From Octopus sinensis (Eukaryota): a stretch of DNA of 64,000 bases. The notes below the pieces were generated by a model, which did not search any database, had not been told where the DNA came from, and worked only from the letters and a program-made list of their open reading frames with translations. Where the stretch lies: positions 31,558,001-31,622,000 of the forward strand of contig NC_043008.1 in assembly GCF_006345805.1 (NCBI RefSeq), given 5' to 3'. The stretch's first letter is position 1. Each line of letters starts with the position of its first letter. Positions 1-64,000 of this stretch are shown one piece after another. The position numbers and the translations under genes are program-made.

Positions 1-101
1 GTTTAACTCCAGCTTAGCTCTGATTGAGAAGACGAGTATTCTGTTATTTTACAGACAATAAATATTCTAGGATCACATTATCAAATGTCCCCTTCCTTTG
101 T

Positions 102-388
102 AACTGCTTCTCAACCAATTTTTGTCTTTGGATCCTTTTGATTACTATTCCATTCGATATTTAAAAACTAGTTTTATAGATACTTTTCCCAAAATTCCTG
201 TTTTGTTTGTCACACATTCACTTGTGTAAGTTGAACCATGTAAAACATTAGAGAAAGAAACCAGGCTATTTCTTGCAATAAATACATATAAAGCAAAAGT
301 TTTTCATGAACTCTTAATGAACTACTGTGGATACCCAATTTACTATGGACCCCCACAAGAATCATATGGACCCGGGTTGAGAACCACT
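102..388. mobile_element. hAT (Charlie-like) MITE
   Basis: ctgcttctcaacc ... ggttgagaaccactg termini. Similar hAT-type ends at ~5350-5577 (agtgtttcccaac/gttggaaatcactg) and ~37758. Confidence 0.6.
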
Positions 389-2718
389 GCTTTATAAGAT
401 TCTAAGAGTCCTTACAAGATGGGAAGTATGTCTATTTGGTTAATCCAGTTATGCTGCTCTTTGATATATCAATGTAGTCATGTTAGACTAGTCAAGGCAG
501 TCTAGTTTTTAACTTCTCTTATGACAATAATATTCTTTTATCTGTTACTGGTTTCAGTCATTGGACTGCCGCCATTCTGGAGCACCGCCTTAAAGGGTTT
601 TAGTTCAAGAAATCTACCCCATTGCTTATGAATTTTTGAAGTCCAATACTTATTCTGTCGTTCTCTTTTTGCTAAGTTACGGGGCAAGCCAGCATCATTT
701 TTAGACGGTTGTGGTGCGCAAAAACACACACACGCACACACACACAACACACACACACACACACACACACATACACACACACAACACACACACACACACA
801 TATGTATGTATGTAAAAGATAGACTTCCGCACAGTTTCTGTCAACGAAATACACTCACAAAGTTTTGTCGACCCGAAGTCTATTGTAGAAGACACTTGCT
901 CAAGGTGCGACGCTTGACAACGAACCCAAAAGCACATGACTGCAAACCGAGTTTCGTAACCACTTAGCCATACATCATGGCGCCTGTAACAAATATCAAT
1001 AAGGCATCAAAAGCCAAAGGGAGAGCCTCTAAGCTGCCGCCGCCTTACTAGAAATAGCTACCAAATATCCTTCAAATTATGCTCCATCGTTTTAGAAAGA
1101 GGGCATCTCCGATAATGAGGTCCTAGCTAACATGTACGTAGATGTTAATGTGATAGTAACGGTTGGAATCCTTTTCACTATTGATCTATGCGATCAGGGT
1201 TGTTTGGCAACTAAACAACCACATCGCCAACAAATCACTTGTGATCAATAAGTCACCCGAAGTGGACTTAAAACCTTTTCTTGTCGACTGTGACAGACAT
1301 CGAAATACATTAGTAAACTTCCCACGAGTGGTGTTTGACGCCCAGTTTCAATTTCAGGTTGATGTGAATAGGTGAGAAAACAACGAGCTCGCAGAATCGT
1401 TTGCACGCCGGATAAAATACTTAGCGGCCTTTCGTCCGTCTTTACATTCTGAGCTTAAATTCCACCGAGGTCGACTTCGCCTTTCATCCTTTCAGGGTCG
1501 ATTAAATAAGTACCAGTAGAACACTAGGGTCGATGTAATCGACTTATCCCCACCCTCCACCAGAACTTGCTGGCCTTGTGTCAAAATTTGAAACCAACAT
1601 TTTCAAGTGAGAAAGTTATTTTGTGCGGTTCGTGTACGTCACATTTTGTGAACCCTTTGAAAAAATTCAACAAGGTAAGAAACAAAAGTAACAAATATTT
1701 AATACGTACCTGGGTAGCCAAACTTACCTGTGAAAAACTAATCTATACAATTCTTGTAAATGTTTAAGATTTACAGCTTAGATATTTCGAAATGTGTGTC
1801 TCTAACAGTCAGATACACCACGCCAGAATGTCCCCTTGACTCATCCTACTTGTAGAGGAAGTGTAAGAGAATGAATGTAGGAGCTAACAGAATAACGGAA
1901 TGAGAGAGAAAAAGAATGCAAGCCAAGAGGGAGAGAGAGAAAGAAGGGGGGAAAAAGCATGCACGCGAATGTGTGTGTGCACATGTGTGTATGAGTGTGT
2001 GCCTGTACGTGCATTTGTCGGTAGAAACTGCGTGTTACTAATACGTCAGATCCTTGTCTCCTACACAAACTTGGAAATCAAATATTGCTGTTGAGCTTAT
2101 CATGTGTAATATCATGTGTAATATCGGCTTTCTTCAATCTAAATAGAAAACAGAAAACTACCGTGGTGTTTGGTGTGTAAGGCTTCGTATTATAAAAAGA
2201 AGAAAAAAACCAAACCAAGCCAAACAAAAGATCTTTAAAGAGGGCGGTAACAGAACCAACAATGGAATGTAGTGGATGAAAGTCACAACAACATGTGACC
2301 GACATTATCTACCGCCCTCAGTGTTTTTTTTTTATATTCCAATAAACTATCATATTTCTTCTGCTGGTTCATCTCAATGAAAATAAGTGTCAGTTTATTA
2401 AGATGACCTGAAATGCCTAACGATAAGATCTTCGTCATGTTCTTCAACATTTATCCATTCTGAGTACATGCGCTTGTGCGTATGTGTATTTCTATGTATA
2501 TAAATATGTATGAGGTTATGATCATTATAAGTAAAAAATGCTAAACTTTCGAAATGCAATCGACATCAATATATAACTGGTACTACTCTGAAGAGAACCA
2601 GGGATCCAAAAACAGAATGAAACAAACAGATAATAATCCTTTCCTTCTATCCTCATATTTGAATGTTGAAGACGATACTGAGTTCCAATCAGAGAAGTAT
2701 GCTCTGATATATATATAT

Positions 2719-2765
<47 letters not shown>

Positions 2766-2818
2766 CCAGAGGAAAGTCCAGAAGAAAAAGAATATAGAGG
2801 GAAAAATGGCCATATACT

Positions 2819-2853
<35 letters not shown>

Positions 2854-3665
2854 CTCTTCCTTTTCTTTTGGACTTTCCTCTGTCTCCTGTTTCTGATGAA
2901 GACCTTTGCTCGAAGAAGAGCATTGCTCGAAATTGAGATCGCCCTTACGATCTCACTTTATCTATGTAATTTAGCAAATTCTTTTGCTATCTACTGATGG
3001 TTCAAAGAGAGAAAAATAACAAGTATTAGGAAATATGTAAATCATTAAAGAATATAACATCAGAAGTTCGAAAAGAAAAAAAGGGAAAAAAATCAAGTTT
3101 AACGGATTAGTCACTTATATAAGCATCAAACGTACGCAAAGATAAACACACGTGCAATATCAGTCACAGTTCATGCACGCCAACTCATATATTCATACAC
3201 TTACACAATTATTAGAGGCATGAGATTCAAATTCGGTGAAAATAGGAGACGTATGTGGCAAGTTCAGTAGGTGTAAGCTGCATGTGTTTAGAACCTCTTC
3301 ATTATTCAGTTTATACTCCTGCCTGAAGTAATTTCATTTCCTTTTGTATTCTTAAAAAACACTTAAGATAATCATGAAGATCTTACAGACTCATCCTAAT
3401 ACTACCCTATAAAGCTGTGACCCTGTGCGCTTGTAAGCAATCAGTATTTCAATTGCCGAACACCATGGAGTTAAGGATTGTCAGTGAACCGACTCTACTA
3501 CGTCTATGTAAGAATATAGAGCTAAAGGAAATCAAAGGATAAAACCAACCATATCTAATGAGAATCGTGGTATTTCTGGCACAGAACTAGGTTTGGCTGT
3601 TGTAGTTACTGCAGGAGACTTCAAGAACTCCGTATATAATATATCCTTCTACTATAGACACTAGG

Positions 3666-3702
<37 letters not shown>

Positions 3703-4239
3703 TATATATATATATATATATAACATAAATAACAGTGATAAAGACATTTCAAGATAAATGTCCTGCTGCTAAAGAATATGCAAGATATATTGGTACATCT
3801 ATTAACGTGCGGTCTACCTTAGTCTACCGCAGTATTCCTGGCTTCTGCTACCGTAATGCATGGTCTACCAAGACCACATTTCACCTCATTATTTGTTTTA
3901 TGTTATCTCCATTACGTTAGCTTCTTGTTAAATTTTGTTCTTTCTAATGCAAACATCATTACAACCATCATCACCATCATCATCAACACCATCATAGCCG
4001 TCGAATTCTTTTCCCTTTTTCATCAGGAGTGGCTGTGTGGTAAGAAGCTTGCTTCCCAACCACATTATTCTGGGTTCAGTTCCACTGCGTGGCACTTTGA
4101 ACAAGTGTCTTCTACAATAGCCTCGGGCCGTCCAAGCCTTGAGAGTGGATTTGGTAAACGGAAGTTGAAAGAAGTCCATCGTATATCTATCTATCTCTAT
4201 CTATCTATCTAGCTCTATCTCTCTCTCTCTCTCTATATA

Positions 4240-4308
<69 letters not shown>

Positions 4309-4515
4309 TATATATATATATATATTATATATATATATATACATTTTTGAAAAAATGGATAGAAATGGCTTTTCTGATCATTTTCCCACTTTAATAATTA
4401 GATGTTTATAAGTATCGGATTAGTAAAGTCGAAAAATTATCAGAAAAGCCATTTCTATTCATTTTTTAAAGTATTGTACCAAGGATTTTCTCTTTCTTAT
4501 TCAACTATATATAAA

Positions 4516-4561
<46 letters not shown>

Positions 4562-4640
4562 TACACACACACATATATATATCTGTGTGTGTGTGTGTGT
4601 GCGTGCGTGCGTGCGTGGCGTGCGTGCGTGCGTGCGTGCG

Positions 4641-4703
<63 letters not shown>

Positions 4704-6027
4704 TGTGTGTGTAAATGTGCATAGAATGATTTATTCAGTTCAATAAAGTTACATGATCTGGCTTTCACGTTTTATATTATTCTGTTTAAGAAAAAATTTA
4801 CAATGTTGAAAAATGTTAAACATTAAAAAAAATATTTAGTTATGTTCATAAAGTTCAATTTGCACTTTCATACATTCGTAGTAATCAGATTTCAAAATGT
4901 ATTTAAGTGACAGTTAAGTTGATCACTTGACAACTGTGAAAATTTTTTTAAATACAATAATTAAAAGCGTGGAAACCAGACCATGTTGTTATTTTATTCA
5001 ACTGAGGTGTGTGTGTGTTTATGTTCGTGTGTATATATATATATATATGTATGTATTTATGTCTATATATGAATATATCTATGTGTGTATCTTTGTTTGT
5101 CCCCGCCACCGCTTGATAACCGGTGTTTTTGAGTTTACGTCTCTGTAAGTTTGACAAAAGGGGCTGATAGAATAAGTACTAGGCTTTAAAAGAAAAAAGT
5201 CCTGGGCTCGACACTTGCTCAAGGTGCTATGCAGTGGGACTGAACTTGAAACCACGCGGGTGCAAAGTGAGCTTTTAACTTGTGATTATGTGAAGTAACT
5301 AGGCAAGAAAACACCAGGAAACAACAGGGAGCGAGCTATAACTTTAGATTAGTGTTTCCCAACTTATTTTCCTCCATGCCCCACTATAAACCTACCCCCA
5401 AAATGTACAGGTATCTATTGGTAACTCTTTTATTAAGTACTGAGTACTTTATCTAAGAAGAAAAAAAAGCGAATCAATTTAATGAGGACCTTGTGCCTGG
5501 TGACTACAGCACCATGCCCCACCACAATTTTCCTTGGCCCCACAGGTGGGGCGAATGTCTCACGTTGGAAATCACTGCGTTAGATGAAATCTTTTGGCAT
5601 TTCTAAAACGATAATAAAATATTTAAGTGATTTTGATTTGAAATTCTGTTCTGCACTCCTAATTATCTCGACTCTACATAAATCCTACAGTTGAGTCAGG
5701 TAAGTACGTAGAATACAAAATAATCTACTTTGGGAACCTTTCCTTAATAAATTGTCACTGTGTTTGCTTCAGTGATTTTGTAATATACGATGAAGAATGA
5801 TTACCATTCGAGTAACAAGCCTCTTTCTAGAAGACCACACATTAATTAGAAACGGTTACGAGTTGAGCTTCAAAAATTGAAGTATGTGTGTGTGTATGTG
5901 TGGTGTGTGTACGCGCGCTCGTTGTGCGTGTGTATGCGTGTGCACACGCATGTAACTGTATGAATTTTTATGTATATATATATGCATATGTATAGTCATA
6001 TGTGTATCAATATACGGTATGCATGTA

Positions 6028-7299
6028 CAAGGATGGGCTGAAAAAGTTCATAAGCTGACTATGATGCTAGAGCTGTGAAATATTGCATTCATTAATTTCA
6101 CCTCTTCCTATTAATAGCTGCATTGTTTCTTTCCAGGTAAACTGACATCTGACGGTTCAAAGAAGACTTCAAAAATAACTAGCAGCGACATCTCTCGAAA
6201 ATTGACAAAATTTGGTATCGTTGTGTTGTCAAGTACCTGCAGAAAAAGTGCTTTAGCCCCCAAGGTCATTTATACTAACGTTCTTGTTACATCAGAGGAT
6301 GACGCTCCTGCTCTATCAACAATGTAAAGGTGAGCAGCTGAATTTAGGGAGAGAAGGGAGAGTCTTGAAGATGACCCCATATCTAGACGTCCTGAAACTA
6401 CCACCACTGAGGAAAACATTGATCGTGTTCACCACGTGCTGATGGATGACAGGCAATTGACTATAAATCAAATAGCCAATGCTATTATTGTAAGGGAGTT
6501 GAGAATATTCTGCTCAATAAATTTGGCGCGACAAAAGTTTCTGCTCGGTGGGTGCCATCTTCTGACACTTAATCAAAGACACACCAGGCTGATCCCATCA
6601 CGGGTATGTCTGACGTTGTGTGAGGCAGATCCAGCTGGTTTCTTTTTGCATTTCCTAACCCAGTATGTGTGTTGGTGTGATCACTTTGAACCAGAGAGAC
6701 AAAGAAACAATCCATACGGTAGAAATGCCCCACCTCACCTGCTCCAAAGAAGGCCAAGGTTGTTTCATCTGCAGGGAAGGCATTTTGGGGATGCAGAAGG
6801 TATTCTGTTTATTGACCATCTTCAAAAGAGTCACACCATCAATGGAGAATACTATGCCAAGTTGATGGGACAGTTACGAAAGGCTATAAAGACTATGTAC
6901 GGCAAGGAAAACTGACGAAAGGAGTTTTGCTTCATCAGGACAATGCCCCAGCACACAAGTCCTTGGTTTTAAAGACTGCTATGTGTAAGTGTAGGTTTGA
7001 ACTGGTTCATCAGCCTCCCTGTTCTCCTGATTTGATCCTATCTGACAATCATTTATCCCCCAACATGAAGAAACACTTGGCTGAGAAGCAATATTGCAAT
7101 GGTGATGACGTCACATCTGCTGTAGATGACTTTCTTGACCGACAGGATAGAAGCTTCTTTCCCAATGGGATCAAGCACTGCAACACCGATGGCAGAAGTG
7201 CATGGACCGCAAGAGGAACTGTGTTGCAAAATAAATCACTTTTGGTTACATTCCATGAGAGTAACATGTTCAGCCTATGAACTTTTCAGCCGACCTTCG
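6028..7299 (+). mobile_element. Full-length decayed mariner (DD34D) transposon
   Basis: Imperfect ~30-bp TIRs (caaggatgggctgaaaaagttcataagctga / tcagcctatgaacttttcagccgaccttcg), TA on both sides, 1.27 kb. Frameshifted transposase with TINGEYYAKL, LHQDNAPAH and PPCSPDL. Confidence 0.92.
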
Positions 7300-7324
7300 T
7301 AAGTGTTTATATACATAAATCCAT

Positions 7325-7614
7325 AGACATACATACATACACGCATGCATACATACATACACACACGCATACATGCATACATATATACATGCATGCATAC
7401 ATATATACATACATGCGTACATACATACGTACATTCATACATAATACATACATACATACATGCATACATACATTCATACATACATACATACACATACATA
7501 CATACATACATACATACATACATACATACATGCATACATACATTCATACATACATACATACATACATACATACATACATACATACATACATACATACATA
7601 CATACATACATACG
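7325..7614. repeat. (CATA)n microsatellite
   Basis: Direct reading; lies just beyond the mariner right TIR. Confidence 0.97.
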
Positions 7615-7622
7615 TATATTCA

Positions 7623-7749
7623 ATTAATATTTGGCAGAAGTAACAGAGTGCCGAGAGTTTTGTACGTTAGCGCTTACCAAACTTAGATAATTTGATAAGT
7701 GCTAAGGCACAAAAAACTCGGCACTCCGTCACTTCTGCCAAATATTAAT
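7623..7749. repeat. ~127-bp imperfect palindrome
   Basis: attaatatttggcagaagtaacagagtgccgag ... ctcggcactccgtcacttctgccaaatattaat. Confidence 0.88.
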
Positions 7750-7809
7750 AAAAATATGTATATACCCATGTTTTGAACTCTATTTTACTTGTTTGCATCG
7801 CCAAACCTA

Positions 7810-7889
<80 letters not shown>

Positions 7890-7934
7890 AATGTATCTAT
7901 CAATCTATCTATCTATCAATCTATCTATCTATCT

Positions 7935-8163
7935 TTCCAAGACTACACCTAAATGTAAACAATATCGTCCCCCCCCCTCTTTTTGGGGGAACTTTATATA
8001 TATATATGTCTTTCCTTTTTTGTACATAACACAGCCCAACGATCCCTATTGATCGGACGTTTTCTTTTATGTGTCCCACCCATCCCACCTCGAAAAGAAA
8101 AACTCTACATTGTATTTCGTCTATTTTCTATGTTTAGTCCTGTGTGGCTATAATAAAAACACA
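7935..8163 (+). mobile_element. Short 3'-UTR fragment related to the Tx1-like LINE, within (TATC)n
   Basis: Shares acgatccctat and the terminal aaagaaaa.ctctac.ttgta...cctgtgtggcta..ataaa...acatatctatct with 52716-52865; (TATC)n on both flanks. Confidence 0.7.
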
Positions 8164-8185
8164 TATCTATCTATCTATCTATCTA

Positions 8186-8254
<69 letters not shown>

Positions 8255-8832
8255 ATCTATCTATCTATCTAACTATCTCTCTATCTATCTGTTTGTCTAC
8301 CTTATATGGCGAAGAACAAAAAATTACAGAAAAAGAAAACGACAAAAACATGGGTTGATTTTACAATCAGTGTTACTAGTCTGACGCTCAGGAATGGAAA
8401 CAACTAATAGCTATAGACATGTATCTTTAACCGCAGATATTTGGAATCTGGAGGTGAGATTCTTGTAGCTAATATATGGGAAATGTCACGTGTCGTGTAC
8501 AATTTTTATTATTATTTTTATTCTTTCTCTGTCAGTTAATGTTTTACTCTATTTTTTTTGTTTTTCTTTTTGCTTTCTAAAATGTTGGTAGCATAAGCAG
8601 AAACGGCTTTGTCAAAACAAAGATCACCACGATAAAACGGGCAAGAACTGAAAATACACAGCTTCTCTTCAATCATACATCATTGGCACCGAGAGCAAGA
8701 GAAGAAAAAAATAACATGGAAACAAAACGAAACAAAAAACAAAACAAAACAATGGCCATCTCTTTTTTTTTATACAAGAGCAAAACTAAAGTTTACTACG
8801 AGAACAGGGTTAAAGGGTAAATGGCAAAAGAA

Positions 8833-9115
8833 TGGTGGTGGTGGTGGTGGTGGTGTGGTGGTGGTGGTGGTGGTGGTAGTGGTGGTGGTGGTGGTGGTGA
8901 TGGTGGCGGCGGCGGTGGTGGTGGAGGAGGAGGTTGGGAGGGGTGCGATGAGGAGGAGGGGAGTGAGATGGGGAGGGTGAAATAGGGGAGGGTGAGGTAG
9001 GTAGGGAGGAGATGGGGGTGAGAGGAGGAGGGGATGAGGGAAGAGGAGGAGGAGGAGGAGGAGGAGGAGGAGGAGGAGTGAGAAGTGGAGGAAGGGGAGG
9101 AGTGGTTAGGCAGGA
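8833..9115. repeat. G-rich (GGT)n/(GGA)n low-complexity tract
   Basis: Direct reading; strong G skew on the + strand. Confidence 0.95.
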
Positions 9116-9950
9116 ACACAAAGAAGATGATGAAGAGTGTGAGGACAAGTTAGATGGCGTTCGGGAAGTATCGCAAAATAGCAAACTCCTTCATCAATAA
9201 ATAAATTTGGCGCAGAGTGCTGAGGGTGAAAAAAATAATCCCAGAGCGAATTGAACTTCTGTCAGTGTTCACCGGACACACCGTGACATTCATCAATCAT
9301 AGCTGACAACAAAACAAATTCACGTTTGACGACAGAAGCGAGGGGAAAGAAAAATATAAAATTATGATGAGAAGAGAACCATTCTTTACTGGCTACAAAA
9401 CAAATTAATCGAGGTGTCTACGGCTTATTGTGACGCATCAGCCTTTAGTGCCTCAATAGGAAATAATAAATTAACAGGAATTTTCAGTCAGGCCCATTGC
9501 TTGGCACCTTGGGCAAGTGTCTTTAACTACAGCCCGGGTCGACCAAAGCTTTGTGAGTGAATTAGGTAGACGATAATTGAAAGAAGCCCGTTCTATATAT
9601 TTCTATTCTTTTACCTGTTTCAGTCATTTGACTGCAGCCATGCTGGAGCACCACCTTTAGTCGAAGAAATCGACCCCAGGAGTTACTCTTTGTAAGCCTA
9701 GTACTTATTCTATCGGTTACTTTTGCCGAACCGCTACGTGACGTGGCCGTATAGACACTAACATCGGTTGTCAAGCCATGGTGGGGGGACAAACTCATCC
9801 ACTCACAGGGCTTTGGTCGGCTCGAGGTTCTAGTAAAAGACACTTACCCAAGGTAACACGCAGTGGGTCTGAACCCGGAACCATGTGGTTGAGAGGCAAA
9901 CTTCTTACCACACAGCCACTCCTGCAGGTATATATATGTGTGTGTGTATG

Positions 9951-10087
<137 letters not shown>

Positions 10088-10285
10088 CGGGAGAGATGTA
10101 TATATAATATATATATAAGGATATTATTGTTTATAATATCAATGGTTTAGCATGCGTAAAAACCCTTAAAGGTAAAAATTATCAATTAAAAATTAAGGGT
10201 ACTAATGGTAGTACCGGCATCATTTTGACTGCTATGTTAGCATACCGGTACTGCCTGTTAGTACTCTTAATTATATGTATATGTG

Positions 10286-10333
<48 letters not shown>

Positions 10334-10370
10334 TATAAACTTACACACACACGATATATATGTATGTATA

Positions 10371-10414
<44 letters not shown>

Positions 10415-11240
10415 GATATAGATATATATATGTACGAATGTGTATGTCTTTGTGTGTATCTGTGTGTGCGTGTGTGTGTGTGTGTGTGTTATTGAGGTTG
10501 ATTTTTTTTTTCTTCTAAATCCTTCAAGGCAGTACTCCAGCATAGCCGCACTCCAAAGACAGAAACAATTAAATGATAAAAGATAATGTCTTGCGGATAG
10601 ATAGAACCGGTTGCTATCAGTTTTAAAATCATTGAACGAAACCTTAGAAACACTGTTCCAATATGGCAGACGTCGAACGATTAAAACCACAAAAAGTATA
10701 AGATAACAGCAATAAAGCGTTTGAGTTTAAGACGGCTTCGCCAAGAAATACTTTATGTTAGTTCGTAATTTACATTTGACTAAACATCAAAGAGGTTTGT
10801 AATTCATTAAGTTATATGTGAGTCACAAACACAGTGGGAATGACCTTTTTATTAAAATGTTTGTAAATGTTGTCAAAGCATATCTGGAAACCGCTATATT
10901 AATTATGAATCGCACAATTCAAGAGAAATATTTTGAATGAAATCATAAGTGACAGCAGCTGGTTACTATTTCCTACTTACTATACTGACTAACGTTCTCT
11001 CTCTTTCTTTCTCTCTTTCTCTCTGTCTTTATCTGTCTGTCTCTCTCCCCGCCCTCTCTCTCTCTCTCTTTATATATATATATATATATATATATTCTCT
11101 CTCTTTCTCTCTCACTGACTCTCTCTCTCTCTCTCACTGTGTCTTTCTATCTTACAAACTCATACACACATACACACACACACACACACACATGCATGCA
11201 AGTAAATTACATAGACATCTTCAGAACAGGGAACGTTCTC

Positions 11241-11470
11241 ATTTCTTTACTGCCCACAAGGGGCTAAACACAGAGGGGACAAACAAGGACAGACAAACGG
11301 ATTAAGTCGATTACATCGACCCCAGTGCGTAACTGGTACTTAATTTATTGACCCCCGAAAGGATGAAAGGCAAAGTCGACCTCGGTGGAATTTGAACTCA
11401 GAACGTAACGGCAGACGAAATACGGCTGTGCATTTCGTCCGGCGTGCTAACGTTTCTGCCAGCTCGCCGA
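11241..11470 (-). mobile_element. tRNA-derived SINE (family B) monomer with ~18-bp TSD
   Basis: Head ggcgagctggcagaaacgttagc, B-box gagttcaaattcc, core gtcgactttgcctttcatcctttcgggg; flanked by cagaacaggga[a/g]cgttct. Other copies at ~1385-1595, 18975-19155, 21075-21275, 21825-22200, 44120-44240, 46080-46260 and a cluster at 54915-56060. Confidence 0.9.
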
Positions 11471-12362
11471 AACAGAACAGGGAGCGTTCTGTGGTTAATC
11501 AACTTGCTAGAAATTGCAGCCAAATCTCTTCCTAGCATAATTTCCGTATTGAAACATGATAAACATATTGAACAGTGCAGACCTAGCTATACAAAAATAT
11601 GGGGTGATCAAGGCTGAGGAGCGTTTAATCCTATGTCTGCACCTCACAGAAGGCAGACCAATTAGATAATGCGATATATAAAACGACGATATGTTTTATC
11701 CTTGAAGGAATTTTAACCGAATGAATCAACCCCAGTATTTATTGTTTCGTTAAGCTTGGTACTTACTCTGTCGTTCCCTTTTGCCGAACCGCTAATTTAC
11801 TGTCTTAGAAAACACACCAGCACCGGTTGTCAAGCGATGGTGGGGGACTCAAAAACAAAGACACTCACAGATAGATAGATACACGACGTGCTTCTTTCAG
11901 TTTCCGTCAACCAAATCCACTCAAGGTATTTGATCGGCCCGAAGCTATTGCAAAAGACACTTGTTTAAGGTACCACTCAGTGGGACCGAACCTGGTACTA
12001 TGTGATTGAGAAGCAAGCTTTTTATCACAGAGCCATGTCTGTGTCTACGCTCACAACTGGAATATCCTTAATAATAGATCTGCTTGATTAAGACAGCAAC
12101 AGCAACAACATGCGAACTGTTGAATGGATCATCAACGAGGTCGTATCTTCCAGAAATAGCAACCAAAACTGTCTTAAATCATACCTTACTGTCTTAGAAA
12201 ACGGAATGTCACATTGGATAATGCAGTCCTTGATACACAAGTCTCAAGAAATAAATAAAAGACAAACTATGGTAACAGCTGTAACAAACAACTTTGATCA
12301 TTATCATAGGCCTGAACTAGGTGGTTGGAGCTTTATAACTACTACTATTGCTGCTGCTACTT

Positions 12363-12409
<47 letters not shown>

Positions 12410-12588
12410 GTTACTACTACTACTACTGTTTTAGCAAAGTAGCTACCGTTTCACAAGCGCATTTGTATTGAAATTCTGCTGATATTTCTTTCATAACTGA
12501 AAGACTTGAGAGTGTCTGCACCGAATATATGCGCGTTTTCCTGTTATTCCGTACGTCCCCCGGTGTCATTTTAACACACACAGGCTCA

Positions 12589-12628
<40 letters not shown>

Positions 12629-12801
12629 AATATATACATATATACGACGGGCTTCTTTCAGCTCCGTCTACCAAAGGCTTTGGTTGGCCCGAGGCTATAG
12701 AAGAATACACTTGTCTAAGGTACCACGCAGTGGGACTGAACCCAGAACTATGTGGTTGGGAAGCAAGCTTCTTACCACACAGCCACGTCTGCGCCTACAC
12801 A

Positions 12802-12839
<38 letters not shown>

Positions 12840-14730
12840 TATATATATAACATATATATATATGTAAATATACATTCATATATGTACATACTTACATATA
12901 TATGTATATACATATGCATATATGGGTACAGGACGTCATAGAACGTAAACAACATGAAATACAAAATATGAAAACATGGAACACGAACTTTTTTTGCGAG
13001 CAACGAAAGAAACAAATGGAAAACAAGACAAGCAACATAAAGAACGAGCCTTCATCAGTTGTCACTCCGAATTTCGAGCAAGATACGCCTTCAGCAAAAT
13101 AGTTGCTCCCGCAAAGCAAATTAAATAAAATTTGGGAATTTGCAGAGGGTCAAAGTTGGTAACAAAAACAGGACAGTGAAAACAAACAGAAAAGGCTGCT
13201 AAACCTAAACGAGGGGAGGTGTCGAACGCTGGAGGAACAAACTTTGACAGGAGACGGACAAGAATGCGTCTGATCCCTGCAGCTGATCGAAAGGAAGGAA
13301 AGAAACTCAAGTTAGGAAAAGAAAGATGGCCAATGGTTACGCGCAAGCAGCGAGAGGGCAAAGGAGGAAAGTGAGCGAGAGAGAGGGACAGACAGAGAAC
13401 GGTGAATGGGAGAGGAAAAGAATTAGAGAAAGGATGATAGAGAAAAAAAACGAAATGTATGTATGTATGTATGTATGTATGTATGTAGGTAGGTAGGTAG
13501 GTAGGTAGGTATATATTGATGGTGTTAGCAGTGGTGGTGATGTTAACGGTAATAGTGGTGGTACTTGTCATAAAGTTTTGATTTCTTGTTTTTTGTTTTG
13601 TTCCCCACCTTTTTTTGCTTAATTACGGCGTCTCAGCGACTCTATAATGATTCTAAATAACTTTGAAAGGTAAGGAATGTGGAGCTAAAATGATGTCACT
13701 TAGTTCCTCCAACCTGAAGACTCAATCATATCATACAGTAAAAAGCAAAATATATATATATATATAATAAATCCTTAAAACTCTACCCACCTCTCTTTTC
13801 CCTTTCCCAATCTTCAGTCACACACTTCCTCTCTTGCACCATCATGTCGACAAACGGCACCTGGTGACTTCCTTGTCAAGCACATAAGGCTTGACAAAGA
13901 AGAATTATAGAATACTAAAGGTGGTTTCCTGACGCCTTTCCTTCTTCTTCTTCCTCCTCTTCCTTCTCCTCCTCCTTCTTCTTCTTCTTCTTTTTTTTTT
14001 TCTTCTTCGCTACCAGACATCACCTTGCCGGCCACAGTTATTTCTGAGAAAGGAAGAGTCGTTATCAATTCTTTACCGGTCCTTTATTTATCGACCGTGA
14101 ACAGATGGAAAGCTTTAAATGAACTTGGGAAGATCTGACTTCAGAACGTAGAGATCTTGAACAAATCCTACAAGATGATTCTATTCGAACTGACAACGTC
14201 AATTTTCCACATTACATACATCTAAGAAGCAATGATCCGTGGAAATTCAATCATAAAATGCATTATCGTTTCCATAAATTTAATATCAATTAAGTACTAG
14301 ACGGAAATAAAAATATTAGTGTCGATGCCAACGAAGGCGGTGCCCCAGTATGGCCGTAGTCCAACAACTATAACCAATAAAAGAAATATAGAAGAAATTT
14401 CGGTTGAAAATTTAACTGTCAACGAGCTCTAAATTTCCAATTTCTTATTAACCTTGTTCATAATATGTTCAGTTGCTTGTTTTATTCTGAATCCTTCTTT
14501 AGCATTTCAATCCGTTTACTTTATCTAAGATGTTCTTTTGCAAATATCATACTTTTTATGTATATTTTTTGTTCTAATTAGTAGTAGTGATTCTAGCATG
14601 CTGTGCATCGTATACAGCAGAAAATAGGCTAATTTTCTCTCTCAGCATGGAACATTCTTAGTGAAACATTCTGGCTCTCGCATACACACACAAACATACA
14701 CATACGCGCACATACACACCTTCACTCCCC

Positions 14731-14776
<46 letters not shown>

Positions 14777-15609
14777 TTCTATTTAATTATTTATTTTTCT
14801 TTCTTTCTCTCACACACATAGACACACTCAGTCACGTACGCGCACGCATACACGCAGAGCTATCTGGAATAATTTATATTAAACGGAATATATGACCGTA
14901 TCTATGTGCTCCTCTAACCGCCGCTTTCACGTGCTTGTTTAAGGGTTGGTGAAATACATGTAATTAAGCATATAACCAGCAGAGATAAGCCGACAACGAC
15001 TGAATGAAATAGAAAGCAAACAGCAGAAAATGATGTTTTCATAGAGCCGTTTCTCCTTCCTCTTCTTCACCATCATTGAATCAGGAATTGTGCTTTTGTT
15101 GGGCGACAGGAAATTCAGACAAACCAAGTGGTATTTAGGCATTGATTTACTTTTCAGCTTTCGTTTACTTCTTCCTATATTTGCTATTATATACTTCTTT
15201 TTTAGGTTTGATATATTAGCCATATATTTCTCGTGTGCCTCTTTAACTCTGAGCCATTCTGGGATGATTCTAGCCACAAATCAGTTTTTCTACGAGTTGT
15301 TTGACCCTCGCTCGGGCATAATGGATTCTGATGACAGTTTTCCACGATCCTGTTCATAACCGATTCAGGAAGATGGGAAAAAGAGGGAATTTGACTCTAG
15401 TATTTGACTGGTACTATATTTATTGACTCTAGAAGGATGAAAAGTAAAGTTCACTTAAGTAGGACTTGAACTCAGAGCAAAGAGAACCAAAACATCTACA
15501 ACAAAATATTTTACTCCTACGCTTTAATGGCTGTCAATTGGTCCTCTACTTCATTGGTTGGACACTGTAAAACTTCCTTCGATTTATCAATTTCAACGAT
15601 TTCACGCTA

Positions 15610-16529
15610 CAAAGGTTGGGGGAAATAACGGAAGCACCAAAGATTACTTTACTATTTTTCTATTAGCAATGTGATAAATTCAAAACTTGTACTTTATGAT
15701 AGTGCCCTCTGTTTTTCTTTTCCTTTTTAGCAGTTATTTATATTTAAGCAAATTTCATCTGATTTCCAAAGAGGACAAACTGCTGGAATGTGGTTGACTG
15801 GAGCTCAAGCAACTAAAACTGCTAAACTATTTAATGTTCCGAGGGGTGCAGTCTCTAACATCATGCTGGCATTCCAAAATCGAGGTAAAACCAGCTCTGG
15901 CAAATATAATTTTAGTCAAAAGGCAAAACCAGGGAACGCGGATTTAGTAAAATGTATTGTGTCTAAAAATCATCGAGCCACAGTAACAAAGTGACAGGGG
16001 AGCTAAACCACCATCTTGCCAACCTCGTGTCAGCTAAAACCATTCGTCGACAGTTTCATAAAACTGGATACCATGGAAAGGCGGTATTTGCTAAACCACT
16101 CCTGTCATTCATCAACATTGATAAGCGAAAGAAATGGTGTCTAGACTATCAGAAGTAGTCAATGTCTCAATAGAACAATGCTATCTTCTCTGATGAATCA
16201 GTATTCACTCTTTTTTCCACTTTGAGGCGAGTTTATTTCTGGAGACAGCCTAAAGAAAATTACCATGTTTCAATATAACCGAATATTTACGGTGCATTTT
16301 GATGCAGCAATTGATAAAACTCCCTTTCCCTGCGCCATCGTTGCTGAAAGAGCTAAAGCAAGTTTTACTTGAAGAATGGCTCAAAATCTCCCTAAGAGCA
16401 GTTCAGACGTAGTATGAATCAATTCTTCGACATATTAAGTTGTAACTGATGCAAAATGTAGACCAGCACCATATTAAATAATAAATCTTCCATTTAACAA
16501 GGTGTTTATATTATTTTGTCCAGCCCCTA
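15610..16529 (+). mobile_element. Older, internally deleted Tc1-like copy related to the 39.4-kb element
   Basis: Degenerate TIRs caaaggttgggggaaataacggaagcacc / ggtgtttatattattttgtccagcccct; HTH-like ORF 15788-15994; atcttctctgatgaatca (IFSDES). Confidence 0.8.
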
Positions 16530-16662
16530 TATTTTAAAGCAGAATAAAATATAAGAAATAAAACATCCCAAATCTCATTTGTATTATATCCTAGTATCTT
16601 AAGAAAAGAGGAACAACATAGTAGATAATACATATGTTTATACATCCGGGCGGTCGATTCAA

Positions 16663-17992
16663 CTAGTACATATCTAAAATCCTGTTCGTAGTTTCGAAGT
16701 AAAAAGTGAAACTTACTACAATTTTCTTAAAGAATTTCCTTATAGACAACGTTGTCAGTGTAGATTCCTTTCAACCCTTATACCCTGAGTCCAAAACCAA
16801 TATATGCACATTGTTCTCAGAACCCAAACCAATATATGCTCATTGTTCCCAGAATCAAATAGGGCTTCCATTATTTCAGTCCACTTTGGTTTGGTTGTCA
16901 TAGTGATGAAGTAGTCTGGCTTTCCAAACTCTCCCATCAGAGCCATTCCAGCTTGGAAACACTCCCTGTAAATTCGAGGGGAACCGGTATGTGATGGCGG
17001 AAGAATGATTTTAGACCCTGCGTCATTCATGTCACCATTCGCAATAGCATCCAGAAGGCCCTGGTGCTTTTCAGCCTTAAGTTGTTTCTGATGAATTCTC
17101 TGGAAATGTAATCGATTATGCTCTATCTTTGCATATTGATTTACAGCATATTGTTGCATCAGACGTCTACTTTTCATTATGCCATTGAACTCGTCCTTTC
17201 TTACCCGAAGCTGATAAGAATAAAAGTCACATTCAGTGATATTTTTGCTTCGGTCATTGTCTTTCAAGAGCACATTCCAGCCATCTTCCCCATAGGGAAA
17301 CAGAAGTACATAATGAAGAGACTCATAGCTTCTGTGGATTTGACTAATGTAGTCTAACTCCTTATTGCTCTCTCTGTACTGCACAACAACATCCACAGGT
17401 TTACTGTTTGGATTATTGGTATCATCTCCCACTATGATCACAGCAACTTCTGGTGCAGTCGGTGGATTGCAGGTTCTCTCATTTGACGTAGCAGGAATAA
17501 GCCGTTTGTCATGACTTATGATAATATCACCGGTAGAACATTTTCTGATGCAAAGTATCTCTTAATTATATCAATAGCCTGTTTAAAACTTTTGACTCAT
17601 GCAGTTAATTGCGTAAAGTTTCCGAGATTTTCATACTTTTACGTTTGCTATTTCAGAGGGCAGTACATTCAATAGCATATTCATACACTCAATGACGTAG
17701 GCAGACATAAGAATAGTTCCGACGGCCGATGGCACGAAAATAGGTCCGACAATTTTTATTAATATCTTTAAAAGTACTAAATTTCCAACATTTTTATGGT
17801 CAAATTTGTTTAGAGCAATTCAATAACATAAAAATCGCACTTTAAGATAGTGTTCAGCGAGTATGGTATAATTGTAATTTTCACCGAAGACTAACAATAT
17901 TTTTTTTTTTCAAAAAACAAAAACCGATGGTTGCGAAAAAGTTTGTTGAGAAAATTTTGACACAGACGTAAATAGCGCAATTATAGTATAGA
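16663..17992 (-). mobile_element. Internally deleted Helitron (RepHel remnant)
   Basis: ORF 16755-17441 has the Helitron motifs YESLHYVLLFPYGEDGW, LPPSHTGSPR and Rep motif-1 PDYFITMTTKPKW; upstream NPPTAPEVAV. The helicase-type C-terminus GIYTDNVVYKEIL* ends near 16727. A candidate 5' end TCTATACTATAA starts at 17992 (-). The 3' CTAG at 16663-16666 is uncertain. Confidence 0.85.
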
Positions 17993-18008
17993 TATGTATG
18001 TATGTTGT

Positions 18009-18265
18009 GGAGGCGCGTGGCTTAGTGGTTAGGGTGTCAGCATCATGATCGTAAGATTGTGGTTTCGATTCCTGGACCGGGCGACGCGTTGTGTTCTTGA
18101 GCAAAACACGTCATTTTACGTTGCTCCAGTCCACTCAGCTGGCAAAAATGAGTAACGCTGCGATGGACTGGCGTCCCGTCCAGCTGGGGAACACATACGC
18201 CATTGAAACCGGGAAACCGGGCCCATGAGCCTGGCTAGGCTTTAAAAGGGCGCATTAATTATTTA
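18009..18265 (+). mobile_element. tRNA-derived SINE (family C)
   Basis: A-box tggcttagtgg and B-box ggtttcgattcc, followed by gttgtgttcttgagcaaaacac...gcgatggactggcgtcccgtccag. Related copies at ~19195-19375 and ~61530-61825. Confidence 0.85.
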
Positions 18266-19381
18266 TTATGTATGTATGTATGTATATACGTACATATGTG
18301 TATATATGTATATACATGTGTGTATTTATATTTATATATATATATATGCACACACGTGTGCATGTGTGCATTTATGTATGTATGCATTTGTTCATACCAG
18401 TGAATATTGAATTTGTTTTAGTTTTGTCGTACACATAATGGTAACTGTTGTAGTTGTAGTAGTAGTATTGAGCATCAACACCAAAACCAGTATCTTCACC
18501 ATCGAGTAAGCAAGAAAGTAAATAAGTGATCGCTAGAGTTGCGTACTATGGCAACAGGAAGTACTGTTGTTTCACTTCCTAACGTCACATACCCAATCAT
18601 ATCAGTTCAAAAATGCGCAGCAGCTTGAACCATACATAAAGCATTTAAAACCTTACAATATCAACAGCATCAAAATCAACTTTATTGCACTACAGGATGT
18701 TATCATCATTCGCGATATTAATATTGCAACGATAGAAGAAATATTCTCACTACTTTTAATAGAATATCTAATATTTGTAATTAACTTAGATTAGTCCAGA
18801 CAGATCTTTTCCTTTCACAGCGGGATAGATACATTTTATAACATAGATAAAATATCACATATTGATATCACAGATATTTATAAACTAGTCTATGGTGACG
18901 CCACAAAGGAAATGCAAACTTCCAAATTAAAAACCAGCAACACGAAGCTTTTTAATGTAACAAACAAACAAAGCTGTGAACTGGCAGAATCGTTAACAAC
19001 ATTTCGTTCGTTTTTACGTTCTGAGTTTAAATCTTGCTAAAGTTGACTTTCATCCTTTCGGGGTCGATAAAATAAATACCAGTGGAGAACTGGGTCGGTG
19101 TAATCGACTTAGCTTTTCTCCCGAAACTACTGGCCTTGTGCCAAAATTTGAAACCAGTATAACACACATACGTACTTTTGTGTATATGTGTGTGGCAGCG
19201 CGTGGTTTACTGGTTAAGACTTGTTACATTCATGATCGTTAGACTGTGGTTTCGATTTCCGAACCGGGCGATGCGTTTTGTTCTTGAGCAAAACACTTCA
19301 CATATCGTTGCTCCAGTTCGATCAACAGATTAAAATGAGTAATCCTGTGACAAGACCGGCGTTCCGACAGCGAGGAATATA

Positions 19382-20766
19382 CAGGGTGCAGTGAATAACC
19401 TATCGTCTAAATTACACAAAAATGAAAATAACACTGACATCTCATTTTAACAGATATATTTACCAAAATTACAATAAAATATCTTGAAATGCGAAACAGT
19501 AAATTTATTCAATAAAATCGCCATTGGCTTCAACCACGGCCTCCACACAACTTCGGAATCTCCTGCGACTCTTTTGGATGATCTCCTTGTTTAAGTTGGC
19601 GAATGCTGCCATAATCCTTGCCTTCAGTTCATCTTTGGTGTTACAAGGAGTTTTGCTGGTGTTTCGCTCAACTGCGCCCCTCACATAATAATAAAGGGGA
19701 CTGCAGGCTTGGGAGTTAAATGGCCAGATGTTAGGGGTGATGTGGTCGCAGCAATTATTTGACAGCCATAACTGGGTTCTCCTGCTGTTGTCAGATATAG
19801 GGTTTTCCAGCAGCTACCCTCTGGACCCAGTGCAGCATTATCTCTTCTAGGAACTTGATGTAGGCCTCCATGTTGAGTCTGATGCCGTGTGGGAAGATGA
19901 ATGGAGATATCTCCTACCATCCCACAGACACTTCTGCACAACTAATCCGATCTCACATGAATCATTTACAAAGCTGACTCGACAACAAGGAACTGACATT
20001 AGGACCTACCGAATCCACTGTCACATTTCTTACCAGCAACACCAGAAAACATCGAGTACAATCAACAATCACGCACATCAACATAACTATATGATCACAC
20101 ACATACACACACACACAAGACAAAATTACTAGGAGTGACGTACGACTCTTCCACAACATTCACAATACGCAATCTAAACAACGAATAAACACACTTAGAT
20201 CAATAGAAGCAACAGCAATGGTGAGTGGAGGCGCAATGGCCCAGGTGTTAGGGCAGCGGACTCGCGATCGTAAGAACGCGGTTTCGATTCCCAGACTGGG
20301 CATTGTGAATGTTTATTGAGCAAAAACACCCAAGCTCCACGGGCCTCCGGCTGGGGTGGTGGTGAACTCCGCTGAACTCTTTCACTACAACTTTCTCTCA
20401 CTCTTTCTTCCTACTTCTCCCACAAAGCAGAGGAACCATGGTGTAACCCACTATGGTGTGGTAAACTTTCAGACCCTAGTCTAGATTGCGAATCCTCTGT
20501 ACCCCTGGATGGTTCAGCTCTCCACCCGTTAAAAGCCACCGTTTACGGAATGAGGATAACAACGTAGCTTACGCATCCGTGCAACCGCCAATCTATCACG
20601 TGTGGTGGGTGGATCTTCAAGTTGCCACACGCATTCTTAGTAGCTTAGAGTAGGCTCGAATTAGAGATAATTCTTTGTGGCTAATTGCGTGAGTCCTGAT
20701 TAGAAGAAGAAGAAGAAGAAGAAGAAGACAGCAATGGTGTACATGCAATACATTAGATTCATCCTG
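19382..20766 (-). mobile_element. Decayed maT/DD37D-like Tc1-mariner element with a nested SINE
   Basis: TA|cagggtg start and catcctg|TA end (weak TIR match). Minus-strand remnants IWPFNSQACSPLYYYVRGAV and RRFRSCVEAVVEANGDFI are typical of the Tc1/maT C-terminus. Confidence 0.65.
20224..20727 (+). mobile_element. tRNA-derived SINE (~500 bp) with (AGA)n tail and 12-bp TSD
   Basis: tRNA-like head ggaggcgcaatggcccaggtg...ggtttcgattccc; tail (AGA)n; TSD acagcaatggtg at 20212-20223 and 20728-20739. Confidence 0.85.
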
Positions 20767-23353
20767 TATATTAAGCGAAAAGTCTTGTTGTTGATGTGTC
20801 TACTCATCTCATTATTTGGGTTTTGGTGAACCCCAACCCGGTATAAATTTCTATTGCACAATAATATTTGTACTTACATACACAGTTGATGTGTTAGAGC
20901 AGCTTTAGTTTATTGAACTAAATATAAGAAATATTTTCTCCAGATCATTTGGTGAGATAAAACGCAAAGGCGATGATGACTGGTAGAATTTGAACTCGGT
21001 TATTAATCAACAAAATTAATTACTGCTCAATGCGTTACCATCTGTGCCACGCTTACAGACCTAATAATAAAATCGGTTTTCAAACCTTGGTACAAGGCCA
21101 GCAATTACGGAGGAGGGTGCAAGTCTATTACATCAACTGGTACCTATTTTATCGACTCCGAAAGAATAAAAGGCAAAGTCGACCCCGGCGGAATTTGTCT
21201 CAGAACGTAAACTTACACAAAGTGCTGCTAAACATTTTGCCCCATGTGCAAATGATTCTTTTCGCTCGCCGCCTTAAATCTGATAATAATATCGTTATAA
21301 ATTTTATTAAGATACAAATAACAATTGCAGTTTCAAATTTCGGCTCATGGCCAGTAATTTTAGGAAATGGGAATTTTAATTGCATTATTATATATTTTAT
21401 GATATAAATTTGCAGGTTTTCAAAATAGGTAAGTATTAAAGTTAATCAAAGTTCCATATTGATATATTTGAGTGGATTAATAAAGTTCGTTGATTAGTTA
21501 TTGCTAGCCGTGTTCAAGCAATATTTTGCAAGAAACTATTTAATTCTGTAAACGTTTCCCCAGCGCAGCATGGCAAGCAAGCAACTTTCAAACCGGTCAC
21601 AACAATCCTCAAAGTAAGAAGTACAAAACATATGACTCAGCGCATTGCAAAGCGTTGTGTAGAGACTACATGAGTTGATGACTCAACGGGAATATACTAA
21701 AACGAAATACTAAAATGTGAAACACAATTACAAAGCAGAGGATGGCTACTGGACATGTTTCTAACATTACAGACACAACTACGAGATAAAAGGAAACCCA
21801 AGCGGCTTTACACAGAGTGATTTCAAATTCTGACACAAGGGCAACAAGTTCGGGGGAGGGGATAAGTCGATTAAATCGACCCCAATGCTCAACTGGTACT
21901 TATTTTATCAACCCCCGGAAGGATGAAAGGTAAAGTTGACTTTGGCGGAATTTGAATTCAGAACATAAATATTTCTTTACTGCCCACAAGGGGTTAAACA
22001 TAGAGGGGACAAACAAGGACAGACAAAAGGAGTAAGTCGATTACATCGACCCCAGTGCGAAACTGGTACTTAATTTATCGACCCCGAAAGGATGAAAGGT
22101 AAAGTCGACCTCGGCGGAATTTGAACTCAGAACGTAACAACAGACGAAATACCGCTAAGCATTTCGCCCGGCGTGCTAACATTTCTGCCAGCTCGACGCC
22201 TTAACAGCTAAGCACCATTGAACAATTCTAGCACAACATCCTAAAACAATGTTTTCTGCTCATTCCCCACTAGTAAAACAAAACACACTCACACACACAT
22301 GCAGAAGTAACTTCACCATTAGCAAACCTGACTAATCCCTAACATACAGAAGGATAGTAAATGTCGTTGTCTGTTCGAGTCCACCTCATTTACCTCCGCT
22401 CTAACCATTACGAGAATCTACTGGCCTTACAGTATTAGACTGGTCTGTGGAAAGAATACAATGGACTTTTGGAATGGCAATCCTACATAAGTCGAAACTT
22501 ATCCGGTTTAAAAAAAAATTTTTTTTTTTGTTCAAGTTCTTCCAACTCTTTTAGAATCCACATTTCGAAAGACGGCGTGAGAGAAGGACCATTAAAAAAA
22601 TTTAATCTTTGTTTTTCAAATGTTTGCTTCCTCCCAGCACCAGCACCACCAGCACCACCAGCACCTCACACGGTGCCTTCCAAAAACCAGCCACCAGTAA
22701 GAAAAAAAATTTTTTCTGTTTTCTTCTTTTTCGTCATATTGTATTTCATATTTTGAAACACTTTTAATCCTCATTTTTAGAGCTAAAATTCCGAACCCCG
22801 CTTCATCGTACTTAAAATGTTCATAATTAAAATTTTCTTTTTTGTGTGTGTGTTTTCATTATTTTTTTTTTTTTTTTTTCACTCCTTGTACTGCGGCCAT
22901 GCTGGACCGCCGCCCTAAAATGTTGTAGTCGAACAAATCGACCCCAATAATAAGTTTTTTAAATGTCTATTGGGCTTCTTTTTTTTTTTTTTTACCATGC
23001 CGCTGAGTTGCAGGTACGTAAACAAGCCAACAACTGTTGTCAAGTCAGCAGTGTAGGGGACAAACACAGCCGGAATATCTTTGATCTTGCTGGAACCATC
23101 ATGGGCCGTTTTCTTGCATTTGCAATATTAAGAGCTGCTTGGAAGCAGAAGCGGCTCCTTTTAAACTCTTTTGCACTGGTACAAACATTAAAATGAGTAT
23201 TGTGCCCAACGGCACATCGCGCCGTTTGTTCCACAGTCTTTATGATCGTGAATCTAAGTTTCGGGTTCAATCCCGCTGCATGGTACCTTGTTTTTTATTA
23301 TAGCTTCATGCTTTGTAAGTGAATTTGGTAGATGGACACTGTGTAGAGGGCCG

Positions 23354-23432
<79 letters not shown>

Positions 23433-23561
23433 ATGTCACTAAAGCAACTGAGCGCGCTATTCTGCACCAGTATGCGTTATTGTGGCTATGAGTTGTTTTG
23501 GCTCTTATTTCTAGCAATGCTGGAGCTGAATAGCACCCTCAGTCGCTTTAGTAACGTATAT

Positions 23562-23801
23562 ATTATTTACATTATTTACATTTGGCGGATATTTGTCCTC
23601 ACCTTGTTTGTTGTTAACACAACGTTTCGGCTGATGTAGCCCCCAGCCTTCATCAAGTGTCTTAAGTTCTCATTCCTACGGTAGTTTTCGATCTTATTAT
23701 TATTATTCAGGTCACTGCCTGGAATCGAACTCGGAATCTTGGGGTTAGTAGCCCGCGCCCTTAACCACTACGTCCTATGCCCACGGGCAAATGGCGTAGT
23801 G
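23562..23801 (-). mobile_element. tRNA-head + hammerhead ribozyme mini-retroelement (retrozyme/SM-alpha-like SINE)
   Basis: Minus strand: tRNA-like head 23782-23707 with B-box GAGTTCGATTCC, then (AAT)n, then the hammerhead GACAC-tTGATGA-AGGCTG...CAGCC-GAAACGTT-GTGTT (23661-23616), then tail tgtaaataatgtaaataat. An inverted copy of the 5' end lies at 23785-23801. Confidence 0.75.
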
Positions 23802-24211
23802 TGTGTGTGTGTGAGTGTATAAGTATGTATGTATGTATTTGTAATCCCCCCCCATTACCACCACCATTTTACAACCAATGTTGGTTTGTTTACATCACTG
23901 TTACTTAGCGGTTCTGGAAAAAAGATGGAGTAAGTACAGACTTTAGAAAATATGTATTGGTTTCGATTTGTTCAACTAAACCCATCAAGGCGGTGCCCCA
24001 GCATGGCCGCAGTCAAATAAAAAAAATGATAAAAAGGTAAAAGAAAACAAAATACTGGATAAAAAAGGAAGTTTTGCTTCCCGCCCATATGGTTCTGGGT
24101 TCAGTCCCACTGCGTGACTCCTAGGGAAATTGTCTTTTATTACAGTTTCTCGGGCTGGTCAAAGCCTTCTGAGTGTATCTGGTAAACGGAAGCTGAAAGA
24201 ACATATATATA

Positions 24212-24267
<56 letters not shown>

Positions 24268-24488
24268 TATAGGATGAGTTACGAAAAAAAAAAAGACGAA
24301 GGCAGGTGGTGTATAAAACAAACACATGTATTAATATAACGCTCAGGAATAGAAAAAGTCTTTTACGTTCGAGCCTACGCTCTTCTACAGAAAGGGACAC
24401 AGAAAAAAACAAGGAGAGAAAAAAATGTGTAGTGGCCACCAATCTATCATGACGACTGATAAATATATATATATATATATGTGTGTGT

Positions 24489-24532
<44 letters not shown>

Positions 24533-25294
24533 GTATATATATATACATACATATTACAGCTCCTACCCCTATCACCACGACTACTATAACTACACTATTA
24601 CTGCTCCAACCAAGAAACCGGCCGACCAACCTATAGGCCAACCGACAAGCAACCGACCAACCGTCCAACCAACATACGACCCAGCATCATACATCCCAAC
24701 ATCCATTAACCACTTTGTCTGAATCTTAGACAACAACAAAAAAAAAGCACACCGAACAGATTCAGGAACGCCCTCCTCTTTCACTTCCTCCTCTTCTTGC
24801 TACTCTCTACTTCGCTCACTCCAGTAGCAGCACTCCCACCATCATCCCTCAGCCTATTGTTCTATTATCTTCCTTCTCTATAAACTCTGCTTCCTCCTCC
24901 TGCTACAACGACTAACCTCCCCCCACCATCACCACCACAACAACACAAACACACACGCTATTTTTCCTCCCACCACAATACTATTTCTACTACTACTACT
25001 GCTACTGATGCACCCGCCAAGTATTGCAATTTTCAATGTCTTTCATTTGCCACACTCGTCTGTGTACGTATGTGTGTGTGTGTGTGTGTGCTTCTTCGTA
25101 TATGCATACCGATATCATGAACGCTTGGCAAGTATTGTAATGATTGCTGTACGTACCAGTGTGTGTGCGCGCGTGTGTGTGAGTCATTATCTGCTTGATA
25201 GCGTATTGAGTGATATTCTCGTACCATATATTTGCACGGTCTCAAATTCGCGCGCACGCACACACAATCACAGACACATACACACACATCTCTT

Positions 25295-25397
<103 letters not shown>

Positions 25398-25789
25398 CAC
25401 ACACATAATATATACATAATACATATATGTATATAATATATATACATAATGTGTGCGTATACTCCAGCATGGCCTCAGCATTAGGGCTAAAATGTATAAA
25501 AGAAGAAAATAATATACATATGTTAGCATGTCTGTGCGTGCTCGTATGTGTGCTTGTGTGTAAGTATATATATATGCATTTTGTCGAAAATAAAGTAAAT
25601 TTCGAACGCAGGACAGCTGCGATACGACTTACAAAAATATCCATAGAAGACGGAAGAAAATAAGTTGCGACCAGGCGGCAACAGAAAATAGAACCTCGTA
25701 TCTATCTATCGTATCTATCTATATATATATTTATCTATCGTATCGTATCTATATATATAATATATATATCTATCGTATCGTATCTAATA

Positions 25790-25838
<49 letters not shown>

Positions 25839-25913
25839 GGGGTGATGGGTAAAATGTGTAAACGTATATATATATATATATATATAATAATATATATATA
25901 TATATATATATAG

Positions 25914-26110
25914 TTAATCCAAACATGAACAAAGAGAAAACACAACACGAGGACGTGGAACAAGTATAGTATTGTTGAACGCTCAGGAAAAGAAGGAAAG
26001 AAGGAGGATTTAACGTTTCGAGCGGAGCTCTTCGTCAGAGACAGAAAAAGAAAAGGTCTAAGGAAGGGAAGACGGAGAAAGAAAATCGCCAACGATACAC
26101 ACGTGGTCAC
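25914..26110 (-). mobile_element. Penelope-type terminal-repeat remnant with hammerhead core
   Basis: Minus strand CTGACGA-AGAGC-tcc-GCTC-GAAACGTT (26038-26011), with imperfect stem I. Related decayed copies at ~24290-24445 (-) and ~2855-2935 (+). Confidence 0.6.
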
Positions 26111-26124
26111 ATATATATATATAC

Positions 26125-26162
<38 letters not shown>

Positions 26163-26204
26163 CAATAATAATTCTCTAAATGAGATATAGACAGTGACTG
26201 CTCC

Positions 26205-26570
26205 ATAATATAAGGGATATTAGCCAACCGAATATGGCTAGGGACAGGGCAGGGTGGTGGGGGTGTCACTGTTGCATTTAGCCCCAGGCGAACATCAGCG
26301 TCACCAGATAGGCCTGACGCCATCACGGCGTCCTCTATCTTGCAAAGGGAGATCATTCACCAAGAAGCAGATACCACACACGGACCTAGGTTTGTGTGTG
26401 GTATCTGCGTCTTGGTGAATGATCTCCCTTTGCAAGATAGAGGACGCCGTGATGGCGTCAGGCCTATCTGGTGACGTTGATGTTCGCCTGGGGCTAAATG
26501 CAACAGTAACACCCCCACCACCCTGCCCTGTCCCTAGCCATATTCGGTTGGCTAATATCCCTTATATTAT
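26205..26570. repeat. 366-bp near-perfect palindrome with no spacer (foldback/MITE-like)
   Basis: 183-bp arms centred on acct|aggt (26387/26388) with about 5 mismatches; mirror-image ORFs on the two strands. Confidence 0.95.
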
Positions 26571-26944
26571 ATATATATATATATACATACATACATACAG
26601 ATGTATGTATATATATATATGCGTGTGTACTTGGATACATACAAATTTTCTTAACTTTATTTATACCTTATGAACGAATATTCCATTCTTACCCTATTTA
26701 TATTTAAATCTCCTCTATCATCTCATTTTAATTTACTCTTTTACTCTTTTACTTGTTTCAGTCATTTGACTGCAGCCATGCTGGAACACCGCCTTTAGAC
26801 GAGCAAATCGTCCCCGGAACTTATTCTTTGTAAGCCCAGTACTTATTCTATCGGTCTCTTTTGCCGAACCGCTAAGTAACGGGGATGTAAACACACCAGC
26901 ATTGGTTGTCAAGCAATGCTAGGGGGACAAACACAGACACACAA

Positions 26945-26997
<53 letters not shown>

Positions 26998-27418
26998 TAC
27001 GACAGGCTTCTTTCAGTTTCCGTCTACCAAATCCACTCACAAGGCATTGGTCGGCCCGGGGCTATAGCAGAAGACACTTGCCCAAGATGCCACACAGTGG
27101 GACTGAACCCGGAACTTGTTCATTTATTACTCTAATTCTATTTACCTTACTCTATTTTATCTCTGCAAACTCCTCGCCCGGTCATATGAAAATACTAGTC
27201 ATAAACAGTATCATTCAGTCTGCTAAAATGAATTCATAAACACATATAAAACATCCATTGGTATATTTTCCCCCTCTGAAGATATGCTCAAGTCACATGA
27301 ATTTAATATTTAATTAATTCAGAGAGTATTAATTAAACCAGCTGTAAGAGATGAGGATTGATTTGTTGTTAATAATAAACAAATACTGGTTTCCCAATCT
27401 CCATTTTCTTTTCTTCCT

Positions 27419-28230
27419 TATATATATATTATATAAAATCCGTTTTGTCTGTCTGTGTGTGTGTCTTCTAGGATTTCGGGCATCCACCATCCGATTGCAC
27501 TCAAATTTGATATGTAGATACCGACGGTATCAGGGCGTGTATAAGTCTTGAAAAAATTACAAAAGTCGATTCCAGGTGAGAATGCGATCGACAAAGCCGT
27601 GGGAACGTGCATTTGTACGCGCAAGTACATGAGCTGTTGCGATCGATACTACGCGTACGCGAGAAAAATGCACGTGCAGTTTGCGCAAAAGACCCGGCTA
27701 ATTTAACAATTAGAACTTTTCAAAATAGAACATAGTATAAGACGACCAAACCAACCGTGGATCGTCTTACAACCGTAACCGGGTCAGTTGAGGTCGCATG
27801 AAGTGACACTCTTGTTCATCAATAAAGAACACGTCTGGAACAGCTGTAGGGAACCGCAACCCGTCTGTGTCATTGTTTATTTTTCACCTAACTCGGAACC
27901 TTCCATACGTTTGGATATCGAGTCTATTCGACTATGGAATACGTGTAGTTAATGTACCCCTGGGTGCCTTTGATGGCACGTTGTGTATTCTTTCAGTATT
28001 TGTGAATGTATGCATAACTGGAAGGACAAACCCGTATTTACTTTGGTACGTACGTATATGTCCGTACACGTTGTTGGTACACAGGTGCGCTACCTCTCCC
28101 ACTCTACCGTTTATTATTTGAATACCTGATTCTTTCGGATCCGGAAAACTCACTCACACACACACACTTTCTCTCTCTCTCTCTAACACACACTTACATT
28201 TCGGGATCCGTAAGAATCAGGTATATAAAT
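27419..28230 (+). mobile_element. Non-autonomous Helitron/Helentron-like repeat; its body is repeated in inverted orientation at ~42487-42915
   Basis: Starts tataaaatccgttttgtctgtctgtgtgtg...ccgattgcactcaaatttg (DINE/HINE-like). 27708-28133 matches the reverse complement of 42487-42915. A terminal stem atacctgattct...agaatcaggtat lies at ~28122-28224. Confidence 0.55.
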
Positions 28231-28232
28231 AG

Positions 28233-28294
<62 letters not shown>

Positions 28295-28347
28295 ATGTGC
28301 ATGTGTGTGTGTGTTTGTGCGTGCGTGCGTGCGTGCGTGCGTGCGTG

Positions 28348-28382
<35 letters not shown>

Positions 28383-28429
28383 TGTGCGTGCGTGCGTGTG
28401 TGTGTGTGTATGTTTGTGTGTGTGTATTA

Positions 28430-29041
28430 TCGGGTAAAAAGGACTAATAAATCTAGGCAGACATCGTGTCAGCACTGAAAGTTTAAGCGAACTTGGTTAA
28501 CCACATCAAACGATAAGATACCAGTTGATCCAAATAGAATTAACATATACGGTAACTGTTGCGGAACTAGTAGAGAAGCTTGGATTTGGTCATTCAACCA
28601 TTCATCGACACCTGCGTGCCATTGGAAAACGATCATCTTTGGTTTCCAGAAGCAAGGTGTTCTTCCATCATGATAATGCTCGGCCACGTAAAGCAAGAAT
28701 GGCATTCCAAAGGCTGGAGCGGTTTGAATGGGAAACGATGCCCCACCCATCATATTCGTTGGATATTGCCCCGTCTGATTATCATTTATTCCGCAGTCTT
28801 CAAAACCATTTGGACGGAAAAAATATGAATTCTGTAGACGGGGCCAGAACAGAATTGGAGGAGTATTTTTCGTCATGGACAAGTAAATTTTGGAAGAGGG
28901 GCCTTGGAAGTCTATCAGAGTGATGGAAGAGCATTGTAGAATATAAAGGGGAATATATTTTAGATTAAAAAAGAACTTTATCTTAATTTTGAAAAATAAA
29001 GGAAGTATAAAATAAACCGCATTATTTATGGGATGACCCAA
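28430..29041 (+). mobile_element. 5'-truncated, internally deleted mariner (copy 1 of the tandem duplication)
   Basis: ORF 28525-28923 fuses the HTH (LGFGHSTIHRHL) to HHDNARP and HPSYSLDIAPSDYHLF; right TIR ccgcattatttatgggatgacccaa|TA. Confidence 0.88.
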
Positions 29042-29507
29042 TAAATCCAAAGATCGCTTAGAATATTCCAGAGAATAACAATACCAAGAATGGAGTATAT
29101 CACATCTGGATAAAGATGTGATATTCTTCATTCTTATTGATGTTGTTATATGTTTATGTGTGTATGTGTGTGTGCGTGTGTGTGTGTGTGTCACCGCCGC
29201 TTTACAACCGATGTTAGTTTGTTTACGCTCCCGTAATCTAGCGGCGTTTCGTCCAAAGAGATCGATAGACCGAAGTACTAGACTTTAAAAAACAAGTACC
29301 GAGGTCGATTCGTTCGACTAACACTCTTCAAGGCAGTGCACCAACATGGCCGCAATCCAATAACTGAAATGAGTGATAAAAGTTATTATGTACATACATA
29401 CATACATACATACATACATACATACATACATACATACATACATACATACATTCATACATACGTACATAAATACATACACAAATATGTCTATGTGCGTGTG
29501 TGTGTAT

Positions 29508-29566
<59 letters not shown>

Positions 29567-29619
29567 ATGTGCATGTGTGTGTGTGTTTGTGCGTGCGTGC
29601 GTGCGTGCGTGCGTGCGTG

Positions 29620-29650
<31 letters not shown>

Positions 29651-29698
29651 TGGTGCGTGCGTGCGTGTGTGTGTGTGTATGTTTGTGTGTGTGTATTA

Positions 29699-30310
29699 TC
29701 GGGTAAAAAGGACTAATAAATCTAGGCAGACATCGTGTCAGCACTGAAAGTTTAAGCGAACTTGGTTAACCACATCAAACGATAAGATACCAGTTGATCC
29801 AAATAGAATTAACATATACGGTAACTGTTGCGGAACTAGTAGAGAAGCTTGGATTTGGTCATTCAACCATTCATCGACACCTGCGTGCCATTGGAAAACG
29901 ATCATCTTTGGTTTCCAGAAGCAAGGTGTTCTTCCATCATGATAATGCTCGGCCACGTAAAGCAAGAATGGCATTCCAAAGGCTGGAGCGGTTTGAATGG
30001 GAAACGATGCCCCACCCATCATATTCGTTGGATATTGCCCCGTCTGATTATCATTTATTCCGCAGTCTTCAAAACCATTTGGACGGAAAAAATATGAATT
30101 CTGTAGACGGGGCCAGAACAGAATTGGAGGAGTATTTTTCGTCATGGACAAGTAAATTTTGGAAGAGGGGCCTTGGAAGTCTATCAGAGTGATGGAAGAG
30201 CATTGTAGAATATAAAGGGGAATATATTTTAGATTAAAAAAGAACTTTATCTTAATTTTGAAAAATAAAGGAAGTATAAAATAAACCGCATTATTTATGG
30301 GATGACCCAA
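29699..30310 (+). mobile_element. Same mariner remnant (copy 2 of the tandem duplication)
   Basis: Identical ORF translation at 29794-30192, offset by 1269 bp. Confidence 0.88.
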
Positions 30311-32398
30311 TAAATCCAAAGATCGCTTAGAATATTCCAGAGAATAACAATACCAAGAATGGAGTATATCACATCTGGATAAAGATGTGATATTCTTCAT
30401 TCTTATTGATGTTGTTATATGTTTATGTGTGTATGTGTGTGTGCGTGTGTGTGTGTGTGTCACCGCCGCTTTACAACCGATGTTAGTTTGTTTACGCTCC
30501 CGTAATCTAGCGGCGTTTCGTCCAAAGAGATCGATAGACCGAAGTACTAGACTTTAAAAAACAAGTACCGAGGTCGATTCGTTCGACTAACACTCTTCAA
30601 GGCAGTGCACCAACATGGCCGCAATCCAATAACTGAAATGAGTGATAAAAGTTATTATGTACATACATACATACATACATACATACATACATACATACAT
30701 ACATACATACATACATACATTCATACATACGTACATAAATACATACACAAATATGTCTATGTGCGTGTGTGTGTATATATATATATAATATATATATACA
30801 TGTACGTGCATCCATACTCTAACGCGCACACACGAGCGCTACTATTTATAAGTGTGAGTGTGTGTGTGTGTAGATCTAGTGATTATACGCACATGCCACT
30901 CACAGACATATACGTGCTGTTGAAAAAATAAAAGGAGTTGGTGGGGGTGATGTTTCTAAGTGTTGGTAGCAGGTTGTGTTTAGCAAAAGACATAGGGGGC
31001 AGTAGAGAAAGCGAAGTAATGTGGTGGTAGTAGTGTGAGGAGTGTGCTGACGATGGTAGCAGTGGTGGTGGTAGTGGTAGCAATGACAGTGTTGTCTGCA
31101 GTACTGCTGCCCTGTTTCATAGTGTTCATCGCTGGAGCACGACATGAAATACAAGCGAACGAACAAAACACTAACTAAATATGTGGAGTAAGCTGAAGAC
31201 GGATATTTCTGAGGGTTGTCTACTACATATGTTATTCAACAAATACTACGATCGGAGAAGGCGAATACGAAAGTAAATTTACAAGAGAGAACAAAAGAAG
31301 AAACAAGGCAAGCTATTTTAACGGAAACCCGACGGTGTTTACGTCCGAGAAAATGAAAAGAAGCAGAGGATGAATGAAAAGTAAAAATATTCAATTGACA
31401 TAATTTTGTTTCTACTTTGGATGTAATTAGAAGTGTCCTACTTGTATTGAAGCAACTATATGTGGATTAATTAATTCATTAATTAATGTTTCCATTTATC
31501 CGAACTTTCAAAACGTCGTCTAGAAAAGAAAACTCGTAATGCACATTTAATGTTATACACACATATTAATAATCTGTTTACTGTTCTAAGATTTTAAAAG
31601 ACGTGTTCGAAAACGCGCAGATTACGGATTATAAAAAAAATCATTTTCGTTGTTGTTTTCTTGTAATTTAAACGTATCTTTAGATACGTGTCTAGGATAA
31701 AGAGGAATTAACACAAGTTTTGGATTATCTATCTTTCTGTTGATATTGATATTCTAAGAATAACGATAGAGCAAGTGAACCATAAAGAATATTCGAACTT
31801 CTTTCAGGGCAAAATTATTAGATTCCTTTATTGATTGCTTTATTTGCTTTTCCTGTTACTAACTTTCAGTTCATTCATTTTTCCTCTCTCCACTTAGTTT
31901 TTATTTTACAAAATATATTTGCTCCACAGTTTATTAAAAATAACATGATTTGTAAGCATCCAAAACATCTCTATAAACTTTGACATTGTAAAGAAATGTT
32001 AATGTAAGCCCTATATACAACTCTCTCTCTCACTATATATATATATATATATATACTTGAACATATTATTTAACGTTATAGTAGGAAATACCAAGGTTGA
32101 ATTAATGCCTAATTGTATTCTTAATCTGCTCCATTAATAGAAAAAAAGTAATAAAGCCTCGGAAATTAACGAATGAGAAGCGTGTTCTAACACGCCGCGA
32201 ATCAGCTACTACAAAATTTAGATTGTTTTTTTTTTTAAATTTAATTAAACGAATCCAACATTTATTCCAGCCGAACATTCCTTTTCAAATTCGACACTGT
32301 ATAAAACGTATTCGAGTGTATGGGTGTCAACGGTTAAGCATCGTTGACTTTCTTAATGGGTTAAACTTATTCATATCTTCGCCTAAGTAACTGGACTA

Positions 32399-34165
32399 AT
32401 GAGCATTAATTCGTGGCTTTCCGTCAGAATTATGACTTTCATATTGTTGAATAGTTGTCTATATGTAACACCATCTCCTACACCAGCAGTTAGCAAGTTC
32501 GATCCTCCATCACACCATGGACAGCGGAAGTCTCAGGAATCTTACCAATACCAACAACAACGAAGACGTCTGCAGAGACAGTTGGCTCAACAACCAGCCA
32601 GCTATTGTTTAGAAATCTGGGACGACACCACTGTACCTTGTGAACAGGATTTAAATAACATATGCGTCAATGAAAATTGGTCTCTTCTGGATTTTACCAA
32701 ACGGAGAGACCATGCATCTTTAATCGCATCGTCATTTATAAACTCGATTGATTCTAACATTGACAAAGACAGCAACATCGATGCCAATGTCCAAGAATAT
32801 GTTGGTCATGGTGTACAAAGCCCTCAACGCAAATTAACCAATCATCTAAACAATCCATTATTTTCTTGGGGCCAGTGGAAAAATACATGTTTTCAAAGAT
32901 GGATGACTTTATTGAGGCGTCGTTTGAGTACGGCTCGACTCGGCGACTTAGTTATTCCAGGCACTCATAACAGTGCATCTTTCTCTGTATCACCAAATGG
33001 TACTTTAGTGGAAAAACTTTGGATTTCACGAGTTGCTTTGAGCCTTGGATTCAGTAACTATTTCAGCTCGTGGGCTAGAAACCATGACGACGGATTAGGT
33101 GCGCAGCTTAATGCTGGTTACCGATGTCTTGATTTACGAATCGCCTTGCTACCAAACGGAGGATTTTACTGGTGGCATGGGATATCTGGAGAGGCCATTG
33201 AGTCTGGCTTAAAAGAAATTGCTAATTTTGCGACAGAGAATCCAGGAGAGATTATTATACTTCTAATTTCCCACTTAAATGCACCCGGTAACGGAATTCA
33301 AGAGAAATTACCAATGCCAGGTGAGTCTAAGATCAAACTTGGTAAATATTTATTATCTATTTTAGGACCAAATCTTGTCCCAACTCGGAACATTTCTTTA
33401 AATCCTACCTTATCAAGTGTCATCTCTACGAGACGTAATGTCATTGCTCTGATCCGGGAAGATAAAGATTTAGTAAATGCCTTCCCGGATTATTTCTGGA
33501 GCGATGTCAACAACGAAACAGCTGTGGAAATGTTTGAACGAAGAACTAACCCACGAAGTATGTTTACACATCGTTCTGACATCATGCAGAAATATAAGAG
33601 GAATTTCCCTGACAGGTTAGCCATCACACCAGCTTTCGTGACACACAATGTTCCAAATGTGTTGGGGGGAATATTAAGAAGCAAACGCGTGGCTTGGGCT
33701 CTTTCTTTATTTTTGACAATTATGTTCTATCGATTAATCCAATCGTCCGAAAACAGGAACTTTACTAAATTCTTTTGTACCGGACTAAAAAGACGGAGTC
33801 CCGTAAAAGCTGCTAAAGTCACTGTGATATGCATTATGATTATTATGATTTCTGTGTATTTAGGGCATCTGCAGCATAGAACTATACTAAGACTTTTTGG
33901 ATTCGAGGGCAAAGCCAGTAATTTGCTAGAAATGGCCCGAATAGCCAATCTTTGCGGAGACGATCCATCTAAAGCTAATGGAGAGATAATGTATAAAGGT
34001 ATTAACACTATGATCCGACACTGGTCGGATAGAGAACAAGAATACAGACTGAACATCGTTCTGGTTGATGATTTTTCATCCAGTCAAGCGGTGAGGACAG
34101 CTATACAGGAAAACATTCGAAGGACAGATGTAGACAGATATAACACGAAAACAAAACTTAGTTGA
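32399..34165 (+). CDS. PI-PLC X-domain (PLCXD / bacterial PI-PLC-like) phosphodiesterase, single-exon ORF of 588 aa, with predicted signal peptide and two internal transmembrane-like segments
   Basis: Only long complex-sequence ORF, in a SINE-poor island. PI-PLC X motifs occur in order: IPGTHNSAS (His190), QLNAGYRCLDLR, WWHG (His260), PGEIIILLISH, and C-terminal LNIVLVDDF. Hydrophobic N-terminus; hydrophobic stretches at about aa431-447 and aa474-491. Confidence 0.9.
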   Translation: MSINSWLSVRIMTFILLNSCLYVTPSPTPAVSKFDPPSHHGQRKSQESYQYQQQRRRLQRQLAQQPASYCLEIWDDTTVPCEQDLNNICVNENWSLLDFTKRRDHASLIASSFINSIDSNIDKDSNIDANVQEYVGHGVQSPQRKLTNHLNNPLFSWGQWKNTCFQRWMTLLRRRLSTARLGDLVIPGTHNSASFSVSPNGTLVEKLWISRVALSLGFSNYFSSWARNHDDGLGAQLNAGYRCLDLRIALLPNGGFYWWHGISGEAIESGLKEIANFATENPGEIIILLISHLNAPGNGIQEKLPMPGESKIKLGKYLLSILGPNLVPTRNISLNPTLSSVISTRRNVIALIREDKDLVNAFPDYFWSDVNNETAVEMFERRTNPRSMFTHRSDIMQKYKRNFPDRLAITPAFVTHNVPNVLGGILRSKRVAWALSLFLTIMFYRLIQSSENRNFTKFFCTGLKRRSPVKAAKVTVICIMIIMISVYLGHLQHRTILRLFGFEGKASNLLEMARIANLCGDDPSKANGEIMYKGINTMIRHWSDREQEYRLNIVLVDDFSSSQAVRTAIQENIRRTDVDRYNTKTKLS

Positions 34166-34949
34166 CGAAATAACAGCACTGAACGCATCACACAACTAGA
34201 CACATTATCGTCCATACAGTATTATATATATATATATTATGTATAAGCAAAATCATAACTACAAACAACAAATCAATGCAATTGAAAAAAAAACAATCCA
34301 TTCCAAAAAAAATGTAATCATTTTATTTTTTTTATATTAAAATATTTAAATATTGTTTTGTTTTTATTTTTTCCTAAACGCACTTGTTAAATTATTTTTT
34401 CTCCATTTTTCTCACATTTTGTCTGCAACATACTTCTTAAAATGTGTTTCTATGCTTTTTCTCTCTCTCACACACAGACTTTCGGACTAGCAGCCCACAT
34501 AAGCTAGAATTATTCTGTTTTAGTAGGGATTTTTTACAATTGTTTTGTATCAAGCATTTCAAAACAATCGAGAGTAGAGGGGTAACCTTTTTTAAAAAAA
34601 TAAATCTTATTTATGTTTTAGAAACGTTTTCTCCCCCTCATCGTGCTTTTTGGTGGAATCGCAACCGCGACTAAAGTCGTTATTTTTCGTGATTTTATTG
34701 CATTCCACATTTTGAAACAAATGTATTTCGTTTTTTTTCAACCCTTCATCCCTTTCATCGAATTTTTCACGATTAAAATGAATTTATATTTTGATATTTT
34801 TTCGTTATAGTTCGTCGCCTTTTTCATACATTTGTGTCATAAATATATATATATGTGCGTGTTTGTGTGTAATAAATATATATATATATATTTATATAAT
34901 TTTTACAACGAAAAGTCCGATGAAAGCGACATTGCCTAAATTCGGAATA

Positions 34950-35134
34950 CGAGTGGGTGCTGAAAATTTCCTGGGTTTGGATAAAAGAAAATACAGGAGG
35001 ATCACTTAGTTCAGCATATTCTCCTCTCAAATTCACACACCTATTGCAGTGGTCCTTTAGTTTTTCTAAGCCATGTAAAAGAACTCGGAAGGTTGGGCTT
35101 AAAGTCAGGAACTTTCCAGCACCCCACCCCCTCG
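34950..35134 (-). mobile_element. Mariner-derived MITE (~185 bp)
   Basis: TA|cgagtgggtgctgaaaatttcct ... aggaactttccagcacccc...ctcg|TA; retains the transposase C-terminus GLEKLKDHCNRCVNLRGEYAE on the minus strand. Confidence 0.78.
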
Positions 35135-36384
35135 TAAGTATCAAACTTTTTCTTTGTATTCTTTTATTGTTTTACTTGTTTCAGTCATCTGACTGCGGCC
35201 ATGCTGGAGCACCGCCTTTAGCCGAGCAAATCGACCCCAGGATTTATTCTTTGTAAGCCTTCTATTTATTCTATCGGTCTCTTTTGCCGAACCGCTAAGT
35301 TACGGGGACGTAAATACACCAGCATCAGTTGTCAAGCGATGTTGGAGGGACAAGCACAGACACAAACATACATGTATACGACGGTCTTCTTTCAGTTTCC
35401 GTCTACCAAATCCACTCACAAGGCTTTGGTCGGCCGAGGCTATATTAGAAGACACTTGTCCAAGGACTTATAAATAAAATATTTTAATTGAAAACTTTAT
35501 TTAACGTTTGACTTGTATAACTATACTTAAAAACTAAACACACACACATAAATATATACATACCGGCTTCTTTCAGTTTCCGTCTATCTATTCCACTCAT
35601 AAGGTGTTGGTCGGCCCTAGGCTATAGTGGAAGACGCTTGTCCAAGGTGCCATGCAATGGGACTGAGTCAGTTCCTGATGTATGTATATATATATATATA
35701 TATCAATTATATATTAACATGGCACCTGTGCAAGGATGACATGCAAATTCGTGAAACGTTCCATTTTTTTTTTCATAGGCACAGGTGTGGCTGTGTGGTA
35801 AGAATTCCCAACCATATGGTTCCGGGTTCAGTCCCACTGCGTGGAATCTTGGACAAGTGTCTTCTAATATAGCCTCAGACCAACCAAAGCCTTGTGAGTG
35901 GATTTGGTAGACGGGAACTTAAAGAAGCCCGTCGTATATATATATGTATGTATTTGTTATTTGTGTCTGTTTGTCCCCCACCACCACCACCATCGCTTGA
36001 CAACCGATGTTGGTGTGTTTACGTCCCCGGTATCTAGCGGTTCTGCAAAAAGAGACCGACAGAATAGTATTAGGCATAGAAAGAATAAGTCCTGGGGTCG
36101 ATTTAGTAGGAGTTAGGTATGCTATTTAAAACGGTTTGATTCGAGCCATGCAAGTGTCATAGGCTTGAAGCTTAGCTCGTTGTGCTTAGGTAACCGAATC
36201 GTCTACCTCAGCCCGACAAGCTAAGATTCAAGCAAACGAAACGTTAAGTTGCAAGGAGCTATATCAAACTGTTTTAAAGAATCACACATACACATGCGCG
36301 CGGGCGTGTGTTTAATCTTCATTTTTTACGTCCACTTTCATGAATCAGATGGAATTTATACATATATTGCAACACACATCCTGA

Positions 36385-37553
36385 TATATGGCAATTTCTG
36401 TTTGTCTATCTAACTGTTACCATCTTGTTGCCCAAACCAGTGAACCAATCTTGACGAAACTTTCCATACGTGTTAAGCTAACATCCATTTGACTTATAGG
36501 CTAGTTGGATTTCCAAAATAATCTATAATGGACCCCCTAGGGTGGTTGAACTATTATTTGATAAAATGAGAAGGGTGCAAGAGTGTTAGTGTGAGGGAAA
36601 TATGATGACATAGTGAGTGTGGCTGATATCAGGTGTGGGGAGAACAAAGTTGTGTAAGCGACAAATATGGAGTGACAGTGGGATAGTAACGTTAATACAG
36701 CTGTCATTCAGGAATATACATGTAACGCTGCATATATACTTTTGTAAATACAGATACATGCATACACACACATGCACATACACATAAGTGACTTTTAAAA
36801 CGGTGGGTGTGATGAATACGTACCTATAAAGAGAAAAGGGATAAGTTGATAACAATTGTTTACGGGTGGCTTTTATGTTGTCCATCGCAAAGAAACTCTC
36901 TCATACACATATATATATATATATAAATACGCATACGTCTACTATACTCCTTTTGAACTGATTATGTGTGTTCGCTTGTAAATGTGTGTCATGTCCTATG
37001 TCTCTCTACATTTGTAGGACCTTCCCTGTTTCTATTACATATTGTGAAATTTTAAAATCATGTCAAAAGTTTCAAATTTGGTATACTGAAATAATTTTCC
37101 ACGTTAAATCCGATTTTTTTTATCTATTTGTTGCAGAAAAATGTCACTAAGGTTTGGGTTTTGTGCGTTTAATCAATTTTGCTTAATCAGAAAAGATTTG
37201 AAAGTCGGCATTTTCTGCATGATAACCGTCTGTCCCAAAAACGAAAGCAAAGTCATTACGAGGAGGAATTTTTATTAAAGCAAAGCATTACGACGATCAA
37301 AGTTGTAAGAACTTCTGAAGTTTTAATAAGTTTTAATGAATAAAGTCATGTGAAACGGTCGAACAGACATGTAAATAATTTAAAAAGAAAAACAAATCCT
37401 CAACGAAGTTTCTTTGCGAAAAATTGCGCAAGTCTGTCCTGATCAAGAGACCTATCTGTCAGGGAAGGCATGGTCTGGCATGGAATAAACAAAACTTTAT
37501 ATAAGACATTCTATTGTAAAAAATTACCTGGCAACGACGGGCTATTCAGCTTG
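36385..37553 (+). mobile_element. Old non-autonomous Helitron-like element
   Basis: 5' tctgtttgtct...tgaaccaatcttgacgaaactt; 3' degenerate hairpin cctggcaacgacggg followed by attcagcttg|t (CTAG-like). Confidence 0.5.
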
Positions 37554-39361
37554 TATACTTATAAAAGGCCTTGGCACGTATATAAACTGTCACACATACA
37601 TAGCTCAACACTCACATGACAAGAGTGAATTATATATAAATATTGTAACTTCACATTTATTACGGAACTCATTTGTACAGATTCACATTTTCGCTTTATC
37701 TCTCTTTTACATTTCAAACAACCGGTGGTTTTGTTTGGGTTTTGTGCGTGTAAAACATTAGTTCTCAACCAGGGTTCATTCATGTGACCCCTGGTGGTCT
37801 ATATAAGGTCGGTGGTGGGGACACTAGCAAAATAGTAAATTGGGGATCCTCAGTAGTATTTTAAAGGTTCATGAAAATAACTTTGCTTTAGATGTATGTA
37901 TTGCTAGGCACAGCTAGTTTTCTTTTTAATGTTTTTGGCCACTGAAACAGGTTCTCTAAGTATGTGCTGTTGTAAACCTATACATGTGAAATTTGAAATT
38001 TTGAAAGAAGTATCTATAAAACCAGTTTTTAAACATTGAATGCCTATGAGTAGCCACCAGAATAAAATAGGGCGGAATTCTGCTTTAAGTACGCCATAGA
38101 ACCCCTCATAACTTATTTATTTTGGGGAATCTTCACGGAATTTTACCTGCGAATTTGTATTTTACACACCAAAATTCACACGACTATTTTAAAAATATTT
38201 TTCGAATTAAAATTTTTTTTAATTTTTCAAATTTTGTTTTTTTAAATCACAGGGTCAGTTCGAATTTTTGACTTAAATTTCAGCAATAGACCATTAAATG
38301 TGTTTTATGGGGAGAAAAATATTGAAAAACATCAATACGTCAGATTGACAAATAAACAAGAAGGGTATAAGGTAGTCCTGAGATGTGATAAAAATAACAC
38401 CTAAATAGAGCTTAAACCACGCACCAATTTTTTTTTATCAATAATCGTATGAATTTTCAAAGGGGTTCATAGATAAAAGATAGATGTTAAAAACTGTTGT
38501 AGAGTATCAACCAAGGATCAAATTATGATGGGAGAAGTGAAATTAATTCAATCTCAAAGCAGATATTAAATGTTTGCATGTTTGGTGCATATATCTTTTG
38601 GCAATCACAGTCATATTTTCTCAGCTGTTCGTTCGTTAGCTTTCGTGAAAAATTGTTGTATATTTAATTTTGGTTTCATGACACGATAATTTGTGTGTGT
38701 ATGTATTTATGTATGCACTTGTTTATAAAAAATAATGGTGTGTATATTTATGTATGTACGTGTATATGAAATCTAATGGGTGTACGTTTGTCTTTGTGTG
38801 CGTGTGTAAGTGAATACAAATACATAAAGCAGAACACGCTTGCACACACACTCACGCACGTACGCCCATTAGCTTTTATATACACGTTCATACATAAATA
38901 CACATATGTATCATAAATTTATCATCATACATTTTTAAACGTTATCGCAGCTACTACACCTTTTTATGTTTATCTGCCTTTGTTCGTCCTCTCTTCATAG
39001 CAAATTTTATGAAATAAAGTAGCTTGCTTACCAACCACACGGTTCCGGGTTCAGTTCCACTGCATGGCACCTTGTGCAAGTGTCTTCTAGTATAGCCTCA
39101 GACCGACCAAAGATTTTGAGTGGATTTGGAACACCGAAACTGAAAGAGGCCCGTCGTATATGGATATATATATATGTGTGTGTGTGTGTTTGTGTTTGTC
39201 CCCCTAACATCGCTTCATAACTGATGTTTGTGTGTTTACAGCAAAAGAGGCCGATAGAATAAGTACTAGGCTTACAAAGAATAAGTCATGGGGTCGATTC
39301 GTTCGACTAAAGGCGGTGCTCCAGCATGGCCGCCATCAAATGACTGAAACAAAGAATAAAA

Positions 39362-39402
<41 letters not shown>

Positions 39403-39443
39403 TATATGTGTGTGTGTGTGTGTGTGCAAATAAAATATATTTA

Positions 39444-40699
39444 CAGGGGTTGGACAAAATAATGGAAACACCTTAAAATTTCAAGCAAATTTATTTTAAC
39501 ATGGGGTGGGACCGCCTTTGGCAGTTATTATAACTTGAATTCTATGGGGTATGAACTCGTACAAAGTTTGAATTGTTTCCAAAGGAATTTTTGTCCATTC
39601 TTCAGCTAAAATAGTCTCCATTCTTCAGCTAAAATAGTCTCCAGTTCTTGTAGTGATGGTGGTGGAGGATATCGACTCCTTACTTGTTTTTCTAAAATGC
39701 ACCATAAATGTTCAATAATATTGAGATCTGGGGTGTGGTGTCACATAAGATGTTCAACTTCACTGGAATGTTCCTCATGCCATTCAGTAACAACTTTAGC
39801 TGTGTGAATTGGTGCATTATCATCCTGAAAGATTGCGTTTCCCTCTAGAATCAGTTCCGCAACCATAGGATGAATTTGATCAGATAAAATGCTTAAATAG
39901 TTTTGACTATTAATTCTGCCATGGGCTGGCGGATTTCCAGGATATAGCTCCCCAGAACATCACAGATCCTCCTCCATGTTTAACAGTTGGAAGAAGGCAT
40001 TCTGGGTCAAATGCTTCTTTTGGCTGTCTCCACACGTATACTTGGCCGGTGGTCGGAAATAAGGTAAAGGATGACTCGTCTGAGAAAATAACATTTTTCC
40101 ATGCTCTAGGGATCAATTCTGTAAGTTTTTACTCAACTCTAAACGCTTTGCAACGTTTGTTTTTGAAAGTAATGGTTTTCTTTTTGCACCCTTGCTGTGA
40201 AATCCAGATTTGTGCAGCTCCTGGCGAACAGTTTTTGTGGAAATTGGGTTCTCGAGGTAGTCATTAAGCTCTGCAGTAATTTTGGGAGCTGTACTTTTGT
40301 GATCCTTTCTAACAATTCGCGTAAGTGTCCGACGGTCCCTATCTGCAAGTTTTGTTTCGACGAGGATGTTTTTTCCTTCTCTCTCAAAGGCTGTACTTCC
40401 GAGACAGTACTTCTTGAAACACCAAACATATAAGCTGTTCTCGTTATACTAGCGCCAACGCTACGAGTACCGACAATTTGACATCTTTGAAAGTCCGATA
40501 GATCTGTTATTTTAATGAATTTTAATTACCTTTTTCTGATGATATCTGAAAAGAAACAGCTATTTTAGCAAAACATATTGAGCAACACTAGTAATAAATC
40601 ATATAACATAAAAATAAACAAGCTTTTGACGGTTTTATAGATATTTCAAAATTATGATACTATGATGCTAGGTGTTTCCATTGTTTTGTCCAACCCCTG
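39444..40699 (-). mobile_element. Full-length decayed Tc1 (DD34E) transposon
   Basis: 30-bp TIRs with 1 mismatch (caggggttggacaaaa[t/c]aatggaaacacct); left TA, right CA. Minus-strand transposase pieces VIFSDESSFTLF, TVKHGGGSVMFWG and FQDDNAPIH. Confidence 0.93.
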
Positions 40700-40701
40700 C
40701 A

Positions 40702-40821
40702 TATATGTATGTATGTATGTATGATGTATGTATGTATGTAATGTATGTATTTATGTATTAAATGTATGTATGTATGTATGTATGATGTATGTATGTATGT
40801 AATGTATGTATGTAATGTATG

Positions 40822-40852
<31 letters not shown>

Positions 40853-41058
40853 TGCATGCAATGTATATATGTAATGTATGTAATATATGTATGTATGCAT
40901 GTATTTAATGTATGTATGTATGTAATGTATGTAATGTATGTATGTATGTAATGTAAGTATGGATGTAATCTATGTAATGTATGTATGTATGTAATGTATG
41001 TATGTATGTATGTATGTATGTATGTATGTATGTATGTATGTATGTTATGTATGTAATG

Positions 41059-41089
<31 letters not shown>

Positions 41090-41350
41090 TGTATGTAATG
41101 TATGTATGTATGTATGTAATGTATGTATGTATGTATGTAATGTATGTATGTATGTATGTAATGTATATATGTATGTATGTAATGTATGTATGTGTGTATG
41201 TATGTATGTCTGTCTGTATGTATGTAATGTATGTAATGTGTGTAACGTATGTATGTATGTAATGTATGTATGTATGTATATATGTATGTATGTATGTAAT
41301 GTATGCATGTATGTATGTATGTAATGTATGTATGTATGTATGTATGTATG

Positions 41351-41381
<31 letters not shown>

Positions 41382-41821
41382 TGTATGTATGTAATATATG
41401 TATGTAATGTATGTATGTATGTAATGTATGTATGTATGTAATGTACGTATGTATGTAATGTATGCATGTATGTAATGTGTGTGTATGTATGTATGTATGT
41501 ATGTAATGTATGTATGTATGTATGTCCGTATGTATGTATGTATGTAATGTATGTATGTATGTATGTATGTAATGTATGTAATGTATGTATGTATGTATGT
41601 AATGTATGTATGTATGTATGTAATGTATGCATGTATGTATGTATGCATGTATTATGTTTGTATGTATGTATGTATGTATGTATGTCTGTATGTCTGTATG
41701 TATGTAATGTATGTATGTATGTATGTAATGTATGTATGTATGTAATGTATGTATGTATGTATGTAATGTATGTAATGTATGTATGTATGTATGAATGTAT
41801 GTATGTATGTGTATATGTATG
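40702..41821. repeat. ~1.1-kb compound (TATG)n/TAATG microsatellite
   Basis: TATG units interrupted recurrently by TAATG; abuts the Tc1 TIR. Confidence 0.97.
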
Positions 41822-41977
41822 TTAGTTACAGAGTTGAACTTATAAGCCATTTGAGTACACACAAGAATACGTTAGATTCATTTCAACATTTAAATTTAAT
41901 TTGTGTCAGAGTATTTTAGTCGCTTTGAAACCCCGACCTGTTCACTGATAAAACTTCGTGCACACACACACACACAC

Positions 41978-42023
<46 letters not shown>

Positions 42024-42027
42024 CACA

Positions 42028-42478
42028 CGAGTTCTGATCAGTAAGTAACCGAACTTGTGCTATAAAAACAAAACTATAACACGTACGCATTTGACATTTA
42101 ATCTGCTTCCACATACTTAATCGCGCACTGTTTCCATTGATGGAAGTATTTCTGGAACTTGTTTTCGGGGATAATCAGCAGCTCCCTCGTTGCATTCACT
42201 TTGCTTTCTTCGACGTCCAGAAATCTTCCTTTGAAGCGTGATTTGATTTTTATAGTGTCGCAACGAACGAGATCTAGGGAATACGGTGGCTATCGGACCT
42301 GGGAAAAGCTGTGCCTAGCCAAAAACCCGCTGCATAAACTGCGCTGAATGGGCACGTGCGTTGTCAGCTCAAAGCAGTTTTGGCAGAAACTTAGCAGACA
42401 CAGTTCAATTGGCTTCACTGCGTGCTTTAGCTTCGTTACTCAGGCAACAGTCCGGATACTTATTGATCAGTCCACGTA
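42028..42478. mobile_element. Mariner-derived non-autonomous element
   Basis: Imperfect TIRs cgagttctgatcagtaagtaaccgaact / agtccggatacttattgatcagtccacg|TA. Confidence 0.7.
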
Positions 42479-44254
42479 TATATATGAAAGAATCAGGTAT
42501 TCAAATAGTAAACGGTAGAATCGGAAAGATAGCGCACCTGTGTACCAACAACGTGTACGGACATATACGTACGTACCAAAGTAAATACAGGTTTGTCCTT
42601 CCAGTTTTGCCTACATTCACAAGTACTGAAAAAGTACACAACGTGCCATCAAAGGCACCCAGGGGTACATTAACTACACGTATTCCATAGTCGAATAGAC
42701 TCGAAATCCACACGTATGGAAGGTTCCGAGTTAGGTGAAAAATAAACAATAACACAGACGGGTTGCGGTTCACTACAGCTGTTCCAGGCGTGTTCTTTAT
42801 TGATGAATAGGCGTGTCACATCATACGACCTCAACTGACCCGGTTACGGTTGTAAGACGATCCACGGTTGATTGGGTCGTCTTACACTATGTTCTATTTT
42901 GAAAAGTTCTAATTTTTTAATTTTCTCACAGATGCCGTGTACCAGAACCCATCTGTGTTATTGTGTTTGTGTGTGTGTGTATACGAGCAAAACGCCCCCC
43001 CCCCGTCAAATGGACGGTGCTGAATCATATCTGCTAAATAAAAAGCAATCAGTGTTTTCTTTTCATTAAAAAATAATTAAGCAAGCCTTTATTTCAATAA
43101 CATTTTTGGTTTTGTTAAACGAAGTTAAGGTAAAAAAAAAAAGAACTTGAGAAACCAAATAGTCTTTCCTTCTTTTATGCCAAGTTTGAAGAAAATATCT
43201 CTTTTGCATCTTACATTTTTGGTCTCTTAAATATACTACATTTTCTCTTTATTCACCCGAAGAAATCGTTTTTTTTCGCATGATGTAACACTTTTGTACT
43301 GTAATAAAGGACACGTGTGAAACAGATGTAGTGTACCAGAACCCATCAGTGTTATTGTGTTTGTGTGTGTGTGTATTCAGTTATATTAAAAGCAAGTTCA
43401 CCTTAATCTGATGGGTTGCTCTATACTTTTGTTGAGTACAAATTTATAATTCTTATACAAGAATGTTGTTGACAGTGACTTCGAAGTTTCGCTGTCAACA
43501 ACATTCTTGTATAAGAATATATGTATGTAAGTATGTATGAATGAATGAATGAATGTATGATGTTCCACTTTTTCCCATCAGTATTCAGTTTTAACTTCAG
43601 AAATTATTTTCAGATTTATGCTTTAGACATCTGAAATTATGATTCTTTGAAAACATACGTAACTTTTTAAAACATAAATCTGGAAAAATCTTCGAAAAGA
43701 AGTTAAAACTGCAAAATTATGAGCAGATTTTCTGAATATTCAGAGGAGTGAAGACCCGTTTTGGTTCTTTAAACATAAACAATTACGACTTTTCGCCGTC
43801 CTAGACAAACTCTGACTCTATTCTATACGAACACCCAGTAAGTGTGCATGTTTGTGATTGTCTTGGGAACCAGTGTGTGCTTCTTAACATCCTCCGTAAC
43901 GTAGCGATTCGGCAAGAACGCTTCAACAGAATGAGTTTCTAGAGTTTAAAATTAAGTACCGTGGCGGAGTCGATTTGATTCACTAAACACTTTAAGGTGA
44001 TGCTCCAGCACATCAACAATCCAGTGACTAACAAAATATATATATAGAGAGAGAGAGAAAGTGGGCCAAAATCACACACCAAAGCATTTCACATTTAATT
44101 TATATTACGTTGTTCTTGAGGTCAACTTCGCCTTTCATCCTTTCGGGCTTGATAAAATAAGTACCAGTTGAACACTGGGATTGATGTAATCAACTTATCT
44201 CTTCCCCTGAACTTGCAGATCTTGTGCCAAAATTTGAAACCATTATTATTATTA

Positions 44255-44750
<496 letters not shown>

Positions 44751-45505
44751 TATTATTATTATTATTATTCATTTTGGTCATGTGCAAGTACGAGTGTATT
44801 CTATATAATTTTATTTATTTTAGTGTATTTTAGAAAAATTGAAACATGCCTTTGACAAATGTGAAATGTGTCTTAATTTTGCTGCGTGGCTTTTGGTCCA
44901 CCCTGTACTGTAAACCTTGCAAAGTGCATTAATAATTACACGAAGCAAGGGTGAACTGATAACCTGCAGATTTTGAAACAGTTAACTGTAAATATCACTG
45001 AACTTTGAAAGCATGTTCCCTCGCTTTTTTACTTTCATTTTTAATATTCTATAAAAACGCTTTTCTATATGACACGATAATTAAACCTTTAATATTTACA
45101 TTACTCTATGAAATGTAATATTTATTCACATTGTTTAGAATGGATCGTACATTATCAGGTAGCTTTCAGATTTCAATGATGTAACTGTTTAATTTGAGAA
45201 TGACATAGGGTTCGTGTGAGAGGCCAGATCTGGCCAGTTGGAACATTAAACAAGTAAAATATTTTGGACAGATATGAACTGTTTAAATGCTACAAAGTTA
45301 AACGAATGTATTAAATTACTGATGGTCACTAGTACTGCTAAAAATAACCATGGACATATTGCTTTTGTTTATTCCTTTTTTTTAACCCCAAAACTAGTGT
45401 ATTTGTGCAGATAGTGACCTTCAATGAATCACGAACAAGAGAATAATGAACCTTTCCAAAGAAACGTAATATTCACTAAGAAAATCTGCAGACAACAACA
45501 AATAT

Positions 45506-45922
45506 ATATTTCTTTACTGCCCACAAAGGGCTAAAACATAGAGGGGACAAACAAGGACAGACAAAGGGATTAAGTCGATTATATCGACCCTAGTGTGTGA
45601 CTGGTACTTAATTTATCGAACCCGAAAGGATGAAAGGCAAGGTCGACCTCGGCGGAATTTGAACCCAGAACGTAACGGCGGACGAAATACCTATTTCTTT
45701 ATTACCTACAAGGGGCTAAACATAGAGGGGACAAACAAGGACAGACATAGGTATTAAGTCGATTACATCGACCCCAGTGCGTAACTGGTACTTATTTAAC
45801 CGACCCCAAAAGGATGAAAGGCAAAGTCGACCTCGGTGGAATTTGAATTCAGAACGTAACGGCGGACGAAATACCGCTAAGCATTTCGTCCGGCGCACTA
45901 ACGTTTCTGCCAACTCGCCGCC
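45506..45922 (-). mobile_element. Family B SINE head-to-tail dimer with one TSD pair
   Basis: Two tandem units joined at gacgaaatacc|tatttcttt (45691); the whole structure is flanked by agaca[a/g]caacaaatat. Confidence 0.88.
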
Positions 45923-46612
45923 TTAGACAGCAACAAATATAATCGAAATAATTCCTATAAAATTGTACTTAACGTCGTTTTTTTTTCAAGAGGGGGGGGG
46001 GTATTATTTTCCAGACAAAAAAATGTGGATCGGTTACCTTTCACTTCAAGACATCTTCAGTGTCAATATTTCTCGACAGGTGGGCAAAATGCTTAGAGGC
46101 ATTTCGCCCGTCTCTACGTTTTGAGTTCCAATTCCACCGGAGTTGATTTTGCTTTCGTCCTTTCGAGGTTTATAGGATAAGGACCAGTTCAACACTTGGA
46201 TCGAAGTAATCAACTTACTCCCTCCCCGAACTTGCTGGCCTTGTGCCTAAATTTGAAACCAATATTTCTCAACAAAATTCTCCGCACTCCAGGAAAGAAA
46301 TTTTCAATTAATCAGAACACGCAGAAGGAAAGAAAAAGAAACAAATAGAAACACATGTGCCGTTTTAGAAGATATGTTGCAACAAAATATTTCTATGGTA
46401 AAGAGAGGGTAATAGGAGAGTATTTGGTTCATTATACTTTCTTTCAATTATAAATATTTTTTTCTACAATTCAAACAAGTGAAAATGTCCTTTTATAGAT
46501 ATTGCTTTCTAAATCCCAAGTACAATTTGTAAATCCGAGGTAGAACACCTTGACAGAGTGTATTAGAAAAAGCAGTGATTTATCAACAATTTGATGACAC
46601 ATTTTCATTCTT

Positions 46613-46703
<91 letters not shown>

Positions 46704-47119
46704 ATATCGGTGAAACCTTATTGTTAACGGCGGTGCATCAGCATGGCCGCAGCTCTGAGCTGAAACTAGAGAGAATATATATATGTATATATATATATCA
46801 AAGAAACATAAAATAGACTAAGCAGAACAAAAGGAGACACATCAAGAGTCGTTGAAGAGGTCACAGGATGTGTGACGAAAGAGCTTTAACAAAGAAACTA
46901 AAATAGTAATAAAGCTGAAGTAAAGATCGAACATGTAATGTGTGTGTGTGTTTAATTTGAAAAACATGATCAACCCCAAGTAAAAAATATGTTTCATCAC
47001 ACGGTTTCACATCAATATATCGCTTTGAGTCAACCTAACCCCATGAGAGGGAAATTGCTTAAAGAGAAATTGCTTGGAAATCTGTCAGATGGAATGTATC
47101 TGAAATTCAAAAGTAAAGC

Positions 47120-47164
<45 letters not shown>

Positions 47165-47781
47165 ACGCCTTCCCTGTTTATTTTGGTTCTGCTATAGGTG
47201 TTCAAATCCTATCTTTGTCACCGATAAAGACAGAACAAAAAGAAAAAGGTAAAAAAACCCGTGTTGGAACATTCATTGTTTTAAGGAGTTTTTATTCAGG
47301 GCCTCGTGCATGGTTGTATGAGGTAAGAAGTTTGCGTTGCAACTACATGGTTTTAGGTTCAGTCCTACTGCGTGGCACCTTGAGGAAGCATCTTCTAACA
47401 GAACCCCAGACTGAACAAAGCCTTGAGAATTTAGATAGAGACTGAAAGAATTTATCACCCGGGTGTGTGTCCTTTATAATCAAATACTTACGATGTGTTG
47501 ATAGAGAAAGAGAGAGAACGGAGAGAGACACTTAATGAGAAAGTACTCTAACTGTTGAATGAAGGATACATACACCGTACCGGGATCCCACGAAAAGTCC
47601 TCTCATGGGAGTGCGTCCTACAAGAAATAACAGCCAAATTCTCTCAAATCAATAAAATGATGCATTAGATGTTATCCAGAGCACAGAATGCCTGAAGGTA
47701 AAATGAGATGGTAACGGTTGGAACGCTTTTGTTGAAATTGATTTAGGACTTCTCAACCAGACCTGGTGCTAAATAACACCA

Positions 47782-47825
<44 letters not shown>

Positions 47826-47933
47826 AATTTTTGCTTTCGTGGCTCTTTCTATGACACATGTGGATGCAAATGTCATACTAATTCATAACAGTTTAATAAC
47901 CGGAAGCTGGAACACGACTTAAAAATATGAATG

Positions 47934-47981
<48 letters not shown>

Positions 47982-48655
47982 CTTTCTATCTCTTCCTTAT
48001 CCCCTTTTTGACATTGTATCTTCTTGTTTTCCTTTCTCTCTCCCTCTCCTCCTCTCTCTTTCTCTTCCTCTCTACTTCACAGTGTGCAGTAATCACTTCA
48101 TTTACCAAGGTTGAAGGACGATATTATTTTTGGTACTGTAGTGTAACATTTATTCTGAAAATTGTTATGATTTTCTCCCCTGCAATAACATTTTGATGCT
48201 GGTCACAAATAATGAATACAAAACAACGCATTCACAGGCTCCACATATACCACACCTACTCAGGGGACTCCTTACACAACGAAACAAAACAACATCAATG
48301 AAAAAAGAACCTCACTGGATGGAAGATCTGAAGGGCAAGCTACGTATATGGGACATGTATAACTACGAGAAGACGTCGGGACTAGAACCCACATGTAATG
48401 AGTACTATACTAGGTTCCCCTTGAGGAATTAATCTTCTACATTAGCATACATGTTCAGTCAGTTCTTGTAATGCATCCCAGATACATTTATACATTCCCA
48501 GAACCATGCTACTCAAGACGAAGTGCTGTGCGGTTAAGCGCTTGCTTTTCGAACATGTGATCTTAGGCTCGTTCCCGCTAAACGTCACCTTGGGCAAATG
48601 TCTTTTACTGTAACCCCGGATCGGCCAATGCCTTGTGAGTGAATTTGGTAGACGG

Positions 48656-48702
<47 letters not shown>

Positions 48703-48834
48703 TAAAAAATACAAACTGGGACAAGAACGCAAAACATTTAGAAGACGATACAATAAACACGGACGGGACATTCGAAGCCTTCAATCTTCAGTCAAGAACC
48801 GGATCATCCTCGCAATTTTGGCTGTGTGTGCGTG

Positions 48835-48865
<31 letters not shown>

Positions 48866-49442
48866 GCACGCACAGACATATAATATACATATATATATAA
48901 CTATATACACACACACACATATATATATATATATTATGAATACACACTCATACACACCTACGCACACGCACACGCACACACATACACACACACGCACGCA
49001 TGTGCACACATACACACGCACACGCACACACATACACACACACATACATTTGTCCATATTTATGCCTGTTTGTATGTGTCTGTTTCTGGTTGGTTGCTCC
49101 TCATCATCGATTGACAACTCGTGTTGGTTTCTTTACGCCCTTGTAACTTTGCAGTTTCTGTACTGGGATGGATTTTCGATTAATCCCTTGAAGGCCCAGC
49201 ATGACCACAGTCCGGTGACTGTAACAAGTAACGGTAAAAGAAATACGGACAGCAATCATCAAAAAGTCTATTTTGTATCACTGAATATTGATTTTTAAAA
49301 TCTTTCAGCCGTCAAGAAGAAGAGTAGTTTCATATGATGGTGGAGGTGGTAGTTGTAGATTAAAACCCAAGGCCTAGCATTCCAGAAATGATCACCCAGT
49401 CTTATTTTTAGATAATACATCCAAGTTCATTATTTGCGTATT

Positions 49443-50005
49443 TAGTAAAGTTTATTTGCCAACGGAATGTGGCAGTCCTATAAAGGACGATGCTACTGTT
49501 GTTTAAGACCCAGAAAAACATCATTTCCAGCTGGCTATCGACACACAATCTGTGTCCGTATAGTATTTGCAATGGAGGTCATCGCTCCCATCTCCTTTAT
49601 AGGACCGCTACGTTCTGTTGGCAAATAAACTTCACTATTTGGTACTGTTACTGTATATCCCTCGCTGAGAGATTTAAAACAAGTTATTTTTCTCTCAGCA
49701 ACTGATCAGCAATTGTATGTCGCTTAAAGAATTTTTTAGTGTTTGCGAGTGAAGAAAGCTTTCATCACCAGCCAGTAATTGTCTCTACCGAGGACGGGTC
49801 TGTGAGTATCACATGGTTTGTGAGTATCATGGTCTGAGAGTATCAAGTCAGGCTGTAGGTGGGAGCGATGACTTCCCTTGCAAACACTATACGGACACAG
49901 ACTGTGTCGATAGCCAGCTGGAAAAGATGTTTTCCTAGGACTTAAACAACAGCAAAATGGTCCTTTATTGGACCGCCACATTCTGTTGGCAAATAAACTT
50001 TACTA
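49443..50005. repeat. Foldback element with ~145-bp imperfect inverted arms
   Basis: tagtaaagtttatttgccaac...gctccca (49443-49590) is inverted at 49860-50005; an extra direct copy of the right terminus plus flank lies at ~49593-49700. Confidence 0.85.
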
Positions 50006-50856
50006 TTTGGTTCTGTTATTGTATATCTCTTGCTGATAGATTTAAATTCAAGTTGTTTTTCTCTATATTTGTGTATTTCCTTTTCAAAATCGTCAAGATG
50101 TGGCCTGAGGGGAAATTTGGCTGCTTTTGCTAGCTTGGAGGTTTATTCGTTAGTTCAATCGTCGTCGTCGTTGTCGTCATAGTAGTAGTAGTAGTAGTAG
50201 TAGTAGTATTTGCTGATGCTGATGATGATGCGACTACTGCAGATGTTATTGTTGTTTAGTTTCACGTCGTTCTTCTTCTAAATGTGCAGGCGTATAATCA
50301 AAGGCGCTACATCCGTGACTGCCATCACATCTTTTATTCACATTATCTAATGTGTTCTCCCCCACCCCCATGCAACGCGATGCGAAGAAGATTTGATTAT
50401 TACATCTCGCACCCAGGACTATTATCTATTGTTTTCTTTTCTCCAAATAACGTAGGTAAAAAGGTGCAGCCCGCTACGGGAGTCACTGATATGGGGGAGG
50501 CACTAGGGAGTCTGCTGTATAAGCCTTACATAGGCTGGGTGGCTCGGAAGGCGGGAAACTCAAGGGCTGCCCAGGGCGTCACACGCCCTTGCTACGCCAC
50601 TGCTTTCACCTATGTAGCGTAACAGGAAGCGGTTCTGGCTTCTATGTCTAGCAGGTCAGGCAAGTACATAGAAGCTCACTCTGCTTGTTGGAATTAGAGA
50701 GTTAATATACATTCGGTTACATTATTCGCGTCACGTGGGTTTAATTTCGGTCGTTGGTGTATTCATTAAAAAATGTAAAACACGAGGAATTCAAGACTTG
50801 GAATAACAAACCAAAATATGAATTCTGTATATAATTCTCTGTGTGTGTATATATAT

Positions 50857-50891
<35 letters not shown>

Positions 50892-51149
50892 CATGTGTTC
50901 CAGTTTCAGGCCTATCAGGCGTCAGCCTTGTTAAAGGGGTTATTTGTCTATAAAATTAAGCTACTAAGAGTTGCTTTTTGACACACCCTTCTCTAATGGT
51001 ACCAGACATTTAACCATTTCTGTTTGATACAGTTTTTTTTTAAAGGAATATATATATATATATATAAATCTTTTTCTTTCCTTTACAAGCTTGTTTTTGT
51101 GTTGCTGCTGCTAATTATGTGCACGCACGCACATGCACACACACACACA

Positions 51150-51217
<68 letters not shown>

Positions 51218-51252
51218 GCACAATTATATGTCTATCGATGTTATGTATGAAT

Positions 51253-51287
<35 letters not shown>

Positions 51288-51668
51288 AAAGTCCGTCGTA
51301 TGCATATATATATATGTGTATATATTTATGTGTATCTGTGTTCGTCCTCCACCATCGATAGAATAAATAACGGGCTTTAAAAAGTTACTCGCGTAGATTC
51401 ATTCAACATGGTCGCAGTCAGATGACTGAAACAAATACAAAATAAAAGAATATGAAAGACAGTCATAGTTGGAACACCTTTGGTTATCAGTATGCGCGGG
51501 TGTTCCTATGTGCGTATGAGTGTTCGTGTGCATATACAAGTCCTTGTGTTTGTTCCCTACTGCTAGACAATTGTGTTGGTTTGTTTATGTCCCCATAAGC
51601 TAGTAGTTTGGCAAAAGACATTAATAGAATAGGTACCAGAATAGATATACATTTGCATGTGTGTATTC

Positions 51669-51737
<69 letters not shown>

Positions 51738-52857
51738 GATACGGTGAACAGGTGTGGTCGCCGTTTGTGAGGCACGCATTCCCGCAACTCGTCTCCATGA
51801 CCGAACTGCAGTCGTGGATCAAAAAGAGGCCGAGGAAGAGCGAATGGCACCGCGAGTGTCGCCTTGCTCTCAAGCAACTCTGCCGTCCCGGGTCGACCTT
51901 GAGTGACTTCAACACAACCAAAGCATTCTATAGGGGATTAGTACGACGACGATCTCGGGGCAAACCTGGGCGTCGACGAGGAATACCTGACCCGCCTGTT
52001 TCAAACGACTTTCGGCCCGGGACCTATGGACAACTTCCAGAGATCCCTGGCCTGGCGGTGCTACCGAGAAGCGCTACCCGTTCGGGATAAGCTCTATAGG
52101 CATGGCTCGAGAAACACGGGGCCGACCCGCCAGAGATGCGGGCAGAGCGACGAAACCGCTCTGCACACAATCGTGCAGTGTCCAGCAATTTCCGACCTGT
52201 GGGCTTATGTCGAACGACTGCTGTCACGTGTGGGACGTGTCGGTTTATCAGCCGAGTCTATCGTTAATATCGTCACGTCTCCTTCCTTCAAACGGGAAGG
52301 AAGAGCTATTTTTATTATACTTGTGGCTATGGCGAAAGAATGTATCTGGTGGACGCGCCTGAAAGGATTAGAGACAAACACTTTCCTCTCTGGTCAATCT
52401 CTCATCAACTTCTTCAAGTATCACTTGAAGAGGAAAGTGAGAGTAGAGAGGTAAGTTTTGTCTAGTGAATGATTTAAAAAAAGATGGGTGAATGTAGCAA
52501 GGATGGCACGTATGGATGACGAAGCCACCTTGACTATGATCCTATGAACCGTAAAAATTAATACAGAGAGTTGCTTATTTGCAAAAAAAAAAAAAAATAT
52601 ATAACATGTGACTTCATTGACCGAGGTTATCGTGGTCTTTTCCGTAGGCTTTTCTTTCCACGGGTAAACCTCACCTGTCCTCCCCTTTACACTTCATATT
52701 GACATTTCTGTGATTACGATCCCTATATATCAACTTTTTTTTTCCTCTCCCCTTTTCTTTTTTTCCCTCCCCCCCCCTTTTTTTACCCCCAAAAGAAAAG
52801 CTCTACCTTGTAATTTGTTCTGTCTGTGTGCAGCCCTGTGTGGCTAATAAAGAAACA
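51738..52857 (+). mobile_element. 5'-truncated Tx1/L1-clade LINE (ORF2 C-terminus + 3' UTR) within (TATC)n
   Basis: GC-richer block. ORF 52026-52454 has a zf-RVT-like motif (AWRCYREALPVRDKL...RCGQSDETALHTIVQCP...LW) and AKECIWWTR; pyrimidine-rich UTR; AATAAA at 52846; (TATC)n on both flanks. Confidence 0.85.
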
Positions 52858-52898
52858 TATCTATCTATCTATCTATCTATTTATCTATCTATCTATCT

Positions 52899-53291
52899 TA
52901 TTTTTTTATTGCCCACAAAAGAGGGGACAGACAAAAGGATTAAGTCGATTACATTGACCCCAGTGTGTAACTGGTACTTATTTAATCGACCCCGAAAGGA
53001 TGAAAGATAAAGTCGACCTCGACGGAATTTGAACTCAACATAAAGACAGACGAAATACCTATTTCTTTTACTACCCACAAGGGGCTAAACACAGAGGAGA
53101 CAAACAAGGACAGACAAACGGATTAAGTCGATTATATCGACCCAGTGCGAAACTGGTAATTAATTTAACGACCCCGAAAGTATGAAAGGCAAAGTCGACC
53201 TCGGCGGAATTTGAACTCAGAACGTAACGGCAGACGAAATACCGCAAAGCCTTTCGCCCGACGTGCTAACTTTCTGCCAGCTCGCCGCCTT
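52899..53291 (-). mobile_element. Family B SINE head-to-tail dimer
   Basis: Same junction gacgaaatacc|tatttcttt at 53059; flanked by ctatctatct repeats. Confidence 0.85.
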
Positions 53292-53329
53292 CCTATCTAT
53301 CTATCTATCTGCCGAGCTATGTCTGTCTG

Positions 53330-53390
53330 AGACAGACAAACAGACAGACAGACAAATAGACAGGCTGATAGACAGACAGACAGATAGTTT

Positions 53391-53441
<51 letters not shown>

Positions 53442-53442
53442 C

Positions 53443-53475
<33 letters not shown>

Positions 53476-53478
53476 TTT

Positions 53479-53526
<48 letters not shown>

Positions 53527-53527
53527 C

Positions 53528-53611
<84 letters not shown>
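53330..53611. repeat. (GACA)n(GATA)n microsatellite
   Basis: Direct reading. Confidence 0.97.
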
Positions 53612-54517
53612 TTAAGTACTGGAATCGATTTCATCGACTAAACCCTTGAAGGTAGTGCTACAGTATGGCCGCTGCAAATGACTGAATCAAGTTAAAAAGG
53701 AAAGGAATAAACAAATATTTGAGTAGAAGAAACTCATGTCTTACACTTCCCAAGACCCTCACTAATTAGTATAGAGTTTCTACAGCATTAGATTATATTT
53801 TTAAACATCCGAAGTGCGCCCAGAAACCTTTTGCAGTACACTAGACAACCGCGGTGCACTGTTTATGAACTAATACTTAGGGTGTGGCTCGGAATGGAGG
53901 GTGGTGGAATTTGGCTACTATTACTAACAAGTTGAACCCCACAATGTGGCTCCCTGGCTGGCTTTTAACAATACTGATTTCTTATTTATGCGCGAAGTTT
54001 ACGGTTCTTGACGTTCTGAGTTCAAATGCCACCGAGGTCTACTTAGCCTTTCATCCTTTGGAGATCGATTAAATAAGTATCAGAGAAGGACTGGAGTCGA
54101 TGGAATCGTTCCTCAGTTTTTATAACTGCTTGATTTGTATTGAATTTAGAAAAAAAATTGAGCACAAGGCCACAGGTATTTCCTAAGGTGCAGTCGATTT
54201 AACTGGTACATATGGAAGTGCAACATAGAATTGAAAAGAATAAATATTTGATACAGGCACACACACACACACAGAGGGAGTGAGACACGATACAAGGAAA
54301 AGAGAGACAGACAGACAGACAGAAAGAGAGAGAGGAAAAGGAAAAACAAAAGTAAAATGGAAACTGACGTTCCACACTTCCACGTATCGTATCGTTTACA
54401 TGATTATGTTTATTAGCGCACTTCATGGATGTGTAGCGATCATTCGGGCCTACGCACACAGTTGAGAAATACAGAGTGGCAACGGGTAGATCGTCACCTC
54501 CGTAAGTTTGTGCGGGC

Positions 54518-54606
<89 letters not shown>

Positions 54607-54748
54607 TGTATGTATGTATTTAATAGAATACATGGTGTGTTAAGCGCGACATATAACCAAAGTTCGGGATCAGTTGTACGTCTTACACTCCACTACTATA
54701 TTTAGTGAAGTTTGACGCAGGGCATCAAACTACGAAATGCATACACAC

Positions 54749-54839
<91 letters not shown>

Positions 54840-57643
54840 TAAATATTTAGCAATTTAGCAGAAGCAACAGAATGACCCAAGGGACGAGTGTTGCGTGCGT
54901 TAGCATTTATCTAAATACTGGTTTCAAATTTTGGGCACAAAACCAGCAATTTTGTAGGAGGGGCTAACTCAACTGAATCGACTTCAGTGCTCAAATGGTA
55001 CATATTGCATCGAACCCAAAGGGGATGAAACCGACCCCAGCGGTGTTTGGACTCAACGTAAAAACGGATAAAATGTTCCCTGATAACTTTCAGAAAAATG
55101 CGGTGAGTGGGCAAAATCATCAGTACACTGCACTAAATACGTAGCAGTATTTCGTCGGTCTTGATGTTCTCAGTTCAAATTCTGCCGAGCTCGACTTTGC
55201 CTTGCATCCTTTCGGAGTCGATGAAGTAAGGACCAGTTAAGCATTGGTTCAATGTAATCTACTCACCCCCGTCCCCAAAATTTCAGGCCTTGTACCTATA
55301 ACAGAAAGGCTTCTTATGATTCTTTCTAATTTCAGCACAAAGCCAGCAATTTTGAGGGAAGTGGGCAACTCGATTATATTCATTAACACTTGTTTGATTG
55401 ACACTTTATTTTATCAACCTCGAAAGTAGGAAAGGCATATTTAGAACTCGGAATGTAAATAGCATGTTCTACACATAATAGTAGTATTCAAATATTTCTT
55501 TCTAATTTTGAAGTGAAGCCGATTACATCCACCCAGTACGAGATTGGTACTTTAATATAACAATCCCGAAAGGATGAAATCTAAAGTCGACTTGGTGGCA
55601 TTTGAACTCAGAACTTAACGAGCCGAAAGGAATACCGCCAGATCATCGCTTTATACATGTAGTCGTACAAAATTTTCAAATATCGGTTTAAAATTTTTGG
55701 CACAAGGACAGTAATTTCAAAGAAGGATGTAAGTCGGTTACATCGACCCCAGCATTCGACTGGTACTTCTTTTATCGATCCCGAAAGGATGAAAAACAAA
55801 GTGGATCTCGGGGAAATTTAAACTCAGAACGTAAGGACGGACGAAATACTTAGCAGCATTTCATCCGGTGTGCTAACGATTCTGCCAGCTCACTGCTTTT
55901 AATGATTTCAAATTTTGGCACAAGGATAGCAGTTTCGAAGCAGGGGTTAGGTCGATTACATCGACCCCAGTATTCAACTGGTACTTATTTCATTGATCCC
56001 GAAAGAATGAAAGGCAAAGTCGTCCCCGGTGAGTGTGAACTTACACTGTAAGGACGGACGGAAAAAATATTCAAATTGCTAACTTTTTGTTTAATTTTTT
56101 TTTTTTTTTTGCCTTATAACCTATTCATTTTTCTTTGATTAGTGTATTTCCCTTTTTCTATCAATTTTCAGCATACGCCTGAAATTTAAGGAGTGATGCG
56201 GTTCCCGTTTTTAAGTTAGATAATTCTATTGAAAGTTTAAAAATAAACGCATCACTCCTGAAATTCCATATCATATACATCCTTGAATCAAAAGTTGACG
56301 CCGGAAAACAAATGTGGCGTATGTGTTTCGTTTAAGACTGCTTCAATACGCTTTTGATAAAAGTGAACAGAGGTAGTCTGTGGATGCAAATATATTTGTG
56401 TATACATGTGTGCGTGTGTGTGTGTGTGTGTATGTAGCTGTATGCACATGTTGTGCCTTTCGTGCGTGTGACACTGTTGGTGTATATGTGTGAGTATATT
56501 ACAAATATACACGAATGTTTCATAGAGTCATACATGTATTTTTTACACCATACGTGTAAAATATACAAACTCCAGAGGTAAACCATCTCACTCAATCAAT
56601 CATGGTGACAGCTAACTATGACGAGAAAGAAAAGAAATGATTATAAAAAAATGAGCATTAGACGCAGGCGTGGCTATGTGATAAGGAATTTGTTTTCCAG
56701 CCACATGGTTCCACAGTTGAGACCCACAACATGGCACTAGAGGTGCCTTCTGTTATAGACCCCGGGACCGACCAAAGCCTTGTGAGTGGATTTGGTAGAC
56801 GAAAACTGAAAAAGCCCGTCATATACGTACATACATACATACATACATACATACATACATACATGCTTACATATTGAGTGAGAGAGCAGCTCACATCATC
56901 AAAGTGACGCTGGAGTACAAATATACGAAGCCCAATACACCCATCATGACTACCCGTCTGATAAGTGTACGCCAGGCACATGCATTACAACCGTATGTGC
57001 ATGACATGGTGACATTATTTCAAGATAAAAAGCGCATGACCTTAGTGGTGGGACTCAGTTAGAATTTCCTTCACATCAAGTACCCCATCCCACTCAAAAG
57101 GCCCCTGATAACGGTTGTTTCAGAATGATAAACGAAACAATGATGTTTTCCAGGGACAAATTATTCAACCTCCGCAAAATACTGCTGAACACATGGTTAT
57201 AATGCACACCCTCTACTCCTGCTCGTGATCAGAGACACACATATCGTCAAGCACTGAGAGACGTGCTCAACTGGGCAAGGTCAAGCAAATCTGTGGTATC
57301 GATCAGAATATTTGCTGCAGTCCATCTTTCATACCAAGAAAAAAACATGTACATGATAACACTTTCTATCAGTTAAGATCAGAAGCCATGAGAGCCAGCG
57401 TATATATATGCATGTCTCTATGTTTATGTTTGTCCATCCCCACTCAATACCAGTATGAGTTTGTTTACGTCCCCGTAACTTAACGGTTCACCAGAAGAGA
57501 CCCGTAGGATAAGTACCAGCCTTTTAAAAATAAGTACTGGGGTTGATTCGTTCGATTAAATTCCTTCAAGGTAGTTTCTCAGAATGGCTGCCATTGAAAG
57601 AATGAAACAAGTACAATACAAAAGATAAAAATATGAAAGCAAA

Positions 57644-60040
57644 TATACAGGAAGTTCTTTTTATGGTCTTTAATCGATTAAAGACCATAAAAAGGACTTC
57701 CTGTATAATCTTAAATGTAGGCTTATTAACCCAGCTAAATCAGAACTTGTAAAGATATTTTAGGAAAAATCAATAAAAAAGTCAGGAATGCCACTAGGTT
57801 AGTACAATGGTTCAATAGTATAGAAGTCGTTGACTGATTTAAAGCCATTAAGAATAAGAATAAAGCGAGTTTCACGCAATTCGATATTGTCGATTTTTAT
57901 ATCTCTATCTCTAAGGAACTGCTAAATCAAGCCCTCACCTTCACAAGCGAATTCATAGAAATCAGTACACAGGTTAAGGACTAATCTTCCATGCTAGAAA
58001 GACTTTACTCTTCAGCGAGAACGCAGAGTGGGTCAAGACTACCAATACAGAGGGTACTTTCGATGTGAGCATGGGGTCATATAATGGAGCAGGTATATGC
58101 GATCTGATAGGACTATTCCTACTCGATACGTTGGGCAAGACTTTTCCTGATGTATACTTCGCCATTTATAAAGATGATGCCCTCGCCTTAACCGCAAATA
58201 CCAATGGGCCAGCACAGGATCGGTTTAGGAAGGAAATTATCCATTTGATGAAAACTTTCGGTCTTAGCATAACTACAGACACCAGCCTGACGGTTGTCAA
58301 TTTCCTAGGTGTATCCTTAGATCTAAATAAGAACATTTATAAACCTTCTAGAAAGCTCAACGATAGACTTAATTATATTAATGTGGGCGCCTGCCATCCC
58401 CACCCCCATAGTGTTTAAAAATTTAGTTAAAACATTAGCAAAAGAATTTCTAGCCTCTCCTCCGATAGGGACATCTTAATAGCGTTGCCCCAGTCTATAA
58501 TAAGGCTCTAAAAGATAGTGGTTTTAGCGAGGATATAACCCATACACCTGTCACCAGTCTAATAATAAAGAAGAGGAAACATAGGAAAAGGAAAACTATC
58601 TGGTTCACACACCCTACTCACCCGAAGTGACCTTCAATATAGGCAAGTATTTCTTAGCACTGATAGACAGACATTTTCCAGTCAACCATAGTTACAGAAA
58701 GCTCTTCAATAAACATAACTTAAAAATCAGTTTCAGCTCAACTACTAATTTTTAAAATATAATCGCACACAACACACAAAAACCACAATGTGAAACCGGA
58801 TGTTCATGCAGGGATAAAACTTTGTGCCCACTAAATGGAGCTTGCATGTCCGAGACCATCATTTATGAAGCCACCATGGACTCTATATCCACCAAGGACA
58901 CGGTTTCGACGAAGAAATACGTGGGCCTTACAGAAGGTAATTTCAAGGCCAGGTTCAATAATCTCACCTTAAGCTTCAGGCACTGGGATAAAAGGAAAAT
59001 GACCAAATTATCCAGTCATATATGGTCCTTAAAAGATAAAGGTATCAGTTACAACATCCATTGGAGGATCTTAACCAAGTGTAAGCTCTTCACCAATGGC
59101 AGTGGAAAGTGCGGTCTTTGTGATATGAAAAGATGACACATCTGGAAAAGCAGCATAGGCCCCGCCATATGTCTAAATTCAAGAACTGAACTTTTCGGGT
59201 CCTGTCCACATGGGGCTAAATATTTGTTACATTTTTCGTCTCCCCGAGATTACAGATAGGACTTGCTTTTTATATTGTATCCACGTACAAACTTTTTATC
59301 TCTCTATACTTTTTATTTATATTTCTTATATATTTTTATAGATTTTTTATATATTTTTTTTACATATTTATAGAAATATTGTTTTATAGGTTTATTGCTC
59401 ATATATTTTTTACATATATTTTTTCTGTATTCTACTTTCCACCCTGCATTTTTCCTGTGCGTATAGAGACGTGTATATGGAATCTTTTGTGCGCGCGTGT
59501 GGATGTGTGCGTGTGTGCGGGTATGTGCGTATATAGACGTGTTTTACTCTTATTGCTTATTTTTACACTTCTTTACACATTGTTCTATATTTTGCCTTTA
59601 GCCCTGTTTTTTTCTTGTGCATGTGCGTATATAGACGTGTGTATGAACCTTTTTTGTGTGCGTGTGTGTGTGTGCGAGCGTGTACGCGGATATGTATATA
59701 TTTTTTGGCGAATGTGTGGGGTGGACATGTTTGCGTTTCAAGTGAGGGTGGATGAATATATAATTATAGGCGTATGCACGCGGGTGTGCGGTCGCGCATG
59801 TGTGTGTATGGACATGCGCGCTAACGCGAATACTATGAGCATTTTTACTCCCTTACCTTTACTCCCTCTCCTCACTTAGCGGTCATTCTAATAGCCCTTT
59901 TGTCTTAATAACGGTGAATCACGCAGTAATTTCCCTTTGTTTAATGGTCATTTTCATAGCATTTTTTCGATGACCCGATAACTGAAGAGATGGCGGGTTT
60001 CCGCCCCGACATCCGAAACTCGGAGTTTTATCATGGCCAC
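57644..60040 (+). mobile_element. Decayed Penelope-like element (RT + C-terminal GIY-YIG endonuclease)
   Basis: RT motifs KDHK...CRLINPAKSEL, FTQFDIVDFY, FDVSMGSYNGAGICDLIG, IYKDDAL and VNFLGVSLDL. The GIY-YIG region is CPLNGAC...IIYEAT...KYVGLTEGNFKARF...LSSHIWSLK (58822-59136). Several stops and frameshifts; hammerhead at the 3' end. Confidence 0.92.
59977..60032 (+). ncRNA. Type I hammerhead ribozyme motif at the 3' end of the Penelope-like element
   Basis: Stem I GATAA/TTATC, core CTGAAGA, stem II GATG/CATC (+1 C), GAAA, short near-palindromic stem III ACTCGGAGT, GUU cleavage triplet. Confidence 0.75.
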
Positions 60041-60065
60041 CGACTAATTGTCACACATTATATTT

Positions 60066-60583
<518 letters not shown>

Positions 60584-60732
60584 TAAGAATATATATATAT
60601 ACATAACTTACAAAATAAGAGCAAAAGAAAAATTCTAATGCCAAATATGCCGAAAAAAGACAAAATTGTCAATAACCATTATAATTTATGCGTCTTGAAA
60701 TAAACCGGTAGAAATTTCTAAAAAATCCGTTA

Positions 60733-60793
60733 TTACCGTATTGGTCCCAATTTCGGGGTTAATTCATAAGAATTTTCCCCTCTTCAGCGATAA
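60733..60793 (-). ncRNA. Type I hammerhead ribozyme motif, apparently intact
   Basis: Minus strand: TTATCG CTGAAGA GGGG-aa-AATTC-ttat-GAATT-aa-CCCC GAAA TTGG-ga-CCAA TA CGGTAA; all three stems pair; AUA triplet. Confidence 0.82.
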
Positions 60794-61029
60794 ATACGTA
60801 AGACATAAATGGAATACTTACTCATACTCATGGAAAAGGGAAGTACTAAGTCCTGAGCAGACTTAAGTACCCCAAATATATCCAAAATAGAAAATCTTCG
60901 GCACATCTCGAGACACGTGTGATTCGATCTAGAAACTTTCACAGAGTGAGAGAATCCGGAAGTGAACACTATTAAATTTACAACTAATTTTATCCTACAT
61001 TAGTTTTATATATATATATATATATATGT

Positions 61030-61488
61030 TCCGCGCACACATCTTCGTAAATAGAAAGATTATCTCTATTCAACAAAGATTACTTTATGGGGATTTTGAG
61101 GGAGTTCAGGAGATTTCGTCGCAGAAAGCCGGACCACTTGCACCAGGACAATGTACCAGTCCCAAATTCAATCCTGATAACCATCTACGTGACAGTGATG
61201 GACATCAAAACTGCACCTCAGCTTCCCTACAGTCCAGACCTTCATTCCTATGATTTTTGGTTTTCCCCAAACTGTAAGGAAAGATGAGTGAGATTGTCAC
61301 AAGGGATTTGCATACCTTCACTTTAGAGGACCTCCTTGGGAGCATTCACGAAGTGTCTGAAGTGCTACAAAAAGTGCACTGAAGACAGAAGACCCTACTT
61401 TGTAGCGAAAGAGGTTAGAGTTTGTACTTCGTTGAAATTAATACGTCTCTCCTGAAAAAGTTTCAAAATTTCCGGAATGCATCCTCTA
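61030..61488 (+). mobile_element. Mariner 3' remnant
   Basis: ORF 61087-61287 contains HLHQDNVP and LPYSPDLHSYDFWF. Confidence 0.8.
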
Positions 61489-61505
61489 TAGCTCTCTCAC
61501 TCACT

Positions 61506-61536
<31 letters not shown>

Positions 61537-62009
61537 TGGGCACACTATCATGAAGTAGTGAGTTCGATTCCCGAACCAAGCTGCATGTTGTGTTCTTGAG
61601 CAAGACACTTATTTCACGTTGCTCCAGTTCACTTATAGGAATGAGTTGCGATGTCACTGATGCCAAGCTGTATCGGCGATTCCCTCTCCCTTGGATAATA
61701 TCAGTGGTGTAGAGAGCGGAGGCTGGTATGCGTGGGCGACTGCTGGTCTCCCATAAACAACCTTGGTCGGACTTGTGCCTCGGAAGGGGTGCAACCCCAT
61801 GGTCATTCATGACCGAAGGGGATCTTTATCTTTTATATATGTGTGTGTGTGTATTCTCTCTCTCTCTCATATATATATATATATGAGAGAGTGAGGGAGA
61901 GAGAGAGAGAGAGAGGAATAAGCGCGTGTGTGAGCGAAAGACTATATAGAAATATCTTTTGACCTGGCCACACGTTTTTCTACTGCATTTAAAGTAAGTT
62001 GTGTGGTGT

Positions 62010-62089
<80 letters not shown>

Positions 62090-64000
62090 CTTGTGTGTGG
62101 GAGGGATGGTTTGTTCATTTCATAATTTCTCTTTTCAATTCCATTTTTTTCCCTTTCACTTTGATTAATAACGGTTGTCTTAATAACTTTTAAAATGTCA
62201 TTGTGATACATTAGTTTTAATACACGTCCACTTGCGCCAGCTGCTGCAGTCTAAGAAGGTCAAGTAAGTATGCAAGTTTGAAACTCATCCTTTGCCCACT
62301 GTGTTTATGTGCATCTAAGGCTATTTACGATGTCTCATATAGGCTTGTAATATATGCTTGTTGTCTTTATCAACTTGTCCGTTGTTATATTATATATCTA
62401 AGACTACATATGCATGCTCTATTATATTTTGTGTACAGTATGCATTACAGGACCTTATTCCTCTTGTGTATTCTTAATTCTTTCCACTGGTTCCACTCAG
62501 TTCCCAGCAGCCATATTAAGGCATCATCTTCATCATCATCATTGTTCGACCGTGGTCGAGACAATGGAATTTACCATGCTACGCCAGACTTCACGGTCCA
62601 TCATATTGACCAAGGATTTTTCATCGAATGGATAAGTTTATTGAATGTATAAATTATGGTTTTTGTCATAAAGGGATACGATTGGAGGTGGCTTACACTG
62701 GAAAACATAAATGCTCACACACACACACACACACACACAAACAAACAAGCAAACACAAACAAGCAAGAAACACAAACGCAACAGGTTTTGCTCCGTTTTT
62801 ACCAACCTAATTCCACTTACAAGCTGTTGATAAACTGCAGTAGAAAGTAATTCCCCAAGGCGCTGGGCTTTGAGATCGAACACGGAATCATGTCCTTATA
62901 AAGCGAATTTTTATAACTTCATTGTCGGACATACTTCTTTTTTTAAATTTATGGATTTATCAGAGTACCATTTTGGAGGATTTCTTAAACAAATGAGAAG
63001 ATATCCTCCGACCGGAGAGATGCCCTGATTGCTTACTTGCTTACAATCAGGATTCTCTTATTGACATTCAAAAACCAGGGACAAATGTTAAACAGGGCGA
63101 TGGAGTAAGCCTTTGTTTATGGTTCAAATGGTCTTCTTGGATCAATTTTTGATAAATAGCATTTTGTATCTGCCATATAAAAAGAAGACTATGTAAACAT
63201 GTGTACTTAAAAAAGAATCGTTTTACACGCATTTTCTTATTTACTGAAGAATTAATTCTGCATTATCTGCCTTATTAATACAGAGTGGAGACTGACAGAG
63301 ATATCTTACGGGTAATATATCCTACGGCATTTGGATCCATTTACTTTCAAGGTCGACTTGGCTTTACCACTTTCTGAGATCAATAGAGTATCGTCAACAA
63401 CTACTGGGTCGCTTTAATAGATAATATCTCACCTCCTAAAGACTGACTTTAGAACTGTTAGATCTTATAAATAAGTCTCTGTGGATGTGTGTGGATGAGT
63501 GTGGATGTGAGTGTGTGTATGTGTGCTTGCTTGTATGTGTGTGTGTGTGTGATCTCTTCACAAGTGAATAGTTGAAAACTGGGAGTTCAAACTTCGTCTC
63601 GAAACGTAACTCGAATCGACAAACAATAAAGAAAGAAAAAAAGACTGAAGACAATATGCAGTTTAATTTTTAAGTAAACCACCAAAAAAATACGAAAGAA
63701 ACATACGAAGTAGTTCATTCAGATCGATATATCAATAAGTTATATAAATATCAACTCCAATTCGATTTTACTAAAAACAGCAGAAAAGAAACTTTGTATG
63801 AATCACATTGTTATGTCAATTTATTGCGTAACAGTGACGTAATAATTTCTTGGAATTCTCACAGATTTTAAACAAGCAGGAGACGGTGTTTGATGCCTTG
63901 AGAAGAATCTCATACAAGTTTATTTTTGGGACAATTGACGTAAGTATAAAAAACGATTTTTCTTCTTCAGCTTTCTAATTTTTCAAAAACACCCAACCAA

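What the first reader, a model, noticed from the sequence alone, without database searches (positions are those of the whole stretch)
23562..23801. ~240-bp element combining a Pol III tRNA-like head with a hammerhead ribozyme and an inverted 5' duplication
Seen on the minus strand: gggcataggacgtagtggttaagggcgcggg-ctactaa-ccccaagattccgagttcgattccaggcagtgacc (tRNA-like, with B-box), then (AAT)n, then a minimal type I hammerhead (stem I GACAC/GTGTT, stem II GGCTG/CAGCC, palindromic stem III AACGTT; the core C is mutated to T in this copy), then a short tandem tail. The head is partly duplicated in inverted orientation (gggcaaatggcgtagtg, 23785-23801). Known: Penelope-like elements carry such minimal hammerheads and often have inverted end segments; schistosome SM-alpha is a tRNA-related, hammerhead-bearing repeat. 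Inference: this is a self-cleaving, Pol III-transcribed SINE/retrozyme mobilised by a Penelope-like RT, possibly via circular RNA. I do not know of this being described in cephalopods.
Basis: partly seen in the sequence, partly recalled or inferred. Interest (0 to 1): 0.75.

Follow-up and report, generated by a model that had tools for sequence, protein, structure and literature searches.

The report
tRNA-headed SINE riding Penelope retrotransposons
This is a worn copy of an abundant short mobile element that joins a tRNA-derived front end to the ribozyme-bearing tail of a Penelope-like retrotransposon; it was likely copied by Penelope enzymes from a short RNA predicted to be made by RNA polymerase III, a pairing I did not find described, and the ribozyme motif in this copy is broken.

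Summary
On the minus strand, 23562-23782 carries a tRNA-like head, (AAT)n, a minimal type I hammerhead motif with T at core position C3, and a 9-nt tandem tail. A 17-nt inverted copy of the head lies at 23785-23801.

It is one decayed member of a family of roughly 10^4 copies. The family majority restores CTGATGA: the exact 46-nt motif occurs 761 times in the genome and its reversed control 0 times.

The main new result is that the whole unit is also the constant 3' UTR of a Penelope-like element (PLE) family. In 19 of 20 loci it starts about 33 nt after the end of an RT/GIY-YIG-type ORF. Insertions carry PLE signatures:
- Head-to-head inverted partners in 15 of 30 loci.
- A 32-nt tail extension in some copies.
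- 10-13 bp target duplications around whole units.

Copy number drops about five-fold just upstream of head position 1. This points to a short template RNA that starts there, and I infer Pol III from the A and B boxes.

Not shown: transcription, self-cleavage or circular RNA. Head-to-tail tandems are rare, Rfam and ARAGORN do not recognise either module, and the helices show no covariation. I class it as a new variant of known kinds.

The parts
23785..23801 (+). Inverted 17-nt stub of the head (GGGCAAATGGCGTAGTG), joined head-to-head to the main copy
   Evidence: inverted repeat I1, 82% complementary. The same palindromic junction, with a stub or a full partner, is seen in most head-bearing copies.
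23783..23784 (.). 2-nt spacer at the centre of the head-to-head junction
   Evidence: GT, AC or AT spacers recur at this junction in other copies.
23710..23782 (-). tRNA-derived head. Position 1 is 23782. The A-box-like site is about 23765-23775 and the B-box-like site (GAGTTCGATTCC) about 23721-23732.
   Evidence: A young copy's head aligns colinearly (positions 9-62) with genuine tRNAs of the same genome: score 42 against shuffles 22.6 +/- 3.5, maximum 34. The strict A+B box pattern was found in 16 of 78 head-bearing copies and 0 times in 2.95 Mb of shuffles. It is not recognised as a tRNA by ARAGORN or Rfam.
23693..23709 (-). (AAT)n microsatellite linker, of variable length between copies
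23662..23692 (-). Body between linker and hammerhead. This copy has lost about 20 nt (ACCCAGGTTCGAAATTTCC-like) that most copies have.
   Evidence: alignment.
23616..23661 (-). Minimal type I hammerhead motif of the Penelope type. Helix I is GACAC/GUGUU. The core is UUGAUGA (C3 replaced by U), followed by an extra A. Helix II is GGCUG/CAGCC, then GAAA, then the ACGU palindrome in place of helix III. The predicted cut is after GUU.
   Evidence: The descriptor is met by 31 of 118 copies, and 6 more differ only at C3. The exact majority 46-mer occurs 761 times in the genome.
23562..23615 (-). 3' region and tail (UGUAAAUAA)n. This is the constant 3' end of the family. This copy lacks the optional 32-nt extension.
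   Evidence: The CpG-free 18-mer of this region occurs 13,456 times in the genome.

Best explanation
The element is a decayed copy of a short non-coding retroelement whose whole length (tRNA-derived head, (AAT)n, minimal hammerhead, tandem tail) is identical in layout to the 3' UTR of a Penelope-like element family in the same genome. It was likely made by that family's reverse transcriptase/GIY-YIG endonuclease from a short RNA that starts at head position 1 and is predicted to be a Pol III transcript.

Shown directly:
- The family exists and the modules are linked.
- The unit is physically joined to the PLE ORF.
- The insertion footprint is present: an inverted 5' partner or stub, an optional 32-nt tail extension, and 10-13 bp target duplications around the whole unit.
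- Copy number steps down at position 1.
- The hammerhead motif is present in the family majority and lost in this copy.

Inferred:
- A and B boxes drive Pol III from position 1.
- The PLE enzyme recognises the shared 3' region and primes on the nicked target.
- When the cDNA reaches the RNA's 5' end, a fold-back or a second priming event on the other strand builds the inverted stub (17 nt here).
- The hammerhead is a module inherited from the PLE tail. It would cut only weakly and as a dimer, and it is not needed to define the ends of the short element.
For: Family and linkage:
-.
- Exact 18-mers occur 13,456 times (3' region), 5,447 times (head) and 1,025 times (PLE UTR 14-31 nt upstream of the head), with controls of 0-1.
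- After correcting for the share of sampled copies that keep each word, these give roughly 27,000, 12,000 and 3,000 copies.

PLE linkage:
- Upstream of the head in L065, L075 and L058 lies an ORF end.
- A 76-aa query from that ORF end gave 3671 candidates, and 150 of 150 scored hits were 81-100% identical.
- In 19 of 20 loci the unit starts about 33 nt after the ORF end on the same strand.
- The ORF has a YVDD RT motif and a GIY-YIG-like C-terminus.
- It aligns with an RVT_1+GIY-YIG PLE ORF of the same genome at 27% identity over 428 aa, E 4e-39.

Footprint:
- Inverted head-to-head pairs occur in 15 of 30 loci chosen only by an internal 123-nt query, and in 19 of 30 loci of the first sample.
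- 5'-truncated PLE copies carry the same inverted partner.
- The 32-nt extension is present in about 12 of 30 copies by eye, and also appears inverted at 5' junctions.
- Exact flank repeats of 10 nt or more flank 12 of 58 units, against 9 of 600 mismatched controls.
- These match what Craig et al. describe for PLEs (PMC8557442, passages read).

Hammerhead:
-.

Pol III hints:
- A+B box pattern.
- TTTT on the sense strand in 3 of 29 full-length copies, against 27 of 29 on the antisense strand.
Against: - No RNA evidence.
- ARAGORN finds no tRNA at default settings (0 of 37 heads) and only 8 of 37 at an 80% threshold.
- Rfam finds neither a tRNA nor a hammerhead, even at E<=10 on a young copy.
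- The helices show no covariation: 92.0% of cells paired against 91.5% in shuffles, 17 of 500 shuffles as high.
- The 46-nt motif folds at z = -1.46 and does not form in the full-length MFE fold.
- Because the head is also inside the PLE's 3' UTR, the pile of 5' ends at position 1 could come from a stop or a processing site on PLE RNA rather than from a separate promoter.
- About half of the young copies (14 of 30 anchors) start in the (AAT)n linker, without the head.
- None of the 150 best ORF hits has an open frame above 551 aa. No current enzyme source of this family was seen, and other PLE families with long ORFs share no tail with it.
- Pfam gives no hit for the family's own ORF pieces.
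- In my samples, ORF-linked and short copies do not differ clearly in age.
Confidence: 0.7

Rival explanations
1. There is no separate SINE. All short copies would be ordinary, heavily 5'-truncated copies of the PLE itself, made from PLE mRNA. Position 1 and the (AAT)n linker would be preferred places where the reverse transcriptase stops or switches template, for example at the small hairpin CCAUAAUUGCCC-AC-GGGCAUAUGG just upstream of the head.
For: - The unit is the PLE's own 3' UTR.
- PLEs are known for heavy 5' truncation (PMC8557442, passages read).
- 5' ends occur at many positions.
- 14 of 30 young anchors lack the head.
- The PLE UTR has a 12-nt inverted match to the head right at the junction.
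- There is no clear age difference between the two classes.
Against: - Copy number falls about five-fold over the roughly 60 nt around position 1 (5,447 against 1,025 exact words; roughly 12,000 against 3,000 after correction).
- The hairpin is short and mismatched, and it lies behind a more structured tRNA-like stretch that the enzyme would already have copied.
- The head keeps A and B boxes, and the sense strand is T4-free.
Confidence: 0.2
2. It is a retrozyme in the strict sense. Tandem copies would be transcribed, cut by paired hammerheads, ligated into circular RNA and then reverse transcribed.
For: - The hammerhead motif is present in the family majority.
- Head-to-tail tandems exist: L146 has two near-full copies, and L145 has a partial tandem plus an inverted copy.
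- Animal retrozymes are proposed to be PLE derivatives (preprint 10.64898/2026.07.22.740005, abstract and passages read; PMC7761336, passages read).
Against: - Most copies are single or inverted pairs (15 of 30 loci), which put the two motifs on opposite strands.
- Genomic copies end at the tail, not at the predicted cut site about 55 nt or more upstream. Units are not permuted around the cut site.
- Helix III is only a 4-nt palindrome.
- No RNA data are available.
Confidence: 0.07
3. It is an ordinary LINE-dependent tRNA SINE whose tail happens to resemble a hammerhead.
For: A short tandem-repeat tail (TGTAAATAA)n is also typical of some LINE/SINE pairs (recalled, not tested). Octopus SINEs are usually filed as tRNA-Core or tRNA-Deu (PMC8967140, passages read).
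Against: - Direct continuity with an RT/GIY-YIG ORF in 19 of 20 loci.
- The inverted-partner footprint.
- The motif meets all descriptor features, with 0 hits in 2.95 Mb of shuffles.
Confidence: 0.02

Closest known systems
Minimal type I hammerheads in the terminal repeats of Penelope-like elements (Cervera and de la Pena 2014, PMC4209133; Lunse et al. 2017, seen only as a citation)
   Same: [quoted passage not shown]
   Different: Here the motif sits downstream of a tRNA-derived module and is carried mostly by short copies of 150-310 nt. Activity is untested, and no covariation was seen within this one family.
Insertion units of endonuclease-bearing PLEs (Craig et al. 2021, PMC8557442; Evgen'ev and Arkhipova 2005, cited there)
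   Same: Strong 5' truncation, an inverted 5'-truncated copy abutting the 5' end, partial tandems, a 30-40 bp tail extension at one end, and microsatellites at or near the insertion site.
   Different: Most units here contain no ORF at all and begin at one fixed position, the first base of a tRNA-like sequence.
Sm-alpha / Sj-alpha SINE-like elements of schistosomes (as summarised in PMC6765202, passages read)
   Same: A Pol III-type promoter region linked to a hammerhead in a short, abundant, non-coding repeat.
   Different: Per that review, Sm-alpha occurs largely in tandem repeats and its ribozyme frees monomers from multimeric transcripts. Here the ribozyme is the minimal, loop-less PLE type, copies are dispersed or inverted, and the whole unit is shared with an autonomous PLE.
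Metazoan non-LTR retrozymes (PMC7761336; preprint 10.64898/2026.07.22.740005)
   Same: Short non-coding hammerhead-bearing elements thought to borrow PLE enzymes.
   Different: Retrozymes are defined by tandem units and circular RNAs, and no tRNA-like head is reported (the word 'tRNA' occurs 0 times in the preprint). Here tandems are rare and circles are untested.
LINE/SINE pairs with a shared 3' tail (Ohshima and Okada, cited in PMC4824008), and Pol III-promoter-bearing non-autonomous LTR elements Cassandra/Helenus/Ajax (PMC10886601, passages read)
   Same: A small-RNA-derived Pol III promoter fused to the 3' recognition end, or terminal repeat, of an autonomous retroelement.
   Different: The partner is a PLE, not a LINE or an LTR element. 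The autonomous element itself also carries the tRNA-like module in its 3' UTR.

Membership tests
Hammerhead ribozyme, minimal type I (PLE type) | Core boxes CUGANGA and GAAA with A15.1, U16.1 and H17 | tested here: met
   Met in the family majority: 31 of 118 copies meet the full descriptor, and the exact 46-mer occurs 761 times in the genome. The window copy itself fails because it has U at C3.
Hammerhead ribozyme, minimal type I (PLE type) | Helices I and II, a G10.1-C11.1 pair, an extra nucleotide between 9 and 10.1, and a palindromic 15.2/16.2 | tested here: met
   In 83 distinct rows, 92% of helix cells are paired. The trait list comes from the PMC4209133 discussion.
Hammerhead ribozyme, minimal type I (PLE type) | Support from compensatory changes in the helices | tested here: not met
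   92.0% paired against 91.5% in shuffles (17 of 500 as high), and 4 cells changed on both sides. Variation looks like decay of copies.
Hammerhead ribozyme (Rfam hammerhead models) | A match to a curated covariance model | tested here: not met
   No hammerhead hit at E<=10 in the window copy, at E<=1 in 20 loci, or at E<=10 in a young copy. Minimal forms without helix III may lie outside these models (my inference).
Hammerhead ribozyme | Self-cleavage at the predicted site | not testable with these tools
   Needs in vitro transcription of monomer and tandem dimer. The literature reports low activity for this class (PMC4209133, passages read).
tRNA-derived SINE | Internal A and B boxes at tRNA spacing | tested here: met
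   The pattern TRGCNNAGTGG-N28-40-RGTTCGANNCC (consensus recalled) was found in 16 of 78 head-bearing copies, 18 times in 590 kb, and 0 times in 2.95 Mb of shuffles. The window copy's A box has 2 mismatches.
tRNA-derived SINE | Sequence descent from a tRNA | tested here: met
   Colinear alignment of head positions 9-62 with tRNA genes of the same genome: score 42 against shuffles 22.6 +/- 3.5, maximum 34. Only 22 distinct tRNAs of 9 anticodon types were compared, so the parent tRNA is not identified.
tRNA-derived SINE | Cloverleaf recognisable by tRNA finders | tested here: not met
   ARAGORN: 0 in the window, 0 in 30 loci, 0 of 37 heads at default and 8 of 37 at an 80% threshold. Rfam gives no tRNA hit.
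tRNA-derived SINE | A 3' end shared with an autonomous partner, and target-site duplications | tested here: met
   The whole unit equals the 3' UTR of a PLE family. Flank repeats of 10 nt or more occur in 12 of 58 units against 9 of 600 controls.
tRNA-derived SINE | Transcription by Pol III from its own promoter | not testable with these tools
Indirect support only: the step in copy number at position 1 and a T4-free sense strand.
Penelope-like element insertion | Continuity with an ORF encoding RT followed by a GIY-YIG endonuclease | tested here: met
   RT homology to an RVT_1+GIY-YIG ORF, E 4e-39. The GIY-YIG part is seen by motif and position only; Pfam gives no hit for this family's decayed ORFs. 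The window copy itself has no ORF.
Penelope-like element insertion | An inverted 5'-truncated partner, a 30-40 bp tail extension, and variable 5' truncation | tested here: met
   inverted partner; extension; truncation. The window copy has a 17-nt stub.
Non-LTR retrozyme | Head-to-tail tandem units, each with a hammerhead | tested here: not met
   Dispersed or inverted copies dominate. Tandems are seen but few: L146 and L145, L075, L013.
Non-LTR retrozyme | Circular RNA | not testable with these tools

The most novel reading that the evidence does not exclude
A Penelope-like element that carries a tRNA-type Pol III promoter inside its own ribozyme-bearing 3' end. Every copy, long or short, could then launch a subgenomic RNA that ends in the element's own recognition tail. 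The element would spawn its own SINE, and this would be the first SINE class that depends on Penelope enzymes rather than on a LINE.
Probability: 0.45. Interest if true: 0.7.

Novelty: new variant of a known kind. Interest (0 to 1): 0.58.

Why it matters
SINEs are defined by their dependence on LINEs. Short hammerhead-bearing partners of Penelope-like elements have so far been described as tandem retrozymes.

A dispersed element with a tRNA promoter that shares its full length with a PLE 3' UTR would add a third kind of partnership. It offers a natural system, with tens of thousands of copies, to ask three things:
- What PLE reverse transcriptases recognise at the 3' end.
- How the inverted 5' partners arise.
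- Whether the minimal hammerhead does anything in a transcript that does not need cutting.

It also bears on how octopus repeats are classified. Such copies may be filed as generic or unclassified tRNA SINEs.

Tried and rejected
1. Rfam at gathering and at loose E-values and ARAGORN. Neither module is recognised, so I relied on my own descriptors with shuffled controls and on alignment to the genome's real tRNAs.
2. A search for the partner among PLEs found through Pfam GIY-YIG: 5029 candidates, and 20 loci fetched. None shares the tail or a sense-strand hammerhead. The partner was found instead by reading upstream of copies that have a 5' extension.
3. A long inverted copy of the head hidden in the ORF end. 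Alignment scores were no better than shuffles, so I rejected this beyond the first 12 nt or so.
4. An age difference between short and ORF-linked copies. It is confounded by how the samples were chosen and shows no clear difference.
5. Covariation in the hammerhead helices: none.
6. Folding: the motif is only marginally stable, and it is not formed in the full-length MFE fold.
7. Full-length PLE copies of this family. The 14 loci fetched for it are all 5'-truncated, the longest similarity is about 1.9 kb, and the longest open frame among 150 hits is 551 aa. I therefore could not see the element's 5' end or an upstream terminal repeat.
9. Literature. Seven full-text searches found no paper that describes a tRNA-headed, PLE-tailed SINE or a hammerhead SINE in cephalopods. 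Repbase and Dfam could not be consulted, and the 1994 octopus SINE paper (OK, OR1, OR2) is not held. OR1 and OR2 are described as CORE-SINEs (PMC4824008, PMC4758252, passages read). I did not test this unit for a CORE domain.

Full report
**What is in the window**

The features below all lie on the minus strand.
- A 73-nt tRNA-like head runs from 23782 down to 23710.
- An (AAT)n linker occupies 23709-23693, followed by a short body.
- The 46-nt stretch gacac-TTGATGA-a-GGCTG-ggggctacat-CAGCC-GAAA-CGTT-gtgtt occupies 23661-23616.
- A 3' region ends in a 9-nt tandem unit (x2.3, 23562-23582).

A 17-nt inverted copy of the first bases of the head lies at 23785-23801. It is separated by 2 nt and is 82% complementary. 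(GT)10 abuts it at 23799-23818, and (CA)28(AT)10 lies about 130 nt beyond the 3' end. Two details were left out: there is an extra A between the core and helix II, and this copy has lost about 20 nt that other copies carry just upstream of the motif.

**It is a repeat family, and the modules are linked**

- A search of the genome the window comes from (2.72 Gb) with the 240 nt gave 4010 first-look candidates. The 40 that were scored gave 55 matches, at 80-86% identity for full-length ones.
- An internal 123-nt query from a less decayed copy gave 1587 candidates, with 40 scored at 96-100% identity, so young copies exist.
- In alignments of 39 and then 103 copies, the head, the linker, the body, the hammerhead and the tail keep the same order.
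- Exact CpG-free 18-mers occur 13,456 times (3' region), 5,447 times (head) and 1,025 times (14-31 nt upstream of the head). Reversed controls gave 0-1 hits.
- In my sampled copies these words survive in about 0.5, 0.46 and 0.32 of the copies that span them. That implies roughly 27,000, 12,000 and 3,000 copies. These are rough figures from small, non-random samples.
- In 267 kb of sequence not chosen for the family, I found one copy, the window's own.

**The hammerhead**

The family majority reads GACAC-CUGAUGA-A-GGCUG(G)-loop-(U)CAGCC-GAAA-CGUU-GUGUU.

- I wrote a descriptor that requires CUGANGA, an optional bulge, a helix II of at least 4 bp closed by G10.1-C11.1, GAAA, A15.1, a pairing 15.2/16.2, U16.1, H17, and a helix I of at least 4 bp.
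- Of 118 copies that span the site, 31 meet it and 6 more fail only at C3.
- All 34 hits in 590 kb (both strands) of fetched loci lie in this family.
- There were no hits in the window, whose own copy has U3, and none in 2.95 Mb of shuffles.
- The exact 46-mer occurs 761 times in the genome and its reversed control 0 times.
- The extra nucleotide after A9, the G10.1-C11.1 pair and the palindromic 15.2/16.2 are the traits Cervera and de la Pena list for min-hammerheads of PLE terminal repeats. They also report dimer-dependent and low activity (PMC4209133, discussion and passages read).

Evidence against function:
- Rfam reports no hammerhead at any threshold I tried.
- Helix pairs show decay, not compensation: 92.0% paired against 91.5% in shuffles.
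- The fold is marginal: MFE -12.6, helices I and II alone -11.2 kcal/mol, z -1.46. It is not formed in the full-length MFE fold.
- The free core position N7 is T or A in at least 15 of 103 copies (counted by eye). A U3 variant also recurs, so core integrity is not strictly kept.
- The predicted cut (GUU|G) lies about 55 nt or more upstream of the element's 3' end, so it does not define the ends.

**The head**

- ARAGORN and Rfam do not call it a tRNA. At relaxed ARAGORN thresholds, 8 of 37 heads give poor cloverleaves.
- Even so, the head of a young copy aligns position for position (9-62) with tRNA genes of the same genome. The score was 42, against 22.6 +/- 3.5 (maximum 34) for 200 shuffles.
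- A strict A-box/B-box pattern is found in 16 of 78 head-bearing copies and never in 2.95 Mb of shuffles. The box consensus is recalled, not taken from a tool.
- TTTT is present on the sense strand in 3 of 29 full-length copies, and on the antisense strand in 27 of 29.

**The link to a Penelope-like element**

- Some copies share sequence upstream of the head. Reading further upstream in L065, L075 and L058 shows the end of an ORF (...GIADHVWKNGDHLPLWDEVKIID...ILDL*) about 33 nt before head position 1.
- A search with those 76 residues found 3671 candidates, and all 150 scored were 81-100% identical.
- In 19 of 20 fetched loci the unit follows the ORF end on the same strand. The twentieth, L082, lacks it at that copy.
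- Longer copies translate to an RT with YVDD followed by a GIY-YIG-like stretch (300 aa, 551 aa).
- Pfam gives no hit for these decayed pieces. The 551-aa piece nevertheless aligns with an RVT_1+GIY-YIG ORF of another PLE family in this genome (27% over 428 aa, E 4e-39). It also aligns with reverse-transcriptase proteins of fish, cestodes, a cockroach and rotifers.
- All 14 loci fetched for this family are 5'-truncated, and no open frame among 150 hits exceeds 551 aa.
- Other PLE families with long ORFs have unrelated 3' ends.

**The insertion footprint**

- In the 30 loci chosen only by the internal query, 15 carry a second copy in head-to-head inverted orientation. That second copy has a constant 3' end and a variable 5' end.
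- In the first sample, which was biased by the stub in the query, the figure is 19 of 30 (18 of 29 distinct places).
- The junction catalogue covers 39 automatically classed rows: 21 inverted, 3 PLE-UTR and 15 'other'. A further 17 rows were left unclassed. By eye, most of the 'other' rows also begin with inverted pieces of the element.
- Where both arms are complete, they meet at position 1 with a GT, AC or AT spacer.
- 5'-truncated ORF-bearing copies have the same inverted partner (L139, L140, L141, L144).
- About 12 of 30 copies, by eye, continue past the tail with a 32-nt extension. That extension also turns up inverted at 5' junctions (L004, L006, L022, L061).
- Exact flank repeats of 10-13 nt enclose whole units, pairs included, in 12 of 58 cases, against 9 of 600 mismatched controls. 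A pair is therefore one insertion.
- These are the features Craig et al. give for PLE insertions: an inverted 5'-truncated copy, a 30-40 bp tail at one end, and a microsatellite bias (PMC8557442, passages read).

**SINE or truncated PLE?**

- The 5' ends of 129 chained copies pile up at head position 1 and at the (AAT)n linker. A thin tail of ends runs into the ORF.
- Genome-wide, the word inside the head is 5.3 times as frequent as the word 14-31 nt upstream of it.
- Such a step needs a template RNA that begins at position 1. With A and B boxes and a T4-free sense strand, Pol III is the simplest source, but no RNA data could be obtained.
- The rival, preferred stopping of the enzyme on PLE mRNA, is not excluded. 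Half of the young anchors lack the head (14 of 30), and I saw no clear age difference between the classes.

**Retrozyme route**

Head-to-tail tandems exist (L146 and L145; L075; L013) but are few. Copies are not permuted around the cut site. I rate this route as unlikely, though not excluded.

**Comparison with what is known**

Three components are each known:
- PLE min-hammerheads (PMC4209133).
- The PLE insertion architecture (PMC8557442).
- Pol III SINE-like elements with hammerheads in schistosomes (PMC6765202, passages read).

The idea that short hammerhead elements are non-autonomous PLE derivatives is also published (PMC7761336; preprint 10.64898/2026.07.22.740005). In seven full-text searches I did not find a dispersed SINE with a tRNA promoter whose full length is a PLE 3' UTR. 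I also found no hammerhead-bearing SINE in cephalopods. Recent octopus repeat papers do not mention one (PMC13282606, 'ribozyme' 0 occurrences; PMC8967140, passages read). Repbase and Dfam could not be checked. Earlier notes of this scan on the same family reach the same reading, but they are not independent evidence.

**Verdict**

The window copy is an old, inactive member of a new variant of known kinds. Interest is moderate to fairly high.

Noticed in passing
window 35678-35770 (+): A U6 spliceosomal RNA match above Rfam's gathering score (53.2 bits against 44, E 1.5e-10). I did not check whether it is a gene or a retro-copy.
   Followed up: no
L045:7515-7559 (+) and L034 around 2614-2685 (+): Hammerhead-like motifs of the more canonical animal type, with GAAAC-UCGA-GU (a palindromic loop 3). 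The L045 one has a GUC site. They are unrelated to this family and lie near other PLE copies.
   Followed up: no
L046-L048, L050 (3' of the ORFs) and L035:2158-2320: Another PLE family, whose ORFs give Pfam RVT_1 and GIY-YIG hits, has a 3' UTR made of repeated units of about 110 nt containing TTGATGACGTC...GAAACGATTGGTCAAAA. I could not fit these units to a hammerhead.
   Followed up: partly
G000: The tRNA covariance model gave 619,536 first-look candidates in this genome, which points to a very large load of tRNA-derived repeats. This family, at about 10^4 copies, is a small part of that load.
   Followed up: no
L060, L019, L064, L076 (5' junctions): Inverted partners in which the first 8-10 nt of the head are joined directly to the (AAT)n linker or the body, so the tRNA-like part is skipped. 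This may reflect template jumping over the structured head, or an older head-less form of the tail.
   Followed up: partly
alignment A1, column 10: The only free core position of the hammerhead (N7) is T in most copies and A in at least 15 of 103, apparently as a subfamily marker. A U3 variant, which includes the window copy, also recurs.
   Followed up: partly
L104 and L106: Two places on different contigs are 99.5% identical over 2.8 kb that include a PLE fragment and its unit. This is either a recent segmental duplication or an assembly duplicate.
   Followed up: no
window about 23985-24030 (-): The sequence ggccatgctggggcaccgccttgatgggtttagttgaac, just upstream of the element, looks like part of another repeat. 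I did not examine it.
   Followed up: no

Follow-up and report, generated by a model that had tools for sequence, protein, structure and literature searches.

An octopus PI-PLC-fold protein with a hydrophobic hairpin in the rim loop of its barrel, a candidate membrane-tethered ectoenzyme

The bacterial PI-PLCs, represented by structures from Listeria (2plc, 1aod), Bacillus (1ptd, 6s2a) and Staphylococcus (3v16), are soluble proteins of ~300 aa that bind membranes transiently via Trp47 and Trp242. The available text of two sources describes His32, Asp33, Arg69, His82 and Asp274 as catalytic in the Bacillus enzyme, Tyr200 as an inositol-ring binding residue, and the rim loop between β7 and helix G as membrane-inserting (PMC9572076, PMC9795555). 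GPI is a known substrate of these enzymes, and beyond the GDE group few endogenous GPI-specific phospholipases C are established in animals, according to the accessible part of one source (PMC10216265). Members of that group, GDE2, GDE3 and GDE6, have a GDPD domain, six membrane helices and an intact ectodomain, and GDE3 cleaves uPAR in cis (PMC5576486, in the sections available). Animal PLCXD1-3 likewise have a single PI-PLC barrel with two histidines and a DLR motif, and consist of the barrel only. PLCXD2, the closest characterised animal relative of the protein described here, is intracellular and depletes PIP2 (bioRxiv 10.1101/2024.05.08.592949, partial text). The Trypanosoma brucei GPI-PLC, also a eukaryotic PLCXD-like enzyme, cleaves GPI, lies on the cytoplasmic face and is anchored by cysteine acylation, with no hairpin mentioned in the portion of the source available (PMC10051276).

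We analyzed a window of 64,000 nucleotides of Octopus sinensis DNA (contig NC_043008.1), which contains a single 588-codon ORF at 32399-34165 on the plus strand; no stop interrupts the ORF, and the window holds no N. The long coding frame spans 32387-34165, with the first ATG at 32399 giving 588 aa. The encoded protein (P0001) is ~100% identical to an Octopus vulgaris record named "PI-PLC X domain-containing protein 1-like", and a protein search found relatives in O. bimaculoides (88%) and Argonauta (78%) as well as four further records at 60-66% identity, which are taken to be other cephalopods. An earlier note on this DNA had described two intact catalytic-type histidines and a DLR motif, followed by two hydrophobic segments that flank a basic loop ahead of the terminal strand NIVLVDDF, and we found all of these at the positions it gave: GTHNS starts at aa188 (His190), DLR at 245, WHG at 259 (His260), VAWALS at 431, KFFCTG at 457, VTVICI at 474 and NIVLVDDF at 552. 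The features of the locus are as follows.

32399..34165, plus strand: single-exon coding sequence of P0001, 588 aa, PI-PLC fold with hairpin insertion (ORF, homology, dN/dS)
32399..32473, plus strand: hydrophobic stretch at the N-terminus, ~aa1-25, predicted to act as signal peptide or signal anchor (hydropathy, KD11 2.12)
32549..32698, plus strand: cephalopod-conserved N-terminal box, aa51-100, with the polybasic QQRRRLQR, Cys70, Cys89 and sequon N93 (alignment)
32885..33676, plus strand: TIM barrel part 1, through β7 and the amphipathic helix aa418-426, containing His190, Asn191, Asp245, Arg247, His260 and sequons N200, N331 and N372 (profile, model)
33677..33907, plus strand: 77-residue insertion, aa427-503, in the β7-helix G rim loop (profile positions 280/281)
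33689..33742, plus strand: hydrophobic helix 1 (TM1), aa431-448, predicted transmembrane (hydropathy, model)
33743..33814, plus strand: basic loop, aa449-472, predicted cytosolic (6 K/R vs 1 acidic residue)
33815..33868, plus strand: hydrophobic helix 2 (TM2), aa473-490, predicted transmembrane (hydropathy, model)
33908..34120, plus strand: barrel part 2, with helix G (aa509-518), β8 (aa553-556) and Asp557 (profile, model)
34336..34341, plus strand: candidate polyadenylation signal ATTAAA, a weak hint (in three runs, the contigs stop at 34293-34332)

The N-terminal box is flanked on both sides by variable stretches, and 23 of its 50 columns are invariant across seven cephalopod rows. It possibly is a propeptide or regulatory lid, and the RxxR at aa57-60, kept in 7/7 of these rows, might be a convertase site.

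A predicted model of aa160-588 based on 112 sequences (pLDDT 93.0, pTM 0.90) has helices at aa429-450, 468-504 and 509-518 and strands at aa407-411 and aa553-556. Its best structural match is Listeria PI-PLC 2plc (Z 25.4, rmsd 3.0, 263 of 274 residues, aa163-574), with further matches to Bacillus 6s2a (Z 24.6), mammalian PLCs (Z at most 15.9) and GDPDs (Z at most 11.5); Foldseek agrees on the PI-PLC fold (E 7e-10). According to the model, the protein belongs to the bacterial-type PI-PLC superfamily by fold. Since the alignment with 2plc runs from aa163 to aa574, completion of the barrel comes behind the insertion, with β8 (aa553-556) predicted to close it after the hairpin, the role for which the earlier note had proposed testing the terminal strand. 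A single-sequence search of the PDB gave no match, and the relation to PDB entries came from profiles. The profile inserts aa427-503 just before Bacillus Trp242 and helix G and aligns NIVLVD on GWVIQD274; this profile includes the query and is shifted in the register of Bacillus β7, and the Listeria alignment, together with the secondary structure of the model, gives the same placement of the insertion.

Four of the five Bacillus catalytic residues are kept, with His190, Arg247, His260 and Asp557 matching His32, Arg69, His82 and Asp274, respectively, and the Asp557 column is Asp in 100/112 aligned rows. The fifth, Asp33, is replaced by Asn191, in a column that is Asn in 25/112 rows and Asp in 71/112; a literature search for the effect of an Asp33-to-Asn change found no paper. 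Arg353 and Trp367 are candidate inositol-ring residues, though the profile register is unsure at these positions. In the Bacillus numbering, we take the inositol-ring residues to include Lys115, Arg163, Trp178 and Asp198. Thus, the octopus protein has the fold and most of the catalytic set of the bacterial enzymes, from which it differs by a 77-aa hairpin in the rim loop, Asn for Asp33 and an overall identity of 17-19%. The hairpin sits on the same β7-helix G loop through which the bacterial enzymes contact the membrane.

The two hydrophobic segments are the top two 17-residue hydropathy peaks of the protein (TM2, KD 2.37; TM1, KD 1.84), while the highest peak of the catalytic core reaches only KD 1.16. 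TM2 (<H> 0.63, moment 0.09) and TM1 (<H> 0.54, moment 0.20) are apolar all round, unlike the barrel helices. Both peaks are kept in 7/7 cephalopod rows while the letters change, which is more than chance: in TM1, 5 of 18 positions are invariant and 16 of 18 apolar, and in TM2, 4 of 19 are invariant and 17 of 19 apolar. In Octopus, both the length and the hydrophobicity of TM1 are borderline, and RSKR lies before it. Together with their unaligned length, the hydropathy of these segments suggests that the hairpin protrudes from the barrel.

Charge was distributed about the hairpin as the description of a basic loop between hydrophobic segments had implied, with 85 K+R on the loop side vs 38 on the outer side in 16 rows; loop-side K+R density is higher in 13/16 rows and the opposite holds in 3/16, and in Octopus itself the bias is small (6 vs 5). 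The N-terminal hydrophobic stretch of the octopus protein is modest. Such a stretch, at a threshold of at least 2.0, is present in 10/14 hairpin rows, 5/12 short-loop rows and 18/63 PLCXD-like rows, and the 4/14 hairpin rows that lack it possibly are truncated gene calls. Of the sequons, four that lie outside the loop are present in 7/7 cephalopod rows and the single one in the loop in 2/7, which is modest evidence because 15/33 Asn are fully conserved in these rows anyway. Taken with the sequons and the bias in charge, the N-terminal stretch favours a barrel in the lumen or outside the cell and a cytosolic loop. As Asp557 lies behind the hairpin, an active enzyme would need both barrel parts on the same side of the membrane, and hence an even number of passes.

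We asked how widely the insertion occurs. Among 1.84 billion representatives, 751 matched at E≤0.001, and of the 150 listed, from which the grouping was made, ~35 belong to a distinct family marked by WWHG and FEG motifs. Rows of the alignment (A3) were grouped by eye from loop hydropathy, and trees built without the insertion served as the independent test. In PLCXD-like rows the rim-loop segment spans 19-61 aa, apart from one outlier of 101 aa that lacks hydrophobicity. Fifteen short-loop family rows have a segment of 30-72 aa, which never shows two peaks of at least 1.5. In 26 hairpin rows it measures 69-115 aa, and every one of these rows has two such peaks. The hairpin vs short-loop split was recovered in a quick tree of 105 rows (SH-aLRT 97) and in a careful tree of 40 rows (94/97). 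The careful tree also separated the family from PLCXD (100/99), with the octopus protein L007 standing in for canonical PLCXD and named vertebrate PLCXDs not included. In the rooted careful tree with an outgroup, the hairpin rows formed one clade in 56% of bootstraps; we therefore do not claim a single gain, and the hairpin perhaps is ancestral and was lost in the short-loop group. The homologues with the same insertion that the earlier note had suggested seeking thus are found, in that 26 aligned proteins carry the hairpin, which appears to be a trait of a wider clade outside PLCXD1-3 and not an octopus oddity.

One hairpin branch, comprising the cephalopods, P0030, P0034, P0038 and P0049, keeps both DLR and WHG. 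The other (P0031, P0045, P0050, P0053, P0054 and P0115) has an extra C-terminal domain of ~150 aa, and the catalytic residues are mostly lost in P0045, P0050, P0053, P0054 and P0115. This branch is a candidate set of membrane-anchored pseudoenzymes, and its degenerate active sites suggest that the hairpin architecture can persist without catalysis. Two alignment searches of a 5.8-billion set, which gave 12 and 4 proteins, and cluster look-ups covering P0030, P0031, P0034, P0038, P0045, P0049, P0050, P0053, P0054, P0056 and P0063 returned no named non-cephalopod hairpin member.

Named short-loop members come from the hemichordates Glandiceps (P0011), Saccoglossus (P0032) and Ptychodera (P0039), the annelid Owenia (P0033) and Pseudoalteromonas (P0037), the Ptychodera row being a fragment that stops before the loop. 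Short-loop members are 30-37% identical to the octopus protein along the barrel and have WWHG, FEG-x-x-x-x-L and W-x-x-R-x-x-x-Y-K in common with it; several have an N-terminal signal-like stretch, as in the hairpin rows. They differ in lacking the hairpin and in carrying an extra C-terminal domain of ~150 aa that is absent from cephalopods. For the C-terminal ~150-aa domain (rows in alignment A2), we obtained no Pfam match and no Atlas lead (best 0.81). A search of the octopus genome for a short-loop family member found none. The Pseudoalteromonas protein has β/γ-crystallin-like repeats, its N-terminus is signal-like, and its rim loop holds a mildly hydrophobic segment rich in Gly and Ala; possibly it marks a gene-transfer link, in either direction, and a prokaryote genome scan with this protein gave 75 pattern matches and 0 confirmed loci. 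Another short-loop member, P0035, ends in a hydrophobic tail, which may be a membrane anchor of another kind.

The automatic database name of the window protein originates from PLCXD, the nearest named Atlas clusters. Its identity to the canonical octopus PLCXD in the same genome (L007) is 26-31%, the two fall into separate clades, and the L007 side has no hairpin; relative to the barrel-only PLCXD1-3, the window protein adds an N-terminal hydrophobic segment and internal membrane-type segments. Its PF00388 score is 12.8 bits vs a gathering threshold of 23.1, and at E≤0.01 PF00388 matches only 2/30 family rows. Because its members fall below the Pfam threshold and are auto-named PLCXD1-like, the family has been hidden in annotations. 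What the protein would share with GDE2, GDE3 and GDE6 is the way it is proposed to act, as a TIM-barrel ectodomain that is tethered to the membrane and cuts GPI in cis. The architecture differs: in octopus a two-helix insertion splits the PI-PLC barrel and one N-terminal stretch is present, there is no Pfam match to a GDPD domain, and the GDPD Z score is at most 11.5 vs 25.4 for PI-PLC, in agreement with the claim that the protein is structurally unlike GDE2/GDE3. The window protein is neither a PLCXD1-3 nor a GDE.

How might such a protein work? In the sequence of events we propose, the N-terminal segment would send the chain into the ER, helix 1 would halt transfer, leaving the basic loop cytosolic, and helix 2 would re-enter, such that both barrel parts could fold on one side of the membrane. 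The hairpin would grow from the active-site rim, and the active site would then face its own bilayer; a peripheral binding loop would have become a permanent anchor, and the enzyme would act in cis. His190 and His260 would provide the base and the acid, together with Arg247, in a calcium-free mechanism like that of Bacillus PI-PLC. This would yield diacylglycerol plus either a cyclic-phosphoinositol product or a GPI protein shed from the membrane, GPI anchors being the obvious inositol lipids in a luminal or outer leaflet. We hold the case for and the case against to be evenly balanced for the full reading: a PI-PLC-fold protein with a membrane-spanning hairpin and a luminal or outer barrel that cuts inositol-lipid head groups, most likely of GPI in cis. 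Bacterial PI-PLCs are described as failing to cleave inositol-acylated GPI in the available part of one source (PMC10216265), and this counts against the GPI-cutting reading.

The structural point, a hairpin in the rim loop of a PI-PLC fold, is solid and wider in scope than the earlier note saw: what it had described holds up as to fold, histidines, closed barrel, hairpin with basic loop and lack of a splice joint in contigs of four runs, and extends beyond octopus. Its interpretation is supported in part. We regard the protein as a new form of an enzyme whose type is known, predicted to be tethered to the membrane, and as a candidate GPI-shedding ectoenzyme. More tentatively, and with doubt outweighing belief, cephalopods and other invertebrates might share a clade of endogenous ectoenzymes, so far undescribed, that shed GPI proteins and have the bacterial PI-PLC fold, with a rim loop that became a two-pass anchor inside the barrel. 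Such a clade would fill the GDE2/GDE3 role by a second route of independent origin, starting from a secreted family that marine Pseudoalteromonas also has, and its sister branch would comprise dead anchored versions. In the literature searched, which included few subscription journals, we found no description of this architecture or family; the concern that it might be an already described subfamily thus was not borne out there. A venom-gland link was also considered, for which the literature search gave two unrelated papers. A PI-PLC-fold enzyme anchored in this way would directly suggest itself as the agent that frees GPI-linked proteins from cephalopod cell surfaces. Structurally, it would be a clear example of how an interfacial loop, peripheral at first, became an integral anchor, and the family offers short-loop, long-loop and hairpin states, as well as active and degenerate versions, for comparison.

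Unlikely, though a real possibility, is that the protein has the same topology and chemistry but resides in the ER or Golgi lumen or acts on another lipid (PI, or inositol- or phosphono-sphingolipids), functioning in remodelling and not as a sheddase. The topology evidence cannot tell lumen from surface, and the cytosolic loop is arginine-rich (KRR, RRWR), a feature that could serve as an ER-retention signal; however, the conserved RxxR in the N-terminal box hints at late-Golgi passage, and those short-loop relatives that begin with a signal-like stretch have the look of secreted proteins.

We consider it improbable that the protein is a cytosol-facing phosphoinositide PLC like PLCXD2, with a re-entrant or monotopic hairpin and a basic loop that binds acidic lipids. 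PLCXD2 and the trypanosome GPI-PLC do lie on the cytoplasmic face, as far as the partial sources cited above describe them, and the octopus TM1, with RSKR ahead of it and KD 1.84, would fit such an arrangement. Against it stand an N-terminal hydrophobic segment in most of the hairpin rows (10/14), the conservation of sequons, the two wholly apolar helices with loops as long as 43 residues between them, and the position of the family apart from PLCXD.

The conservation of His190, Arg247, His260 and Asp557 in the cephalopod rows and P0030, together with a dN/dS of 0.02 in the barrel core, makes it quite improbable that the protein is a catalytically dead or weak membrane protein that binds lipid or GPI as a sensor or scaffold, an explanation to which the Asn at the Asp33 position and the degenerate active sites of the sister hairpin subclade nevertheless lend something.

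That the ORF is an intron read-through, a decaying retrocopy or an assembly artefact, as a single exon within transposon-rich DNA and broken copies on C2 and C10 might suggest, is largely refuted and has next to no probability, given a frame and two helices conserved in 26 proteins, a dN/dS of 0.16 in the insertion, and contigs that cross the insertion without a joint.

Several observations bear on the reality of the gene. A second intact copy, L002, lies on C2888 (G000:C2888:2-1243) and is 95% identical over aa175-588; dN/dS between the two copies is 0.08 overall, with 0.02 for the barrel and 0.16 for the insertion. Both copies are found in O. bimaculoides, P0014 being 98.6% identical to the window copy and P0003 98.3% identical to L002. 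From these comparisons, the window gene is real, under purifying selection and conserved across cephalopods. The dS between the copies is uneven, at 0.17 in the barrel vs 0.77 in the C-terminal part, and gene conversion between them may account for this. Broken partial copies of the 5´ half of the gene were also noted, with 85% DNA identity over 710 bp on C2 (L003/L004/L006, G000:C2:57278747-57279410) and 89 bp on C10 (L005).

Among 24 listed sequencing runs, none recorded as RNA, 18 contain at least half of the gene's words. The contigs of all four runs examined, whose RNA status is guessed or unlabelled, cross the hairpin without a gap and show no joint in the ORF; splicing out of the hairpin, which the earlier note had named as a reason to abandon its reading, thus was not seen in contigs of these four runs. 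One run contig covers 32095-34293 with zero differences. Of the listed run differences in the part of the ORF covered by L002, 23/26 match the L002 letter, indicating that the paralogue also is present in those runs. One 134-base bin adjoining the gene has zero coverage in all four runs. The description of the gene as intronless stands for the coding region and is a less distinctive trait than the earlier note held, since the canonical octopus PLCXD lies mostly inside one 285-aa open frame (L007:1480-2334).

The rest of the window shows transposon remnants and simple repeats. At 28235-30798, a tandem duplicate of ~1.3 kb (99.5% identity) contains transposase fragments, presumably mariner-like from their motifs, and represents either a recent duplication or an assembly artefact. 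A Helitron helicase-like remnant is found at 16755-17561 on the minus strand (PF14214, E 2.5e-28).
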